The translations under genes were made by a program, and so were the position numbers. DNA of 60,403 nt from a virus (Duplodnaviria > Caudoviricetes): the IMG/VR virus record IMGVR_UViG_3300021335_000018, positions 1 through 60,403 of that record. One strand, 5' to 3'. Within the stretch, counting starts at the first letter, position 1. Each line of letters opens with the position of its first letter. The notes beneath the pieces are model-generated. The model made no database searches, had not been told where the DNA came from, and was given only the letters and a program-made list of their open reading frames with translations. Positions 1 through 60,403 of this stretch are shown here, in pieces.

Positions 1-675
1 AAGGTATTCCCACGTATTACGGTAATTTAAAACATGTCTTGTATGATCTACTACCTGCGCTAAAGGATAATCGTTTCCATCAGGGTCCATTCTATCACCG
101 AAAAACCAGGTAGTATCTTCTTCATCAAAATCTACAATAATTTGGCTTTTATCAGCACCCTTTGGAGCAATATCAATTCCTGTATCACCTCCGGGTCTAG
201 CATCTAAGTCGGGAAATGTTTTATTAAAATTACGGGCAATGATATCCCGTTCATTGTTTGCAGTATCCCATACTACATATTCGGCACGTTCTTCCATATT
301 AGCTTTACGCCCTACAATACTAAAGTTTACCATTCCGGTTCTATGTTCAAAATGTAATCCAGTGCGTTTAGCAAATTTACTTTCACTCAAACACTCAGCT
401 AAAAAGCTATGAGCATCTTCAGGTAATTGCCACTGATTTTTTCTGATATTTTTATCACCTTGCCAAACATCATTGCCTGAACAATTATACACTGTCTTAG
501 CAAGATTATAAGTATCTTTTCCTAGTTGTTCAACTGTTTTAGGTTTATCACTTCCTGTCACTAAGTAAACATAATTATGTCTACAGAATACATTAAAAAA
601 TTGCTTAAAATTAGAATCAATCGGACACCGGCTCGGCGTTAGTGTTCCGTCTACATCAAAAATAAATTTATTCAC
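1..675 (-). CDS. HAD-IIB phosphomannomutase-like hydrolase (runs off left edge)
   Basis: Not in ORF track. Manual translation from GTG at 675: VNKFIFDVDGTLTPSR...VTGSD...FFGDRMDPDGNDYPL. DxDGT and FFGD..GND are motifs of eukaryote-type PMM/HAD-IIB. Frame is open to position 1. Confidence 0.8.
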   Translation of the reverse strand, partial: MNKFIFDVDGTLTPSRCPIDSNFKQFFNVFCRHNYVYLVTGSDKPKTVEQLGKDTYNLAKTVYNCSGNDVWQGDKNIRKNQWQLPEDAHSFLAECLSESKFAKRTGLHFEHRTGMVNFSIVGRKANMEERAEYVVWDTANNERDIIARNFNKTFPDLDARPGGDTGIDIAPKGADKSQIIVDFDEEDTTWFFGDRMDPDGNDYPLAQVVDHTRHVLNYRNTWEYL

Positions 676-1072
676 AGACTCTTCTCCTTAGATCGCTAGA
701 ACTAAATCTATGATCTCTTTTATTGAAATGTAATTCAATGTCTCTTTTACGACAAATATCTTTACCAGTAAAGTCCTTATCTCTATACTCCTCACCTAAT
801 ATACGTACATCAATAGGATACATACTAAGAATATCTTCTAGGTCTTGTTCAGTGCCATAAGGTACAATTTCATCTACATACTCAACGCCCTTTAGTTGTG
901 TATAGCGTTCTACTATTGTTTGTACAGGAGCGTTCTTTTCTGCTCTATCTATACTTGGATCAACTTGTAATCCGCATATTAGATAATCACATTGTTCTTT
1001 TGCTTCACGTAACATAATGATATGTCCTGCGTGTAACAAATCAAATGTTGAACAAGTAAATCCTACTTTCAT
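668..1072 (-). CDS. Cytidylyltransferase (TagD/glycerol-3-phosphate CT-like)
   Basis: TFDLLHAGH (HxGH), ER..QL, C-terminal FSSSDLR. Confidence 0.85.
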   Translation of the reverse strand: MKVGFTCSTFDLLHAGHIIMLREAKEQCDYLICGLQVDPSIDRAEKNAPVQTIVERYTQLKGVEYVDEIVPYGTEQDLEDILSMYPIDVRILGEEYRDKDFTGKDICRKRDIELHFNKRDHRFSSSDLRRRVCE

Positions 1073-1317
1073 TTTTCGTCCTCGGGTAGTTTAATAACAT
1101 TGTTTTCGTTAGCAAGCATTTGTTCTTTAATATCGTACACTTGTTCATTTTTAATCATACTAATAATTGTATTTGTAAGATCAACTTCTCTTCTAAGCCA
1201 TCCTATTTTACGTTGTAGCTCGTCTAGTTCTTTCAAATAAAATTCTAGTTCTTGCTCTTTGCGTAACTTTTGTTCTATAAAATCGCTAATTAAGATAAGT
1301 TTTTGCTCTTCACTCAT
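1069..1317 (-). CDS. Hypothetical coiled-coil protein
   Basis: ORF track; ATGA overlaps with both neighbours. Confidence 0.7.
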   Translation of the reverse strand: MSEEQKLILISDFIEQKLRKEQELEFYLKELDELQRKIGWLRREVDLTNTIISMIKNEQVYDIKEQMLANENNVIKLPEDEK

Positions 1318-1442
1318 ATTTGACCTTTTAACACTTTCGCTATTGTATCAATAATATAGTTTTCAAATTCTGTAGGAATCCAGTTTTCTTCAGGAATTAA
1401 ACTATCGAATACTTCCCACATGGCATCTTGTTCTTCGCTCAT
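1314..1442 (-). CDS. Small hypothetical protein (42 aa, MSEEQDAMWEVFDSLIPEENW...)
   Basis: Manual translation; fills the gap after polB and ends in an ATGA overlap with the next gene. Confidence 0.55.
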   Translation of the reverse strand: MSEEQDAMWEVFDSLIPEENWIPTEFENYIIDTIAKVLKGQI

Positions 1443-1446
1443 TTTA

Positions 1447-4119
1447 TTAATCTCCAAAGTCAAACAAACTGTTAAATGTAGTATGCTGTTTTGTATCTTC
1501 TAGAGGATAGTCAAGCACACCAATCAAATTATCTAGTTTATTGTCAATAATTGTTTCAGCCATTGCTGCATCATCAAATGGCAATTCTTTGAACCATTCT
1601 GGCAAACGTAATTCATCTGTAGGATACGCAACACTTGTATAACCTAGCGGATTAGGTTTGAGCTTGCAAACAATAACTTTCATACCATCTACAATCTCTT
1701 GTGAATACTTGTCGCTATTCATACGTTTGAGCGTATTCCAGTTGATGCTTGCTCTTACGTGCCCTGGCATATTAGCCTTGCCTTGCTTTTGTTCTAGTCT
1801 TTGGTAATGACCAATCTTGTTTGCACGTTTAGGCGAACCTTTCTCCCAGCCCGGCATCTCTTGGAACTCTTTACGGAATTTCGTAATGCGTTCTAGTACG
1901 TCTGCTTGCGGAACATCTGTAAGCACCATTAATAATAGTTCTTTTAAGAAGTCTTGCATAAACACAGGTGTGTCTGATCTACGCAAGTCTAAGCCCATTG
2001 CTTTTACTTTCCCAGGCTTTCCGTCTACATCTGTTCTAAAGCCTTCGTTATCAATTACTAAGGCCGCATAGCGTTTCTTAGTAATATACAAACCTGACTG
2101 TGCAACAATTTCTCTACCTGCTGCAATAACATCTGAACGTGTCTTTGGACAATGAAATGCTCGTGCCATAAATTCAGGAAATGTTGTGTTTGCTTGCTCG
2201 CAAACTTGATCCATTAACGTGATACATTTTTCTTTAGACCATTCGAGATTGCCGCTTTCTACATCATCTTTTAGAATAGGCCAGGCGCTGAAATAACAAG
2301 AATCTGTATCACCATAGATCATTGCTTTGCCTACGTGATCGTATTCGCCTGTAATAGTTTTGTTTACTTCGGCACTCATATGCTTCACAATAGTACGCCC
2401 CGAAAGCGTAGTTGACTGTCCTATACGTTTGTCAAAAAATCTACAGCCAGGATTAAGAATGGCCCCATAAAGAGAGTTAAGATTAATTTTTTTAACAAGT
2501 TGTCTTTTGTCCCAATATTCAATTTCTGCTTTGTTTTCTGCATCCTTGGCTTTCTTAAGCATCTTTTGCATGTCTTTACGCTCTGCATACCAACGCTTTA
2601 GGATACCAGGAATAACGCCTTCAAATTCTGTAGTAAAAATAGTACCATTAGAACTTAACATCCAAGGCATTTGACTATCGAAAATTAACTGATAAATCTC
2701 CGCACCCGATAGTACATCCGACCTACCATCCTCCCAATCAATTGTAAGCGCAATATCTTTACGCTGGTCCATAACTGCTTCGTATTCTTCTGTTGCAAAA
2801 CGTCCTTCCCAACTACCTGCAAATGATTTTTTCTTTAGAGTCATATCTTCATGTACACGAGCATCTGAAATCTCAGGACGTATTTGTCCTACAATGGTTT
2901 CAGGCGCCATATTCAACGCTCGAATCACACTCGGATACAGTGAGTTCAAGTCCATTGAAGCAATCCATTTGTGCAATCCTTTTTTAGGAAACGCAACATA
3001 CGCACCTGCGGCTTGTGTGTTTTCTGTATCATCACGCTTAGGGCGATTAGGAACACGTAAATCTCTATTGTGTGCTTCGTTAATAATTCCTTGTTCTGTA
3101 ACTGCAACGGCACCCATAGTGGTTTGTAGCAACACAGTATTTTCGTGTGCAATGCTGTTACTAAGATCAATGAATCTTAGTTTTTTGTCCAGCTTGTCCA
3201 GTAGTGCGGTATCTTGTATGTTGTATTCGATGAACTTTCTAAAGTCATTGTTATACAACTGATCCAAAGTGCCTTCATAAGGGACTTTGTTTTCACCAAC
3301 TTCGATTTCACCGATAGCGTCAAGTCTATAAGTATGTCTTTCTTCATATGTGTATTTACGATATAATTCCAAACTATCTAAATGCACTCTGCCTATTAGG
3401 TCAAAGGTAACAGCTGATTTTCCGTATTTTTCATATTCACGTTTTTTAGGCAATTGACCCCATAAACAAAACCGTCTTGTGTCGTCTTTGCTTAGTACAC
3501 GACTAGTTCTATTAACAGTGTATGGAATATCATAACCTTCACTATTCCAACCTGACAAAATATCAGCATCTTCAATTAGTGTTAAGAACGTGTCAATCAT
3601 ATCACCTTCACGTTCAAACAGCATTACGTTGTCTATGCCTTCAAGTTCTGCTTTTGCTTGTTCCATAGTAAGCGTCTTAGGTGGAACAGCCAAGCACACC
3701 ATTGTCTCTAACCATTGTAAGTATACAGATATAGACGTAATGGGCATAAACGGATCTGCTGGATCAGCGAAGCCGCGCTCTGGATCAAAGTCTGTCTCAA
3801 TATCGAAGAACGCAATGTTTAGTTTAGGTGCATCTTGGTTGAGATAATGCTCACTTAAACATTGAAAGATTGGATTGATATCGCTTTCAAACAAATTTTT
3901 GCTTTTGTTAATAGCTACTTCTTTGCGAAAGTCTTTTGTATTTTTGCAAACAATACGTGTAAGAGGATCGCCGTATACACTTTTGTATTTGCCTTTTGGG
4001 TCTTCGTAGTAAAAAGTATACTTTGCAGGATATTCGGTGTATTTTCTTTTACCATCTCTGCGTTCTACAACACGGATAATATCCTGATCGCGATCGAACA
4101 TCGCGTCTACATATGGCAT
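1447..4119 (-). CDS. Family B DNA polymerase (T4 gp43-like)
   Basis: Exo I FFDIETD, Exo II GWNSEGYD, SMDLNSLYPS, KKINLNSLYG, YGDTDS, KKRYA; RBS GAGGAG. Confidence 0.97.
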   Translation of the reverse strand: MPYVDAMFDRDQDIIRVVERRDGKRKYTEYPAKYTFYYEDPKGKYKSVYGDPLTRIVCKNTKDFRKEVAINKSKNLFESDINPIFQCLSEHYLNQDAPKLNIAFFDIETDFDPERGFADPADPFMPITSISVYLQWLETMVCLAVPPKTLTMEQAKAELEGIDNVMLFEREGDMIDTFLTLIEDADILSGWNSEGYDIPYTVNRTSRVLSKDDTRRFCLWGQLPKKREYEKYGKSAVTFDLIGRVHLDSLELYRKYTYEERHTYRLDAIGEIEVGENKVPYEGTLDQLYNNDFRKFIEYNIQDTALLDKLDKKLRFIDLSNSIAHENTVLLQTTMGAVAVTEQGIINEAHNRDLRVPNRPKRDDTENTQAAGAYVAFPKKGLHKWIASMDLNSLYPSVIRALNMAPETIVGQIRPEISDARVHEDMTLKKKSFAGSWEGRFATEEYEAVMDQRKDIALTIDWEDGRSDVLSGAEIYQLIFDSQMPWMLSSNGTIFTTEFEGVIPGILKRWYAERKDMQKMLKKAKDAENKAEIEYWDKRQLVKKINLNSLYGAILNPGCRFFDKRIGQSTTLSGRTIVKHMSAEVNKTITGEYDHVGKAMIYGDTDSCYFSAWPILKDDVESGNLEWSKEKCITLMDQVCEQANTTFPEFMARAFHCPKTRSDVIAAGREIVAQSGLYITKKRYAALVIDNEGFRTDVDGKPGKVKAMGLDLRRSDTPVFMQDFLKELLLMVLTDVPQADVLERITKFRKEFQEMPGWEKGSPKRANKIGHYQRLEQKQGKANMPGHVRASINWNTLKRMNSDKYSQEIVDGMKVIVCKLKPNPLGYTSVAYPTDELRLPEWFKELPFDDAAMAETIIDNKLDNLIGVLDYPLEDTKQHTTFNSLFDFGD

Positions 4120-4198
4120 ATAATTTTCTCCTCGTTGCTTGTGGCCAACTTAACCTTCATACTTGCCTGGCTATTGCCATTAGCGTTATATCTATTTA

Positions 4199-4480
4199 TT
4201 ACCACCAACCGGCAGCTACTCCAAATCCGAACACATTAACACACGCAAAATATCCGGTTAGGAGCATAATCCAAGCTGCACCTCGTCTCCAACTTGCATA
4301 AACTTGTGTTATACTACCGACAAAAAATCCTGGGTATACTATAAGCATATTAGGATCGTCTGCACTGATAGCAAGTGTCATGCTTGCTGCTACAGTAAAT
4401 ATAAAACTTATAAGTTCAAATGCAAAAGCAGTCTTATCGCTACGGTAACTGTTCAGCCAAAAATCTTTAACTTTTTGCAT
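4199..4480 (-). CDS. Small membrane protein
   Basis: Three hydrophobic segments. Confidence 0.7.
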   Translation of the reverse strand: MQKVKDFWLNSYRSDKTAFAFELISFIFTVAASMTLAISADDPNMLIVYPGFFVGSITQVYASWRRGAAWIMLLTGYFACVNVFGFGVAAGWW

Positions 4481-4482
4481 AC

Positions 4483-4743
4483 TTATTTGTCATAACCTAA
4501 TAGAGTAACAATGGCTTCCAATTCGCCAAATTCATTGTTATGATTTTCCCAATCATGGTTTTTTGCAACTTTAATTGCTTTGTTAATTAAACTAGGTTTT
4601 ATGTCCATTTCTTCTGCAATGGCCTTAACTGTTTCTTTCAATCCCATTTGAAGGTCTTCAACTTCTTGAAGCACAGTTACTCCTTCTCTAACAAGTCTTT
4701 CTAATTTTGCCTTTTCTTCTGGTCCGTAAGAACGTCCGCTCAT
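4483..4743 (-). CDS. Putative dsDNA-binding protein (T4 DsbA/GapR-like)
   Basis: Helical pattern KLERLV..LQEVEDL..LKE...IAEE.DIKP..INKAIK; family recognised by eye only. Confidence 0.55.
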   Translation of the reverse strand: MSGRSYGPEEKAKLERLVREGVTVLQEVEDLQMGLKETVKAIAEEMDIKPSLINKAIKVAKNHDWENHNNEFGELEAIVTLLGYDK

Positions 4744-4767
4744 GTGATTCTCCTATTAATTTAATTA

Positions 4768-4796
4768 ATTATATATTATTGTGATGAAAATGTCAA
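4768..4796 (-). promoter_or_regulatory. Sigma70-type promoter
   Basis: TTGACA-17 nt-TATAAT on minus strand. Confidence 0.85.
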
Positions 4797-4809
4797 CCTA
4801 AAATTTAGG

Positions 4810-5547
4810 TTATTTGAAAGGCTTCTCGCCGACTTCTTGCTTGTAAATATCTATACAAGTGTCAAGCCAGGCAGCAAATATATTTTGAACTCTTTGTGTT
4901 CTAATAAGTCCATCATCTGCTAGGTCTTTTTTGATTGTATCGTTATATTTAATAAACAATCGTTGTAGAATGTTTACTTTTTCGTTCCCATCTTTGTCAG
5001 TTCCTGGGAGCTTCCAAAATTCTGCAAATTTTGGAGTAGCACGTTTATTAAATTCTGCAATAAGTGCTTTATAGTATGCACGAGCTTCGTCTGCGTTTAG
5101 ATCTATTTTTTCAGGCACAGGCACCCATGTTGCTATCATACTTAATGTTCCGGTCTTATCTACCTTAGTAGTAACAGGATCTTCTCCTGCTTGTGGTTTT
5201 TTGATATTTGATTTTTTTGCTCTATGCGGTGCTAGTATGTCATAAATTTTTTGCCAATCTAAATTTGGGCCTGCTACACCTGTTTGTATTCCATAAAGTT
5301 GTGCATCAGATGACCAATCTGCAGGACTAACATTACGAGAATTTTGCCCTAAAAGATCATTTAAATCTTGCAATGCGCCATATTTTCGTTCGTCAGTTTT
5401 ACCTTTTAAAAAGTCAGCCGCTAGAAAAGTAAAAATATTAAACCATTCTTGCTGAGTAAATGCTTTCTTTAATGCTTCAGCAGTGTCAATTGAATCTGCT
5501 TCGCCTAGCATCTCTGGCTGTTCATATATGATATCAAAAACGTTCAT
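4810..5547 (-). CDS. Hypothetical, probable internal head protein
   Basis: ORF track; N-terminus MNVFDIIYE..LGEA resembles neighbours. Confidence 0.65.
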   Translation of the reverse strand: MNVFDIIYEQPEMLGEADSIDTAEALKKAFTQQEWFNIFTFLAADFLKGKTDERKYGALQDLNDLLGQNSRNVSPADWSSDAQLYGIQTGVAGPNLDWQKIYDILAPHRAKKSNIKKPQAGEDPVTTKVDKTGTLSMIATWVPVPEKIDLNADEARAYYKALIAEFNKRATPKFAEFWKLPGTDKDGNEKVNILQRLFIKYNDTIKKDLADDGLIRTQRVQNIFAAWLDTCIDIYKQEVGEKPFK

Positions 5548-6215
5548 TAAAAATCTGCCGCTTGATTTGCTGCAATATTGTCAAGTGCGTTTGTGCCCAT
5601 TCCTGGCTTAACCATTCCTGAAGTTCTAGTGTTAGACCCTGCACTAGTAACCTTTGCTGCTGGTACGTTTGCCTTGCCTATTGGTGCTTGTGATCTTAGT
5701 GCTTGCGTAATAAGTTCAAGCGAATTTATTTTAAAATTTTTGTCATCACCACCTAAGTATTTTTTATTAATATACCCATAGGCTGCTTCGCGAACTCTTA
5801 AATCAATTGTTCCTTTTAAAGCTCTACGTTTGGCCGAACTTGGTTTGTAGTCTTTTGCTGCTGCGGTAAATAATTGCGCACCTGCTTTTCTAGTCATGTT
5901 ATAAATTTTTGAATGAATCTGTTGTGGATCAGCACCGCGCTTTCCTAATTCTGCGTCAATGTCTCGGCTTAATTTTGATTTACCCGATCTTACTGCCTCA
6001 ACAGCGTTTTTGACAAACTGTCGCATATTTGCAGCCTTATTTCCTGCTACAAGATCACCGTCTTTACCATCAAGTTTTCCTGTAACATCTCCGCCTGTTT
6101 TTTCGGGTGCACCTGCTGTGCTAAATGATGCATATGCTTTTAGTGCAGCCTTAATCTTTGCTAGATCTTTTGGACTTACTTTTTCTAATAGTTCTGTAAT
6201 TTCAAATATATTCAT
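5547..6215 (-). CDS. Hypothetical, probable internal head protein
   Basis: N-terminus MNIFEITELLE; KLDGKDGDL motif shared with the adjacent gene. Confidence 0.65.
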   Translation of the reverse strand: MNIFEITELLEKVSPKDLAKIKAALKAYASFSTAGAPEKTGGDVTGKLDGKDGDLVAGNKAANMRQFVKNAVEAVRSGKSKLSRDIDAELGKRGADPQQIHSKIYNMTRKAGAQLFTAAAKDYKPSSAKRRALKGTIDLRVREAAYGYINKKYLGGDDKNFKINSLELITQALRSQAPIGKANVPAAKVTSAGSNTRTSGMVKPGMGTNALDNIAANQAADF

Positions 6216-6224
6216 TGTACTTCC

Positions 6225-8471
6225 TTAAAAGTCTGATACTGGTAGTCCAGTATCAGCGGGCGTAGGCGTTCCTACAGGTTTTTTATTTGCTGCACCAATA
6301 ATTTCCTTGAAAAGTCTTTGTTCTTCCGCACTCAGTTGTGGCAGAATTTCATCTGCAAATTCTGCAAACTGTTTTACTACCTTCGCCGCTTCATCTTGTG
6401 TCTTAAATACTGGTGCTTTACCAGTTGAAAGATCTCCTTTTTTAACATCTAACTTGCTTGAAGGCTCGTCTGTTGTTTTATTTGTTGGTTCGGTTGTTGT
6501 TTTATCTGTGTCTGAAGCAGTGCTAGATCCGCCGTTGAGTCTTGTAGCTTCTGCTTCTGCTTCTGCTTTTTCTTTTTTACCGAATTGCGCTACAGTATTT
6601 CCGTTTGCATCTTTAACATCGTAACCAAACAATCTGTTGTTACCTTGTCCTCCTTTGCGAGGAACTACAGTAAATTTAGTTGTTTTATCTGTTGGTTCGG
6701 TTGTTGTTTTATTTGTTGGTTCGGTTGTTGTTTTATTTGTTGGTTCGGTTGTTGTTTTATTTGTTGGTTCGGTTGTTGTTTTATTAGTTGCTTTGTATTC
6801 TTCTTCCGATGGAAGATTAGTAGGACCAGAGCCTCTACCACTACTTACTTCGTTACCATCTTTGTCGAAAGTCTTGTAACTTTTTCCTTGGCCGCTGCCT
6901 GTAACTGTTTTATAAACAGCATCCGTTGGTTCAACTGCAGATCCTGAACTCATATCACCATCTTTACCGTCTAACTTACCTGTTAGTTCTCCGCCACTTG
7001 TTGTATCCCCGCTAGTGCTTAGGTCACCATCCTTACCGTCGAGTTTATCTGACGGTTTGCCTGCTGCTACATCTTTTGTTGCTTCTTTTGCTTTTTCAAC
7101 AGCAGCCATATATCTGTCTAAACTTACTTTAGGCATTGCCGCAGCAAATTCTGCGTCATTTAGTAAACTGTCGTATTTGTCTAGTATGCTTTTAAGTTCT
7201 TCTTTTTCTGCATCACTTAGTGCTTCGTCTAGTCTACGTAGTGTTTCTAAAATACTAGACATTGAACTCATATCAGTGCTTTCTTTTGCACCAATTTTTC
7301 CTACTAATGTTTCTAGTCTATCCATGTCTTTGCGGAACTGTACAAAGTCTGTACCACCTTTAAACATGAAACTTCTTAGTTTGATAATTTGTCCAATAGT
7401 CTCTGGACCAGCATCTCCATCAACTGCTGCACCAAAGTATTTTTGGAATGCTTTTACGCCTTTGATCGTTGCACGACCGTATTTGCCATCTACTGTTCCT
7501 GTATCAAAACCTAGATCATTTAGATATTGTTGTAGTTCTTTGATAGCTTCTACTTCTTCGGGATCGTTTGCAAGTCCACCTTTATCTGATTTTGCAAACT
7601 TAGCTAAACTACCGCTTACTACTTTAGCTGCCTTTTTAGGTTCTGGAGTAGAATTATCTTTTGAGTCGGCATCTAACTCGTCACTAGTTTGTGGAGCATC
7701 TTTTTCACCTGGATCGCCATCAGTTGGAGTAACCTTCACTGGTTCTTTTTCACCTTGTGAGCTTGCTCTTTGCTGCCTAATACCTGCTACTGCATCTGTC
7801 ACTCTAGGAATTTGTGCATTGATCATTCTCCGATTGACATTTGAGAGGTTGGGATTTCTTACTAACAATTTTAAATCAGCGACTATTCCCATTAATTCGT
7901 TTTGTTCATCTGAAGTAAGTTTTCTTTCATTCAAGATACCGGAGTTTCTCAGTATGTTTGCTGATTCTTCTAAAGCATCTAGTAGTTGGATCAGTCTTTT
8001 AATACGTTTTGTAGCTTCTTTATCAGCAGTTGCTTTGTCAGCATTTCTCAAAAATTGGTTAGGACTATCTGCTTTTTTTGCACTTACTTGTGTAGACTTA
8101 GTTAAACCATTGTCTTTAGGAGTGTCTGCATCTTTTTGTGGTTCTTTTTTTGCTTGCATGTCAGCAAACGTAACACCTTTTGGATATTCTTTTAGTTTGC
8201 CATTGATAATTTCACCGTCTACACTAGCAGGATTCCAAGCTGCTCTGTTATTAACATTGCCAGTCCATCTTGCAATTTTTCTTTTTCCTGACTCATTATC
8301 AGTTGTCATATGGAAAAATTTGCCTTTATAGAACATTAATTTGGTGTGCGCATTTTTTTTACCAAGAAGACCACTTGCATTACTTAGGTGAAAATGCGTA
8401 GGCTTAAACTTTGTCGGAGTTTTTGCTTCTCTAAGTTTTTCAGTATCAGCTAAAACAGTCTTGAAATCCAT
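6225..8471 (-). CDS. Large low-complexity protein with peptidoglycan-binding domain
   Basis: IKELQQYLNDLGF..VDGKYG..T..VKAFQ...VDGDAGPET is a PG_binding_1 pattern; TNKTTTEP and KLDGKDGD repeats. Confidence 0.75.
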   Translation of the reverse strand: MDFKTVLADTEKLREAKTPTKFKPTHFHLSNASGLLGKKNAHTKLMFYKGKFFHMTTDNESGKRKIARWTGNVNNRAAWNPASVDGEIINGKLKEYPKGVTFADMQAKKEPQKDADTPKDNGLTKSTQVSAKKADSPNQFLRNADKATADKEATKRIKRLIQLLDALEESANILRNSGILNERKLTSDEQNELMGIVADLKLLVRNPNLSNVNRRMINAQIPRVTDAVAGIRQQRASSQGEKEPVKVTPTDGDPGEKDAPQTSDELDADSKDNSTPEPKKAAKVVSGSLAKFAKSDKGGLANDPEEVEAIKELQQYLNDLGFDTGTVDGKYGRATIKGVKAFQKYFGAAVDGDAGPETIGQIIKLRSFMFKGGTDFVQFRKDMDRLETLVGKIGAKESTDMSSMSSILETLRRLDEALSDAEKEELKSILDKYDSLLNDAEFAAAMPKVSLDRYMAAVEKAKEATKDVAAGKPSDKLDGKDGDLSTSGDTTSGGELTGKLDGKDGDMSSGSAVEPTDAVYKTVTGSGQGKSYKTFDKDGNEVSSGRGSGPTNLPSEEEYKATNKTTTEPTNKTTTEPTNKTTTEPTNKTTTEPTDKTTKFTVVPRKGGQGNNRLFGYDVKDANGNTVAQFGKKEKAEAEAEATRLNGGSSTASDTDKTTTEPTNKTTDEPSSKLDVKKGDLSTGKAPVFKTQDEAAKVVKQFAEFADEILPQLSAEEQRLFKEIIGAANKKPVGTPTPADTGLPVSDF
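6691..6786. repeat. 24-bp tandem repeat x4 (coding, NKTTTEPT), plus a dispersed copy near 6472-6508
   Basis: GTTGGTTCGGTTGTTGTTTTATTT repeated head to tail. Confidence 0.9.
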
Positions 8472-8472
8472 A

Positions 8473-8811
8473 TTAATTTCCTTTCGCTGTTTTTGCTTTA
8501 AGTAATTTTGTTAACGATTCTTTATAGCTTGTTTCTTCTGCAACAGTTTGTTCTTTAAATTTCATATCATAATCTAAATTATGGTATACAGAATCCATAT
8601 AATCTGCTGCTTTAGTAATCTTAGCTTGTTGCCATCCTTCAATGCCTTGCGACTCAGATACACCTTTTAGCATGTCATGTAATTTTATTGCATACTTTGC
8701 AATTTTATATAGGTCAGCACGAGCCATTTGTACTTCGTGATCCATTTCAGCTCTGTTAGCAAGATCTGCTAATCCACCTTCATTGACCTTTTTTAGATCT
8801 TGTTTGCGCAT
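8473..8811 (-). CDS. Hypothetical phage protein
   Basis: DHEVQMARADLYK...LHDML...WQQAKITKAADY; TAAATA box upstream at 8841-8846. Confidence 0.7.
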   Translation of the reverse strand: MRKQDLKKVNEGGLADLANRAEMDHEVQMARADLYKIAKYAIKLHDMLKGVSESQGIEGWQQAKITKAADYMDSVYHNLDYDMKFKEQTVAEETSYKESLTKLLKAKTAKGN

Positions 8812-8843
8812 TTAAGTACTCCGATATAACGTATTTGTAGTAT

Positions 8844-9197
8844 TTATCTCTTAATAGCTTTTCCGCCCATAATATTATCTTTAACATCAAGTGCGTTTTT
8901 AGCAGTACCGTCTGCATTAGTTTTTTGAGGTGCTTTAGGAGCGCCATATCTACCCGTAGATGAAATTTTTCTTTTAGCACCTGGAACACTTGCAATAGTT
9001 CCTATATCACTAGCACTCGTAGTAGATGCAGCTACATCTTCATTCATCTTTACTTCTTTAATTTCGTTGCCGCAACAGCTACATTTTTGGCCTACTTCTT
9101 CCAAAGTATGCTTCCCTGCACAATGAGAGCAACTATCTGCTGTACATCCACAGCTTGCTCCTATTCCAGCCTTTTCAAGTAGTTCATTTATCTTCAT
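8844..9197 (-). CDS. Hypothetical, probable head protein with Cys cluster
   Basis: Likely start MKINELLEK at 9197 (RBS GGAGG); CGC..CSHC..CSCC. Confidence 0.65.
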   Translation of the reverse strand: MKINELLEKAGIGASCGCTADSCSHCAGKHTLEEVGQKCSCCGNEIKEVKMNEDVAASTTSASDIGTIASVPGAKRKISSTGRYGAPKAPQKTNADGTAKNALDVKDNIMGGKAIKR

Positions 9198-9356
9198 TGT
9201 ATTTCCTCCAATAGGCATTACGTTTATTAGTACTTAGCCGTTTTTCCTCGTGGTCTTTAAGTTTTGCAACATAGTGCGACCATTGTTCTACAGTAACATC
9301 ATCATGGCCGATTAAATTATGCCAATGTGTATTATATCCATCTGGATATAGTTCTA

Positions 9357-10439
9357 CTATTTTTTCTTCCGACCCGACTTCATATTTGCGCACCAATGAT
9401 ACATCCTCCCACGTTCACCTGAATATTTTTTTGCCTTTTTTCTTAAACTTGTAACACTGCCTTTGCAACTAGCACCTGAACGTTTAACACGCCCTGGTCT
9501 GCTTTTGCCTTTTTTCTTACCGTCAGCAAAGTTTTCCTTATATGCTGGATCTACATCTTCACCTTCCATATACGCTATTTGATACAATAGATAGATGAAT
9601 GCATTTTCTGTTGCAGGTCCTGCTTTACCATCTACATCTACTGTATTGTATGGCATAATTTGATTTATTAACCATTGAAGGTTTTCCAGTTCTTCTCCAG
9701 AAGGTAATGTTACTCCTATAATTCCGTATTTTTTATTGTAAATAACATATTTTTCTAGTCCTGGCACTGCGTTAAGAGCTGCATCAGCTAATCGAGGCGG
9801 TATTGGTAAATCATAATTTTGACCTTTTAAAGGCCTATTTTTTTGGGTGGCATATTTACGTACAATATCATTTGATTCTTCGGCAAAGTTCTCTGTTACG
9901 GGATCTTGCATATGCTGTTTAATAGCACTTGCAGTTCTTTCAAACTTATGATCTTTATGTTTAAATCCGATACCGCCTGCTGCTTCCCACGCTTGAATAT
10001 TTTTGCCATAGTCATCTATTAGGATGTTAGGAGTTCCATCAGCTTGCGTTGCCCATTTTGTTTTGTTATGCGTAATGATAATTTCTTCAGGTGGAAAAAA
10101 ACTTAAATTCTTTTTAATCCATTCACGCTTGTGGGGTTCTGAATTAGGATCACCTGGAAGCGGCGAACTACATATATTGTATGAACCTTTGACATTTTTT
10201 ATAATTGAAAGTAAATTTTCTGCATTTTTTGTTAAAGGTAAGTCTAACCAAAAATTTTCCGTTTGTTTAATTTTCTCTAAAGCAGCCGGAATTTGGTCAA
10301 TACCGATATCTCGCCAATTTTCTTTCCCCATAAGTTTACCCCATTCGGTAAAAAAGTCTGCGAGAACACCGTCCATATCTACGTATATTTTAGATGAACT
10401 TGCAACCTCCTTTGCTTCTAATATGTGATAAACTTTCAT
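9357..10439 (-). CDS. 5'(3')-deoxyribonucleotidase-like HAD domain fused to PG-binding-like and basic Cys/His modules
   Basis: IYVDMDGVLADF, ILIDD; later VDGKAGPAT and a basic tail GASCKGS...MYHWCANMKSGRKK. Confidence 0.75.
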   Translation of the reverse strand: MKVYHILEAKEVASSSKIYVDMDGVLADFFTEWGKLMGKENWRDIGIDQIPAALEKIKQTENFWLDLPLTKNAENLLSIIKNVKGSYNICSSPLPGDPNSEPHKREWIKKNLSFFPPEEIIITHNKTKWATQADGTPNILIDDYGKNIQAWEAAGGIGFKHKDHKFERTASAIKQHMQDPVTENFAEESNDIVRKYATQKNRPLKGQNYDLPIPPRLADAALNAVPGLEKYVIYNKKYGIIGVTLPSGEELENLQWLINQIMPYNTVDVDGKAGPATENAFIYLLYQIAYMEGEDVDPAYKENFADGKKKGKSRPGRVKRSGASCKGSVTSLRKKAKKYSGERGRMYHWCANMKSGRKKK

Positions 10440-11122
10440 TTAAATATTTCAACCTTCTCAGAAAATAATTGAGGATTTTTTTCTGCCCAACGTCTTAGTA
10501 AGACGCCTGCCATTGCATTTGCTTCGTTTTCGTCGGGACTTCCGTCATTGCCGTTTAACTCGTCTTTTTCTTCTCTTTGTTTATGATGTACAAGTTCGTG
10601 TGCAAGTGTACGCATAGTATCCATTTGATGTCTGCGGTCGTAGCTCACAGTTATGCTATTATCTTCGTCATCGAAATATCCAAATGTTCTGTCAAGATTT
10701 TTTCCGGTGAGTGTTATTCTAGGAGCTGTTTTGATACCTAAAGTATCTATGACAAATTTTGCAAATTCTTTATAATTTACTTTAGTTTTATCATCTACTT
10801 TTTCATCTAATATGCCCATGTAAAAAAATAAATCTTTATATGTTTCGCTAACAGGTGTTTCATCTAAACTGTGTCCACCTTCCATAAGAGCCCATTCGTA
10901 TGCTGTGTAACGTGGTTGTTCACTTTCAGCCATTCCGAGGTTAAACAGTACGTTTGTTTTAGAGCCTTTTACTTTTTTGCTTAGTGTAGGAGGACGTCCG
11001 TCTTTGTCTACTTTGTTACCAAACTTTGCAGCTTGGGTTTTAATTTCATTAGGCCCTACATCAATAGTTTGGTTTTGTTTAGTAATCCTTCCAACACCTT
11101 CGCCAAGTTCATAAATTTTCAT
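10436..11122 (-). CDS. Zn-metallopeptidase-like protein (HEXXH)
   Basis: RTLAHELVHHKQ...ENEANA. Confidence 0.7.
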   Translation of the reverse strand: MKIYELGEGVGRITKQNQTIDVGPNEIKTQAAKFGNKVDKDGRPPTLSKKVKGSKTNVLFNLGMAESEQPRYTAYEWALMEGGHSLDETPVSETYKDLFFYMGILDEKVDDKTKVNYKEFAKFVIDTLGIKTAPRITLTGKNLDRTFGYFDDEDNSITVSYDRRHQMDTMRTLAHELVHHKQREEKDELNGNDGSPDENEANAMAGVLLRRWAEKNPQLFSEKVEIFK

Positions 11123-11337
11123 TTTTTACGTCCTCTAAATTGCGGCACTCCTGTCATGTATGGTTTACTAAACCAAAGTTTAAACCATTCAGCATCACCG
11201 GGCTTAATACCCATTTCACGTTCTTTTTTCCTCAGTGCTGTTGCAGTCTCGGAAGGATTTTCTTCTATTTTGTATTCACTATAGCCAGTGAACTTATTCC
11301 TTATACCTGCTAGATGTTGAAGATCTGCAATATCCAT
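11119..11337 (-). CDS. Small hypothetical phage protein
   Basis: ADLQHLAGI; GIKPGDAEWFKLWF. Confidence 0.7.
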   Translation of the reverse strand: MDIADLQHLAGIRNKFTGYSEYKIEENPSETATALRKKEREMGIKPGDAEWFKLWFSKPYMTGVPQFRGRKK

Positions 11338-14300
11338 TAGACACCTGCTAAAACCTTAATTCTATCTAATTGTATATTATCTCGCAAATCGTTTTTACGG
11401 TTAGGATCATATTGCTCGCCGTCCCATTTTCCGTCTTTAGTATTATATCTTATGTTACCGTCTTTATCTATTTGACCACCTGGATGTACCATTTCCTTTG
11501 ACTTAGCAATCTTCCCATCCATACCTCTATATGAATCATATTCTTTTCTAAGAGCTTGGTATTCTGGGGTATCCATTGCACCGAATGTATCGCCGTCTGG
11601 ATTATCTTTTTCCCATTGCTTTGCAAAGTCACGCATCTTCTTACGTACTTCTTTTTTCTCTGCACGTAACTTATTAGTCTCGTCTGTTGCTCGCATAACT
11701 TTTGAGAATCTAGTAGTGCTACCGCCACCTGAAGTTTTCTTAGTCGTCGATGTGTTACCTGTACGTGTTACGGTGCTTGTGTTGCTAGATGTTCTAGTTG
11801 TGTTACCGTCTTTAGAAGATGAAGATGTTGATGTAGTTGTCGTACCATCCTTGTCATCACCATCTAAAGCTCTATCAAAACTACCGTCACCGTCTAATGC
11901 TCTGTCAAAATCGTCTTTTCCATCTGCATCACGCTTTGTCATTGTAGCTTTGTCAAACTTGGCTTGCATTGCATCTGCTTCGTCTTTATCTATTTCAACT
12001 TCTTTGCCTGTTTCAGGATCTGTCTTGTAATATTTTCTAACACTTTTACGCTGACTTACTGTATCCCCGCCTCTTGACGGTCTTTGTCTTTTTTCTGGTT
12101 TACCTGGAATGTTTTGTATACCAGCATCTTGTAGAGCCTTAAGTGTTTTAGGTCTGTTGATAAAAGTTGCAAAATATCTACTATCTCTAACAGCATCGAT
12201 TAGTGCTTGTAATTCTTGCTTCTCTGCATCACTTAATGCTTCAGTTAATAATCTTGCTAATGGACTGTTAAAACTTATACCTTCAGATGTTCCTCTTGCT
12301 TTACGTAGTAGTGCATTTAATCTTTTAGCAACATCATTTCTTGACATTTCCTTGCCGTTAACTGTGTAGGTTTCTTTACCTGGTTTTGGTGCTGGTTTAT
12401 CGCCAGGCTTGTCTGGAGCATTTAAATCATCATCTGTAACATCACTTGCTGCATCAAATCCTTCTGGATCATCGTTAGGCGGTGTTTGATCTTGTTGTGC
12501 ATTATCTTGTGCATCTGCATCGTTTTGTGCAGTTTTATCGGTTTGCTGTTGATCTGTTTGCTGTGTATCGTCTTTTTCTTGATCACCTTGTTGTTGATCT
12601 GTTTGCTGTGCATCATCTTTTTCTTGATCTGTTTGTTTTTGATCATCTTGTGGTGCTTGTGTATCTTGAGCAGGTGCCGCAGGTGCTGCTTTACCGCCAC
12701 TTAATTTCAATCCTTTGCCTCTACTGTCAGTATCGATAAATGCTTGTAAATTCTTAGTAGGACCATAAGCACGAGTAACAGTACCATCATCATTTGGAAT
12801 GTCTAAATAAGGCTCTGGATACTTTGCCTTCATTTTCTGCACATTAAAGTTTGCTAGACCAGGACCTTGATCATTCATTTGCATATACTTTTCTGCACTT
12901 ACTTTAGGTTGTGCTGCTGGTTCTGGTGTAGCGTTGTCTTTGCTGTCTGCATCTAATTCTGCATCTGTCTGCGGTGCTGCATTTCCATCTGTTGGTACAG
13001 GTGTTGTTGAGTTAGGATCTTCTTGTGACGCCTTTTGTGCGTTAGGGTCAGGAGCTTGTTTCTGTCCTGCTTGTTGCGTTGCTTGGTCTGATGTTTGCGG
13101 TTGCGCTGGCGCAGTTTGCGCTTGTCCTGCACCTGCATCTTTTTCAGCATCAGTAGGCCCATCAGCTGTAGGGGCAGTGGCATCTCCGCCTTGTGCGGCA
13201 CTTGCAGTAGCATCTGCTGCACCGTCTACACCTGCTTTTGCATTAGGGTCTGCTGCTGGTGCTGCTCCACCGCCTGACTGTGCTTGCTTAACTGCACCCA
13301 TTGTTTCAGGACCAACTTTACCATCAACAGCAATTCCTGCTTTAGTTTGGAAGTCTTTAATCGCTGTTTGAAGTGTAGTAACTGTTTGTGCTTGTGCAGG
13401 ATCTTTTATCAATTCAGCTGCTTTTGCTCGAGTATTAGGACCAACAATACCATCAGCCTTTAATCCTGCTGCTGTTTGAAAGGCTTTGATAGCGGCAATC
13501 AAAGCATCTGCATCTGCTGCCGCTGCTGCTTCGTTAAGAGATTCGGTGGTTTTAGGCTTACCGTGTTTGTTGTGTTGTGCCCAAGCAATAGCATAAGGTG
13601 CACCAGGATCGTCAAATTTCTTTTTGAGTTTTTTGACTTGCTTTTCTCTACCCGGAGGTGCATCTTCGCCTACAGGTGCTTCTGGATCGCCTAATGCACG
13701 GTTTAGGAGTTCTACTGCTGTTTGTGCATTACCTGGATACATAAGTTCTGCAGCTTGCATTTTATCTTCATCATTCATTTCAGGCCATGTAGCTCTCAGT
13801 TCGCTTGCACTTTTAATACTCATACCTGCAAAGTCAAAATCAATTGTAGGACCATATGCTAGATAACCGTGTGTATCGGCTGTTTCTAGTTCTTGATCAT
13901 CTTTATAGGAAATAAGATATCCCATATTTCCGTCACTTTTGCGAATTTGGTCCGGCAGTGGATGGCTTGTTTTATCTTTTTCACTACGAATAAACACTAA
14001 TGTTGTGTTACTAGGATCACCTATTATACCTTTATAAGCTAAGGCATTAAATGGCGACTTTACTTGAATAAATCTTTGTGCAGGTACTCCTGCCATACCT
14101 GCAAGTTTTTGCTTTACGTCAAAGGGAAAAGGTCTTGCTTTTGTATCGTTTGTGGCTGCTACATAAACATTCTGTTTCCCGAATGTTTCTATTGCCCAGT
14201 CATACAAACTTTTATGTCCTGGATGAAAGGGATGGAATCCTCCAGGCATAACAGCTATAATTTTTTTGGATGGTGCTTCGAATAATTGACGGAGTTTCAC
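11337..14300 (-). CDS. Multidomain protein: HxGH nucleotidyltransferase-like domain, tandem PG-binding repeats, Q/D/A/T-rich linker
   Basis: MPGGFHPFHPGH, SASELR; IKAFQ...ADGIVGPNT and IKDFQ...VDGKVGPET; QQTD repeats. Confidence 0.75.
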   Translation of the reverse strand: MKLRQLFEAPSKKIIAVMPGGFHPFHPGHKSLYDWAIETFGKQNVYVAATNDTKARPFPFDVKQKLAGMAGVPAQRFIQVKSPFNALAYKGIIGDPSNTTLVFIRSEKDKTSHPLPDQIRKSDGNMGYLISYKDDQELETADTHGYLAYGPTIDFDFAGMSIKSASELRATWPEMNDEDKMQAAELMYPGNAQTAVELLNRALGDPEAPVGEDAPPGREKQVKKLKKKFDDPGAPYAIAWAQHNKHGKPKTTESLNEAAAAADADALIAAIKAFQTAAGLKADGIVGPNTRAKAAELIKDPAQAQTVTTLQTAIKDFQTKAGIAVDGKVGPETMGAVKQAQSGGGAAPAADPNAKAGVDGAADATASAAQGGDATAPTADGPTDAEKDAGAGQAQTAPAQPQTSDQATQQAGQKQAPDPNAQKASQEDPNSTTPVPTDGNAAPQTDAELDADSKDNATPEPAAQPKVSAEKYMQMNDQGPGLANFNVQKMKAKYPEPYLDIPNDDGTVTRAYGPTKNLQAFIDTDSRGKGLKLSGGKAAPAAPAQDTQAPQDDQKQTDQEKDDAQQTDQQQGDQEKDDTQQTDQQQTDKTAQNDADAQDNAQQDQTPPNDDPEGFDAASDVTDDDLNAPDKPGDKPAPKPGKETYTVNGKEMSRNDVAKRLNALLRKARGTSEGISFNSPLARLLTEALSDAEKQELQALIDAVRDSRYFATFINRPKTLKALQDAGIQNIPGKPEKRQRPSRGGDTVSQRKSVRKYYKTDPETGKEVEIDKDEADAMQAKFDKATMTKRDADGKDDFDRALDGDGSFDRALDGDDKDGTTTTSTSSSSKDGNTTRTSSNTSTVTRTGNTSTTKKTSGGGSTTRFSKVMRATDETNKLRAEKKEVRKKMRDFAKQWEKDNPDGDTFGAMDTPEYQALRKEYDSYRGMDGKIAKSKEMVHPGGQIDKDGNIRYNTKDGKWDGEQYDPNRKNDLRDNIQLDRIKVLAGV

Positions 14301-14632
14301 ATGTATTCCCCTTTTTCTATCTCAGCTAATTCTTCAGTATAAATCTGGTTAAGTAAAGTCATTCTATCGTCATTATTAAAAACATCGTCAACAGCTCTAG
14401 CAACCTTAAATTTTTTCACATAAGAATTGCAGCCTCTTTCTATCATAGGCATTAAACATTCATTAGCGTCTACTTTTTTACCTGCTCTATATAAATCTGC
14501 TACTTTAGAAATCGCCGGAAAAAAATGCTTTCTGTAAAACATAGGATCGTTTTTCATAAATGACATACAATCTTCAACAACATTGTAAGGTAAATTTTTA
14601 TCATTTAATTGAGTAAATTCTTGTATTTTCAT
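14297..14632 (-). CDS. Hypothetical phage protein
   Basis: ORF track, operonic overlap. Confidence 0.7.
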   Translation of the reverse strand: MKIQEFTQLNDKNLPYNVVEDCMSFMKNDPMFYRKHFFPAISKVADLYRAGKKVDANECLMPMIERGCNSYVKKFKVARAVDDVFNNDDRMTLLNQIYTEELAEIEKGEYM

Positions 14633-14866
14633 TTAACCTCTTCCCATTATAACATTTAGTGCTTTGTCTATATCAGATTTAACATAACGTTTTGGAAACT
14701 GTTTGTCTACATTTCTGTATATCCATTGTGTTCCTCTTCTACGAAGATTGTCGCTGATCCATTTATAAAGTTCTTCATCTGGATTGTTAGACATTATTTT
14801 GCTAAAACCGCCTTTTATAGTGTCCCACCAACCTTCTTCTTCGTTTAAGAGTTCTTTTATAAGCAT
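14633..14866 (-). CDS. Hypothetical protein
   Basis: N-terminus MLIKELLNEE. Confidence 0.65.
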   Translation of the reverse strand: MLIKELLNEEEGWWDTIKGGFSKIMSNNPDEELYKWISDNLRRRGTQWIYRNVDKQFPKRYVKSDIDKALNVIMGRG

Positions 14867-14868
14867 AA

Positions 14869-15066
14869 CTATTTTCCCGATAGAGACCTTATTCTGTCTA
14901 TTTCTGTTTGCACATTTGGCGCACTAATTGATTGTTGTAAACTATCTAATACTGCCTGTGCTTTTTTATACTTCTCATAGGCTGCGGTCATTTCAGAAAG
15001 AGCAGCGTTAACATTATTAATTGCTCTTTTCATTTTGTCTTTTTCTTGTCTAACTACAATTGGCAT
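14869..15066 (-). CDS. Small coiled-coil protein
   Basis: RBS AGGAG; ends IDRIRSLSGK. Confidence 0.65.
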   Translation of the reverse strand: MPIVVRQEKDKMKRAINNVNAALSEMTAAYEKYKKAQAVLDSLQQSISAPNVQTEIDRIRSLSGK

Positions 15067-15075
15067 AAATCTCTC

Positions 15076-15639
15076 CTACCATTTCCTACATGACCAATAA
15101 CGTGCCTTGTGTCTCGGTCCTGGATTATCACAGTTGTGTCTAGCACGGAAACTTCTACGTCTTGCTGGATTAGATTTTTTAATACGCATTTTCTTATCAC
15201 CGAAGTTAACCTTAACTATGTTACCCTTAGGATTGCGAACATATACTTTAAATTTTTTCACATCGCCGCGCATTGGCTTTCCTAATTTAACTTTACGTCC
15301 ACGATATTCCGCTTCGTCGATTTCGTCATCGTCATTGTACCACATAACACCATATTCTTCAAAGAAGTCGTTGCCGTCATATGTTTCTTCTGTTACTTCT
15401 GCTAATTCTTCGTCACTGCTTATTTCGATATCAAAGTCTTCGTAGCCTTCTGCAAAGAAATAGTTTGCAACTTTTTCAGCAAGTCTAGTTGCTTGCTCTT
15501 CATCTAATGATTTGCTTAAAGGGATTTGGAAAACTGTTGCACCTTGTGCAGATTCAAAAATTTCATATGATGGAAATGCATCTTCATTTAAACTTACGCT
15601 GTCTTGTTTTTCCATTACTACTCTTAAAAAATGTTCCAT
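15076..15639 (-). CDS. Hypothetical protein, acidic N-half and basic C-terminal module
   Basis: EAEYRGRKVKL...KVNFGD...RRRSFRARHNC...ARYWSCRKW. Confidence 0.75.
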   Translation of the reverse strand: MEHFLRVVMEKQDSVSLNEDAFPSYEIFESAQGATVFQIPLSKSLDEEQATRLAEKVANYFFAEGYEDFDIEISSDEELAEVTEETYDGNDFFEEYGVMWYNDDDEIDEAEYRGRKVKLGKPMRGDVKKFKVYVRNPKGNIVKVNFGDKKMRIKKSNPARRRSFRARHNCDNPGPRHKARYWSCRKW

Positions 15640-15648
15640 AATAGTCCC

Positions 15649-16011
15649 TTAATGATTTAATGTAATCTTTTCTACAGTGCCGTCTGTCCACGACGAAACA
15701 TATGCTCTAACCCACACATAATTTCCTGTAAAATTGTATATAAATGATCCAGTAGCATAATCACTACTATCATCTGCGCTGGTTAAGTTAACGCTAGAAA
15801 GTGTAAACCAATCATCACTTGTTGGATTGACAGCTAGTGTTGCTTGCATGTCAATAGAACCAATAAAGCCGTTTACTGTATATTGAACAGTGTGGATACC
15901 GTCACTACGTCCGTAGTATCCGTCGCCCTTATACTTGTCTCCAGTAACAGTTTCTGTTGTGCTGTCACCTGGGTGTGTATTTTGTGATAATATAGTTTCG
16001 CTCTGTGCCAT
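15649..16011 (-). CDS. Probable virion beta-sandwich protein
   Basis: KGDGYYG..DG.HTVQY...YNFTGNYVWVRA; ATG 5 nt after a TAAATA box. Confidence 0.65.
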   Translation of the reverse strand: MAQSETILSQNTHPGDSTTETVTGDKYKGDGYYGRSDGIHTVQYTVNGFIGSIDMQATLAVNPTSDDWFTLSSVNLTSADDSSDYATGSFIYNFTGNYVWVRAYVSSWTDGTVEKITLNH

Positions 16012-16015
16012 ATAA

Positions 16016-16687
16016 CTATTTATCAATATCTGCTTTGACGACTAATTTGTCGACGCGGCGTATATTAGATAACATTAAACCACATAACTGTAGTATTTTC
16101 TCGTCTTTGGCATAAAAGTACATATCGGATACATAACTATTATTAGTCAAACCTTCCATCAAAATAGGTCCTACTTTAACTTGTTTTGGATTATTTTTTG
16201 CCCATTTTGCAAATCCAAACGTATCGCATAATCCGGGACCTAAAGTAACTTTATATCTGTATCCGTTATCTTTGTCCACAATAATATGATTAGGAGTTAA
16301 TAAATCAATGTTTTTAGGATTTGGCTCCCAAAATTCTAGAAGGCTATTTTTATTAATTGCACTTTTTAAAGTGTGCAACCATTCTCTATTATTAGAATAC
16401 ACACTAACATTAGGGCCTTGTATCCGTAATGTATAATCGTCAATTCTACTAATAAATTTATATAGCTTTCGGGCGTCTAAAAATGCTTGCTCTGATACAG
16501 TTTGTTGTCTTAGCCAGAAAGTAAGGCATAAATTTTCACCGTTATCATATTGAGTTTGAAGAGTGTCAAGAACCTCTCTTGCATATGAAAGATTCTTGTC
16601 TCTAAAAATTCTAGCAATGCTGCAATTAAAACAAAGTTTATATAGATATTTTCCGTAAAATAGTTTACTGGTTTCGAACTTCTGCAA
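16016..16687 (-). CDS. Hypothetical protein
   Basis: ORF track; KLFYGKYLYK N-terminus. Confidence 0.7.
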   Translation of the reverse strand: MQKFETSKLFYGKYLYKLCFNCSIARIFRDKNLSYAREVLDTLQTQYDNGENLCLTFWLRQQTVSEQAFLDARKLYKFISRIDDYTLRIQGPNVSVYSNNREWLHTLKSAINKNSLLEFWEPNPKNIDLLTPNHIIVDKDNGYRYKVTLGPGLCDTFGFAKWAKNNPKQVKVGPILMEGLTNNSYVSDMYFYAKDEKILQLCGLMLSNIRRVDKLVVKADIDK

Positions 16688-18914
16688 CTTTAGTCTCCAA
16701 ATATTCTAAAACGAGCTCATCGTTAACAATATTTATGGAGACAACACCGCCTGATTTTAATTTTCCGAAAAGTAATTCTCTAGATAACGGACGTTTAATT
16801 TTTTCGTCAATGACACGTTGTAATGGTCTAGCACCCATTTTTTTATTAAATCCTTTATCAACTAGGAAGTCTAATGCTTCATCAGAAACTTTGATATCTA
16901 CACCCTTATTCTTAACCATGTTTTTAAGTTCTAGCAAGAACTTACCAACAATTTTAAGCATAACTTCTTTACCCAACTTAGCAAAAGTAATAACACCATC
17001 TAACCTATTACGAAATTCTGGTTTGAAGAATTTTTTCAACTCACCGTCTTCGTAGTCTTTTTCCATGTCATCACCAAAACCTATAGTATTTTTTTCTGCT
17101 TCTTGTGCGCCTAAATTTGTTGTTAAAATTAAAATACAGTTACGTGCATCTGCTTCTTTTCCGTTGCTACCAGTTACCTTACCGTTATCCATCACTTGCA
17201 ATAAAATTTGCGAAACATCTGGGTGTGCCTTTTCAATTTCGTCTAGTAATAATACACAGTTTGGATTCTCTTGTAATTTCTCAATAAGAAGTCCACTAGT
17301 TTCTTCATGTCCAACATAGCCCGGTGGTGTCCCAATAAGTTTAGCTACACTATGCTTTTCTTGATATTCACTCATGTCAAAGCGAACAAGTTCTACGCCT
17401 AATGCCGAACTGAGCTGTTTTGCTGTTTCAGTCTTACCTGTACCTGTCGGACCCATAAAAACAAAACTACCAATAGGCTTATCCTCTGGTTTCAAACCTG
17501 CTTGTGCAACAAGTATTTTATCTACAATGTTTTCAATTGCTTCGTCTTGTCCGAAAACATTGCCCTTCATATTTTTTTCTAAATTAGCAAGGTTTTCACT
17601 TTCTTTTTCTGCTACTTGTTCTGCAGGCACTTTAATCATTTTAGATAGCTCGTATTGAATACTAGCTACTGTGACTTTTTTATCTTCTTTCTGATTTTTC
17701 ACTTTAAATCTAGAACATGCCACATCTATCAAATCGATTGCTTTATCTGGCAATTTTTTATCTGTCTGATATTTAACACTAAGTTTTACTGCTTCGTCAA
17801 TGGCTTCATCAGTAATTTCAGTTTTATGATAGTCTTCGTAATACTTTTTTATACCACGCAAAATTTCTTTTGTAACTTCTGGAGTAGGTTCGTCTATAGT
17901 TACTCTTTGGAATCGACGCATTAAGGCACGATCTTTTTCAAAATACTTTCTAAATTCATCCCAAGTGGTTGATGCAACTACTTTAAGATTTCCTTTAGTT
18001 AATGCAGGCTTGAGCATATTAGCAAGGTCATTAGAATTTCCTCCACCTGCTGCTCCTGCTCCGTTCATCATGTGAGCTTCGTCAATGAACATAATAGTTT
18101 TGCCTTTGCTTTTAAGACCTGCTAAAACTAGTTTAAACCGTTCTTCAAAGTCACCACGATATTTAGAGCCCGCAAGCATACCGCCTATATCTAAATTGTA
18201 GACTTCGTATTCTTTTAAAAAGTCAGGAACATCGTTGTTAACAATCTTAAATGCAAGGCCTTCTGCAATAGCAGTTTTACCTACCCCCGGCTCACCTACC
18301 ATAAGTACATTGTTTTTTGACCTACGCCCTAGTGCAAGAGATAGACTTTCTAACTCTTCTGAACGTCCGATAATAGGATCTATTCGACCTTTGGTTACTT
18401 CTTTGTTTAAGTTTACTGTGAAAGCATTTAGAGCTTTTTGTGCTGCTCCTGATATTTCCTCATCAATAACTTCACCTGCGACTTCAGTTTCTATATACTC
18501 TGCAAACCTATCTTTAACAATACCTTCTTTTTCTAAATAATAATTTGCATGGGTTTTCTTCTCAGATAAAATACTCATAAGCACATCGCTTAATTGTATT
18601 TCAGACCTGCCTGCAAACAAAACCTGCGTAAATGCTCTATTCAGCACACGTTCAACAGTTTTTGTTTTTTTAGGCTTATATTTTGTTTTAGGCTCTAACG
18701 CAATATCTTTTAGATCATTTTTAAGATAATGTTCAAGATTGTTTTTAATATAATCTACATTTGCGTCAAACCCTGACATTAGATTATAAAAATTTTCAGA
18801 ACAAAGCATTGCAAACAATAAATGTTCTAAAGTCACATATTCGTGATTAAGTTTTTTTGCATCTTTAATTGCTTTGTCAAAAACTAATTGTAGCTCTTCA
18901 GATGGTTCTACCAT
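16665..18914 (-). CDS. clpA: ATP-dependent Clp protease ATPase ClpA
   Basis: Clp N-domain HEYVTLEHLL; Walker A GEPGVGKT and GPTGTGKT; Walker B FIDEAH and LLDEIEK; IGF loop; GARPL; no ClpB-type middle domain. Confidence 0.93.
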   Translation of the reverse strand: MVEPSEELQLVFDKAIKDAKKLNHEYVTLEHLLFAMLCSENFYNLMSGFDANVDYIKNNLEHYLKNDLKDIALEPKTKYKPKKTKTVERVLNRAFTQVLFAGRSEIQLSDVLMSILSEKKTHANYYLEKEGIVKDRFAEYIETEVAGEVIDEEISGAAQKALNAFTVNLNKEVTKGRIDPIIGRSEELESLSLALGRRSKNNVLMVGEPGVGKTAIAEGLAFKIVNNDVPDFLKEYEVYNLDIGGMLAGSKYRGDFEERFKLVLAGLKSKGKTIMFIDEAHMMNGAGAAGGGNSNDLANMLKPALTKGNLKVVASTTWDEFRKYFEKDRALMRRFQRVTIDEPTPEVTKEILRGIKKYYEDYHKTEITDEAIDEAVKLSVKYQTDKKLPDKAIDLIDVACSRFKVKNQKEDKKVTVASIQYELSKMIKVPAEQVAEKESENLANLEKNMKGNVFGQDEAIENIVDKILVAQAGLKPEDKPIGSFVFMGPTGTGKTETAKQLSSALGVELVRFDMSEYQEKHSVAKLIGTPPGYVGHEETSGLLIEKLQENPNCVLLLDEIEKAHPDVSQILLQVMDNGKVTGSNGKEADARNCILILTTNLGAQEAEKNTIGFGDDMEKDYEDGELKKFFKPEFRNRLDGVITFAKLGKEVMLKIVGKFLLELKNMVKNKGVDIKVSDEALDFLVDKGFNKKMGARPLQRVIDEKIKRPLSRELLFGKLKSGGVVSINIVNDELVLEYLETKVAEVRNQ

Positions 18915-18940
18915 TCGATATCCTCTTATTTTGTCTAACT

Positions 18941-18969
18941 ATTATACAACTATTTAAATTTAAAGTCAA
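18941..18969 (-). promoter_or_regulatory. Sigma70-type promoter for clpA
   Basis: TTGACT-17-TATAAT. Confidence 0.8.
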
Positions 18970-18977
18970 CAACTTAT

Positions 18978-19799
18978 CTATGCTGTTAAGTCCCGTATCT
19001 TTTCAATTTGCTGTATTATATTTCCATCTTTAATTTTGGGAACTATTCCGTTGACCTTAACATAAACAGTTCCATATTTTCCTGTCTTGATATTCGGCAA
19101 TCCATGACCGTGTATAGAAAATGTAGTACCTGTTTGTGTACCTTGCGGAATGTTTAATTGGATGGATTTTTTATTTGGTAAGTCAATAATATATTCAGTA
19201 CCTATTAAGAAATCCCAGACTGGAATTTTTATACTTCCGTGCAAATCTATTCCCTCTACTCTCCAGGCTGTTTTATTTTCTACTTTAATACTAAGTAACA
19301 AATTTCCTTTAGGCATGTGTTTTATACTATTATCGCCTAAACCTTCAAATCTAATAGTGTCTCCGTTCTTTGCACCAGGAGGAATCTTAACGTCCAGATC
19401 CTTAGTATCCCCTGAAGGTAAATTATATCTAAGTTGTACATCTTTGCCTGTATAACATTCTTCTAATGTGATTTTATAGGTAAGTCTAATATCTCTATTT
19501 TGCTGTATTCGTGTTGCGCCTGGCGGGTCTCTAAAAAATGTGCTATAGAATGGATTTAAATCTTCAAACATATTGCCATTAAATCCTCCACTAAACGCCG
19601 TTTGGTGAGGCCGAGGATTGTCGTATGCTGCTCTTTTTTGAGGATCTCTTAGTGTCTGGTATGCTTCGTTTACTTCTTTAAACTTATCTGAATCGCCGCC
19701 TCTGTCTGGATGGTACTGCATAGACTTTTTTTTGAAAGCCTTTTTTATTTCGTCATCAGTAGCTTTGCGAGATACCCCTAAAATAGAATAATAGTCCAT
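18978..19799 (-). CDS. dnaJ: DnaJ/CbpA-type co-chaperone (no Zn finger)
   Basis: MDYYSILGV...YHPDRGG J-domain plus C-terminal DnaJ_C domain. Confidence 0.92.
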   Translation of the reverse strand: MDYYSILGVSRKATDDEIKKAFKKKSMQYHPDRGGDSDKFKEVNEAYQTLRDPQKRAAYDNPRPHQTAFSGGFNGNMFEDLNPFYSTFFRDPPGATRIQQNRDIRLTYKITLEECYTGKDVQLRYNLPSGDTKDLDVKIPPGAKNGDTIRFEGLGDNSIKHMPKGNLLLSIKVENKTAWRVEGIDLHGSIKIPVWDFLIGTEYIIDLPNKKSIQLNIPQGTQTGTTFSIHGHGLPNIKTGKYGTVYVKVNGIVPKIKDGNIIQQIEKIRDLTA

Positions 19800-19822
19800 G
19801 TAGTTATTTACCGCACGGACTA
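19792..19822 (-). promoter_or_regulatory. Hairpin enclosing a late promoter box and the dnaJ start codon
   Basis: TAGTCCGTG-CGGT-AAATA-ACT-A-CATGGACTA inverted repeat. Confidence 0.6.
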
Positions 19823-19842
19823 TTAGGATTTATAAGTATTGA

Positions 19843-20172
19843 TTATTTCTTTTTAGCGTATGCTTGTGCGCCAAAGAATGCCATCACAATAGCTGCTACT
19901 GAAACAAAGTATGTTGCAGCCATGTCGCCTAAAATTTTAGATGCTTGCTCTAATCCAAGTAAAACTGCTAGAACTACTGCAAACGGATACAACAGCATTC
20001 CGAATAGTGAAAACCATGCCATGTTACGTTGCGCATCTCTCATTGCGTCCATATCTTCTAGTTCTTTTCTGCGGAATTCCAAAAACATTTTGTGTTCTTC
20101 GTCAGAGACTTTTCCGTCTCCGTTTGTATCCGCTGGATGATGCCCTGCTTTTTTGATTTCTTCTTCGCTCAT
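19843..20172 (-). CDS. Holin-like membrane protein with EF-hand-like loop
   Basis: DTNGDGKVSDEE, two TM helices, basic C-terminus; lies in lysis cluster. Confidence 0.55.
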   Translation of the reverse strand: MSEEEIKKAGHHPADTNGDGKVSDEEHKMFLEFRRKELEDMDAMRDAQRNMAWFSLFGMLLYPFAVVLAVLLGLEQASKILGDMAATYFVSVAAIVMAFFGAQAYAKKK

Positions 20173-20192
20173 TTTAAACCCCTCTGTTTGTT

Positions 20193-20336
20193 TTAGCGTA
20201 CTCTTTTTACGTCCGGAACCATTACTTTACCATTCGGTAATTTCATGGTTTTAAACTTTAGCCTAATTTTATCTTCTTCTTTCATCGTTTTGCGATTAAG
20301 ATGTACAGGCTGTTTTACTTTTATTGGTCCTGGCAT
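20193..20336 (-). CDS. Small basic protein (47 aa)
   Basis: Manual translation MPGPIKVKQPVHLNRK...; TAATG overlap with the upstream gene. Confidence 0.5.
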   Translation of the reverse strand: MPGPIKVKQPVHLNRKTMKEEDKIRLKFKTMKLPNGKVMVPDVKRVR

Positions 20337-20620
20337 TATTTTTTCTCCAATTTTTTAATACGAGATTCTAGCTCGTCAATTTTTGATGTTATTTTAGGGT
20401 ATTTAACTCGCCATGCATTTGGATCATTTTGTAGCCAAGTCCAACCCCAACGGACTGCTAGGTATTCCAATGTGGCATCAAACTTTTTAACAGCCCATGT
20501 TGCCATCCTTGTATCCTTAAACCAGAATAAAAACGCAGCGCCAAAAAGGGATCCTACCAATGCAGTATAAATCCAAAGGCGATCACTAGCCATACGTTCG
20601 ATCATTTCCCACATAAACAT
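20336..20620 (-). CDS. Small membrane protein (holin/antiholin candidate)
   Basis: N-terminal TM helix; RBS AAGGAG; TAAATA box at 20635-20640. Confidence 0.6.
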   Translation of the reverse strand: MFMWEMIERMASDRLWIYTALVGSLFGAAFLFWFKDTRMATWAVKKFDATLEYLAVRWGWTWLQNDPNAWRVKYPKITSKIDELESRIKKLEKK

Positions 20621-20637
20621 CTCCTTATTAAGTATAT

Positions 20638-21021
20638 TTATTCAGATCGGTTGTCGTCTTTGGGCTCGTAATAGTCTCTATACTGTTGAATAATTTCTTG
20701 TTGTTGTATAATGTATGCACGGATTTGTGCAAAGTTTTTTGAAAGTGTTTCGTAGTCGCCATCGCTTAAACCAAACAGCACAGGATCTTTACCTTGCTCT
20801 TTCATTTTAGCAAAAACTTCTTCTGCATTATTGCTGTGAATAATAATGAACTTTAGTTCGTCCATTTTTGGAGTAGCAGGATTTTCTAAATTTAATGGAA
20901 CTCTTTCTACTTCTGTGGTAAAGATATCTAACTCTTGTACTGTGCTACAACTAGTAAGGAACGTAGTTAGGATTAGCAATACTAGGACATTCTGAATTGA
21001 TTTCAGACTTTTTAGTTGCAT
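20638..21021 (-). CDS. Putative o-spanin lipoprotein
   Basis: Lipobox FLTS-C; overlaps the 3' end of the i-spanin candidate. Confidence 0.65.
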   Translation of the reverse strand: MQLKSLKSIQNVLVLLILTTFLTSCSTVQELDIFTTEVERVPLNLENPATPKMDELKFIIIHSNNAEEVFAKMKEQGKDPVLFGLSDGDYETLSKNFAQIRAYIIQQQEIIQQYRDYYEPKDDNRSE

Positions 21022-21436
21022 TTATTTCCGCCTCCGTTAATGGTGAGCCCATAGCAATTTCTACACATCTCATTGCCTTTTTACTGGCATTGTTAATAAT
21101 ACGCTCAACTGCACGATCTTTATCAATAGCAAGTTTGCCTATATCTCTTACTTCACCTTTGCCATTGATTTTGTTAAAACGCTCGTCAAGTGCTTTGAAC
21201 TCTGCTTGCAGTGTTCTATTTGTTTCTTCTAGTTTTTTGTTCGCTGCAAGTATTTGCTCAAAGTCTTTAGCCTGTTGTGCAATAACTGCTTTTTGATCTG
21301 CTATGCCCTGTTCTAATTTAATATTATTAGCTTTAGCAGTTTCTAGATCTGCTTTAACATTTTTATAGTGCAAGAAGCCGCCGCCTGCTGTAGCAAGGGC
21401 AACGACTACCATAGCAATTTTAATTGATGCGAACAT
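20951..21436 (-). CDS. Putative i-spanin
   Basis: N-terminal TM helix, long coiled coil, C-terminal Cys residues; follows endolysin. Confidence 0.65.
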   Translation of the reverse strand: MFASIKIAMVVVALATAGGGFLHYKNVKADLETAKANNIKLEQGIADQKAVIAQQAKDFEQILAANKKLEETNRTLQAEFKALDERFNKINGKGEVRDIGKLAIDKDRAVERIINNASKKAMRCVEIAMGSPLTEAEINATKKSEINSECPSIANPNYVPY

Positions 21437-21446
21437 AGTATACTAT

Positions 21447-22319
21447 TTAGTCAAGTAATTTTGCAAATGTTGCAGGACCGGCAATACCGTCTGCGGTCAA
21501 ACCATTTGCTGCTTGCCATTCCTTCAATGCACGTTCTGTACCTGGGCCAAAGTCTCCGTCTGCACTAATGCCTAATGCTTCTTGCATAACCTTAACGCCT
21601 TCGCCTTTGCATCCTTTACGTAGCACGCCAATATCATCTAGGATCTCTTGAACGTCATCATCGTCTGCTGCTAAGTCTTCTGCATCCATACCTAGTACTT
21701 CCATGGCATGTAGGTAACGTTTCTTACGATCGTCTAAACCAATACTTCCGCCATTGATCTTTTTAGTCATACGCTTAACGTCATCTGTGTCAGCAATGTC
21801 GTTTAGATTGTTTGCGTCCCAGAACCAACAAGCTGATTCAATAGCACCTGCTGGTGTTGCTACATATTCTGCTGCTTCTTCTGCTGTCATATCAACTGAA
21901 GCACCGAAGCGTGTGTAGTTGTCACGCCCGGTAAGTTGTTTAAGTCCACGCCCGCGGAATCTCCAACCGTCGCCTTCTTCGGTGTTGCCCATTTTGTATT
22001 TGCGGTATGTGTCATTATAAACACGGTTAGCAATCATCTCTGGGTTACGTGCATATTCATCTGCGTCTGCCTTTGGTGGTTCACCGAAGTAACGTCCAAA
22101 TACTGCACGAAGTGCTTTTGCACTATAGTTTAAATTTTCTTCTAAGCGTTTAAAGCCTGCTGATTCGTGAGCGCACTGACTTAAAAAGTGTGCTACTCTA
22201 CGCTCTGTAGTAATACCGTATTTAGGTAATAGTTCGCAGAGTGCATCATACCAATCATCCGCGTCTGCGGAAATGATTTCTTCAAGGTGTTCCTTGGTAA
22301 AGTCAAAATCAAAATTCAT
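21447..22319 (-). CDS. GH19 endolysin with C-terminal PG-binding domain
   Basis: AHFLSQCAHES, LEENLNYS, FRGRGLKQLTGRDNY, TKKINGG; ADGDFGPGT/ADGIAGPAT. Confidence 0.92.
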   Translation of the reverse strand: MNFDFDFTKEHLEEIISADADDWYDALCELLPKYGITTERRVAHFLSQCAHESAGFKRLEENLNYSAKALRAVFGRYFGEPPKADADEYARNPEMIANRVYNDTYRKYKMGNTEEGDGWRFRGRGLKQLTGRDNYTRFGASVDMTAEEAAEYVATPAGAIESACWFWDANNLNDIADTDDVKRMTKKINGGSIGLDDRKKRYLHAMEVLGMDAEDLAADDDDVQEILDDIGVLRKGCKGEGVKVMQEALGISADGDFGPGTERALKEWQAANGLTADGIAGPATFAKLLD

Positions 22320-22322
22320 ATT

Positions 22323-23039
22323 TTAGATCCTTTTTAATACAAGAGCCTTGTCTTCATTTTCAAAAACAAGATTCTCTCCATATTTACTTATGTTGTAGTC
22401 ACCGACATACTTGGTTAAAAAGAGTATTTCTGGGTAAGATTCGTTTAAGTTAAAAGTACCTTTGATATTGTTTTTAATAATTTTAGTATCGCCGAAGTCT
22501 ACAAACTCTAACATTAATGGATCTGCATATGCTTTTTTTAATTTTAGTGTGTCATTATACATATCAATAGATTCTAAATAACTGTTGTTAAAAAATTGCT
22601 TGTAGTTATCCATCCCAAATTGATCTTTTTTAATACCGTACGAATCAGGATCAATCGGAACTGCTTCTTTAATACTATCTAAGTTACTAGGAACACTCCG
22701 AAAGCTCTTATAATATCTAAATTTTAATTCATCGTGGTTAGTAAGTTTTGAAATACCGTCTGTTATTTCAAAAATTTGCTCTGGAACATTTTTGTTTCGC
22801 TCTAGTTCGACAAAAACTTTGTATGTACCGTCGCTTTGTTCGCCTGCTGTAGCATCAGCGTCTAATACAAAGCTATAGCCTTTTTCTAAAAAATTGACCA
22901 AGTCGTCAGCAGCTTCTTTAGTAATAACACTAAAACTTAGTGTTACTATATTTGCATCGTCTCCCATTTTACTTGCATATGAATCTATTTCAAAAATTCC
23001 ATCTACTAAATCGTGCAAGTCGTTGCTTCTTAGTGTCAT
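22323..23039 (-). CDS. Hypothetical phage protein
   Basis: ORF track. Confidence 0.7.
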   Translation of the reverse strand: MTLRSNDLHDLVDGIFEIDSYASKMGDDANIVTLSFSVITKEAADDLVNFLEKGYSFVLDADATAGEQSDGTYKVFVELERNKNVPEQIFEITDGISKLTNHDELKFRYYKSFRSVPSNLDSIKEAVPIDPDSYGIKKDQFGMDNYKQFFNNSYLESIDMYNDTLKLKKAYADPLMLEFVDFGDTKIIKNNIKGTFNLNESYPEILFLTKYVGDYNISKYGENLVFENEDKALVLKRI

Positions 23040-23599
23040 TAGATTACTGCTCCTCCTGCTGCATCACCACCTGGTGCTGGCGCTGCTGCTGGTGCTGCTG
23101 CTGGTGCCGCCGCTGCTGCTGCATCAGCTGGTTGGGCTTGTGCATTTGCTTGTGCAGCTGGATCTATAGCTAGATCCTCAGTAGGTTGACTGTTTTGATA
23201 TATTTCTGCTAATAATTTTTTAGGCATTTGTATTTCAACCACCCAAATAGGATGTCTGTCTAATTTGCCTTTTTTTGTACCAGGACGAATGTCATCTGGT
23301 TGCATAATTTTTCTTGGCTTAATAATATAATCTTTTTTGTATGAAACTTTACAATCGTAATCTAACATCCTTTTGCCGCCCATTGGGTCAGGCATATTTT
23401 TTCTGTCCCACATAAATTTGCAACTTACCCAATGTCTACTAATCTTAGGACCAGATAACAATTCGCCATCTTCCCAGTTCGCATACACATACACATCTAA
23501 GTCGTCTATAACTCTTTCGAAGTCCTTTAGTATCTGGAAAGACGTGTTTGAGTCATATACTTGTTCTACGTTTTTAACTAGATCGTAAATATCTTCCAT
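23039..23599 (-). CDS. Hypothetical phage protein with Ala/Pro-rich tail
   Basis: ORF track; TAAATA box at 23627-23632. Confidence 0.7.
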   Translation of the reverse strand: MEDIYDLVKNVEQVYDSNTSFQILKDFERVIDDLDVYVYANWEDGELLSGPKISRHWVSCKFMWDRKNMPDPMGGKRMLDYDCKVSYKKDYIIKPRKIMQPDDIRPGTKKGKLDRHPIWVVEIQMPKKLLAEIYQNSQPTEDLAIDPAAQANAQAQPADAAAAAAPAAAPAAAPAPGGDAAGGAVI

Positions 23600-23752
23600 T
23601 TATTAATCCTAAATATTTGCTATACTTATTTATCGTATGTTAGTAGATAACAATGTATTTTTTGTTTCTTGACAAATGGTAAATACTTTTGTAGGGCAAA
23701 TGTTCTACGGACATAATACCCTGCATTTTTCCATAGCTCATAGGAGGACTTA

Positions 23753-24475
23753 ATGGGTGCAAAAAGAAAAGCTCGTGATAGACGAGTATCTAATGGTAAC
23801 AATGTTATCGATTTTAATACAATTCAAAAGAAAAACACAGTTCACTTAATTCCTAGAAACAAACATCAAGAACACTACATCCTTAAATTATTAGACAGAG
23901 AAAAATCAATAGTATTTGCTATTGGTCCTGCAGGTACAGGTAAAACATTACTTGCTGTGCAGGCTGCTGTGAAAAAATTTAAGGAAGGTTTAATTGATAA
24001 AATAATTGTTACTAGGCCAGCAGTAAGTGTTGACGAAGAACTAGGTTTTTTGCCAGGTACACTGGAACAGAAAATGGCACCATGGACAAGACCTATTTTT
24101 GACGTGCTTAGAGAATATTTTGATGCACGGCAAATTGAAGGCATGATAGAAGAAGGCATCATAGAAATTGCGCCACTAGCATATATGCGAGGCAGAACAT
24201 TCAAAAAGGCTTTTATAGTAGCAGACGAGATGCAAAATGCAACCCCTAACCAAATGAAGATGTTATTAACCAGGCTAGGAGAAGATTCTGAAATGGTAGT
24301 AACAGGTGATTTAGCACAAGCAGATAGATTAAAAGATAACGGTCTAATCGACTTTGTTCATCACCTAGAAACCTATACCAACAATAAGCACTTGGACGTA
24401 GTCCGTTTTGAACAAAAAGATATTGAAAGGCATGAGGCTGTTAAGGAGGTGTTACAAGTTTACGGCGATGAATAA
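23753..24475 (+). CDS. phoH: PhoH-family ATPase
   Basis: GPAGTGKT, TRPAV, LGFLPG, AYMRGRTF, DEMQN, TGDLAQ. Confidence 0.95.
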   Translation: MGAKRKARDRRVSNGNNVIDFNTIQKKNTVHLIPRNKHQEHYILKLLDREKSIVFAIGPAGTGKTLLAVQAAVKKFKEGLIDKIIVTRPAVSVDEELGFLPGTLEQKMAPWTRPIFDVLREYFDARQIEGMIEEGIIEIAPLAYMRGRTFKKAFIVADEMQNATPNQMKMLLTRLGEDSEMVVTGDLAQADRLKDNGLIDFVHHLETYTNNKHLDVVRFEQKDIERHEAVKEVLQVYGDE

Positions 24476-24885
24476 ACTTTAACTACTTCAATATCTGATG
24501 CATTAAGAAACTCGATGCCCTGTGTACTGCGATAATCATTTTTGTAGTACACAGTGGCAATACCGCTTTGATAGATTAATTTTGCGCAGTCTATACACGG
24601 AGAGTGCGTAATGAAGATACTTGCACCTTCACCACTCTCGGGCGAACGTGCTAGTTTAGCGATTGCGTTAGACTCAGCATGAAGTACCTCCGGCTTTGAT
24701 TTATTATTTTCATCTTCACAACAATTATCCCAACCAGTAGGCATACCATTGTAGCCAATTGAGATAATACGATCATCTTTGACAACAATAGCACCTACTT
24801 GTAGGCGTTTTGCAGAACTAAGTTGACCAAAACGTTCTGCTACATCCATATATGCACTAATAAATTTTTCCTTCATTATATCCAT
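24460..24885 (-). CDS. dCMP deaminase
   Basis: IGYNG, LHAESNAI, SPCIDC. Confidence 0.92.
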   Translation of the reverse strand: MDIMKEKFISAYMDVAERFGQLSSAKRLQVGAIVVKDDRIISIGYNGMPTGWDNCCEDENNKSKPEVLHAESNAIAKLARSPESGEGASIFITHSPCIDCAKLIYQSGIATVYYKNDYRSTQGIEFLNASDIEVVKVYSSP

Positions 24886-25118
24886 CTCGGTATTGAATCT
24901 TTAGTAAGTTCGTACACAAGGTACTCGTTGGGTGTATAAATCCTATCCCAAGTTAGGCCATGTAGTGGCGGACGTCCCATTGCATCATAATATGTTTTAA
25001 CAATAATATACTTTTGACCAGGCCATATAAGTTTACCGCTTGCTGAACGCTTCCACCAGTTTGCCCTTTGTTCAAATGCTCTTTCTTGCGGATCGCCTAA
25101 GCCATTCGCACCCATCAT
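24876..25118 (-). CDS. Hypothetical protein
   Basis: ORF track, ATGA overlap. Confidence 0.6.
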   Translation of the reverse strand: MMGANGLGDPQERAFEQRANWWKRSASGKLIWPGQKYIIVKTYYDAMGRPPLHGLTWDRIYTPNEYLVYELTKDSIPRWI

Positions 25119-25798
25119 GTAGTTATATCATCCGCTAGTGGAAAGATTTCAGCTATAACTTTAGCACATGCATGAGCAATTTCCATATGCTCTTTCTGTG
25201 TACCATTTGCACCACGTAGTTCAATATAGTGTACCCAACTACGCAATGTACCGTTCATATACAACCGTGTTTTAGTTAATCCTTCTGGCAGGACGGCACG
25301 AGCTTGTTCTTTAGCAATGCCTGCGTTGATAGCCCATTCGTATGCTTTTTGCGCTCTAAAAATTACATCTTGTTGTTCCTCAACCCACCGCTGAGAAACA
25401 GCAATATGCTCTTGATTTTCCATGTCTAGATCAACTGAATTTTGACGATTCTTTTCGTCTTGCAAACGTGCTTCTCGAACAACAAACATGTCTCCCATTT
25501 CTTTTGGATTGGCATAACGCTGGCTAAATTCTTGGAATGCAAAACTCCTATGTCGCACAATTTGGTGGGCAATATCCCGTGTAGTATCAATCTCTAAACA
25601 AGCATTAACCATTTCTAGAGGGCTCCAGTGTGCATGTTTAATCAAATACTTGATTAGTTTTTCACTGGTTTCTTTGTTCATTTGGTTAGTAGGATTACTA
25701 ACCCTTGCACAAAATGCAATTAATTCTTGTGCATTCTTTAATCCTTCTGCTTTAAATTCGTTCGATGGTTGACTGTACGAAACTAATTTTACGTTCAC
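25115..25798 (-). CDS. thyX: Flavin-dependent thymidylate synthase
   Basis: HWSPLE, RHRSFAFQEFSQRY, EQARAVLP; GTG start at 25798 after AGGAG. Confidence 0.95.
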   Translation of the reverse strand: MNVKLVSYSQPSNEFKAEGLKNAQELIAFCARVSNPTNQMNKETSEKLIKYLIKHAHWSPLEMVNACLEIDTTRDIAHQIVRHRSFAFQEFSQRYANPKEMGDMFVVREARLQDEKNRQNSVDLDMENQEHIAVSQRWVEEQQDVIFRAQKAYEWAINAGIAKEQARAVLPEGLTKTRLYMNGTLRSWVHYIELRGANGTQKEHMEIAHACAKVIAEIFPLADDITT

Positions 25799-25799
25799 T

Positions 25800-26141
25800 T
25801 TATTCTCCTGGTTCTTCACTGAAGTACTGCTCATACTTATTTGGTACTCCGTCAAATTCGTTGTGTTCTGGTAATGGATCCTTTTTCTCTACAATGTTAG
25901 GCCAAATTTCGCTATACTTTCTATTAATCTCTTCCCATTTGCCTGCCTCCCCAGGAGACATTGATGAATCTAGAACAATAGCATCTGCTGGACATTCTGG
26001 TTCACACACTCCGCAATCGATGCATTCTTCAGGATTGATCACTAACATGTTTTCACCTTCATAAAAACAATCAACTGGACAAACCTCAACACAGTCTGTA
26101 TGTTTACATTTAATACAGTTGTCAATAACTAGATAACTCAT
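25800..26141 (-). CDS. fdxA: 7Fe ferredoxin (FdxA type)
   Basis: [18 protein letters not shown]...[12 protein letters not shown]. Confidence 0.92.
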
Positions 26142-27055
26142 TATACACCTGCTAATCTAATAAGCGTTGCCGCCAAGTTAATTTCAGGATCAACTACTAA
26201 AGTGTGATCCACCATCCCTTGTTTGATAATTAGAACTGCTTTATCTTGTTGTTCATTACTACCAAACAATTCAATATTGTCATATAGCCAGCGATATACT
26301 TCTTCCATTTCTTCTGGACGAATTGCACCGCACAATAACTTACGTGCTTCTTGTATCTTGCCTGCTTTAAACAATTCAACCATATCCAACTTCCAGTCAC
26401 TTTCGCCAGTATCGCCTTCGTTAGGTTTGTTCAATACACCGTCAACACTGTTCATTTGAACAGTATTAATACATTTTCTCAAGTCCGGATATGTTGCTTT
26501 CACATACGTATCAAGTGTATCCAAATCTGGGGTAACACCTTCCGTGATAAGAATTTCTGCAACACGAGCAGTAAACTCAGTTTGGTCAATTTTAGCAATG
26601 TGGAAGCCTTGACATCTACTGTGGATCGCTGGAATTATTCTGTTTGGATAGTTACAAGTAAGAATAAAACGTGCAGTTGTGTGGTATTCTTCCATCACAC
26701 CACGCAGTGCGGCTTGTGCATTTGGCGACAAGTAATCTGCCTCATCCAACAACACAACCTTAAAATCACCAAATGGAATCATTTGTACAAAGTTTACAAT
26801 CTTATCTCGTACATCATCGACGCTGTTTGTTCTACTTGCGTTTATTTCTAAAATGTCTAAGTCGTTGACTTCTAGCTCGTTGAATAGTAGTTTTGCGAGC
26901 GTTGTTTTGCCGATGCCTGCGTTCCCGCTGAAAAGCAAATGTGGAATTGTCTTGTCTTTGATCCATGTTTTTACCTGCGACCGTTGTGCGTCATCTCTAA
27001 ATACATAACCGTCCACTGTCTTTGGACGATACTTTTCTACCCATAGTTCTTTCAA
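26141..27055 (-). CDS. Clamp-loader AAA+ subunit (RFC/T4 gp44-like)
   Basis: [25 protein letters not shown]. Confidence 0.92.
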
Positions 27056-27588
27056 CGTGTTGCTCCTAGTTCTTTGTATGCCATTTGTATTGCTTTTGAT
27101 TGATAATATGCGTCTGCTAATGCATTGTGCAAATCGTTTTGAATTTTCTTACGAGGATCTTCTTGACATACACTAAAAAGTGTACGGCTGTCACGTACTT
27201 GCCAGAAGTTGTACGGAATAGGTTTGCTTAAACTGCGATACATATCTTCTATGATTGTATAGTCAAAACCATATCCTTGACCCCATAAAACATCAACACC
27301 AACAACAAACTTGTTAATTTTACTTAGTGCTTCTTCTACAGTTATGGCACCTTCTTGGTCAAACGCTTCCTCCATAATTTTTGGATCTTGCTTTGTCCAC
27401 CATTCAATAGTGTCGTCACTTGCTGTACGACCTAAGCGATCCTGATCATCAATTTGTATTTTAAAATACATTTCTGAGTAAGGTTCAGAATCGGCAAATG
27501 GATTGAATTTAACAGCACCCAAACTTAAAACAGTAGATTGAGGTCGTGTGTCAATAGTCTCTAAATCAATTGTTGCGTGAATAGCCAA
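27052..27588 (-). CDS. DEDDh 3'-5' exonuclease
   Basis: IDLET, GFD, RDSRT, HNALADA. Confidence 0.85.
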   Translation of the reverse strand: MAIHATIDLETIDTRPQSTVLSLGAVKFNPFADSEPYSEMYFKIQIDDQDRLGRTASDDTIEWWTKQDPKIMEEAFDQEGAITVEEALSKINKFVVGVDVLWGQGYGFDYTIIEDMYRSLSKPIPYNFWQVRDSRTLFSVCQEDPRKKIQNDLHNALADAYYQSKAIQMAYKELGATR

Positions 27589-27614
27589 AAGAAAACTCCT
27601 ATCAATTTATACTA

Positions 27615-27643
27615 ATTATAACGCATAAACTAATAGGAGTCAA
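27615..27643 (-). promoter_or_regulatory. Sigma70-type promoter
   Basis: TTGACT-17-TATAAT. Confidence 0.8.
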
Positions 27644-27651
27644 GTAGTTTT

Positions 27652-28335
27652 TTATTCTCTATTGCCCAATAAATGCAATAACATTTGAAACATATTGATA
27701 AAATTAAGATACAAACTTAACGCTGTTGCGATTGCAAACTTAGCAAGTTCATCTGTTCCTAACATACCACTTAGAAATGTAGTCTTTGCTCTTTGAGTGT
27801 CATAGGCTGTGAGTCCGGTGAAAATTAATACACCTAAAATGCTAATAGCAAACATCATAGCACTGCTTTGCATAAAGATATTTACGATGCTTGCAATGAT
27901 AATACCAATTAATCCTACAAGAAGGAAACTGCCCCAACCGCTTAAATCTTTCTTAGTAGTATAACCATACAGGCTTGCACTTGCAAACGTAGCCGCCGTG
28001 ATGAAGAACACTTGTGCAATACTCATTGCCGCATAGACGGCAAAGATAGTGCTCATACTAACACCCATTACTGCCGTGAATGCCCAGTAAAATGTCCGTG
28101 TAGTTTCAAATGACCAATTCTGACCTGCGAAACTCCACCAAAAAATCATACCTAATGGTGCAAAAACAAATAGCCACATTAGTCCTCCCATTGCAGCCAT
28201 AATACCTGTAGCATAAGTCAAGTATGCAACTACACCAGTAATACCTAAGCCTAGTGCTGTATAGTTATAAAGCGCCAACATAAACTGACGCAAGTATTCG
28301 TCGTACTGTGTACGAGCTTCAGTTATTGTACTCAT
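27652..28335 (-). CDS. Bax inhibitor-1/YccA family membrane protein
   Basis: About 7 TM helices; YGYTTKKDLS, AYDTQR, ALSLYLNFINMF. Confidence 0.9.
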   Translation of the reverse strand: MSTITEARTQYDEYLRQFMLALYNYTALGLGITGVVAYLTYATGIMAAMGGLMWLFVFAPLGMIFWWSFAGQNWSFETTRTFYWAFTAVMGVSMSTIFAVYAAMSIAQVFFITAATFASASLYGYTTKKDLSGWGSFLLVGLIGIIIASIVNIFMQSSAMMFAISILGVLIFTGLTAYDTQRAKTTFLSGMLGTDELAKFAIATALSLYLNFINMFQMLLHLLGNRE

Positions 28336-28697
28336 TAGTTTTCTCCTACAAATTTTGCAAGTTCCGGTGCCTTCCAGCCTTCTGGCTTTAGAACTTTGCC
28401 GTCTTCACGTTTGCGTACTTTGCCTGTGACTGGATCAATCTTAGCAAAGTTTGTATCCATTACTTCTTTCCAAGCACCTTCTCCGTCCCAACCTGCTGCA
28501 CGAATAGCACCCATTGTCACAACAAGAATATCAACTAGTGCATCTAGTTGTTCTACACGATCATCTGCTGCAATAGCATCTGCAAGTTCATTATATTCTT
28601 CTGCAATAAGACCGAGATACATATCATAGTTTGCTTCACTTGGCTCTTGATCACACGCTGAGCCAAAGCGTTCAATATCTGCGAATGGATTTGTCAT
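28335..28697 (-). CDS. MazG-like NTP pyrophosphohydrolase
   Basis: LIAEEYNEL, DALVDILVV, KREDGKVLKP. Confidence 0.85.
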   Translation of the reverse strand: MTNPFADIERFGSACDQEPSEANYDMYLGLIAEEYNELADAIAADDRVEQLDALVDILVVTMGAIRAAGWDGEGAWKEVMDTNFAKIDPVTGKVRKREDGKVLKPEGWKAPELAKFVGEN

Positions 28698-29134
28698 CTT
28701 GCTCCAAAATCCTCTGGTTTAGGAGAGTCCATAGGACCTGCTCCTGTTTTATCTCCCCACAAAACATTTTCCTGCTTGTCTGGGTCCCACATCATAACAC
28801 TTTCAGCTTCGACAGTGCGTAACGTAATTGTTTCACCATTATCTAATTCTAAGTCATAACCTCGGGTCCATCTACCATGTTCAACTAAGATCCAGTCACC
28901 TACATCATAAGGATCGTCGTTTTCCGGACCTTTTGCAAATACCTGACCCCATCTCGGTTTGATACCACGGTCTTTTCCGTCGTCGCTTAGGATAATTATG
29001 CCACCGTTGGTTGTTGTGTCTCCGAAATGCATATCTCGCACAATAACTCTATTATGGATTGGTCTAATAGACTTAGCTTTAACTTTAGTTTTTAATCCGC
29101 CGCCGCCGTCGCCTAATTTCTTTGCATCAATCAT
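28694..29134 (-). CDS. groES: GroES-like co-chaperonin
   Basis: IRPIHNRVIV, TTNGGIII, GQVFAKGP, VGDWIL. Confidence 0.8.
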   Translation of the reverse strand: MIDAKKLGDGGGGLKTKVKAKSIRPIHNRVIVRDMHFGDTTTNGGIIILSDDGKDRGIKPRWGQVFAKGPENDDPYDVGDWILVEHGRWTRGYDLELDNGETITLRTVEAESVMMWDPDKQENVLWGDKTGAGPMDSPKPEDFGAR

Positions 29135-29517
29135 TACTCACCTTTCTTAACAAAATTGCCCTCGTCGTCTTCTACCCAACCTTCGTCGTCGTCGACATTG
29201 GGCTCTACCCAATCATCTGTTACGTCTTTTTGATTTTCGTCTAATTGGGTCTGCATTTGTGATTCTGTAGCTTTTGCTTGAGCTTTAGATACCGGAGTTT
29301 CATCAGGCATTCCCTGAGAGTTTGCATAGTAATCTTTTAACACTGATTCTCTGCTTCTAATAATTTTTCCGCCTGGGCCTAATTCGTCACCTCGAGCATT
29401 CACCCTAGCATTACCTACAGCAGGAGTAAGTTCATTTCTTTGACGCAATAAGTCCATATCGACTGTTTTGCCCTGCATACTTCTATAAACCTTTCGGCCT
29501 GTTTGTTTCATTGGCAT
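29134..29517 (-). CDS. Hypothetical phage protein
   Basis: AVGNARVNARGDELGPGGKI; TAAATA box at 29542-29547 and RBS. Confidence 0.7.
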   Translation of the reverse strand: MPMKQTGRKVYRSMQGKTVDMDLLRQRNELTPAVGNARVNARGDELGPGGKIIRSRESVLKDYYANSQGMPDETPVSKAQAKATESQMQTQLDENQKDVTDDWVEPNVDDDEGWVEDDEGNFVKKGE

Positions 29518-29544
29518 AATATTTCTCCTATTATATACGCATAT

Positions 29545-30102
29545 TTAGCGTAGAAACTCTCTCCAATCCAGGCCATACTGGATTGAATCTATTCTATGTA
29601 CACCTATCAAATATAACACATAACTTGCTACACTTGATCCACGTCCTACGCCCCATACAATGTTATTCTCACGCATAAAGTCTACAAGATAAACCATATA
29701 GCGTAGCAAGTCTGTCATACCACGATCTAAAAACGCTTTCCATTCTTCAGTAACTCGTTTCCATTCTTCAGTATGTCTAAGTTCGTCATTTGGTTCTACT
29801 TGTAGTTTTTCTGCAAGTTTCGCAAACAGATAAACCGTAATATCTAAGTTTTTATATTCATCAGGCATAAACCATTCACTTTGACATACACCGTCAAAAG
29901 TCTTTTGATCTACATCTAGTGGAATATACTTTTGCAATGGATCCATACCTTGTTCTTTCATAGCCGTATTAAAACGGTCTACATCATCACTAGGATCGCA
30001 TAATACCACATGAACTTTATCCGCATGACCTGAATAGATCATATCGATCAAGTCGCGGTTAGAGAATCGTGGAATACCTAATTCGTCTGTTTTCATAAGC
30101 AT
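29545..30102 (-). CDS. Short DNA polymerase III alpha (DnaE)-like fragment
   Basis: YLVDFMRENNIVWGVGRGSSVASYVLYLIGVHRID...F; only 185 aa. Confidence 0.75.
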   Translation of the reverse strand: MLMKTDELGIPRFSNRDLIDMIYSGHADKVHVVLCDPSDDVDRFNTAMKEQGMDPLQKYIPLDVDQKTFDGVCQSEWFMPDEYKNLDITVYLFAKLAEKLQVEPNDELRHTEEWKRVTEEWKAFLDRGMTDLLRYMVYLVDFMRENNIVWGVGRGSSVASYVLYLIGVHRIDSIQYGLDWREFLR

Positions 30103-30111
30103 ACATGTATA

Positions 30112-30348
30112 TTAACTGATATTAATCAAATTGTCAAGAGAATTATCATCATTTTCATGATCTTGAATTATTTTTTGTTTTGCTCGCCTTGATCGAGCTT
30201 CTTCTTTAAACATTTCTAATACTACAGATACTTGTTGTTGCAAATGAGGATTTTGCGTTTGGAAATATTTACGGCTTAGTTCTGCTATTTTATCCTCAAC
30301 TTCTGAATCTGATAGATCTGAAAAGTTGTCTACCAAGTGGTTAAACAT
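30112..30348 (-). CDS. Small hypothetical protein
   Basis: ORF track. Confidence 0.65.
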   Translation of the reverse strand: MFNHLVDNFSDLSDSEVEDKIAELSRKYFQTQNPHLQQQVSVVLEMFKEEARSRRAKQKIIQDHENDDNSLDNLINIS

Positions 30349-30920
30349 TATGAACTAAATGCTCCATGATATAATCCATAAACGACTGTTCCGCCGTCGC
30401 TAGTCCAAAAATCTACAATTACGGGTTCTGCATTGTTAGTTTGGCTTAACTGAAAGGGATCAGGCCAAGTGCTATTTGTTTTTAAAATGTTACCACCCTG
30501 TACTGCCCATGTTATTGTACGAGTGTCTGCTGTATTATCTTTTGTTAGAACGACACGCATTCTGCCCATAACACCACTATCCGGCCAGTCAGTAAGTGTT
30601 AAAGTAAGGTCTCCGCCTACTTGTATAGTTTGATAATGTCCCGCCTCAAAACTTAAATTTTGAGAAGCTGTTAAATTACCGTTATCTCTAACTTCTTCTG
30701 TTACCATTAACAAATTTGCTTCTTGGATGTTATTTCCGTTAAAGTCGTTTGTTTGATCTAATCTAGCACGAGTTGACTGTAGATCTGTGATCTCTCCGGC
30801 AGCTGTTGCTAAACCTGTTTTAATAACTGAAAAGTTATCGCGGAATCCTTGAGAATCGTTATCTTGTCCTGCTACAGGATATTCTGCATCTATTGTATTT
30901 GAAATAATGTTACTGGCCAT
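30348..30920 (-). CDS. Probable baseplate/tail protein
   Basis: YPVAGQDNDSQGFRDNF; TAAATA box at 30941-30946. Confidence 0.65.
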   Translation of the reverse strand: MASNIISNTIDAEYPVAGQDNDSQGFRDNFSVIKTGLATAAGEITDLQSTRARLDQTNDFNGNNIQEANLLMVTEEVRDNGNLTASQNLSFEAGHYQTIQVGGDLTLTLTDWPDSGVMGRMRVVLTKDNTADTRTITWAVQGGNILKTNSTWPDPFQLSQTNNAEPVIVDFWTSDGGTVVYGLYHGAFSS

Positions 30921-30952
30921 ATGTTTTTATCTCCTGCTAATATTTATCGGAA

Positions 30953-33292
30953 TTATGTGTTAAATTGATAATTTGCGAACACAATATATTGTTCATTGGA
31001 ATTACCTGTTGTTGAATCAATTATATACCTGTCAATGTCTATATTAAACTGGCTAAAATTAAAATTTTGATTCTTGATTGCATTTGCAACTATTTTAGCT
31101 GTGTTAGGTTTTGTATAGCATAACGGTATAGCTAAAACATATCCTAACTCCTGGATGCTTTCTTCCTGCGCAGTTCTCATCCAAAGAGGAAGAAAGTTTC
31201 GTTCTGTTTCGCCTATATTTTTAAGACTATCTCTCATATTTTCTATATTACTAATATACTTTCTATAATCTTTAGATTGGCTAATTAATACAGCATCGCT
31301 ATCTACTTTAATAGTGTTTGGATTCTCTGGTCTATTACGCATCGGCTCTAATGCATCATACCCAGTGTTGTCGTCTTTAGGAGCATACTGTATTCCGTCT
31401 ATGGTAATTGTTTTAGTTGTGTTTATGTTGTAGGCCTTTTTGGTCTTTCCTGCTGTAGGATTATAAGGGTCTAGCAGATCAAGATAAACAATTTCGTAAA
31501 CAACGTTATCTGTGCCAGGAGTTTTTGCAACAGCTGTCTTGATTCCGCCTATTTTATATTTTTTACGCTTGTGGAATTTTGCGCTTGCTGCAATATACTC
31601 TTGCACTTGCTTTGTTTCCAATCCTGCATATGCTAATATTTTAATTTGTTTCTGTATTCCGAAATTTGGATCGTTTGGTCTATAGATATAACTTGGATCA
31701 AACACTTCAGGATTACTTACTAAATTAAAAAAAGAATTACGTTGCTCTTGTTTTAGAAATGGTTTCATGTACAAGTTTGAATATAATTTATCATCAGGAT
31801 CGCTAACTGTTACTGTGAAACTTTTTTGAATTGCACTAAATTTAAATTGATCTTGAACCTCAACAGTAAAATTATAAACTCTATCTACAGTTGTTGTATT
31901 TCCATCAAAGACTGTATCTGCGCTGTCGAAAACAGTAAGGCCTGTTTGGTCAGCAGTTCCGAAACTATTTATTTTTCCTATTATTTCACCGTCGAAACTT
32001 AACTCCAGTCCTGGCGGTAATCTTCCTCCTACAAGCCTATATAACAAAACTGCATTAGGAACTGTAGTATTTGCACTTACTGCTAGTGTTGATATATAGT
32101 TTGCACTTACTGCTCCAAGATTAGTATCAGTTATCCAAGTGATAGTGCTATCAACATTGCCTAGTAATTTAACAACAAATGTTTTATCTGCAAATGCAGA
32201 TTCGTCATCTAATCCTGTTGACCTAAATGCTCTAATAGTAAATTTGTATTCTCTAGTTATTTCTGGCTGGTAAGGTACTACACCGCCAACAGATCCGTTG
32301 ATAGGATCTAGTTCCATTCCCGGCGGCAGCTTGCTAGGACTTCCATCGTCGTTAGTCTCTTGTAAAATATAACTGACAACACCTGACAGTGTATTAGGAT
32401 CAATTGTTTCAAAAAATAAAGTTACGTAATTATTTGCTCTTCTAAAGCCTAAGTCTCTAGGAGTTAACCAGATTGGTGTTCTAATGTAGGTGTTGTCAGC
32501 AGTAAAAGTTCCAGTACCTACTTGCATAATAGTGTTGTCTGAACGTAAGAAATCATCTCCTACTACATAAATTCGGAAAGTTCTTCTTGATACTGTATCT
32601 CCGTCACTTACTGAGACTGTAAATTGATAGTATCTGTTAAGTTTTTTAGGAGACCTACTTGGTGTGCTGAAATCGTATATTGTTGTATCGTAAAAGAAAC
32701 TATCAAAGCCGTTTGTAGATTTTAAACCAAAGTCAAAAGGATATCCACCGTACGGGTTTTGATCAAAAAACCCTGCTCCAGCAGCTTTGTCTAAAGCTAA
32801 AATAGGATCAACAACTCCTACTAATCTTCCGTCTTTTGTTAATTCTATGCCTGGTGGTAATTGTCCATCACCACTGCCAATAAAGAATTCAAGAACTTCA
32901 CCTGCTGCTGTATCTGTGTCAATTACTTCTAGTTGAAAATCAACTGGCGCACTGTCTAAGATATAAAATGCATTATTAGCACCTAACGGTAAAAGATCTT
33001 CATTTGTCAACCAAACTGGTTCGTCTTCGCCTTGTACTATTATGTTATAGGTTCTATCACTAATTTGTTCATTAAGTGTTCCCCTAAGTACAAATCTATA
33101 TTTTGTTTCTCGAGGAACTTCAAAAGGTGTGCCTACAATATTAGGACCTTCTATTCTCATCCCTTTAGGCAGCTGTCCACTGATTAATGTTACTACCGTA
33201 GCATTATCAACTAACGGCAAAGGAACACTTGTAGTGATTCTTTCTTGGAGTGTTATAAGTGTTGTACCTGACTGGCTTGTCCATAGCGACAT
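30953..33292 (-). CDS. Structural protein with repeated Ig-like (He_PIG-type) units, probable baseplate wedge
   Basis: Repeated G.LPPG(I/M/L)EL..DG...G.P motifs with YxFT(V/I). Confidence 0.7.
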   Translation of the reverse strand: MSLWTSQSGTTLITLQERITTSVPLPLVDNATVVTLISGQLPKGMRIEGPNIVGTPFEVPRETKYRFVLRGTLNEQISDRTYNIIVQGEDEPVWLTNEDLLPLGANNAFYILDSAPVDFQLEVIDTDTAAGEVLEFFIGSGDGQLPPGIELTKDGRLVGVVDPILALDKAAGAGFFDQNPYGGYPFDFGLKSTNGFDSFFYDTTIYDFSTPSRSPKKLNRYYQFTVSVSDGDTVSRRTFRIYVVGDDFLRSDNTIMQVGTGTFTADNTYIRTPIWLTPRDLGFRRANNYVTLFFETIDPNTLSGVVSYILQETNDDGSPSKLPPGMELDPINGSVGGVVPYQPEITREYKFTIRAFRSTGLDDESAFADKTFVVKLLGNVDSTITWITDTNLGAVSANYISTLAVSANTTVPNAVLLYRLVGGRLPPGLELSFDGEIIGKINSFGTADQTGLTVFDSADTVFDGNTTTVDRVYNFTVEVQDQFKFSAIQKSFTVTVSDPDDKLYSNLYMKPFLKQEQRNSFFNLVSNPEVFDPSYIYRPNDPNFGIQKQIKILAYAGLETKQVQEYIAASAKFHKRKKYKIGGIKTAVAKTPGTDNVVYEIVYLDLLDPYNPTAGKTKKAYNINTTKTITIDGIQYAPKDDNTGYDALEPMRNRPENPNTIKVDSDAVLISQSKDYRKYISNIENMRDSLKNIGETERNFLPLWMRTAQEESIQELGYVLAIPLCYTKPNTAKIVANAIKNQNFNFSQFNIDIDRYIIDSTTGNSNEQYIVFANYQFNT

Positions 33293-33307
33293 ATTCTTTT
33301 TACCTTA

Positions 33308-34009
33308 TTATACAAATGTACCTAAATCAACGATAGCGTCTTCAACACCAACACCAACGATTGTTCCAAAATCTACATCTGTTTGTGAAACTATGTAATC
33401 AAATAGATTTGTGTATTCTTGTCTAATAGATTTAAAATCAAACCCTGTAGGAAATGCGCTAATATCTCTAACATCTATTCCGTAAACTAACCCTTCTAAT
33501 GATCCATTGAATGTATTAGCAGTAACATTGTTAGCGTTTATAATATCATTATTATCTACATCTAAATTTGCTGCTAGTGTAGGTGTTCCGTCTTGTGACA
33601 GTATTCCGTCAGTTGCTTCTACAACTACATTTTGTCCTATAGCCCTTGTGGATAATCCTGCGTTACCGTTAAACCCTATAGTTTGTCCTTCGACAACTGT
33701 AATACTGCCGCTATCTGTTATTGCAATTAGTTGGCGTATAGAAGTCGGAACATCAAATGTAATGGTAGAGTCTGTACCTGTCAAACTTATATTTGCACCT
33801 GCAATTAAAGTTTTAAAATTTAAAACTGAATTCGCCGAGCTTGCAAAAACATTTTCGCCTAGTTCGCTTAAATTGTTTCCTTCAGCATCTTCAGGGAATC
33901 TAGTATTTAAATCATCAAAGTTATTATTGACTTTGCGAAATGCTTCTCGAAGATCATCACCTGTACCGTCGTTTGCTATATTACCTATATTAATTGTTTC
34001 GATTGGCAT
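33308..34009 (-). CDS. Baseplate/tail-fibre connector-like protein (T4 gp9/gp10-type N-terminus)
   Basis: INIGNIANDGTGDDLREAFRKVNNNF. Confidence 0.7.
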   Translation of the reverse strand: MPIETINIGNIANDGTGDDLREAFRKVNNNFDDLNTRFPEDAEGNNLSELGENVFASSANSVLNFKTLIAGANISLTGTDSTITFDVPTSIRQLIAITDSGSITVVEGQTIGFNGNAGLSTRAIGQNVVVEATDGILSQDGTPTLAANLDVDNNDIINANNVTANTFNGSLEGLVYGIDVRDISAFPTGFDFKSIRQEYTNLFDYIVSQTDVDFGTIVGVGVEDAIVDLGTFV

Positions 34010-34038
34010 GTTTGTTTCTCCGTTTTATATATTTACCG

Positions 34039-36309
34039 TTATACTCTACCAACAACCACTTCAACAGTACCTTGGCTTTCATCTTCTTTAGTTCCTACAG
34101 CTTTACCTATAACTGTACCCACTGTAGGATTATTATCAACCATTCCATAGCCTGGGATAGCACTAGTAACAATTATATCACCTTTTGCAACTTTTCCTAT
34201 TACCATACAAGGAACACGCCCTTGTAGTGCTAAAGGAACAACAGTGTCACCTTCTAGTCCATTATTCATTAAATGTGCTGGATTAGTTGACACAACGCCT
34301 GCTACTCGTCTATCACCTTTGGTGTTGGTTGTTGTGACTTCATTGTCTCCACCAAACACTAGTACAGTACCTTCTTCATATGCTTTATCTGCAAGATAGT
34401 TCTCTGCCAAGTCAGCGTATCTTGCTGTTGTAGCAGTACCATCAAATATTGTTGCATATACTGTATTGAATCGTAAAGGTGTGCCTCCGCCTTGACCAAT
34501 GTTTCTAGTATCGTTTGCACTTGGAAGAATATTACTGTTTACTCTACCGCTGAATACAATATTATCAGCAGTCGCGTTTCCTAGAGTAACAGCACCATTA
34601 AGTGTAGTTGCTCCGTCAACATCAAGAGTATCATTTAGTGTTGTAGCTCCGTCTGCATTTAGGGTTCCGTCAACATCGAGGTTATTTGTGATGGTAGTTG
34701 TTGCATCAGCAACACTTAATCGTACACTGCCACCTGTGATTGTTTGTATAACGTCTGCTGCTGCCCCATCAAATCCTGTATTTGCTCCTAATCCAATACC
34801 TGTACCAGCATTGTCTTTTTCGTCGATTGCTTCTATAAATGAAGTATAAACCCATCTTGATGCTAGTCCACTTACTTCTGTGGATGTAAAATTACTATTA
34901 GTGTGGAAGTTACTTTTATCTGCACTTGTATTTGCCAAGTCACCTACAACAATGTTACCACCTGATTCTAATGTTGGTTTTGATGAACCCGACGCACTCA
35001 GTATTTCTCCACCTGCAGGTGTTTTTACGTTAAGTTCTAATCCGGTTAAACTTAAAACTTCATAAGATGTATTACCACCTATTATATAACTATCAGCTTG
35101 TAGTGAACCGCTTGCATTTCTCCTGGCTATACTATTACTTGCGTTATTTTCAGATACTACAGTAGTTCCGTATACACCGTCTCTAATTTTAATTAATGCT
35201 GTACCGAGCAAGTTTTCGCCAGTGTCTACTACTGTCGGAACACTATTGCCACCAAGTGCACCTGAACTTGAGGCAGTCAATTGCCCAGCGGTATTAAATG
35301 CTCCTGTGACGTTTATTAGTACAATAGAATCTTCACTAAACACATCGCCCTGAACTGTTCCTTGACCACTAGTTCCAGCTTGTGTGATTGTTTCTCCATC
35401 GCTAACAGTTACGTCTCCGGTTAATGTTAGTATAGTACCTAAACTTGCAGTTATTTCACTTTCAGTAAAGTCTTTATCTTCAACACCATCACCTAAATCA
35501 ACAATATCACTAAATGCAACTTCTGTTGCTGTAGCATCGCTTGATGTTTTGTTTGCAATAGCAGTTTTAGAAGCTAGTGTTTCTATGTCTGCTAAATCAA
35601 CACTGTTACTTGCAAGTGTAACCCAACCGTTTGTAACAGCAAAGTCGTTACTATCAAAACTCGCAAGTCCTAAATCGCTCTGTGCAATGCCTGTGGCATT
35701 CGCCCTAGTTGTTGCAGACTGCATATTAAGTTTGCTTTGTTGAATTCCTGCACTTGCACTTACGTCATCATTAATAATTGATCCGTTTTCAATTTGCATA
35801 TTATATTCTGCACCAGATGCTGTCCTACTAACACTAAAGTTAATAATACTACCTGTTGCTTCACTTGCATTTGAAAATTCATCTACAGGTTCTTCTAATA
35901 TACTACCTGTCACACTACCGTTTGTTAGGGTATTACCTGCTGCAAACGAACCATTAACAGGTGTATAGGTTACTATACTAATTGCTCCTAATATTTCGTC
36001 ATTATATGCTTCAACATCAACAACAGTACCATTAGGAGTTGAACCTGGTGCTGCACCATTAATGTAAATTTCGTTACCTGCTGCCCATGTTCCTGCACCT
36101 GAATAATCTACGTAAATCCGTTTTTTGCCTGTTGCAACCAATATATCATTTGCTGCAACACTATTAAGTTCTACGTTACGCAAATCATTTAGTTCGTCAT
36201 ATGCACTTACCTTATCGTCTACATATGCTTTATTAGCTGCATCTGATAAGTTAGCAGGAGTTGCCACGTTTTCAATTTTGAAACTACCCATATCAAGAGC
36301 ACCTTCCAT
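34039..36309 (-). CDS. C-terminal part of large tail/baseplate protein (frameshifted from the upstream ORF)
   Basis: Begins mid-motif MEGALDMG..I.NVATP...DAANKAYVD; ends ARYADLAENY...GRVP...VEVVVGR. Confidence 0.7.
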   Translation of the reverse strand: MEGALDMGSFKIENVATPANLSDAANKAYVDDKVSAYDELNDLRNVELNSVAANDILVATGKKRIYVDYSGAGTWAAGNEIYINGAAPGSTPNGTVVDVEAYNDEILGAISIVTYTPVNGSFAAGNTLTNGSVTGSILEEPVDEFSNASEATGSIINFSVSRTASGAEYNMQIENGSIINDDVSASAGIQQSKLNMQSATTRANATGIAQSDLGLASFDSNDFAVTNGWVTLASNSVDLADIETLASKTAIANKTSSDATATEVAFSDIVDLGDGVEDKDFTESEITASLGTILTLTGDVTVSDGETITQAGTSGQGTVQGDVFSEDSIVLINVTGAFNTAGQLTASSSGALGGNSVPTVVDTGENLLGTALIKIRDGVYGTTVVSENNASNSIARRNASGSLQADSYIIGGNTSYEVLSLTGLELNVKTPAGGEILSASGSSKPTLESGGNIVVGDLANTSADKSNFHTNSNFTSTEVSGLASRWVYTSFIEAIDEKDNAGTGIGLGANTGFDGAAADVIQTITGGSVRLSVADATTTITNNLDVDGTLNADGATTLNDTLDVDGATTLNGAVTLGNATADNIVFSGRVNSNILPSANDTRNIGQGGGTPLRFNTVYATIFDGTATTARYADLAENYLADKAYEEGTVLVFGGDNEVTTTNTKGDRRVAGVVSTNPAHLMNNGLEGDTVVPLALQGRVPCMVIGKVAKGDIIVTSAIPGYGMVDNNPTVGTVIGKAVGTKEDESQGTVEVVVGRV

Positions 36310-39300
36310 CTAACCTGGCCATTCAAAGGTAGGAAACCAGGGCCAATTCTGTTCCCTGACGGCGATGGTTGAACTTGTGCTCCGGCAATATTGTACCCTA
36401 ATCGTCTACTTAGATAAGATCCAATTGCCTTTTCTGTTGGTACTGCTTGTCCTGAATCATCTGCAAAACTGTCGTCAGCTGAGAATTCATTAATCGTAAC
36501 ACCCTTTTTAAATCCTAAACTATTAGCATTAGAAAGACCAATTTCACCAGCAAACGTAATGTCACCTGTTGCTTGGTCAACGTTGAAGAACTTACCAACA
36601 CGGAAGAAACCAAATTGATCTGTACTTACCCAGAACACACGCCCTTTACGTCTTTCCCAAACTTGGCCAGTGGTTGCTGTTGCCGAGTCTGTATAGAATT
36701 CAGCAAGACTATTTTCTGGATCACCTAAAAGCACATTAGGATAGTTTGAATCATTGAAAGATCCTGTACCAATTTGAGTAAAGTCATGTCCTGTAGCTCT
36801 TAGTAATGAAATAGCAATAGTAATTTCTGCTGTAGAACTAGGCATAAGTCCAAAGAAGAACGATCTTGAATCAGTGTTAATTGCTGTGCTTAAACCAGAT
36901 CCGCCGTATCCGCTTATATTAGTGCTTGCTACATCTGCAAAGTTTACCTCAATCCATGTGGTATTATCAACTACACTTGTTACTTCGTGAGTCTTACCTT
37001 GCCAAGTGAATTGCATACCATTGCTATAACCTGCATCGCCTGGCTGTCTGCCAGCTACGTCTCTTGTTAATCTAGTAAGTGTGTCAGCTGTTATTTCGCC
37101 CTTTTGGAAAGCAATTCTTGTATCACCTTGTGCGCTACCATAGCCTCCTGTCAATCTTGTTGTGTCAACTTGTAATTCAACAAATTCAAAGTTTGCTTCA
37201 AATGTTGTTAATATTTCATCTGAAGCTAAATCAACTTGAACATCATCAGTTGGTTGGAAAGAAATACTTCTATATGTGATTTCGTCCGATTCGTCAAAGT
37301 TAATAGCAGTAGACGGTCTAGTTACTAGTTGTTCTGCTTCATTAACATTATCAAAGATCATATTTTGGTTATGCCTAAACTCAATAAGAGTTTCATTTGT
37401 TACTGTGGCTTGAAGGGTTCCAAAAAAGTCATCTGCAAGAACATCATCTGCTTTTAGATCTAGTTTATAAATCTTATTATTAAATACATTTGTCATTGTG
37501 CCTCCAAATGTATTTTGCACACTGAATGTTAAATTAGATCCTGTGCCGCCGATACTACTTGCTGCAATAGTTAGTGTTTCGTTTGGAACATATCCTTCTC
37601 CTGATCTAGTTTTTGTAACAACTGCTGCTCCACCACCGTCAATAATAATTGTAAATCGTGCACCAGAACCTGATCCTGTCGTTCCTGATTGTTGTACATC
37701 TTCATAAGTTCCTGGTGTTCTAGATGCATCTGCACCTGAAATATTGAATACTGTGTCAACACCGCTCACTACCGGATCTGCACCTGTACCTAAAATGCCG
37801 TCTCCGTCTTGGTCTGATAAATTAGTAACACCTGATATTACGTAATTCAAGACGCCAGTTACTCCTCCGTGATCAATCGTTATCAAACTGTTTGAAGTTG
37901 GAGCAACCTTGCAGTCAGTTACTGTAATGCTAGGTTCATCAAATGCGTTTGTATATACACTATCTGTAAATGCCTTGATAGGTTGCATTTGCGGATTTTT
38001 TAGAATAACCTGATCAGGTACTTCGTTAGGATCTGCACCTTCTGCAACTAGGCCAAATCGTCCATAACCATTAGAGCCGTTTAGTGAACGAATCTCTGAA
38101 CCGTTATTAGCATAAAACGCTGCTTGACAGTAATATGTAAAAGTAGAAACTTGTTCAGAGAACGCACCGTTGTTGGTAATAAGTCCGTATCCTAAGTCAT
38201 TGATTTGGGTAAAGTCATTTGCAAGCATTGATCTGTTACCAGCAGTTTGTAGGAACACATCTCTTTGGACTACACCTGGGTCGGTGTCAAATTGTGTCTC
38301 ATCGTATCCGTCTCCACCGTTTGAGTCAGCATCTAAATAGATAGTTGCTGTACCCAGGCCGCTATCGTAATCTGAAATAGCATTTACCTGGTAACGTCTT
38401 CCATCAACATAAAAAGGACACGGCAGCTCTGGCGGTCTAATAAATAATCCTTGGCCTGCTGAACTAGAAACTTCTAGCTGAAATGCATTTATTTTTGTAT
38501 CAATTGTGATAGGAAGGTTACCTACATATGCATCAACATACATACCTCCTCTAAATGCTTTGGCATTAATACTTTTAGAAAAACTACTTGCTGTTTGAAT
38601 ATAAGGAGATTTTGTTAAAACTTGTCCTTCGGGATCAAGCACACACATAAATCCGCCGTGCCCTTGCACTGTAACATTACGGCAGATTGTAGCATCACTC
38701 ATTAAGAAAACATCCATTTCGTCGTTTCGTTTTGGAGGATTATAATCTGCATCAAATGCATACGTCACGAGGTCAACTAAATTACCTACCACAATAGTAG
38801 GACTGTCAACTGCTGTCCATAATTGGCTATTATTTAAATCAGCTACTGATATAGATTTATGAGGTAACACAGATCTATAATAATTTCCTCCGCTTAATAC
38901 TATAACATTTTTTTCGTAATTTACGTCAGCAGCCCAAGCACTGTGAGCTACGCCTAGACTAACATCTGGCTCTTCAGTAGCGTTATTTTGCACAGGTGCA
39001 ACACCAATAAGTAAAGAAGCTGCTAGTGTTGATATATATTGAATAGCTGCTTCAGTAGTTGCTTCTTGGCCAGCAAATCCGTTATTATTAAATTGAGAAA
39101 TATAATTAGAGTAATATTCGCCCTGAGCCTCAAGTGTGGCTTCTTGATTTCCTTTAGTAATATCATTAACAATAGCGTCAATTATTAAACCTGTGTCTCT
39201 TCTACATTTTGCTTCATTATAAACAAATGCAGGAGATAGCGTATTATTAATATAATATATTACTTCTTCTTGAATAAACTCTTTGTTTCTGTCTAAAATG

Positions 39301-41864
39301 TCAGCAGCAACTTCGTATCCTCCAGGATTGTTTACTGTTCCTCCTGTGTCTCTAGGTAAGGTTGGATCTGTCAAATAATGTCTACCAAAATATCCTTGCA
39401 AGTCACCTACCTGGTTAAAGAACGGCGACCCTGCTGATGTAAGAGTTAAGCCATCAAAGTATTGGTCTCTAAAGAAATACAGATCTGCCCATTTACTTTG
39501 AGATACACGTCTTTTAGGCCTAATAATAACTCTTCTAAATTCATCTCCTTTTACGGAAACATTATTAGAAAGTCTAATAGGGTAGTCTTCTTCATATATT
39601 CCTGACTCAACAAAAATAGTCACTTGTTTTGATCTGACAAAATTGCCATATTCTAAAGGCTCATTTTCTACAAAGTCTATTGGTTTAAGTAAGTTAGTTT
39701 GGAAAACGTCATTCCCGCCGTTTCCTGCATCATTGTTAGTTAAACTAACTATTTCTGCAGTTGCTCCAGATATCTTACCTCTAATAATTTTTCCTGGAAG
39801 GGTATCAGTATTATCTGGATTACCTTGATCAATATAGAGCAAACTTCCGTTATCTACAACAATTTGGTACGTGGAACCGTATACAATATCTTCACCAGCA
39901 TCGATACCATTTTGCATAATATTAGTAATCAAATTAAATTTATCTGTGACACCAGTAATTGCATTTGCCGCAGCATCACTTACTCCAATATATTGTTCCT
40001 CATCTGTTTGATAAATTGTTCCGATATTACCGCCTGTGGTATAGTTATCAAATGAACTATTATCAAAAGGAGTAGTTAGGTCTACGTCAGTATAAAGTTC
40101 AAATGTTTGGTCTGTTATTACTTTAACATATGCAGTTTGATCATTAATTTGTACCATTCCGCCTACATTTTTAAAAATAATCTGATTCTTATTACTTAGA
40201 CCGTGATTAGTACTAGTGGTCACAACAGGAATACTAGCTTTTGTGATGCTATTAATATTTTTTTGCTGATATAGATCGTTAGTTAAAATTGCTGTGACAA
40301 GATCCCTAGCAAAATTAATACTATCAACAGTTTCGGTTAGCTGTGTTGTAATAGCTAGTCTACCACTGGAATTAGAATAGTAACTTTCAGCTGCAATTCT
40401 GGAAAGGTAATTAGCGTTTTGTCCTCTATTGATATCAAATGCAATAGCATCTAGTATTAATCCAGTATCTCTTTCACAAGTTTCTACATTATAAGTGAAG
40501 TTAGGATATGTAAATGCAATATATCCGCTTACTTCTTTAATAATGTATTCTCTATTTTCTTCAATTAGTAAACGAGCCTGTTCAAAAACCGGTGTAAGAA
40601 CATCTGCTTCAACAACAGGTGCGTCTGCGGATTGACTATCTTTTGTTATTGTTTGAAAGTAAGGACCTGGCTCTAACCCAGAAGTTTTAATAATTTCTTC
40701 TGCTCTTGCAGCCGCAGCGTTAATTGATCTATATGCATATGTAAATGATGTACCCTCTTTGCCGTTTGGCACGCCGCCCATACTATCATCACCGGAGGTA
40801 CTAACAAATAAATTTGTAGGTGAACTATAAGATGTATTATCTACGTAATATTTTGTTGCAGCTTGAAAGTCTTCAATTCCGTTAGGTGCTCCTTCACCGG
40901 ATAAATCTCCGGGGTGATCATGTAAGTATAATGCACCTTCCATATCGTCGCCCTGTCTTCGAACAGCACTTTTTCTTGGTATTGCTACATCATCTAAAAA
41001 GTTACCAAATAGGTCGTCATCATAGGCGCTATCAGTAATCGAATGAGTGTCATCAACTGCTATAGTACCTGTAACATTAATCATAGTGGTTTCTGCTACT
41101 GCATTACTTTCTTCTTGTGCGTCAGCTTGTGATGTGTGTACAGAAAATAGGCTAGGAGATCTATATCTAATAAAATATTGCTCTCCTGTAGTTAGCCCAC
41201 TAGGATCGGTATCTTCTGCCCTAAATGTATATGGAGTTCCGTTGACACCGCTATCTAAGCCATGATCAACAATTTCTATAAATCCATTAATATATCTATC
41301 TATGGTTAAAGTATATTGGGTAACAGTTGCAGGCTCATCTGCAACACGTATAGGCAAACCAGTGGTAATGTATCTTCTATCTGCATATCCTTTAGTAATA
41401 ACAAGATCGTCTATAGTGTAGGTAGTTCCGTGTTCGTTATTAATATCTTCAGCAGCTTCTGTAGTTATTGCAACGCCGCCTACACCTTTAGCCGCAGCAT
41501 TCAATGGACCGCCTAAACTTGGTGATTGATCATCTGCTAATTGTGTAAACGCTGTACTAATAACAAGTTTACCGTCAATGTTATAGGTAAAAGTTATAGT
41601 ATCACTTAAATTTTCATCAACTGCTGAATTAGAAGCTAATTCAACTAAATTAACAAATGTACCTGCATCGTTAACTAACGGAATAGTATTTGGAACGAGT
41701 TCTGTCGGTGTATCACTAAGGTTAGTAAACCTAATTGTGCCACCTTGTCCAAATACTGCATAAAGTTCTGTAAAGTTTTCATTTACTTTACGAAAGGATT
41801 CGCGGATACTATCACCGGTGCCGTCATTACCTTCTACACCGATGTTTACTTCTTGTTTTGCCAT
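36219..41864 (-). CDS. Large tail/baseplate structural protein (N-terminal part)
   Basis: VNIGVEGNDGTGDSIRESFRKVNENF; repeated C.RDTGLI.DAI..DI; last ~30 aa look out of frame. Confidence 0.8.
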   Translation of the reverse strand: MAKQEVNIGVEGNDGTGDSIRESFRKVNENFTELYAVFGQGGTIRFTNLSDTPTELVPNTIPLVNDAGTFVNLVELASNSAVDENLSDTITFTYNIDGKLVISTAFTQLADDQSPSLGGPLNAAAKGVGGVAITTEAAEDINNEHGTTYTIDDLVITKGYADRRYITTGLPIRVADEPATVTQYTLTIDRYINGFIEIVDHGLDSGVNGTPYTFRAEDTDPSGLTTGEQYFIRYRSPSLFSVHTSQADAQEESNAVAETTMINVTGTIAVDDTHSITDSAYDDDLFGNFLDDVAIPRKSAVRRQGDDMEGALYLHDHPGDLSGEGAPNGIEDFQAATKYYVDNTSYSSPTNLFVSTSGDDSMGGVPNGKEGTSFTYAYRSINAAAARAEEIIKTSGLEPGPYFQTITKDSQSADAPVVEADVLTPVFEQARLLIEENREYIIKEVSGYIAFTYPNFTYNVETCERDTGLILDAIAFDINRGQNANYLSRIAAESYYSNSSGRLAITTQLTETVDSINFARDLVTAILTNDLYQQKNINSITKASIPVVTTSTNHGLSNKNQIIFKNVGGMVQINDQTAYVKVITDQTFELYTDVDLTTPFDNSSFDNYTTGGNIGTIYQTDEEQYIGVSDAAANAITGVTDKFNLITNIMQNGIDAGEDIVYGSTYQIVVDNGSLLYIDQGNPDNTDTLPGKIIRGKISGATAEIVSLTNNDAGNGGNDVFQTNLLKPIDFVENEPLEYGNFVRSKQVTIFVESGIYEEDYPIRLSNNVSVKGDEFRRVIIRPKRRVSQSKWADLYFFRDQYFDGLTLTSAGSPFFNQVGDLQGYFGRHYLTDPTLPRDTGGTVNNPGGYEVAADILDRNKEFIQEEVIYYINNTLSPAFVYNEAKCRRDTGLIIDAIVNDITKGNQEATLEAQGEYYSNYISQFNNNGFAGQEATTEAAIQYISTLAASLLIGVAPVQNNATEEPDVSLGVAHSAWAADVNYEKNVIVLSGGNYYRSVLPHKSISVADLNNSQLWTAVDSPTIVVGNLVDLVTYAFDADYNPPKRNDEMDVFLMSDATICRNVTVQGHGGFMCVLDPEGQVLTKSPYIQTASSFSKSINAKAFRGGMYVDAYVGNLPITIDTKINAFQLEVSSSAGQGLFIRPPELPCPFYVDGRRYQVNAISDYDSGLGTATIYLDADSNGGDGYDETQFDTDPGVVQRDVFLQTAGNRSMLANDFTQINDLGYGLITNNGAFSEQVSTFTYYCQAAFYANNGSEIRSLNGSNGYGRFGLVAEGADPNEVPDQVILKNPQMQPIKAFTDSVYTNAFDEPSITVTDCKVAPTSNSLITIDHGGVTGVLNYVISGVTNLSDQDGDGILGTGADPVVSGVDTVFNISGADASRTPGTYEDVQQSGTTGSGSGARFTIIIDGGGAAVVTKTRSGEGYVPNETLTIAASSIGGTGSNLTFSVQNTFGGTMTNVFNNKIYKLDLKADDVLADDFFGTLQATVTNETLIEFRHNQNMIFDNVNEAEQLVTRPSTAINFDESDEITYRSISFQPTDDVQVDLASDEILTTFEANFEFVELQVDTTRLTGGYGSAQGDTRIAFQKGEITADTLTRLTRDVAGRQPGDAGYSNGMQFTWQGKTHEVTSVVDNTTWIEVNFADVASTNISGYGGSGLSTAINTDSRSFFFGLMPSSTAEITIAISLLRATGHDFTQIGTGSFNDSNYPNVLLGDPENSLAEFYTDSATATTGQVWERRKGRVFWVSTDQFGFFRVGKFFNVDQATGDITFAGEIGLSNANSLGFKKGVTINEFSADDSFADDSGQAVPTEKAIGSYLSRRLGYNIAGAQVQPSPSGNRIGPGFLPLNGQVRWKVLLIWVVSKLKTWQLLLTYQMQLIKHM

Positions 41865-41936
41865 TTAAGAACTCCAAATGATATGTTTAGCTATTGTATT
41901 TATTATTTGTTTTTATAATCTTAATGTAAATACTGT

Positions 41937-42224
41937 ATGTTCATAAGAGAATACACATTAAAAAAGAGGCACGAAAGACTAAGCAAGCATGGCAAATTGC
42001 ATGCCTATTACCGAGATCTAACTATAGTGCAATTTAGGTGTGATAATTGTAGTGCAGAGTTTGAAAGAGCAAGAGGGAGTATGGATCCTAAACGTATATC
42101 AAATAACTATTTTCATGTTTGTGCAAACTGCGATAGTAAAAAATTTGCACAAAAAAAGGGGGTAGAAAGGAAGCAGGTTTGGAACATGTCTGCAAGTTCT
42201 AATATTCCAATAAGTAAGCTCTAA
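41937..42224 (+). CDS. Small Zn-finger protein
   Basis: CDNC...CANC; TAAATA at 41927-41932, 4 nt before ATG. Confidence 0.7.
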   Translation: MFIREYTLKKRHERLSKHGKLHAYYRDLTIVQFRCDNCSAEFERARGSMDPKRISNNYFHVCANCDSKKFAQKKGVERKQVWNMSASSNIPISKL

Positions 42225-42571
42225 GCAAAGACACTGTCGTCAAAGTTGACACTTACGCCGCAACCACAACTAGAGTGTGCGTTAGGATTTTGGATATCAA
42301 ACATTGCACCCATAATGTCCTTTTTGTAATCAATAATTGATCCCATTAGGAACATAATACTATGAACTCCTATAACAAAACTTGCGCCATTTTTTGTTTT
42401 ATAAACTTCATCATTCTCTGCGAGATCAGTTGGGGAAGAGACTAATTGCCAATCATATTCAAAACCAGCGCATCCTCCACCTTTGATGTTTAAGCTAACA
42501 CCATATACTTCATTTTCGTTAGCAAGTTTTTCAACTTGTTCTTCAGCAGCTTGTGTAAGTTGTACAATCAT
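42221..42571 (-). CDS. HesB/IscA/SufA-family Fe-S cluster carrier
   Basis: GGGCAGFEY, NPNAHSSCGCGVS; true start MIVQLTQAA at 42571. Confidence 0.9.
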   Translation of the reverse strand: MIVQLTQAAEEQVEKLANENEVYGVSLNIKGGGCAGFEYDWQLVSSPTDLAENDEVYKTKNGASFVIGVHSIMFLMGSIIDYKKDIMGAMFDIQNPNAHSSCGCGVSVNFDDSVFA

Positions 42572-42732
42572 TCTGTCTTCCAAATAGTCCAAGCACCATA
42601 AGCAATAGCACCGTATGCTGCTAATTTTGCAAAAGGTCCTGCAATAAGAACAACTAAACCTAGCGCAATTAGAACTGCGCCGTCCCATGAAGTGCGTTCT
42701 TCCATCCTATTGTTAATCCATTTCTTAAGCAT
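42568..42732 (-). CDS. Small membrane protein (54 aa)
   Basis: Manual translation MLKKWINNRMEERTSWDGAVLIALG...AWTIWKTE; RBS AGGAG; ATGA overlap. Confidence 0.7.
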   Translation of the reverse strand: MLKKWINNRMEERTSWDGAVLIALGLVVLIAGPFAKLAAYGAIAYGAWTIWKTE

Positions 42733-42979
42733 CTGTGATTCTCCTTAGTTTTTTTTCTAGTGTACTTATACGTACATCTTGATTTCGAATCTTTTCTTCT
42801 AAGCCTTCTACATACTTGTGCGAGGGTATAGTATGCTGAACTCCGTCTTCTCCAAGCACAGTCATTGTATCGACACCTTGACCTCTCAAACCTCCTAACA
42901 CTCTATTAGGATTTTTATCAGATGATGATTGGGTCTGGTCCTGTTTGTTTCTGCCGTACATTTTGTTCAAATAGGTCAT
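42725..42979 (-). CDS. Hypothetical protein
   Basis: Start MTYLNKMYG after TATAAATA (42997-43004) and AAGGA. Confidence 0.65.
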   Translation of the reverse strand: MTYLNKMYGRNKQDQTQSSSDKNPNRVLGGLRGQGVDTMTVLGEDGVQHTIPSHKYVEGLEEKIRNQDVRISTLEKKLRRITDA

Positions 42980-44045
42980 TTTTATATCCTTTGTAGTATT
43001 TATACAGTTCAATGCTTGCTAAATTTTTTGCTTTGCTTTCAACCATAATGTCTGCTATAGGTAAAAACTCTAATGCCCAGTCATTAACTGCATGATTCCA
43101 CATAAAATCACTATGAGCTCTCAGTTTTGCCTTTTTGTAGCCCATTGCGAGGAGTTCGCCCATGGCTGGTCGTGTGCTTGCGTCATGCTCGTCCAGTAAT
43201 TCTTCTTTAGATACAGAATAGTGTATGACAGGACGCACACCACGCCAACTATCAATAACACGTTGAAAACGGTCGTCATCAGGTTCAATATATTCTCCTT
43301 CCCTACACCAATGATGGTGTATATCTAGCACCAAAGCGAGATCGTCTGCAAGCTCAAGACTGTGTTCGAGTCCCCATTTGTTTTCGTCGTTCTCGATTGT
43401 AATACAGTTTCTTGCCTCCGGCGAGAGGCGTTTAAGTGCGTCTTTGATACCGGCTGGACCTTTGCGGCCTGAGATGTGTACATTGCACTTGAAATCTTGG
43501 AATTGTTTGCCGTATCCCATCCAGCGTATGACATCGGTGTGATATTCAAATTCTTCTATGCTCCTATCTACTATTTCTTCGTTGTCTGATGCAAGGACTG
43601 TGAACTGTCCTGGGTGCATGGATAATCTGACATCAAGGGCTCTTGCCGTTTCGCCAACTGGCGCAAACTCTTTTTCACAATATGCAACAACATCAGGCTT
43701 GCGCCAAAAATAACACCAAGTAGGCTCGGTATAAACAGGAAGTACATCGCTACCCAGTCTGACCATTCTAAGTTCAGTGGGAAGATTTCCAACATATTCT
43801 ATCAACCTTTTATAGGACGCAATGTTATGGACCATAATATCCCATAAGCGTTCTTCAGCAACATCACGTGTCTGCCTATTCAACCACTGTACTGTTGTGC
43901 TACGAGTATTTAGCGGACGTTGAATCTCTTCTAGCAGTTTCTTTTTCTGTGTTTGATCCGGATGCATATACTTGCAAGCAAAGCCTATGCGTTGTTGTTG
44001 TGCTGACAAGTAATCGCCTGCTGTTGTAAATTTCAAGTCATTCAT
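42918..44045 (-). CDS. uvsE: UV-damage endonuclease (UvsE/UVDE)
   Basis: RIGFAC, RLSMHPGQF, TIENDE, LDIHHH, HYS, AHSD, IMVESKAK. Confidence 0.92.
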   Translation of the reverse strand: MNDLKFTTAGDYLSAQQQRIGFACKYMHPDQTQKKKLLEEIQRPLNTRSTTVQWLNRQTRDVAEERLWDIMVHNIASYKRLIEYVGNLPTELRMVRLGSDVLPVYTEPTWCYFWRKPDVVAYCEKEFAPVGETARALDVRLSMHPGQFTVLASDNEEIVDRSIEEFEYHTDVIRWMGYGKQFQDFKCNVHISGRKGPAGIKDALKRLSPEARNCITIENDENKWGLEHSLELADDLALVLDIHHHWCREGEYIEPDDDRFQRVIDSWRGVRPVIHYSVSKEELLDEHDASTRPAMGELLAMGYKKAKLRAHSDFMWNHAVNDWALEFLPIADIMVESKAKNLASIELYKYYKGYKNDLFEQNVRQKQTGPDPIII

Positions 44046-44166
44046 TTATAATTACCATTTCTATCATAATATTTGCTATTATGTCTTGCATACTCTATAC
44101 ATATAATACTGCCATATCCTTTAGATGTCAAGTGTTTATACCACCATATAAAATCTTTTATCCTTT

Positions 44167-45021
44167 TCAATCCCAATTTTCCTTCACCCAAGGATCATCA
44201 CAATTATGTGGATTAGGATCTCCGTGAAACACACAAATACAACATTCTACATTAGGTGTAACATTTTCTATTGTTTTTAGCTTTCTGCCGCCTTTCAAAC
44301 CCGGAGCAAGATGCCTGTCTTTACGTATTTCCCATTTCCAACTTTGAATCCAGCTATCAGGCCATAGTATTGCAGAGTTATCTCTTTCATACAACCAGTC
44401 TTGGTCTCCGTGCATACGTTTCATAATATTTCTAAAATCATCTTTGAAGTCTGTCCATACATGATCTAATTGTCCTGTTTGGAAGCGGACAACAGAACTA
44501 TTGTACTTTGCCCATTTGGGACGCATTGCCCTTGTAAAATCTCTAATGACACACCATTTACCTGGATGATAAGTAAAAAGTTTATCGATATTACCAGAAA
44601 GAACAACATCTAGGTCCATATACAATATTGTGCCCTGAATAGGTAAATCTTTACTGTACATGTAAGGCTTTACCCACCATCCGCCTAAGTCTTTAGGCAG
44701 AGAATATGTAACAACTTCTGGGTCAATTCCTCTAGGATCATCAGTTAAACAAACCATTTGGTAGTCAAGTGTGATATTACGCTTAACCATTCTGTGTAAT
44801 ATATTCACATATTCTGAACTGTATTTTTTACCATGTTTTATACATAATACATAACGCTTCTCATTAGAGGTATCCTCTATACTATAAGCTTCTGCTATTT
44901 TTTTAGTATTGCGAGCATTTACCTTAGCAGGTTTGCGACTAGACTGTTTAGCTTGCCGTCTTGCCTCTTTTATTTTTTTCCATTCAGTTTTAGAGTACTT
45001 ACTTTTATCAATCTTAGCCAT
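44167..45021 (-). CDS. GT-A fold glycosyltransferase-like protein
   Basis: YMDLDVV (DxD), YNSSV, HGDQDW, VFHGDPNP. Confidence 0.75.
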   Translation of the reverse strand: MAKIDKSKYSKTEWKKIKEARRQAKQSSRKPAKVNARNTKKIAEAYSIEDTSNEKRYVLCIKHGKKYSSEYVNILHRMVKRNITLDYQMVCLTDDPRGIDPEVVTYSLPKDLGGWWVKPYMYSKDLPIQGTILYMDLDVVLSGNIDKLFTYHPGKWCVIRDFTRAMRPKWAKYNSSVVRFQTGQLDHVWTDFKDDFRNIMKRMHGDQDWLYERDNSAILWPDSWIQSWKWEIRKDRHLAPGLKGGRKLKTIENVTPNVECCICVFHGDPNPHNCDDPWVKENWD

Positions 45022-45493
45022 CTACAAACGTTGTCTTCTGTACTTGAAAGGGTGTATAGATTGCACTGTTAGCACCATGCTCTGCACATTCAACTGACTC
45101 GCACCAGCAACGTCCATCAGTCATTTCTTTAACGAGGTTGTCTGCAAACCGCCATGCATGTTCTGCAAACTTCTCTGCACCTACACCATCAAACTCTCTT
45201 ACTTCGCACAAATCTTTGTCCTGTAGTTCATAAAAGTCTTGTTTATGCGGATCGTTTACGTCTACACAAGTCTTATGATCAAATGAATCTTCTAACCAAG
45301 CCTTCAAAGGTTTAAGTCCTCCAAAGTCAACTGCCCAGTTTTTATTGTCTAAATCTGAACAACCAAAAGTAAATTTAAATTGCAAACTGTATCCGTGAAG
45401 CAGATGACAATGTGAGTGATCTGCATTTGGTTGACGGAACACCGCTGATAAACCAATGTTGTGTCCGTATGTTTTTGTTGAATAATAAGCCAT
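45014..45493 (-). CDS. queD: 6-carboxytetrahydropterin synthase (QueD/PTPS family)
   Basis: SHCHLLHGY, VDFGGLK, FDH, GAEKFA. Confidence 0.85.
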   Translation of the reverse strand: MAYYSTKTYGHNIGLSAVFRQPNADHSHCHLLHGYSLQFKFTFGCSDLDNKNWAVDFGGLKPLKAWLEDSFDHKTCVDVNDPHKQDFYELQDKDLCEVREFDGVGAEKFAEHAWRFADNLVKEMTDGRCWCESVECAEHGANSAIYTPFQVQKTTFVDG

Positions 45494-45552
45494 TGTTTTC
45501 TCCTATAAAAATAATGGCGGCAGAATTAGAAGGGTTGACGCCAAGTCCTGTA
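45494..45552 (-). promoter_or_regulatory. Candidate SD-sequestering pseudoknot in the queD leader
   Basis: UGGCG/CGCCA stem whose loop holds CUUCUA, complementary to the downstream UAGGAG. Confidence 0.45.
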
Positions 45553-45559
45553 AATAATA

Positions 45560-46156
45560 TTAATTATTATATGATATATTACTTATGTTGTCAACCATAA
45601 CATTGGCAAATTTCCAGACTTTTGGTAATTGCCAATTCGGTTCTTGATAGATAGTAAACTTAATGTTTGGAAAACATTCAAAAACCATACCTATCTGATG
45701 TATCCAGTATCTAGGATCTACAGCTCGTTTATCTGCATCATCATAATTTGGTGTGCTTTTGTATACATTGTTAACTTGCTTTGTTTTACTGTGCAAGTCA
45801 AACCCAATTAGCTTAACTTCCTTTAGCTTAGTGTACATTGCTGCTATGAGAACAGCATACGGTCCGCTACCCCACTGAAACGGTTCGTCCCATCTCTGAT
45901 CTCCGTTGTATGGAAGGGGAGGCACTTTACGTACCCTAGGAGTTTTGAAGGTCGGATACCAATCAGGTCTTGTATAAATTAAGGTGTTATTAAGATTAAC
46001 TTTGGCATGTAGTGCTTCTTGCACCATACGCCTATCAACACAAACAAGGTAGTCTGTATAATAATCTCTATGTATAGCATTGCACCCAACTTTAGGTCCA
46101 TCGAGTAGGTCAACATTAATTTGTTTCCTGCTCTCTCCGTTGCCAATCGCCCACAT
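45560..46156 (-). CDS. MptE/DUF115-like (sugar-transferase-associated) protein
   Basis: AIGNGESR, GCNAI, LVCVD, SGP.A, LIGFD. Confidence 0.55.
   Translation of the reverse strand: MWAIGNGESRKQINVDLLDGPKVGCNAIHRDYYTDYLVCVDRRMVQEALHAKVNLNNTLIYTRPDWYPTFKTPRVRKVPPLPYNGDQRWDEPFQWGSGPYAVLIAAMYTKLKEVKLIGFDLHSKTKQVNNVYKSTPNYDDADKRAVDPRYWIHQIGMVFECFPNIKFTIYQEPNWQLPKVWKFANVMVDNISNISYNN
45566..45594 (-). promoter_or_regulatory. Sigma70-type promoter for queD
   Basis: TTGACA-17-TATAAT. Confidence 0.85.
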
Positions 46157-46427
46157 CTTTCTTTATCTCTTTTAGTTCATCTTTAAGTGTATCAAAGTTC
46201 TCTTCTGTTCGTTTGGCACATTGTACCATATACACTATTTTACTTATCGCCCACCACCACCAGAATACACTGGTTGCGACAAAAATGACTACAATACTTA
46301 CTGATGTGATATTAACTAATGATTCAAAGCCTAATAATATTTCGCCTAAGATGATGGCTAGTGCGACAAATGGTGCTGTCCACGCCGCATATCTCCACCA
46401 ACGTGCCTGTTGTTCTGTTTTGTTCAT
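46116..46427 (-). CDS. Two-TM membrane protein
   Basis: Start MNKTEQ after GAGGGAG; hydrophobic helices, WWWW. Confidence 0.65.
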   Translation of the reverse strand: MNKTEQQARWWRYAAWTAPFVALAIILGEILLGFESLVNITSVSIVVIFVATSVFWWWWAISKIVYMVQCAKRTEENFDTLKDELKEIKKDVGDWQRREQETN

Positions 46428-46500
46428 TGATTCTCCCTCTCTGAAAAAGTTCTTCAGCAATAATATTTATTGGGGATTTTTCTAATATTAAGTGTCAGTA

Positions 46501-47595
46501 TTATGAACTAATAGCACCGAAGGTCTTCCATTCGCCCGGAGTACCTTCCCTAATACATATCCAGCCTACATGTCCTGTTGGAACAGGATTAGAGTTCCAA
46601 ATAATGTCACCCTTGGCATATACACCTGAAGTAGGAATACCTTCGCCTACTTCAAACTTTTTGTTTTGGAATCTTACTGGCCCGGCTGTTGTGATATCTG
46701 CATCGGTTGCAAAGTTTTTAACATTTACTCCGAACGAACCTTTTACCACTACACGATCATTTAATGTAATTGTGCCAGTTGAACTTACGTGTATTCTTTG
46801 TGTATCGTCGGTGACAATATCTAAGCTACCTGTAGTCCAAGTTCCTAATTTAAAAGATGTGTCATCTGTAGCATCAATAATAAATTCGTGATCCCAACTA
46901 CCTACACTTAGTGCACCATTAGGCGATTCGATTCCAATACCTAATCTTTGAGAATTTGCGTCCCAGAACAGGTACTGATCAATGACTACCGGACCGTCGA
47001 CTGCAAGACCTACTAGTGTACCTAGTGATCTTAGATTACTTTTTTGTACGCTTGCACCTAATTGTGTTTCAGATAATACAAGATTGTTGCCTATACGGTA
47101 TTCTTTTTCTCTATGAATATCGATTGATTCTGAACTGAATAATCTATCATTTTTTAGTACAAATTGTTTTGTATATTCGTTACTCGTCCAAATCAGACCT
47201 TTACCGTTAGGACTACTACCGTTTTCGCCTTTAAATTCTAGTGGACTTGTACGTTCATTACGAATGTCGGCACTAATCTCATCAACATGGAGTTTAGTTG
47301 CATGGACTTCACCTTCTACAGTCAAAGTACCTTTTACTACCAGTGGATTGTTAATTTGTGGTGTAGCTATAGAAGGAACACTAATTTTGTCATTTTCAAT
47401 TATTAAAACTTGTTGTCCTGTATATGTGGCATTATCTTTAATACCTACACTGGAAAAATTCGTAATCATTCCGCCATTAACTTTATCTCCGCTCAGTGAG
47501 CGATCATTAATGACAGGTTTTTCTGCCGGACGATTTAGCTTCTGTTCTAAGGTAGTTGCTAACTGATCTAGTGTTTCTCTAATAGTATTTGACAT
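46501..47595 (-). CDS. Probable virion/tail-associated beta-rich protein
   Basis: SNLRSLGTL..LAVDG, RLGIG..SP, GDIIWNSNP...GWIC...GTPGEW; TAAATA box at 47620-47625. Confidence 0.65.
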   Translation of the reverse strand: MSNTIRETLDQLATTLEQKLNRPAEKPVINDRSLSGDKVNGGMITNFSSVGIKDNATYTGQQVLIIENDKISVPSIATPQINNPLVVKGTLTVEGEVHATKLHVDEISADIRNERTSPLEFKGENGSSPNGKGLIWTSNEYTKQFVLKNDRLFSSESIDIHREKEYRIGNNLVLSETQLGASVQKSNLRSLGTLVGLAVDGPVVIDQYLFWDANSQRLGIGIESPNGALSVGSWDHEFIIDATDDTSFKLGTWTTGSLDIVTDDTQRIHVSSTGTITLNDRVVVKGSFGVNVKNFATDADITTAGPVRFQNKKFEVGEGIPTSGVYAKGDIIWNSNPVPTGHVGWICIREGTPGEWKTFGAISS

Positions 47596-47625
47596 TAAGT
47601 TTTCCTGCTCTATACATTGTATTTA

Positions 47626-48918
47626 TCAGGAAACCTTTAGAAGTACTGTATCCGGATTGCATCTTCCGTTAAGTTTTGTATCAGTAGTAGTAATATCATC
47701 TAAGAATGTACGCAATTTAACTTTACCTGCAGACTTAAAATCTTTAAGCTGGTCTACTGGTTTACGCAATGTCTTTTGAATACTTTCTTTTTCGTTGTAT
47801 CCAATAATAGTTGTGCCTTTTACGCTAAGTCCGCTGCCTTCTCGTTGCATACCTTTAGGGTCAATGTTTTGTGCTACATACTTTCCAAGTTTACGTGTCT
47901 TAACATTGAAAACCCAAAGCTCGTTTGCACCTATAACTTGTTCAGGAGACACACTTGCAAGTTGATATTTGGCGTCTACTTTCAAATACTTGAGCTTTTC
48001 TACTAACTTTGTAGCACTTTTTGGTTTTGCCTTACGTGGCTTCCGTGTTGCTTTTGCTGTGTCAATAACAAAATCTAATGCAGACATAAGTCCATCGATA
48101 GCAGTTCTATAATTTTTGATATCAGCTTTCTTTAGATGTGCGTAACCTTCTTTGAGTTGTTCCCACATGTCAGCGTCATGTTCACTCATCTTTTTCAACT
48201 GCCCTTTGGTAGGCATTCTTTCTAATTCGTCATAGTCAGATAGTTCGTCAGCATAAAAGTTTTTAAGTTTCCTTGCATGAGCTTGAGTTACTCCTGTATC
48301 AGAGAAGTGCTTTTTAAAATCAAAGCCTTTAGGATCAAAGTTATCTCTGTCTGATACCCACCCGTCTAACCATTCTTCAATTTCTTCACTTTGCTTACGT
48401 GCTTGCTCAGTTAAACGTTCTTGGATTGTTGGCACATATACATTTGATTTTTCTTTTTCTTCTTCTTTCTTTTCTTCTACTACTTTAGAACCGGCATTAA
48501 TTGCACGTTCAATACGTTCCTTTAAAAACTTTGTAGCCGGCTGTGTTGTGCCCATCGTACCAGGCAAACTTTCCCAGTACTCTGCTTCCTTAGGATTATA
48601 ATCTGGCATTCCATCAATAAGTTGCTTTGCAACAATAGCCGCTGTTATGCTTAGTTCAAAACTAGGAGCGGCTTTAGCGTGTTTAATTTGTTCTTTGCTA
48701 TATCCGTTGTCAGCCATCCATTTGAATGTGTGCGGATACAAGTCTGCTGGCTTATAGTTTTCATAATAAAAAGAACGACTAGCATCACGGAATCGGTGAT
48801 ATTGTTCACCAGTCCAGTCTTCCCAGCCTTCCCAACTAGGTGCTGTTAATTTATTACCACGCTTGATACGGGGAGCCCCGCGAACAACTTTTTTCTTCTT
48901 TGCTTTTGGCAGTGCCAT
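47626..48918 (-). CDS. Hypothetical phage protein
   Basis: ORF track; LWVFNVKTRKLG, KTLRKP, LNGR. Confidence 0.75.
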   Translation of the reverse strand: MALPKAKKKKVVRGAPRIKRGNKLTAPSWEGWEDWTGEQYHRFRDASRSFYYENYKPADLYPHTFKWMADNGYSKEQIKHAKAAPSFELSITAAIVAKQLIDGMPDYNPKEAEYWESLPGTMGTTQPATKFLKERIERAINAGSKVVEEKKEEEKEKSNVYVPTIQERLTEQARKQSEEIEEWLDGWVSDRDNFDPKGFDFKKHFSDTGVTQAHARKLKNFYADELSDYDELERMPTKGQLKKMSEHDADMWEQLKEGYAHLKKADIKNYRTAIDGLMSALDFVIDTAKATRKPRKAKPKSATKLVEKLKYLKVDAKYQLASVSPEQVIGANELWVFNVKTRKLGKYVAQNIDPKGMQREGSGLSVKGTTIIGYNEKESIQKTLRKPVDQLKDFKSAGKVKLRTFLDDITTTDTKLNGRCNPDTVLLKVS

Positions 48919-48943
48919 AAGTTTCTCCTAACAGTGTTTTGCT

Positions 48944-48972
48944 AGTATATAGTTATGTCGACAAAAAGTCAA
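48944..48972 (-). promoter_or_regulatory. Sigma70-type promoter
   Basis: TTGACT-17-TATACT. Confidence 0.75.
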
Positions 48973-49002
48973 CCTTCTTTTTCGAGATCCCAAACGACTA
49001 CG

Positions 49003-50310
49003 TTAGATTTTCTCGCCGATTTCGAATCCTCGGAAAGTCTTGAATCGGGGAAACCTAAGAGAATAAGTACCGTCTTGATTTTGCGTAATAGCATCTGCTC
49101 GTACCTCTACAAGTTGCCCAATAAGTGAGCCGCGATCACTCCAAAAACTATCACGATCGCTGTCGCTAAACCCGCTACCGCAATTGACCTGGACCATTCG
49201 TCCATCATCTTCTCCAGCGCATACCAACGCTCCCAGGCGTCCTTCGTTTCTTCCTGTTCCTTCTTCAACATCTTTCACCTCTAATGTCACTTCAATAAAT
49301 GGCTTCGCTTTTAGCCATGCATGAGTTCGTTTGCATTCATAAGGAGCATCAACGTCCTTAATCATAACACCTTCATAACCACCGTCTACAGCCGCTTTAT
49401 TTAACGCTACAAAGCGTTCTTGTCCTTCAGGAGTACTAAGGTCTACCTCTTCCCACTCAAGTGCTTGTACATGCTTTAAAATGCTTTCATTTTCTAGTAC
49501 CCAATACTTGACTAAGTTACTGCGATAAGTCTGTGGCTTATTCCATACACCTTTTTGGAAATCTTCTAGTGGAATAAAATCAAACAAGTGTAGAACAGCA
49601 TCTTCACTTTGTACATTATCTTTACGATGTACCTGCTTCATAAGGTCTTGGAAGTTAGCACTCATTACTTCACCGTCTAGTACACAGTCGTAAGGTGCAG
49701 GTTTCTCTGCAAGTACTTGTTCAATCTCTGCAATAATATGCGGAAAGTTATGAAACTGTTTTCCATTACGACTAAACAATTCTACTTTGCCATCACGACA
49801 TACTGCTAGTACACGAACACCATCTAGTTTGATTTCGATCTGCTTCTTGCCTGTCATTTTCTTTTCGTGCTTGGCACTGTCATGAGCAAGAGCACAAGTA
49901 AACACAGGCACAGTACCTGGTGCCACTTTGTTCACAGTTTTTTCACTTACGCCGCAACGTAGGTCTTTGATAAGAATACGACGGTACCAACCGTTCCATT
50001 GCTCTACAGTGCAAGAGCTTTTAACAAGATTAATTGCATCACGGGCTGCATGTCCGGTTAGCTCTCGTGCAATAAGTTTATCTGCCAGTTCTTTGAACAA
50101 AGACCATTCGCATCCCTGTCCTGCCCATTCGCTATCCAGTTCGTCTACCTGCTTAACACCGAAAGTAGTTAACGGATCTAGTGCCATCCGCAATCCATCA
50201 AAGAACTCCGGAAGCCCTTCTTCGTATGCTTCTTTCAAGATTGCTTCTTTTGCAAGACGGCTGTTGTCTTTTTCAAGTTTTTTAATAATATCTTGTGGTT
50301 GTGTTCTCAT
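49003..50310 (-). CDS. ATP-dependent DNA ligase
   Basis: EIKLDGVR, FSRNGK, LDGEV, EGVMIK, WLKAK, SLRFPRF. Confidence 0.95.
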   Translation of the reverse strand: MRTQPQDIIKKLEKDNSRLAKEAILKEAYEEGLPEFFDGLRMALDPLTTFGVKQVDELDSEWAGQGCEWSLFKELADKLIARELTGHAARDAINLVKSSCTVEQWNGWYRRILIKDLRCGVSEKTVNKVAPGTVPVFTCALAHDSAKHEKKMTGKKQIEIKLDGVRVLAVCRDGKVELFSRNGKQFHNFPHIIAEIEQVLAEKPAPYDCVLDGEVMSANFQDLMKQVHRKDNVQSEDAVLHLFDFIPLEDFQKGVWNKPQTYRSNLVKYWVLENESILKHVQALEWEEVDLSTPEGQERFVALNKAAVDGGYEGVMIKDVDAPYECKRTHAWLKAKPFIEVTLEVKDVEEGTGRNEGRLGALVCAGEDDGRMVQVNCGSGFSDSDRDSFWSDRGSLIGQLVEVRADAITQNQDGTYSLRFPRFKTFRGFEIGEKI

Positions 50311-50591
50311 ATTTGCCTCGGTTCTGTGCCTGTTAAAAAATACATTTTACTTATAATAGCATCAACATCTGAAGTTGTCAACCATCCTTTTACTGTATCT
50401 CCAGGATTGGTAACACCCGGAAGTTCACATTGCTCGCCATCTTTAAATACAGCAATTTCGTATAAGCCTTGCTTATTGCCATAGGATGCTTCGTTGTTGA
50501 TAATACTTAGTTCGTAGTTGTCAAACTGAAGTAAGGCTTGTACACCTTTAGGTACATCAGTTTCCAATAATTGAAAGTCTTTTAGTTTCAT
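50307..50591 (-). CDS. Hypothetical phage protein
   Basis: SYG...GLYEIAV motif. Confidence 0.65.
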   Translation of the reverse strand: MKLKDFQLLETDVPKGVQALLQFDNYELSIINNEASYGNKQGLYEIAVFKDGEQCELPGVTNPGDTVKGWLTTSDVDAIISKMYFLTGTEPRQI

Positions 50592-50754
50592 AATATTCTG
50601 GCTCCATATCTAATGATGCAGTAAAGTCGAACACTGTCCATCCTTTAAGTGCATACCAAGTTGCTTGTTTAGGTGTAGCAAGGACGGTAAGTCTATCAGT
50701 AATACTACCGTCCTGCCACTTTTCAAACTCATACAATCGGTGTTCGTAAAGCAT
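50557..50754 (-). CDS. Hypothetical protein
   Basis: ORF track, overlaps neighbours. Confidence 0.45.
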   Translation of the reverse strand: MLYEHRLYEFEKWQDGSITDRLTVLATPKQATWYALKGWTVFDFTASLDMEPEYYETKRLSIIGN

Positions 50755-51253
50755 CTAAGTTCACCGGAGTGTAGTTAATTTGCTCTACACATACACACTT
50801 GTACGGGCCTTCTGGTGAAGGATTGCTGTGAATGTGTCCATGTACGTTAAGCATGTCCTGTCCGTCCCAACGCAACCTTTCAGCAAGTGTCTGTGGGTGC
50901 AACGGCATGTGCGTAAATACAAAATTGTCAATGTTGTACCAATATTGCACATCTTTGAAGAACTGTGCTACATGCTTGATGTTATCATGGTTTCCAAGTG
51001 CAAGTTTTTTCTTACCAGGCAACTTAGCAAAGTTTGCTTCCATCCACTCTACTTTATCCATGCCAAACAGCACATCACCACAGTGAATAACAATGTCACC
51101 GTCTTTCACTGTGTCGTTCCAGTTGTCAAGCATACACTCGTTCATCTGTTCTACAGTAGCAAACGGTCTGATAGGCTTACCTCCGTAATCGTTGAAGGTC
51201 AAAATGCCACTGTGGTTAAAGTGTGTATCGCTAATAATCCAGATGTCTTTCAT
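50729..51253 (-). CDS. Calcineurin-like metallophosphoesterase
   Basis: SDTHF, HCGDV, GNHD, HMP, HGHIH. Confidence 0.9.
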   Translation of the reverse strand: MKDIWIISDTHFNHSGILTFNDYGGKPIRPFATVEQMNECMLDNWNDTVKDGDIVIHCGDVLFGMDKVEWMEANFAKLPGKKKLALGNHDNIKHVAQFFKDVQYWYNIDNFVFTHMPLHPQTLAERLRWDGQDMLNVHGHIHSNPSPEGPYKCVCVEQINYTPVNLDALRTPIV

Positions 51254-51275
51254 GACGCCCTCTAAAATTCTATTG

Positions 51276-51283
51276 TATAAATA
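51276..51283 (+). promoter_or_regulatory. T4-type late promoter box for the plus-strand gene at 51335
   Basis: Exact TATAAATA. Confidence 0.6.
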
Positions 51284-51285
51284 AC

Positions 51286-51314
51286 ATTATACATATTTAA
51301 TAACGTCTTGTCAA
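51286..51314 (-). promoter_or_regulatory. Sigma70-type promoter
   Basis: TTGACA-17-TATAAT. Confidence 0.85.
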
Positions 51315-51334
51315 GAGATTTATAGGAGAAACAT

Positions 51335-51646
51335 ATGAAATCTGTCGTTAGAGTTATCAAGCCTAATTTTTCAACAATTGAAGAGTTTCAGTCAAGCGAT
51401 TTGTACAATCATATTAACGCTGTACAAGGCCCTAAGGATGTTTCTATCGAAGTTGTTAGAGGTACAAACGGCAAGATTGCAGTGATTGCATCTAGCACAA
51501 ATCCAGATATCGACGCTGAGCTAGAAACAGATGTTAGAACAGCAATTCGGAATGGCGGCATCCGCGGTCCACAAGTTGATAGCAAACATACCTTTAATAC
51601 AGACGAAGAACTCCAGACCTGGAAAGACAGCTGGGTTGCATCTTAA
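51335..51646 (+). CDS. Hypothetical protein
   Basis: RBS AGGAG; converges on the tRNA cluster. Confidence 0.7.
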   Translation: MKSVVRVIKPNFSTIEEFQSSDLYNHINAVQGPKDVSIEVVRGTNGKIAVIASSTNPDIDAELETDVRTAIRNGGIRGPQVDSKHTFNTDEELQTWKDSWVAS

Positions 51647-51647
51647 T

Positions 51648-51741
51648 TGGTAGTCCCGGGGGGATTCGAACCCCCATCGCTCTCTAATCTGGAGACTGTG
51701 CCGAGTATAAGCCGGGTGTTTTACCGTTAAACTACGGGACT
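51648..51741 (-). tRNA. tRNA-Ile(UAU) with long variable arm
   Basis: Acceptor AGTCCCG/CGGGACT-A-CCA, loop CT-TAT-AC, GTTCGAAT T-loop, ~24 nt variable region. Confidence 0.8.
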
Positions 51742-51744
51742 ATA

Positions 51745-51820
51745 TGGTGCGCCTGGAGAGATTCGAACTCCCAATCAACCCGTTATGAGCGGGGGGCTTT
51801 AACCGTTAAGCTACAAGCGC
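51745..51820 (-). tRNA. tRNA with CAU anticodon (Ile2 likely, elongator Met possible)
   Basis: GCGCTTG/CAGGCGC-A-CCA, loop CT-CAT-AA, C4-G69; G1-C72 paired, so not an initiator. Confidence 0.88.
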
Positions 51821-51826
51821 ATATTT

Positions 51827-51902
51827 TGGAGTGGGTGAGGAGACTCGAACTCCCATAACACGGATTTGCAATCCGGTCCGTAACCATTCCGGACACACCC
51901 AC
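51827..51902 (-). tRNA. tRNA-Cys(GCA)
   Basis: Loop TT-GCA-AA, U73, CCA end. Confidence 0.92.
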
Positions 51903-51906
51903 AAAT

Positions 51907-51980
51907 TGGCATAGGTGAAGGGAATCGAACCCCTATCTTCAGTTTTGGAGACTGACATGTTACCATTACACCACACCCAT
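51907..51980 (-). tRNA. tRNA-Trp(CCA)
   Basis: Loop CT-CCA-AA, G73, CCA end. Confidence 0.92.
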
Positions 51981-52016
51981 AAAAAAAGCCCCTAACATTA
52001 TTAGTGCTAGGGGCTT
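51981..52016 (-). terminator. Intrinsic terminator (attenuator) abutting the 5' end of tRNA-Trp
   Basis: AAGCCCCUAGCA-CUAAUAA-UGUUAGGGGC-UUUUUUU. Confidence 0.85.
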
Positions 52017-52045
52017 ATCTTAAATTACTTTTTCAAAAAGTCGTG

Positions 52046-52105
52046 TTAAGACATACCCCCTTTTGGTGGCCAACATATTATACATATTGTGTTAGTCTTA
52101 ATCAC
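52046..52105 (-). CDS. Leader peptide MIKTNTICIICWPPKGGMS (19 aa)
   Basis: RBS AAGGA, then GTG ATT AAG ACT AAC ACA ATA TGT ATA ATA TGT TGG CCA CCA AAA GGG GGT ATG TCT TAA. Confidence 0.75.
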   Translation of the reverse strand: MIKTNTICIICWPPKGGMS

Positions 52106-52136
52106 GTATCTATTCCTTCTTTTTTAGTATTTTTAT

Positions 52137-52165
52137 ACTATACTATCTTTATTTTGCGTTGTCAA
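52137..52165 (-). promoter_or_regulatory. Sigma70-type promoter of the leader/tRNA operon
   Basis: TTGACA-17-TATAGT. Confidence 0.8.
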
Positions 52166-52322
52166 CCACTTTTGGTTCACATCTTGCTTTTTTTCCGCAG
52201 TGGGGACAATGAAATGTTGTCCGGTCTATGCAATAGTGTTCTTCCATTGTAGCAAAAGTAAACCAGCCCTTGCAATTACTGCAAGTTAAGTGCCAGATTA
52301 TTTCTTTTACTGCTTTGAACAT
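52149..52322 (-). CDS. Small Zn-ribbon protein (57 aa)
   Basis: Manual translation MFKAVKEIIWHLTCSNC...FHCPHCGKK. Confidence 0.65.
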   Translation of the reverse strand: MFKAVKEIIWHLTCSNCKGWFTFATMEEHYCIDRTTFHCPHCGKKARCEPKVVDNAK

Positions 52323-52424
52323 TTACATACACAAATCTTCGTACTTAGTAGTGTATACTCTATGTTCGCTCATATCTCTCGATTCAGCTTTGCTGTTAAA
52401 AAGAGAAAGTAGAAAATTAAACAT
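52323..52424 (-). CDS. Small hypothetical (33 aa)
   Basis: Manual translation MFNFLLSLFNSKAESRDMSEHRVYTTKYEDLCM; TAAATA box upstream. Confidence 0.45.
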   Translation of the reverse strand: MFNFLLSLFNSKAESRDMSEHRVYTTKYEDLCM

Positions 52425-52614
52425 TGTACTGCCTTTCAATGTATTTAGCATTGGTGCGCCTGGAGGGACTTGAACCCCCACGCCGTAAAGCACTAGAACC
52501 TAAATCTAGCGTGTCTACCAATTTCACCACAGGCGCTTTTCTTTTAACTCGACAAATAGGGCAGAACCTGCCTTCCGGCAATTCAAAATTACATTCTGGA
52601 CATTTTTCTACCAT
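52417..52614 (-). CDS. Small Zn-ribbon ORF reading through tRNA-Leu
   Basis: RBS AAGGAG; CPEC...CPIC; no stop before the tRNA. Confidence 0.5.
   Translation of the reverse strand: MVEKCPECNFELPEGRFCPICRVKRKAPVVKLVDTLDLGSSALRRGGSSPSRRTNAKYIERQYNV
52452..52536 (-). tRNA. tRNA-Leu(UAG)
   Basis: Loop TT-TAG-GT, variable arm, A73-CCA. Confidence 0.92.
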
Positions 52615-52630
52615 ATTTGTCTCCTTAAAA

Positions 52631-52706
52631 TGGTGCTGGTTGAGAGACTCGAACTCCCGACCTGAGGTTTACAAAACCCCTGCTCTACCAACTGAGCTAA
52701 ACCAGC
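52631..52706 (-). tRNA. tRNA-Thr(UGU)
   Basis: Loop TT-TGT-AA, CCA end. Confidence 0.93.
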
Positions 52707-52728
52707 GTGTGTTATTTAACATCAAGTA

Positions 52729-52802
52729 TGGAGCGGGTAAGGAGAATCGAACTCCTATCCTCAGCTTGGAAGGCTGCGATAATACCATTATACTATACCC
52801 GC
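52729..52802 (-). tRNA. tRNA-Gly(UCC)
   Basis: Loop CT-TCC-AA, U73, CCA end. Confidence 0.93.
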
Positions 52803-52803
52803 A

Positions 52804-52893
52804 TGGCAGAGAGGAAGGGATTCGAACCCTCGGAACGCTTACACGTTCAACACCTTAGCAGGGTGCCGCTTTCGACCACTCAGCCACCTCTCT
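52804..52893 (-). tRNA. tRNA-Ser(GCU)
   Basis: Loop CT-GCT-AA, long variable arm, G73, CCA end. Confidence 0.93.
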
Positions 52894-52900
52894 GTATTTT

Positions 52901-53347
52901 TTACTTATTGAACCTCAGTGTCTGTTTACGACCGTTGTGATAAAACGTTACTGTGCTATGACTATATACTTCACGAGCTGTTTCTTCATACCGTGTTTCT
53001 ATACTGCATTGCCGTTCTGTTCGATAACCAGTTACGCCTTGCTTGCTTTGATTCTTATCAGCGGCAATCATACCACCAATGACAGCACCAGCGGCTGCAC
53101 CATTGTCTTTGTTAGTGACACCTTTACCAATAAGTCCTCCAATGATCATTCCGCCTAGTACATCACCTGCACTAGCGCCGCCGCCAACATTGCCATAAAT
53201 AGGAGTTTGTACATCTTTACAAACTTCAACTCTATACGGCGTTTGTTCAATTACAGTTTTAAAATGATCTTGGATACTTGCAGATGTATCAGCAATAGCC
53301 GGAGTGGTAATTGCCAATAAACCTGCGATTAAAAACATTTTTTTCAT
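52901..53347 (-). CDS. Secreted glycine-zipper protein
   Basis: Signal peptide; GGMIIGGLIG...GAAAGAVIGG. Confidence 0.8.
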   Translation of the reverse strand: MKKMFLIAGLLAITTPAIADTSASIQDHFKTVIEQTPYRVEVCKDVQTPIYGNVGGGASAGDVLGGMIIGGLIGKGVTNKDNGAAAGAVIGGMIAADKNQSKQGVTGYRTERQCSIETRYEETAREVYSHSTVTFYHNGRKQTLRFNK

Positions 53348-53350
53348 TGT

Positions 53351-53935
53351 TTATTCTCCTGTGACAATCTCATAGATTTCTTTCCAGTTTAAAACACGTC
53401 GACATCTATCATCATCCATGTTGTATCCGTGTTCCATAACCAAAGGACGCAGACCAACCTCTTGACCATGTATAGCATTTTCGACCTTGTCCTCAACCCA
53501 CCATAGGTTGCTACCTTCGAACTGTTTAAGAACTTTATCTTTATCTGCTCCAGTACCTAGACAAATTACATCAGTAAATGTGTCATCACCAAATAGTTTA
53601 TTAATATTTTTCTTACGCAGTTTCTGTGCATATTTATTCGTACTTAAACTGGTGATACAAATAAATTTCCAACCTTCATCTGATAGTCTAGTAACATACT
53701 CTACTGCATCACGTAAGGGAGGAAGAAACCCAATCATCGCACTTTCGTTAAAATGTTTGATCATTGTTTTTCCTTGCTTGTCAGAAATATCATATCTGGC
53801 ACCGATACTATAAAGTAAGTTACCCTTCGATACCTGAGCGAACCCGTGTTCTTCCATAAACAAATTGAAAGCATATTCCCAATTAAAAAGTACACCGTCT
53901 GCATCTACAAGCATTGTTTTTTTGATTTTAGTCAT
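53351..53935 (-). CDS. HAD-family nucleotidase-like protein
   Basis: LVDADGVL, ITS, WVEDK. Confidence 0.8.
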   Translation of the reverse strand: MTKIKKTMLVDADGVLFNWEYAFNLFMEEHGFAQVSKGNLLYSIGARYDISDKQGKTMIKHFNESAMIGFLPPLRDAVEYVTRLSDEGWKFICITSLSTNKYAQKLRKKNINKLFGDDTFTDVICLGTGADKDKVLKQFEGSNLWWVEDKVENAIHGQEVGLRPLVMEHGYNMDDDRCRRVLNWKEIYEIVTGE

Positions 53936-53967
53936 TTACTGCCTTTTTCTTGCCTTATTATGTGTGT

Positions 53968-53996
53968 ATTATAGTATACTTTTTACTTTAAGTCAA
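53968..53996 (-). promoter_or_regulatory. Sigma70-type promoter
   Basis: TTGACT-17-TATAAT. Confidence 0.8.
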
Positions 53997-54324
53997 CTGT
54001 TTTTTTGTCTAAAACCTCGACATTTTTCACACGATCGTAACGGAAACTGCGAAAGCCATTACTTTCAATTGCCCATACTGCAACAACTTTATCAGATATT
54101 TCACGTACTTTCTTTTGGCTTAGAGGATCGTCCTTTTTTGCAGGCGGCAAAAAACTTTCGATTAATGTGCAAGGCATTACCCTTTCTTCGCCATTTAATT
54201 TAGTAAATGTCACCTTGACTATTTCTTCTTTTAAAAGATCATAAAGCTCTTCTTTGGTAGGAATACCTTTTAAGTTTGCTACTGTATCACTTACGTTTAT
54301 CGACGACTTTGTCTGCGAATCCAT
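53983..54324 (-). CDS. WYL-like/SH3-fold protein
   Basis: [17 protein letters not shown]...VW......FRSFR. Confidence 0.7.
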
Positions 54325-54907
54325 TTTCTACTGCCTCTTCTGCTGTTAAGAATGTGTCAAATTTCATTGTTTCAAAAAGTTCTTCATAGGTCTTGCCTGC
54401 GGTATTGTGTTTTACATACAATTCAGTCAGACGTTTGTTTACTTTTTGACTTTCTTCGTAATGACGCTTTGCATCTTCAAATTGCAATTCTTGTACGTGA
54501 ACACTTCCGCTAGTGCCTGGTGTACCTGAACTGACACGGTGAATCATTGTGCGACTTTCAGGTAACACAATACGCTTTCCTGGTGTTCCTGCTTGTGCAA
54601 GGAAACTGCCCATAGAACAGGCTTGACCCATCACAATAGTACGCACATCAGACTTGATATATTGCATTGTATCATAAATTGCAAGTCCTGCTGTTACTGC
54701 TCCGCCAGGTGAATTGATATATAAATTAATTTCTTTTTCAGGATTTTCCGATTCTAAATACAAAAGTTGTGCAACAATAAGATTTGCCATATAGTCCTCA
54801 ACCGGGCCATTAAGCATAATAATTCTGTCTTTCATCAAACGACTGTAGATATCGTAAGAACGTTCTCCTCGAGATTCTTGTTCTACTACCATAGGTACTA
54901 AAGGCAT
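54287..54907 (-). CDS. clpP: ClpP protease proteolytic subunit
   Basis: [22 protein letters not shown] (Ser), MIH (His), DTFL (Asp). Confidence 0.95.
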
Positions 54908-55071
54908 TATAATTCCTCCCAAATTCCAATAAATTCAGCAATAGCAAAAAATAAAGCTAGAGCTACAACTGACCCTGTAGCGGCTGCCCAAAGACACCCA
55001 CCTAATCTTACTGCACTTTTAACTAAACTTAGATAAAAATGTTTTTTTGAAACGTCTACAGGTTCAGGCAT
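54907..55071 (-). CDS. Small membrane protein (54 aa)
   Basis: Manual translation [19 protein letters not shown]...[10 protein letters not shown]; TAATG overlap with clpP. Confidence 0.65.
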
Positions 55072-55264
55072 CTTTTACCTCGACTAACGGAACAACAGTG
55101 CTTGTGTCAATCCAATCTTTTCCATCTGTTTGAAATGTTCTTGTTGTAGTTTCCTTACGCAACATTCCATCTTTTACACGATATGTTATAAATTCTTGTT
55201 TCACAACACCTGTAGTTTCTGCTTCGAATGCACCTATAAGAGGTCCATCTAATCTACTATTCAT
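55064..55264 (-). CDS. Hypothetical protein
   Basis: Start MNSRLDG after AAGGAG. Confidence 0.6.
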   Translation of the reverse strand: MNSRLDGPLIGAFEAETTGVVKQEFITYRVKDGMLRKETTTRTFQTDGKDWIDTSTVVPLVEVKDA

Positions 55265-55488
55265 TATCTTGTCTCCTTCAAATAGTGGAACTTTGGCCCT
55301 TCTGAGGTAAACTCCATTCCGTGTGCATTGCCTACATAAATTCTGCCATTCCAACGCATGGGAATTTTATTTGTTGCTAAAAAAGCATCAAAACTTTTAC
55401 CTTCTCTAAAATTATCTATTTCCGCTTCTACACTTACTTCACTTCTGGTGTTAGTAAGCATAGCTGTGTTATCTACTACTGTTTTCAT
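55264..55488 (-). CDS. Hypothetical protein
   Basis: ORF track. Confidence 0.6.
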   Translation of the reverse strand: MKTVVDNTAMLTNTRSEVSVEAEIDNFREGKSFDAFLATNKIPMRWNGRIYVGNAHGMEFTSEGPKFHYLKETR

Positions 55489-55727
55489 TTTTTTCCTATT
55501 AGTTTTAAATTTAATACAAAGTTTTCTACAAGTAGTTTAACAATAATTGCACGGTTTGTCAAGTCATCATTTTCCATTTCCGCTACGTGCATCGCCATTA
55601 AGTTAAACGCTTCTGCTTCACTTATGTTTAGATCTCCCCAGTCAATAGGATCTACAGTTTCGGTTTCTTGTGCTAATTCTGCTATTAAACGCCAGTCAGT
55701 CCCAGAGGTTTTCATAATACTTTCCAA
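55485..55727 (-). CDS. Hypothetical protein
   Basis: ORF track; start uncertain. Confidence 0.6.
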   Translation of the reverse strand: MESIMKTSGTDWRLIAELAQETETVDPIDWGDLNISEAEAFNLMAMHVAEMENDDLTNRAIIVKLLVENFVLNLKLIGKK

Positions 55728-56130
55728 ATAATCTAAATCCGTTAGAAATACGTTCTTGTTCTTTGTTCATTCCGTCTCGATCTTTTATATCAAAACGCAT
55801 ATACACATCATCTTTGTTTGCTTTGCAATCAAAAGCATAGATCATTTCATCCATCACCCAATCCCAACGTTTGAAATAGTTTTCATCTGTTTCACCATTT
55901 TGTGCGTACAGTTTATTAAACGCTTCTGCATCGGGTGGCCACAACTCTTCAGGCACATCTTTGAACTCTACAGCCGGAGCACCGTGTTTTGTTTCCTTTA
56001 GTTGCTTGAGCATAGGAAGTACAATATGTGCAAGAGTGTAGTCCATACTCCAAGTATCCCAAGGATCAATTTGTACTTCTACTACCTGGTCTTCACCGTC
56101 ATCTGTATAATTTTCAATATTAATCTTCAT
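55696..56130 (-). CDS. Hypothetical phage protein
   Basis: WDTWSMDYTLA...WDWVMDEMI...GFRLFGKYY..LWD. Confidence 0.7.
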   Translation of the reverse strand: MKINIENYTDDGEDQVVEVQIDPWDTWSMDYTLAHIVLPMLKQLKETKHGAPAVEFKDVPEELWPPDAEAFNKLYAQNGETDENYFKRWDWVMDEMIYAFDCKANKDDVYMRFDIKDRDGMNKEQERISNGFRLFGKYYENLWD

Positions 56131-56305
56131 AACTTACTACCTTAACATTCCGCTCTTTGCCTTCGACTTCAAAAGTTCTTGCATAAGTGAGTGCTAATTT
56201 AGCATCCTCAAACAACATAGGTTTTAAATCCCAGCAATGTTCAGTCTGCTCTGTGATATAGATCCAATCGTCTTTACCATCTAAGCATATCATAATTGCA
56301 TACAT
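56120..56305 (-). CDS. Hypothetical protein
   Basis: ORF track. Confidence 0.55.
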   Translation of the reverse strand: MYAIMICLDGKDDWIYITEQTEHCWDLKPMLFEDAKLALTYARTFEVEGKERNVKVVSYED

Positions 56306-56496
56306 TAATAATCTACCTCTTCAAAACTATCTGCAATATATGCCATATTGTATTTAGAAGGATAATGTTTCAACAACCTACTTGCTTCTTCACGCACCGC
56401 TTTAGGCACACGAGGATACTTCTTAGGATCTCGCAAGTCCATTAAGAATCGTTCAACATTTAATACTGCGTTTGTTCTTTCAATTGGTAATGTCAT
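56305..56496 (-). CDS. Small hypothetical phage protein
   Basis: MTLP.ER...PRVP..VR..A..LLKHYP. Confidence 0.65.
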   Translation of the reverse strand: MTLPIERTNAVLNVERFLMDLRDPKKYPRVPKAVREEASRLLKHYPSKYNMAYIADSFEEVDY

Positions 56497-56876
56497 GCTA
56501 GGTCCGTTATCAATTTATAGTTATCCCATGCTTTCTGCTGTGCAGGATTCATTTCGTTGGGTGGCACAAAACACTCTAGCCAATAGTAGGGCATACGCAG
56601 TGGATGTGCGTTTTTAAACTGTCGAGGTTGATGCAACTTGCCTGAGTCATACAACTCTACAAGTAAATCGTGCATAGCCTTTTGTCTATCTTCTAATCCT
56701 GCCCATTCAGGATGACTCAATCCGCCGTACAAATAACCTTCCCAGATTTGACTCCAGTGGCTGTCATTGTGAGGATCTACGTCTGTGCGGGCAACAATTA
56801 CCAGCACGTCTTCAATATCTACACGTTCTTCTAAAATATCTCGCATACAACGACTAAGGCTTAACCCTATTTTCAT
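56493..56876 (-). CDS. Hypothetical phage protein
   Basis: MKIGLSLSRC..D; GKLHQPR; RBS GGAGG. Confidence 0.7.
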   Translation of the reverse strand: MKIGLSLSRCMRDILEERVDIEDVLVIVARTDVDPHNDSHWSQIWEGYLYGGLSHPEWAGLEDRQKAMHDLLVELYDSGKLHQPRQFKNAHPLRMPYYWLECFVPPNEMNPAQQKAWDNYKLITDLA

Positions 56877-56886
56877 ATAACCTCCG

Positions 56887-57108
56887 TTAATGCAAAGTGT
56901 CAGTTAGCGGTTCGCCCAGATCGTCATCTTCTTCAGTTAAGTCTAGGCCAAAATATTTTTCCATAATATAAAGAATGCTTTGCGGTACAAGATCTTCGTC
57001 CTTGCCTTCCGGAATAAACAATCCTTTTAGATTGCCATCATTGCCGATAATAATTGCCCAATCGTCTGCTTCTAATTGTGCTTCTAATGTTTTTGATTGG
57101 TCTTTCAT
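56887..57108 (-). CDS. Small acidic hypothetical protein
   Basis: ORF track. Confidence 0.6.
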   Translation of the reverse strand: MKDQSKTLEAQLEADDWAIIIGNDGNLKGLFIPEGKDEDLVPQSILYIMEKYFGLDLTEEDDDLGEPLTDTLH

Positions 57109-57109
57109 A

Positions 57110-57853
57110 CTACACCTTATACAACTTTACGTAGTTGAGTCTTGTTTCGTTAGCATCAAACAAACGGTTTTTTGTTTGAGCTTTTACTTTGGCTTTGATA
57201 CGTTTCATACTGCCAATTTCTTGATCAAACTTGTTCATATAAGAAACAAGATTGCCGTCTGTAGTAACTGCGGTAAAATTATATGATTCCCACTGCGAGC
57301 TATATCGCTTGTCAAGAATCTTAATGACAGCTTCTACAGAATCTTTTTCTTTGCCTAAATATTGACTGTCGCGATATTCTACACGAATCTCTTTCTTCAG
57401 TCCGCTTTCGTGCTGATCGCGGGTAATAAACTCTGGAGCAAATGCAATACGACCCATACTTTTAACAGGTACTTCTTCTTTGCTAAGTTCATTCACCATA
57501 TCACGTTTGAAATCATCTAAGTCAGCAAGACCAAGCATTACATAACGCTTCATCCACTTGAGTGCTTCTTGCACATTAACGTAATCTTCTTCAGTGGGCT
57601 CAAACATTACAAAATCTGTAGGGAGATATTGTGCATCACGAGTATCATGCTTCTTCTCCCAGTAGAAACGCACAAGACTCTTGTTGTCAAATTGAGTAGG
57701 AGTATCTTCACTAAAGCGTCGAGTGTCTTTAGTATAGGTATTTTTGTTAATGCGATATGCTGCATATGCAACAGCAAGTGCATCAACTAGCGTAACTTTT
57801 TTTAATGGTAACACTTTAGGTTTCATTTGAATCGATTCCATACTAGTTATCAT
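57110..57853 (-). CDS. Hypothetical phage protein (possible C-terminal OB-fold)
   Basis: ORF track; ends IKAKVK...ETRLNYVK. Confidence 0.65.
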   Translation of the reverse strand: MITSMESIQMKPKVLPLKKVTLVDALAVAYAAYRINKNTYTKDTRRFSEDTPTQFDNKSLVRFYWEKKHDTRDAQYLPTDFVMFEPTEEDYVNVQEALKWMKRYVMLGLADLDDFKRDMVNELSKEEVPVKSMGRIAFAPEFITRDQHESGLKKEIRVEYRDSQYLGKEKDSVEAVIKILDKRYSSQWESYNFTAVTTDGNLVSYMNKFDQEIGSMKRIKAKVKAQTKNRLFDANETRLNYVKLYKV

Positions 57854-58304
57854 GCGTCCATTTCCTTTTGCCTAAGTTATTTGCCTCTGCCCATCTTATA
57901 AACAATCCTGCTTCTCTACCTGCTGCTTCTATTTCCCAAGGTTGGTCCCAATAATTAAGATCTTTAATCCACTTGCCTTGCCAGCGCATTTTTGCATTAC
58001 GAGAACCTTCATATAATTCTCCTCTTGCGTATTGTTTAACATGAACCATTTCATGACATACCGTTTCAAGAAGTTTACGTAATGGCAAATCTTTTTGAAT
58101 TTCCAACTCAAAGTTTCTGGGTCTGTCTAGTCTTGCTTCGTCATCATCTGCTAAACAATATCCATAGGCATCACCTTTGATACTTTTTAGATTTACTTTG
58201 ATAGATAAATTATGCATACGAGGCATTAACTTTTGGATACAAAATTCAACAACGCTTTTCACGTATTTTTTCTGATATTGCGATCCGCCAACAACTTCTA
58301 TCAT
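57843..58304 (-). CDS. Zn-metallopeptidase-like protein (HEXXH)
   Basis: TVCHEMVHVKQY...PWEIEA. Confidence 0.75.
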   Translation of the reverse strand: MIEVVGGSQYQKKYVKSVVEFCIQKLMPRMHNLSIKVNLKSIKGDAYGYCLADDDEARLDRPRNFELEIQKDLPLRKLLETVCHEMVHVKQYARGELYEGSRNAKMRWQGKWIKDLNYWDQPWEIEAAGREAGLFIRWAEANNLGKRKWTHDN

Positions 58305-58333
58305 AGTAGCCTCTTTTGCTAATTTATAATAGT

Positions 58334-58362
58334 AGTATACTGCCTATATGAGGGAATGTCAA
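58334..58362 (-). promoter_or_regulatory. Sigma70-type promoter
   Basis: TTGACA-17-TATACT. Confidence 0.8.
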
Positions 58363-58376
58363 CTGTTTTTGGTTAA

Positions 58377-58595
58377 TTATAAACGGAAAATAATACGCCC
58401 TTTTTCTAGGTCGTAAGGACTAACTTCTACTCTAACTTTATCTCCCTGCACCATGCGTATCCTAAACTGTCGCATCTTGCCGCCGGTATATGCAGTTATA
58501 ATATGTCCGTTTTCTAGTTCTACTTTAAACATTTGATTAGGAAGGACATCAATGATTTCCCCTTCAAATTCAATAATGTCGCTGTTTTTTGCCAA
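58377..58595 (-). CDS. infA: Translation initiation factor IF-1
   Basis: 72 aa; IEFEG...[12 protein letters not shown]...GKMR...IR...GDKV.VE.SPYDL.KGRI.FR; TTG start. Confidence 0.93.
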
Positions 58596-58597
58596 TT

Positions 58598-58831
58598 TTA
58601 TTCCTTCTTGCTGTTATACTCTTCTTCAGTAATTTTTTCAATAATTAGAGTACCTTGATCGCCTAGTAGAACACGAATATGATCCCCGGGCTCTAGCCCA
58701 ACTTCTTTCCTTACGGGTTCAGGTATATTCATAATTACATTTTCTGGATCATCTGGAATATCTTCAAAAATATCTTCTACTTTGTAGACCCATGTATTGT
58801 CTGATTTCATGTTACTATTTACTCTTTCCAA
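58598..58831 (-). CDS. AbrB/MazE-like swapped-hairpin protein
   Basis: [19 protein letters not shown]...GTLIIEK. Confidence 0.6.
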
Positions 58832-59034
58832 CTAGATTTACTTTCTATTGCATACCGGCAACCGTGGATATAATCTTTGTCCTCTTCGGACAAAACACTC
58901 CAAAATTTAGAAACAGTAGTAATGTGTTCTTCTACTACTTCTGGTCGACTGAGATGGTAATCTGCTTCCATCCAACTCTGCAAAATATCCATGCGCTGTT
59001 TTATTTTTGTTTTTATATTCATTAATTTTGCCAA
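58819..59034 (-). CDS. Hypothetical protein
   Basis: ORF track. Confidence 0.55.
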   Translation of the reverse strand: MAKLMNIKTKIKQRMDILQSWMEADYHLSRPEVVEEHITTVSKFWSVLSEEDKDYIHGCRYAIESKSSWKE

Positions 59035-59744
59035 ACACTGGCATAATATCCTTTGCCGTTTGTGTCTCCGCCACCATTGTCGATTTCTACACCATCATAA
59101 GTAATACTAGTAACAGTGTCTTCTCCATTAAGAAATTCTGTTGTATAAATTTTTAATTTCTTTGGATTAAAATCTCCGATAGTTTCAATCACGCCGTCAA
59201 AGAAACAGCCTTTTTCGCTAGAATAAAGTTGTGCAATATATTCGCATTCTGGTTCTTCACAGCAGTCCATTTCTAAAATTTCTAATTGGTTGTCAGACTC
59301 TTCTAAAATTTGATCGTTTAGATCAGTAATGTCCATACTTGCAATAACTTCACGTAAATGTTTAGCATTGTAGTCGTCACTATCTACTTCATCAATATCA
59401 ATACGTGCTGATCCGTACTCTGCACCGTAAGTATGCTCAAATTCTGTATGAGATTCATACCAAGGACGTTTGTAGTTGTCATCATCTTCGTCATGCAAAA
59501 ACTTTGCCTCGTCTGGAACTGTATCTATGTACTCATATTCAGGTTCCTCATCGCCATCAGATGCCATATAAGAAACAAGATCATTATCGCCATGTTCGTC
59601 AGTTATTCCTTTCCAAAAGTCATGGGCTTCTTTTGATATACTCATGTACGCACTTTCGCCGCCATAACCTTGTACCAAGATACGATAATATCTTTTTCCT
59701 TTAATTTCTTCTACTAGTTCTTGTTTTTCTTCAGACGTTGCCAT
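59022..59744 (-). CDS. Acidic hypothetical phage protein
   Basis: GYGGE...SSEKG.FF...F.PKKL. Confidence 0.7.
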   Translation of the reverse strand: MATSEEKQELVEEIKGKRYYRILVQGYGGESAYMSISKEAHDFWKGITDEHGDNDLVSYMASDGDEEPEYEYIDTVPDEAKFLHDEDDDNYKRPWYESHTEFEHTYGAEYGSARIDIDEVDSDDYNAKHLREVIASMDITDLNDQILEESDNQLEILEMDCCEEPECEYIAQLYSSEKGCFFDGVIETIGDFNPKKLKIYTTEFLNGEDTVTSITYDGVEIDNGGGDTNGKGYYASVWQN

Positions 59745-59746
59745 TT

Positions 59747-60283
59747 TTATATCTCCATATCAGCTGCAACAATGTAGCGCCATTCATTAGTTTCTAAAAT
59801 TCCAGGTCTGTGCCATGTCTTTCCTGGAAATATTAACCAATGTCCTTCTTTTGCAGGACAATACTCTGTTTCACCTTCCGGTGTAGTATGAGCAAGCTCA
59901 GTTCCGCTTGTTTCTAAATTCACATCATTTGGAACACTAGCATAAAACACACCACTTAAGACTAAGTTATTATCTCTAATGTGCTGATGCCAATAAGTAT
60001 CTCTATTTTCTTGAGTGTCTAAATTAGTTTTATAGCCCCAACTTTTAATACTTTTGATTTGCTTCTCTTGATTCATAAATGCAAAACAACTCCAGATAAA
60101 ACTCATTTTAAGATTTATCCAGTTTTCATGAGGTATACCAAAAACGTTAATGTTAGTTTGATATGGGGGGCTATTGTGCCAAAATTTTCCTGATGCTATT
60201 GTGTTATCTATATCACTAACTAATGAACTCCTTGCATTAGCAGTAATAAGCGATGTCCAATCATAATACTCATATTCAATCAT
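59747..60283 (-). CDS. 2OG-Fe(II) oxygenase/cupin-like protein
   Basis: WHQH, LSGVFY, LIFPG..WH, R..VA. Confidence 0.65.
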   Translation of the reverse strand: MIEYEYYDWTSLITANARSSLVSDIDNTIASGKFWHNSPPYQTNINVFGIPHENWINLKMSFIWSCFAFMNQEKQIKSIKSWGYKTNLDTQENRDTYWHQHIRDNNLVLSGVFYASVPNDVNLETSGTELAHTTPEGETEYCPAKEGHWLIFPGKTWHRPGILETNEWRYIVAADMEI

Positions 60284-60289
60284 GTGTAC

Positions 60290-60318
60290 ATTATAGCAAA
60301 CTGAACATCGCTTGTCAA
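60290..60318 (-). promoter_or_regulatory. Sigma70-type promoter giving a leaderless mRNA
   Basis: TTGACA-17-TATAAT, ATG 6 nt downstream. Confidence 0.8.
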
Positions 60319-60325
60319 CCTTTAT

Positions 60326-60403
60326 TTAGGCTGCGGCAATATCTTGTGATGCTTGTGCTTCACGTAGATAGTTTACCATGTTTTCTGGTGTAGTTTCACT
60401 GTA
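60326..60403 (-). CDS. 3' end of a gene entering from the right (possibly peroxiredoxin-like)
   Basis: ...YSETTPENMVNYLREAQASQDIAAA*; too short to assign confidently. Confidence 0.35.
   Translation of the reverse strand, partial: YSETTPENMVNYLREAQASQDIAAA

Follow-up and report, generated by a model that had tools for sequence, protein, structure and literature searches.

Why should four tRNA genes of a phage stand behind a promoter, a ribosome-binding site (RBS), a short open reading frame (ORF) and a terminator of their own? The question is raised by the minus strand of the window, that is, the whole 60,403-nucleotide stretch of Caudoviricetes DNA analyzed here (IMG/VR record IMGVR_UViG_3300021335_000018). 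The role of phage tRNAs is itself debated, with codon compensation and escape from tRNA-targeting defense considered in PMC10264068, PMC11555353, PMC11464382 and PMC11726456. Our literature search, in which work of the 1980s is thinly covered, returned nothing on the regulation of phage tRNA genes, nor on a leader-peptide attenuator preceding tRNA genes.

Architecture of the leader and its tRNA genes

The features of the locus are given below; promoter, RBS, leader ORF, terminator and the four tRNA genes were all found where an earlier note on this DNA had placed them.

52165-52137, minus strand: sigma-70-type promoter, TTGACA-17-TATAGT, with 11/12 matches, dedicated to the leader
52119-52114, minus strand: RBS GAAGGA, 8 nt 5' of the GTG at 52105
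52105-52046, minus strand: leader ORF MIKTNTICIICWPPKGGMS, with GTG start, 19 codons and TAA stop
52087-52064, minus strand: codon run ATA TGT ATA ATA TGT TGG CCA CCA, proposed to contain the sensing codons (through TGG)
52106-52095, minus strand: segment 1, with the start codon inside; its partner in the MFE fold is 52052-52042
52089-52071, minus strand: inner hairpin within the 1:2 loop, bearing the variable codons (from folding and alignment)
52060-52042, minus strand: segment 2 GGGGGUAUGUCUUAACACG, with the stop codon inside; alternative partners are segment 1 and segment 3
52041-52027, minus strand: A/U hairpin ACUUUUU-GA-AAAAGU in the interval between segments 2 and 3, nested in the 2:3 helix in stalled-state folds
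52023-52009, minus strand: segment 3 UUAAGAUAAGCCCCU, antiterminator partner of segment 2 and terminator 5' arm
52016-51981, minus strand: intrinsic terminator with a 12-pair stem (52016-51986), 7-nt loop and U7, adjoining tRNA-Trp
51980-51907, minus strand: tRNA-Trp(CCA), without exception the first gene to follow the leader
51902-51827, minus strand: tRNA-Cys(GCA)
51820-51745, minus strand: tRNA(CAU), Met according to ARAGORN
51741-51648, minus strand: tRNA-Ile(UAU), 94 nt, with a long variable region

The TAA stop (52048-52046) falls within segment 2, as this class of attenuator demands, and the terminator sits between the ORF and the tRNA genes, its U-run ending at 51981 and tRNA-Trp starting at 51980; since the two adjoin, there is no space for a further promoter. 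The whole element is compact (about 190 nt). A candidate second promoter inside the leader, with TATAAT at ATA-TGT-ATA-ATA, was rejected, as its -35 element matches at only 3/6 positions and the site is lost in relatives (ATATTAC and others). Of the 17 inner codons of the leader, six have their cognate tRNA among the four that follow. In 50 long ORFs of the window, 3.7% of the codons are ATA, Cys or Trp codons, and the chance of at least six of them among 17 leader codons is 2.4e-5.

In the window, only tRNAs score at or above the Rfam threshold. Across the loci compared, a leader match lies upstream of 125/132 tRNA-Trp calls. A terminator-like hairpin is present no more than 30 nt upstream in 50/64 distinct tRNA-Trp upstream regions and in 0/296 upstream regions of all other tRNAs; it is only at tRNA-Trp that a terminator adjoins a tRNA. 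There is a single Trp codon, though tRNA-Trp is the invariant cargo. Furthermore, the loci with a CAU tRNA all (5/5) have a leader with at least two ATA codons, and, because of this link with ATA-rich leaders, the tRNA(CAU) may be of the AUA-reading Ile2 type.

Conservation of the leader and its alternative helices

We collected 122 distinct leaders from 225 near-full matches in 320 sources (viral and metagenome contigs), an earlier first set having comprised 64. Among cultured phages, a megablast search with 51640-52460 gave no match, and the blastn matches (12 records) covered parts of the tRNAs only, with the leader not found. In bacterial genome contigs, the pattern of segment 2 plus terminator arm had 0 matches, and a host or prophage copy was not found. 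The neighboring DNA ligase has at most about 36% identity to any GenBank phage. The leader element is that of a family of uncultured marine phages.

The case that the earlier note had named as contrary to attenuation, a terminator retained after loss of the ORF, was looked for among the relatives, and the ORF proved to be intact, with start and stop unchanged, in 115/122 distinct leaders (17 to 22 codons). The conserved stop terminates 113 of the 122, two more leaders of a divergent type use a stop of their own, and the remaining 7/122 have a frameshift or early stop. The common ORF lengths of 19, 20, 21 and 22 codons (51, 34, 9 and 19 leaders, respectively) imply that insertions and deletions occur in threes. 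In the alignment of 61 leaders, the TTGAC of the -35 element is invariant and the -10 element is TATAGT, TATTAT or TATATT; the RBS has the consensus AAGGAA at unchanged spacing, and the GACTTT of the A/U hairpin is nearly invariant. The stop is TAA or TGA, in a GTCTTRA context in most leaders. The GGGG of segment 2 is likewise invariant in the 61 leaders, with a codon there that may be GGG, AGG, TGG or CGG (Gly, Arg or Trp), and the codon pairs are GGG-GGT (23), AGG-GGT (21), TGG-GGT (8), CGG-GGT (5) and TGG-GGA (3); since it persists despite the changing codon meaning, it is conserved as RNA rather than as protein. In the divergent L040-type subgroup, segments 2, 3 and 4 are jointly altered to CCGGGGG, CCCCCGG and CGGGGG, and the leader, which precedes tRNA-Trp and tRNA-Cys, retains the Trp codon and two codons each for Cys and Pro.

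These data bear on an explanation of the locus in which the terminator is a mere insulator against upstream transcription and both the ORF and its codon match are accidental. AT-rich DNA commonly contains short ORFs and promoter-like hexamers, and 13 promoter-like sites were found in 49000-54000, with 11.6 expected. However, neither the retention of the reading frame nor the low probability of the codon run would be anticipated on this account; moreover, a promoter cannot fit in the junction between the terminator and tRNA-Trp, and promoter, RBS and helices are all kept in relatives whose neighboring phosphoesterase is only 58 to 88% identical. We regard an accidental arrangement as so improbable as to be nearly negligible.

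As for the RNA structure, the MFE fold of 52130-51975 comprises the 1:2 helix, the inner hairpin and the terminator, with an energy of -44.2 kcal/mol, compared to -26.6 +/- 3.3 for 200 shuffled sequences (z -5.4; 0 as good). The 2:3 pairing emerges once the 5' part of the window's leader is masked. In the alignment, 87.3% of cells are paired in the terminated state, compared to 35 to 47% in slid controls, and its covariation score is 0.159, compared to 0.100 for shuffled alignments (0/500 shuffles as high). In particular, the A or G of the start codon covaries with a U or C in segment 2 (AU 44, GC 17, unpaired 0). The outer five pairs of the inner hairpin are paired in 90% of cells, with three pairs changed on both sides. 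The variable codons are also bound by the pairing of this hairpin, a constraint independent of decoding. The terminator helix is paired in 95.5% of cells, and both partners change in each of the two pairs nearest its loop (CG 31 and UA 23; AU 34 and GC 6).

The 2:3 helix is paired in 84% of cells, compared to 28 to 66% in slid controls, and its covariation does not exceed that of shuffles (0.128 compared to 0.122; 33/500 shuffles reach the score). Of the mutually exclusive helices claimed in the earlier note, 1:2 and 3:4 covary, and 2:3 stands as a conserved complementarity without significant covariation. When a ribosome is modeled on the Trp codon, 62/63 leaders form pairs between the upstream GGGG and the terminator-arm CCCC. 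The median energies over 63 leaders are -18.7 for 1:2, -19.4 for the 2:3 state and -19.3 for 3:4, and the 2:3 state weakens to -10.5 when segment 2 is shuffled (z -2.9). The full-length leader folds to the terminator in 63/63. Even with segment 1 masked, the terminator is still preferred at equilibrium in 59/63 leaders when its 3' arm is present; therefore, antitermination would need to be kinetic. Since the U-tract of the A/U hairpin lies directly 3' of the 1:2 hairpin, it may act as a pause site.

A strong promoter, a transcript of about 150 nt and a strong terminator are also the anatomy of a small RNA gene, and the sub-threshold Rfam matches are mostly terminator-bearing small RNAs; in addition, the peptide has conserved ends, M-x-K-T and G-M-S. 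The unit from promoter to terminator could accordingly be a gene of its own, for a small RNA or a peptide of 19 to 22 residues, with the tRNAs transcribed through constitutive leak of the terminator or from upstream. Yet the conserved ends of the peptide fall on segments 1 and 2, where variation tracks base pairing and not amino acids, the unit is never separate from tRNA-Trp, and segment 2 mimics the 3' arm of the terminator in 62/63 leaders. Such a gene would also leave no place for the covariation of codons with tRNAs described below, and we consider it very unlikely.

Leader codons and tRNA cargo

The earlier note had expected that leader codons would follow the identity of the downstream tRNAs, and in the relatives they do so for ATA, Cys, Gln, Ser (UCR), Tyr and CGN codons; the expectation fails for Pro. 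Each comparison below, limited to complete-cluster rows, gives first the leaders without the tRNA and then those with it, in both cases as the number short of the codon criterion followed by the number reaching it. By tests (Fisher and permutation) that ignore relatedness, association is found for at least two ATA codons with Ile(UAU)/CAU (95, 1; 0, 14; p 8e-17), at least one Cys codon with tRNA-Cys (17, 27; 1, 68; p 1e-7), at least two Gln codons with tRNA-Gln (89, 13; 0, 8; p 5e-7), at least two UCR codons with Ser(UGA) (90, 10; 4, 8; p 3e-5), at least two Tyr codons with tRNA-Tyr (p 0.01) and CGN codons with the matching tRNA (p 0.001). Matched codons number 176, compared to 113.5 +/- 6.8 when tRNA sets are shuffled among 56 loci, and 0/10,000 shuffles reach 176; with Trp, Pro and Cys excluded, there are 80 matched codons compared to 30.0 +/- 6.0 (again 0/10,000 shuffles).

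Relatedness was taken into account by means of independent pairs, on a tree built from the flanks and tRNA-Trp with the variable codons left out; this flank tree draws on a short alignment (226 columns in its first build) and has a mosaic appearance. On it, ATA gives 8 independent pairs on supported branches, 7.9 concordant and 0 opposite (sign test p 0.008). The ratios of concordant to opposite pairs are 4.6:0 for Cys, 5.0:0 for Ser, 2:0 for Tyr, 1.4:0 for Gln and 2.7:0.1 for Arg. A close comparison is offered by the window and the leader L009, where 72/74 bases of tRNA-Trp are identical and only 12/18 in the variable codons, the difference in cargo being the presence of CAU and Ile(UAU). There is one clean exception, L066, with three ATA codons and only Trp and Cys downstream, and many leaders contain Cys, Gln or Ser codons in the absence of the matching tRNA.

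Pro codons hardly vary and fail to track tRNA-Pro (16, 49; 13, 36; p 0.83), and their independent pairs are 1.7 concordant and 1.5 opposite. This constancy, independent of tRNA-Pro, is what would be expected if the same hardware served another signal, namely, if a conserved Trp-(Cys)-Pro(-Pro) core acted as a site of nascent-chain arrest or slow peptide-bond formation and reported on EF-P activity, on the supply of tryptophan or other amino acids, or on the general state of translation. Trp is present in 55/55 distinct peptides and is followed by Pro or Cys-Pro in 54/55, and Pro-Pro occurs in 36/55; among the Pro codons, third positions change freely, and the CCNCC sequence can also pair with GGGG. 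WPPP is described as a strong XPPP staller in Escherichia coli (PMC4176338 and PMC11669330). However, the sequence is W-C-P-P in roughly half of the leaders, and PMC4176338 reports CPPP to be the weakest context; in addition, S, L, T, I, K or E often stands in place of the second Pro. Moreover, from the inferred geometry, a ribosome held at Pro-Pro would hide part of the GGGG of the window's leader and would therefore favor termination over read-through. Nor does arrest at this core account for the link of ATA, Cys, Gln, Ser and Tyr codons with the tRNA cargo, and we judge it unlikely to be the signal, albeit the strongest competitor to a reading based on decoding by tRNAs.

A candidate attenuator of phage tRNA supply

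The attenuator architecture with codons matching the downstream tRNAs, put forward in the earlier note, thus gains support from the conservation of the ORF, the helices and the covariation of codons with tRNAs. The parts themselves, their conservation and their alternative pairings are observed directly in the compared leaders, as is this covariation. The leader is probably a ribosome-mediated transcription attenuator of the trp/his type that exerts feedback control over phage tRNA supply; we infer that it is translated, that the switch depends on stalling and that read-through is regulated. Transcription would begin at the dedicated promoter, and a ribosome would load onto the leader ORF. Without translation, segment 1, with the start codon, would pair with segment 2, the 3:4 terminator would form and RNA polymerase would halt at 51981, one base 5' of tRNA-Trp. 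With smooth translation, the ribosome at the stop codon would hide segment 2, and the 3:4 terminator would again form. With a stall at the mid-leader codons (here ATA, TGT and TGG), segment 1 would be blocked and segment 2 free, and its GGGG would capture CCCC in the 5' arm of the terminator ahead of synthesis of the 3' arm, so that the polymerase would proceed into tRNA-Trp, tRNA-Cys, CAU and Ile(UAU). Slow reading of these codons would result in tRNA production, and fast reading would keep the tRNAs off; since the tRNA products decode the stall codons, the circuit would amount to negative feedback on decoding capacity.

Some evidence on transcription was sought in 20 runs, six of them RNA libraries with small shares, and four RNA runs were compared. 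One RNA-library contig is exact at 51671-51903 (parts of Ile(UAU), CAU and Cys), another covers the leader of a relative from the -35 element to tRNA-Trp, and a contig from a DNase-treated library lies at 52132-52306; all three are assembled and may include DNA. Because assembled contigs are blind to transcript ends and levels, we draw no inference from them.

The likeness to known attenuators is extensive. As in the trpL, hisL, thrL, pheL, leuL and ilvL leaders of Enterobacteria, a short promoter-proximal ORF with an RBS contains a cluster of sensing codons. Again as in those leaders, three overlapping helices (1:2, 2:3 and 3:4) have similar stability, the stop codon is positioned such that a terminating ribosome would hide segment 2, and an intrinsic terminator lies directly 5' of the controlled genes. 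Different from them, the phage leader controls tRNAs and not biosynthetic enzymes. Its sensing codons are mixed (Ile-AUA, Cys and Trp; in relatives also Gln, Ser and Tyr), vary with the cargo, include a single Trp codon and are located in the inner hairpin of the 1:2 loop instead of segment 1; furthermore, segment 1 contains the start codon, and the element is phage borne. Rfam leader models remain below threshold (Thr_leader [RF00506], 25.1 against 55; His_leader, 20.9 against 49; Phe_leader, 15.4 against 55; Trp_leader, 14.4 against 41). To our knowledge, all described leader-peptide attenuators control genes for amino acid biosynthesis or for synthetases. The his operon is derepressed when the amount or modification of tRNA-His is lowered, and the tRNA-Phe genes of E. 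coli were once discussed in terms of leader-peptide attenuation.

Other comparisons are more distant. The pheM leader, which precedes pheST, is part of the attenuator of the phenylalanyl-tRNA synthetase operon, where a leader peptide also controls a component of the decoding machinery and not a biosynthetic pathway; unlike the phage leader, it has a synthetase as target, a single type of codon and a chromosomal location. In T-box riboswitches, too, a leader RNA reports on a specific tRNA through a choice between terminator and antiterminator, but there uncharged tRNA is bound directly, by means of a specifier codon and the T-box sequence and with no need of a ribosome, whereas the phage leader has a conserved ORF that is presumably translated; T-box is absent among the 30 Rfam matches up to E = 5 on 51960-52180. 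The phage leader shares with arrest peptides and polyproline stalling (WPPP, SecM and TnaC) the short ORF, with its conserved Trp-Pro(-Pro). In contrast to them, the phage leader has only two prolines and often one, the preceding residue is frequently Cys (the weak context), and the remaining residues change along with the tRNA cargo.

A further hypothesis, more tentative than attenuation as such and less likely than not, is that the leader serves as a re-writable sensor of codons. Each lineage would edit the codons of the inner hairpin to suit the tRNAs that it carries, and the cluster would fire only when host decoding of those codons fails, be it from rare-codon shortage, from host shut-off or from immunity that cleaves or silences tRNAs, as an on-demand circuit for tRNA replacement. 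That a host tRNA cut by a defense nuclease would be the trigger, with an anti-defense role for the element, is speculation. If the leader is such a sensor, its codons could serve to tell what an ambiguous phage tRNA decodes (here, the CAU tRNA would read AUA), and could indicate the host tRNAs that are limiting or under attack in the sea.

The apparent rule is that a codon in the leader goes with its tRNA behind it, which makes the element a potential sensor of tRNA availability; being compact and following this rule, it is directly testable and potentially useful as such. If attenuation by the leader is confirmed, classical attenuation can have tRNA itself as its end product, and the leaders would provide a proxy, readable from sequence, for the codons that limit translation during infection. 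Some phages at least would then meter their tRNA output against the actual decoding capacity of the cell.

The tRNA-Trp leader in the window

The minus-strand layout read in the earlier note, with a promoter, an RBS, a short ORF, a terminator and then the tRNAs, agrees with the sequence and comprises the following elements.

52165-52137, minus strand: promoter TTGACA-17-TATAGT, 11/12 consensus matches
52119-52114, minus strand: RBS GAAGGA
52105 (GTG) to 52048-52046 (TAA), minus strand: leader ORF of 19 codons, MIKTNTICIICWPPKGGMS
52016-51986, minus strand: terminator hairpin of 12 pairs, then 7 T to 51981
From 51980, minus strand: tRNA-Trp, followed by tRNA-Cys, a CAU tRNA and tRNA-Ile(UAU)

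Across 50 of the window's long ORFs, 3.7% of all codons are ATA, Cys or Trp codons, and the probability of finding at least six of them among 17 leader codons by chance is 2.4e-5. The window is a 60-kb piece of an uncultured virus record (completeness estimate 17%), and the genes adjoining the leader region belong to phage nucleotide metabolism (DNA ligase, metallophosphoesterase, a 5'-nucleotidase-like protein and a ClpP-like protease). By comparison with Rfam, the leader is a member of no leader family.

A second tRNA cluster (52452-52893, minus strand; Ser-GCU, Gly-UCC, Thr-UGU, Leu-UAG) directly follows a 148-aa ORF and has neither leader nor terminator; attenuation in the window appears, from the sequence, to be confined to the Trp-led cluster, the second being unattenuated. 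Perfect or near-perfect sigma-70 consensus promoters at 51286-51314 (12/12 matches) and 53968-53996 (11/12), both on the minus strand, precede the phosphoesterase gene and the 5'-nucleotidase-like gene, respectively, which suggests a host with a standard sigma-70. A 103-aa ORF on the plus strand (51335-51646) is convergent with the tRNA cluster; it has a good RBS, matches nothing in Pfam or PHROG and stops a single base short of the tRNA-Ile 3' end, and no terminator separates the two. This tRNA-Ile(UAU) (51648-51741, minus strand) is 94 nt long, as in three related loci (L029, L030 and L086). ARAGORN gives it a variable region of some 24 nt (TCTC...GAGA, which could make a short arm), unusual for tRNA-Ile.

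Conservation among relatives and the link to tRNA-Trp

The leader was absent from the cultured phages and bacterial genomes searched, and relatives were pooled by three routes from 320 sources, mostly aquatic contigs: viral contigs reached through the neighbouring phosphoesterase (of 117 candidate stretches, 115 were confirmed and 80 retained), an exact leader 23-mer (9 contigs) and two motif scans of at least 118 rows each, beyond which more relatives exist. A profile search built on the first alignment gave, among the matches listed, at least 225 near-full leaders, at least 122 of them distinct and encoding at least 89 distinct peptides. Promoter, RBS spacing, start, stop, segment 2 (the second of four pairing arms) and terminator are kept across relatives whose neighbouring protein is merely 58-88% identical.

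The conservation of the leader ORF, on which the proposal of the earlier note depended, is borne out: among the matches listed, the frame between the conserved start and stop is open in 113 of the 122 distinct leaders, while two of a divergent type use their own stop and seven are frameshifted or stop early. ORF lengths of 19, 20, 22 and 21 codons occur in 51, 34, 19 and 9 of these leaders, with a few of 17 or 18, so that the many indels between start and stop are multiples of three. A smaller set, assembled first, agrees with this (61 of 64 open, 7 of these read from peptides because their ACG variant lies outside the motif used).

The leader lies upstream of 125 of 132 tRNA-Trp calls, and for three others a locus end is too close to decide. 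The last four represent two distinct upstream sequences, one a divergent leader type below the search threshold and the other belonging to an 85-nt ARAGORN call in another cluster. Moreover, a terminator-like hairpin occurs within 30 nt upstream in 50 of 64 distinct tRNA-Trp upstream regions and in 0 of 296 regions upstream of all other tRNAs. If the unit were a free-standing sRNA or micropeptide gene, this strict link would be left unexplained, as would the mimicry of a terminator arm by segment 2 and the codon match considered below. The cargo behind tRNA-Trp varies, including Cys, Pro(UGG), Ile(UAU), CAU, Ser(UGA), Gln, Tyr, Arg, Glu and other tRNAs.

Among the 14 tRNA-Trp regions lacking a near hairpin are some from relatives in which an additional element of about 90 nt separates the terminator from tRNA-Trp. 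This element (78-90 nt; L034 5680-5775, also L085, L055, L031 and L029, with a variant in L046 and L059) resembles a cloverleaf (-25.8 kcal/mol), three small hairpins being enclosed by a 10-bp closing stem, and a T/A run comes after it; it received no ARAGORN or Rfam call and could be a decayed tRNA, a decoy tRNA or a second control element. In L085, a manA RNA motif (RF01745; 2718-2928; 58 bits, threshold 55.2) immediately precedes the leader promoter; the match in L034 (5035-5243; 49.6 bits) is below threshold, and the window has none. Just upstream of the leader of L170, a 100-nt ARAGORN "tRNA-Stop" with anticodon UUA (143-242) is possibly a suppressor-like tRNA or a false call.

Mutually exclusive helices

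Segments 1 to 4 of the leader RNA can form helices 1:2, 2:3 (antiterminator) and 3:4 (terminator). Folding of 52130-51975 as a whole yields the terminator together with the 1:2 helix and an inner hairpin; its energy is -44.2 kcal/mol, whereas shuffles give -26.6 +/- 3.3 (z -5.4). Across 61 aligned leaders, this terminated state has 87.3% of cells paired versus 35-47% with slid partners, and its covariation score (0.159 versus 0.100 +/- 0.004) was reached by 0 of 500 shuffles. Covariation is clearest between segment 2 and the first base of the start codon, which pair as A-U in 44 leaders and as G-C in 17 and are unpaired in none. The compensatory changes that the earlier note proposed to look for were found for the terminated state; the 2:3 helix is conserved (84.4% of cells paired versus 28-66%) and its covariation did not exceed that of shuffles, 33 of 500 attaining the score, both strands being too conserved to covary. 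Little covariation is expected, though this is not proof, if each strand has two partners.

The 2:3 helix is further supported by two observations. The GGGG opening segment 2 is invariant while its codon is GGG, AGG, TGG or CGG, which indicates conservation as RNA. When the part shielded by a ribosome whose A site holds the Trp codon was removed and the RNA cut before the 3' arm of the terminator, the predicted fold switched to 2:3, the terminator CCCC pairing with the GGGG in 62 of 63 leaders, with a median energy of -19.4 kcal/mol (-10.5 with segment 2 shuffled); the three alternative helices are near-equal in energy (-18.7, -19.4, -19.3). In a divergent subgroup, all three G/C segments have changed jointly and the same switch is retained. 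With the 3' arm present, the terminator is favoured at equilibrium in 59 of 63 leaders, and antitermination must therefore be kinetic, as it is in the trp attenuator.

Leader codons, tRNA cargo and the proposed circuit

The variable codons, the mid-ORF codons proposed to sense tRNA supply, form a conserved hairpin inside the leader, an independent constraint on them apart from decoding. Because any codon change has to be compensated on the other arm, drift is less likely to arrive at a codon/tRNA match. Among the leaders listed, the rows whose cluster is complete gave the following counts.

Leader codon content and tRNA cargo (for each tRNA: absent, leaders without/with the codon content; present, without/with)
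ATA at least 2, Ile(UAU) or CAU: absent 95/1; present 0/14
Cys codon at least 1, tRNA-Cys: absent 17/27; present 1/68
Gln at least 2, tRNA-Gln: absent 89/13; present 0/8
UCR at least 2, Ser(UGA): absent 90/10; present 4/8
Tyr at least 2, tRNA-Tyr: absent 102/5; present 1/2
CGN, tRNA-Arg: absent 83/11; present 8/8
Pro codons, tRNA-Pro: absent 16/49; present 13/36 (p 0.83)

Leader codons thus track the cargo for most codon types: the covariation anticipated in the earlier note holds for ATA, Cys, Gln, Ser(UCR), Tyr and CGN and fails for Pro, and in these rows Glu, Lys and Gly codons show no association with their tRNAs. One locus, L066, departs cleanly from this pattern: its leader has three ATA codons, but the locus carries neither an Ile nor a CAU tRNA. 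The near relative L009 shares 72 of 74 tRNA-Trp bases with the window and 12 of 18 variable-codon bases, and lacks the CAU tRNA and tRNA-Ile(UAU) present in the window.

Since such tables ignore relatedness, we built a tree from columns around and between the variable codons and distal tRNAs (promoter to codon 3, segments 2-4, tRNA-Trp) and counted independent pairs. For ATA, 8 pairs on supported branches gave 7.9 in the same direction and 0 opposite (sign test, p 0.008), and a first, smaller set gave 4 of 4. Same/opposite values were 4.6/0 for Cys, 5.0/0 for Ser, 2/0 for Tyr, 1.4/0 for Gln and 2.7/0.1 for Arg, versus 1.7/1.5 for Pro. The 176 matched codons observed exceeded every shuffle of the tRNA sets across 56 loci (113.5 +/- 6.8), as did the 80 that remain without Trp, Pro and Cys (30.0 +/- 6.0).

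The CAU tRNA of the window (51745-51820, minus strand) is called Met by ARAGORN. Leaders are ATA-rich at 5 of 5 loci with a CAU tRNA, some without tRNA-Ile(UAU), which hints that it may read AUA after lysidine modification; its acceptor stem has C4-G69 but U5-G68.

A reading built on the conserved W-(C)-P(-P), as an arrest peptide or an EF-P-dependent stall, leaves the codon/tRNA covariation unexplained, and half of the leaders have a C-P-P context, which is reported to be weak (PMC4176338). Attenuation by codon-dependent stalling would instead proceed as follows. Without a ribosome, the 1:2 helix and then 3:4 would form, leading to termination, and termination would also follow when a ribosome reaches the stop codon, which lies within segment 2; a ribosome held at codons 5-12 would leave segment 2 free, so that 2:3 could form and the polymerase read through. 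A pause coupling ribosome to polymerase could be provided by the U-tract that immediately follows the 1:2 hairpin. In the window leader, a ribosome stalled on the Pro codons would already mask some of the GGGG, and Pro codons may for this reason not follow tRNA-Pro.

The anatomy fits the paradigm of the trp attenuators, the difference being that tRNAs are the end product. Attenuation is a known class of mechanism; its proposed use on phage tRNA genes, with sensing codons that track the cargo, would be new, is well supported by the comparative evidence and is undescribed in the literature searched, whose coverage left out old subscription papers. Attenuators respond to the amount and modification of tRNA besides the amino acid, as known from his operon genetics. 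Since the tRNAs made would relieve the stall, the circuit would amount to feedback on decoding capacity. The anti-defence trigger suggested in the earlier note is possible, phage tRNAs being reported to counter tRNA-targeting immunity (PMC10264068, PMC11555353, PMC11464382).
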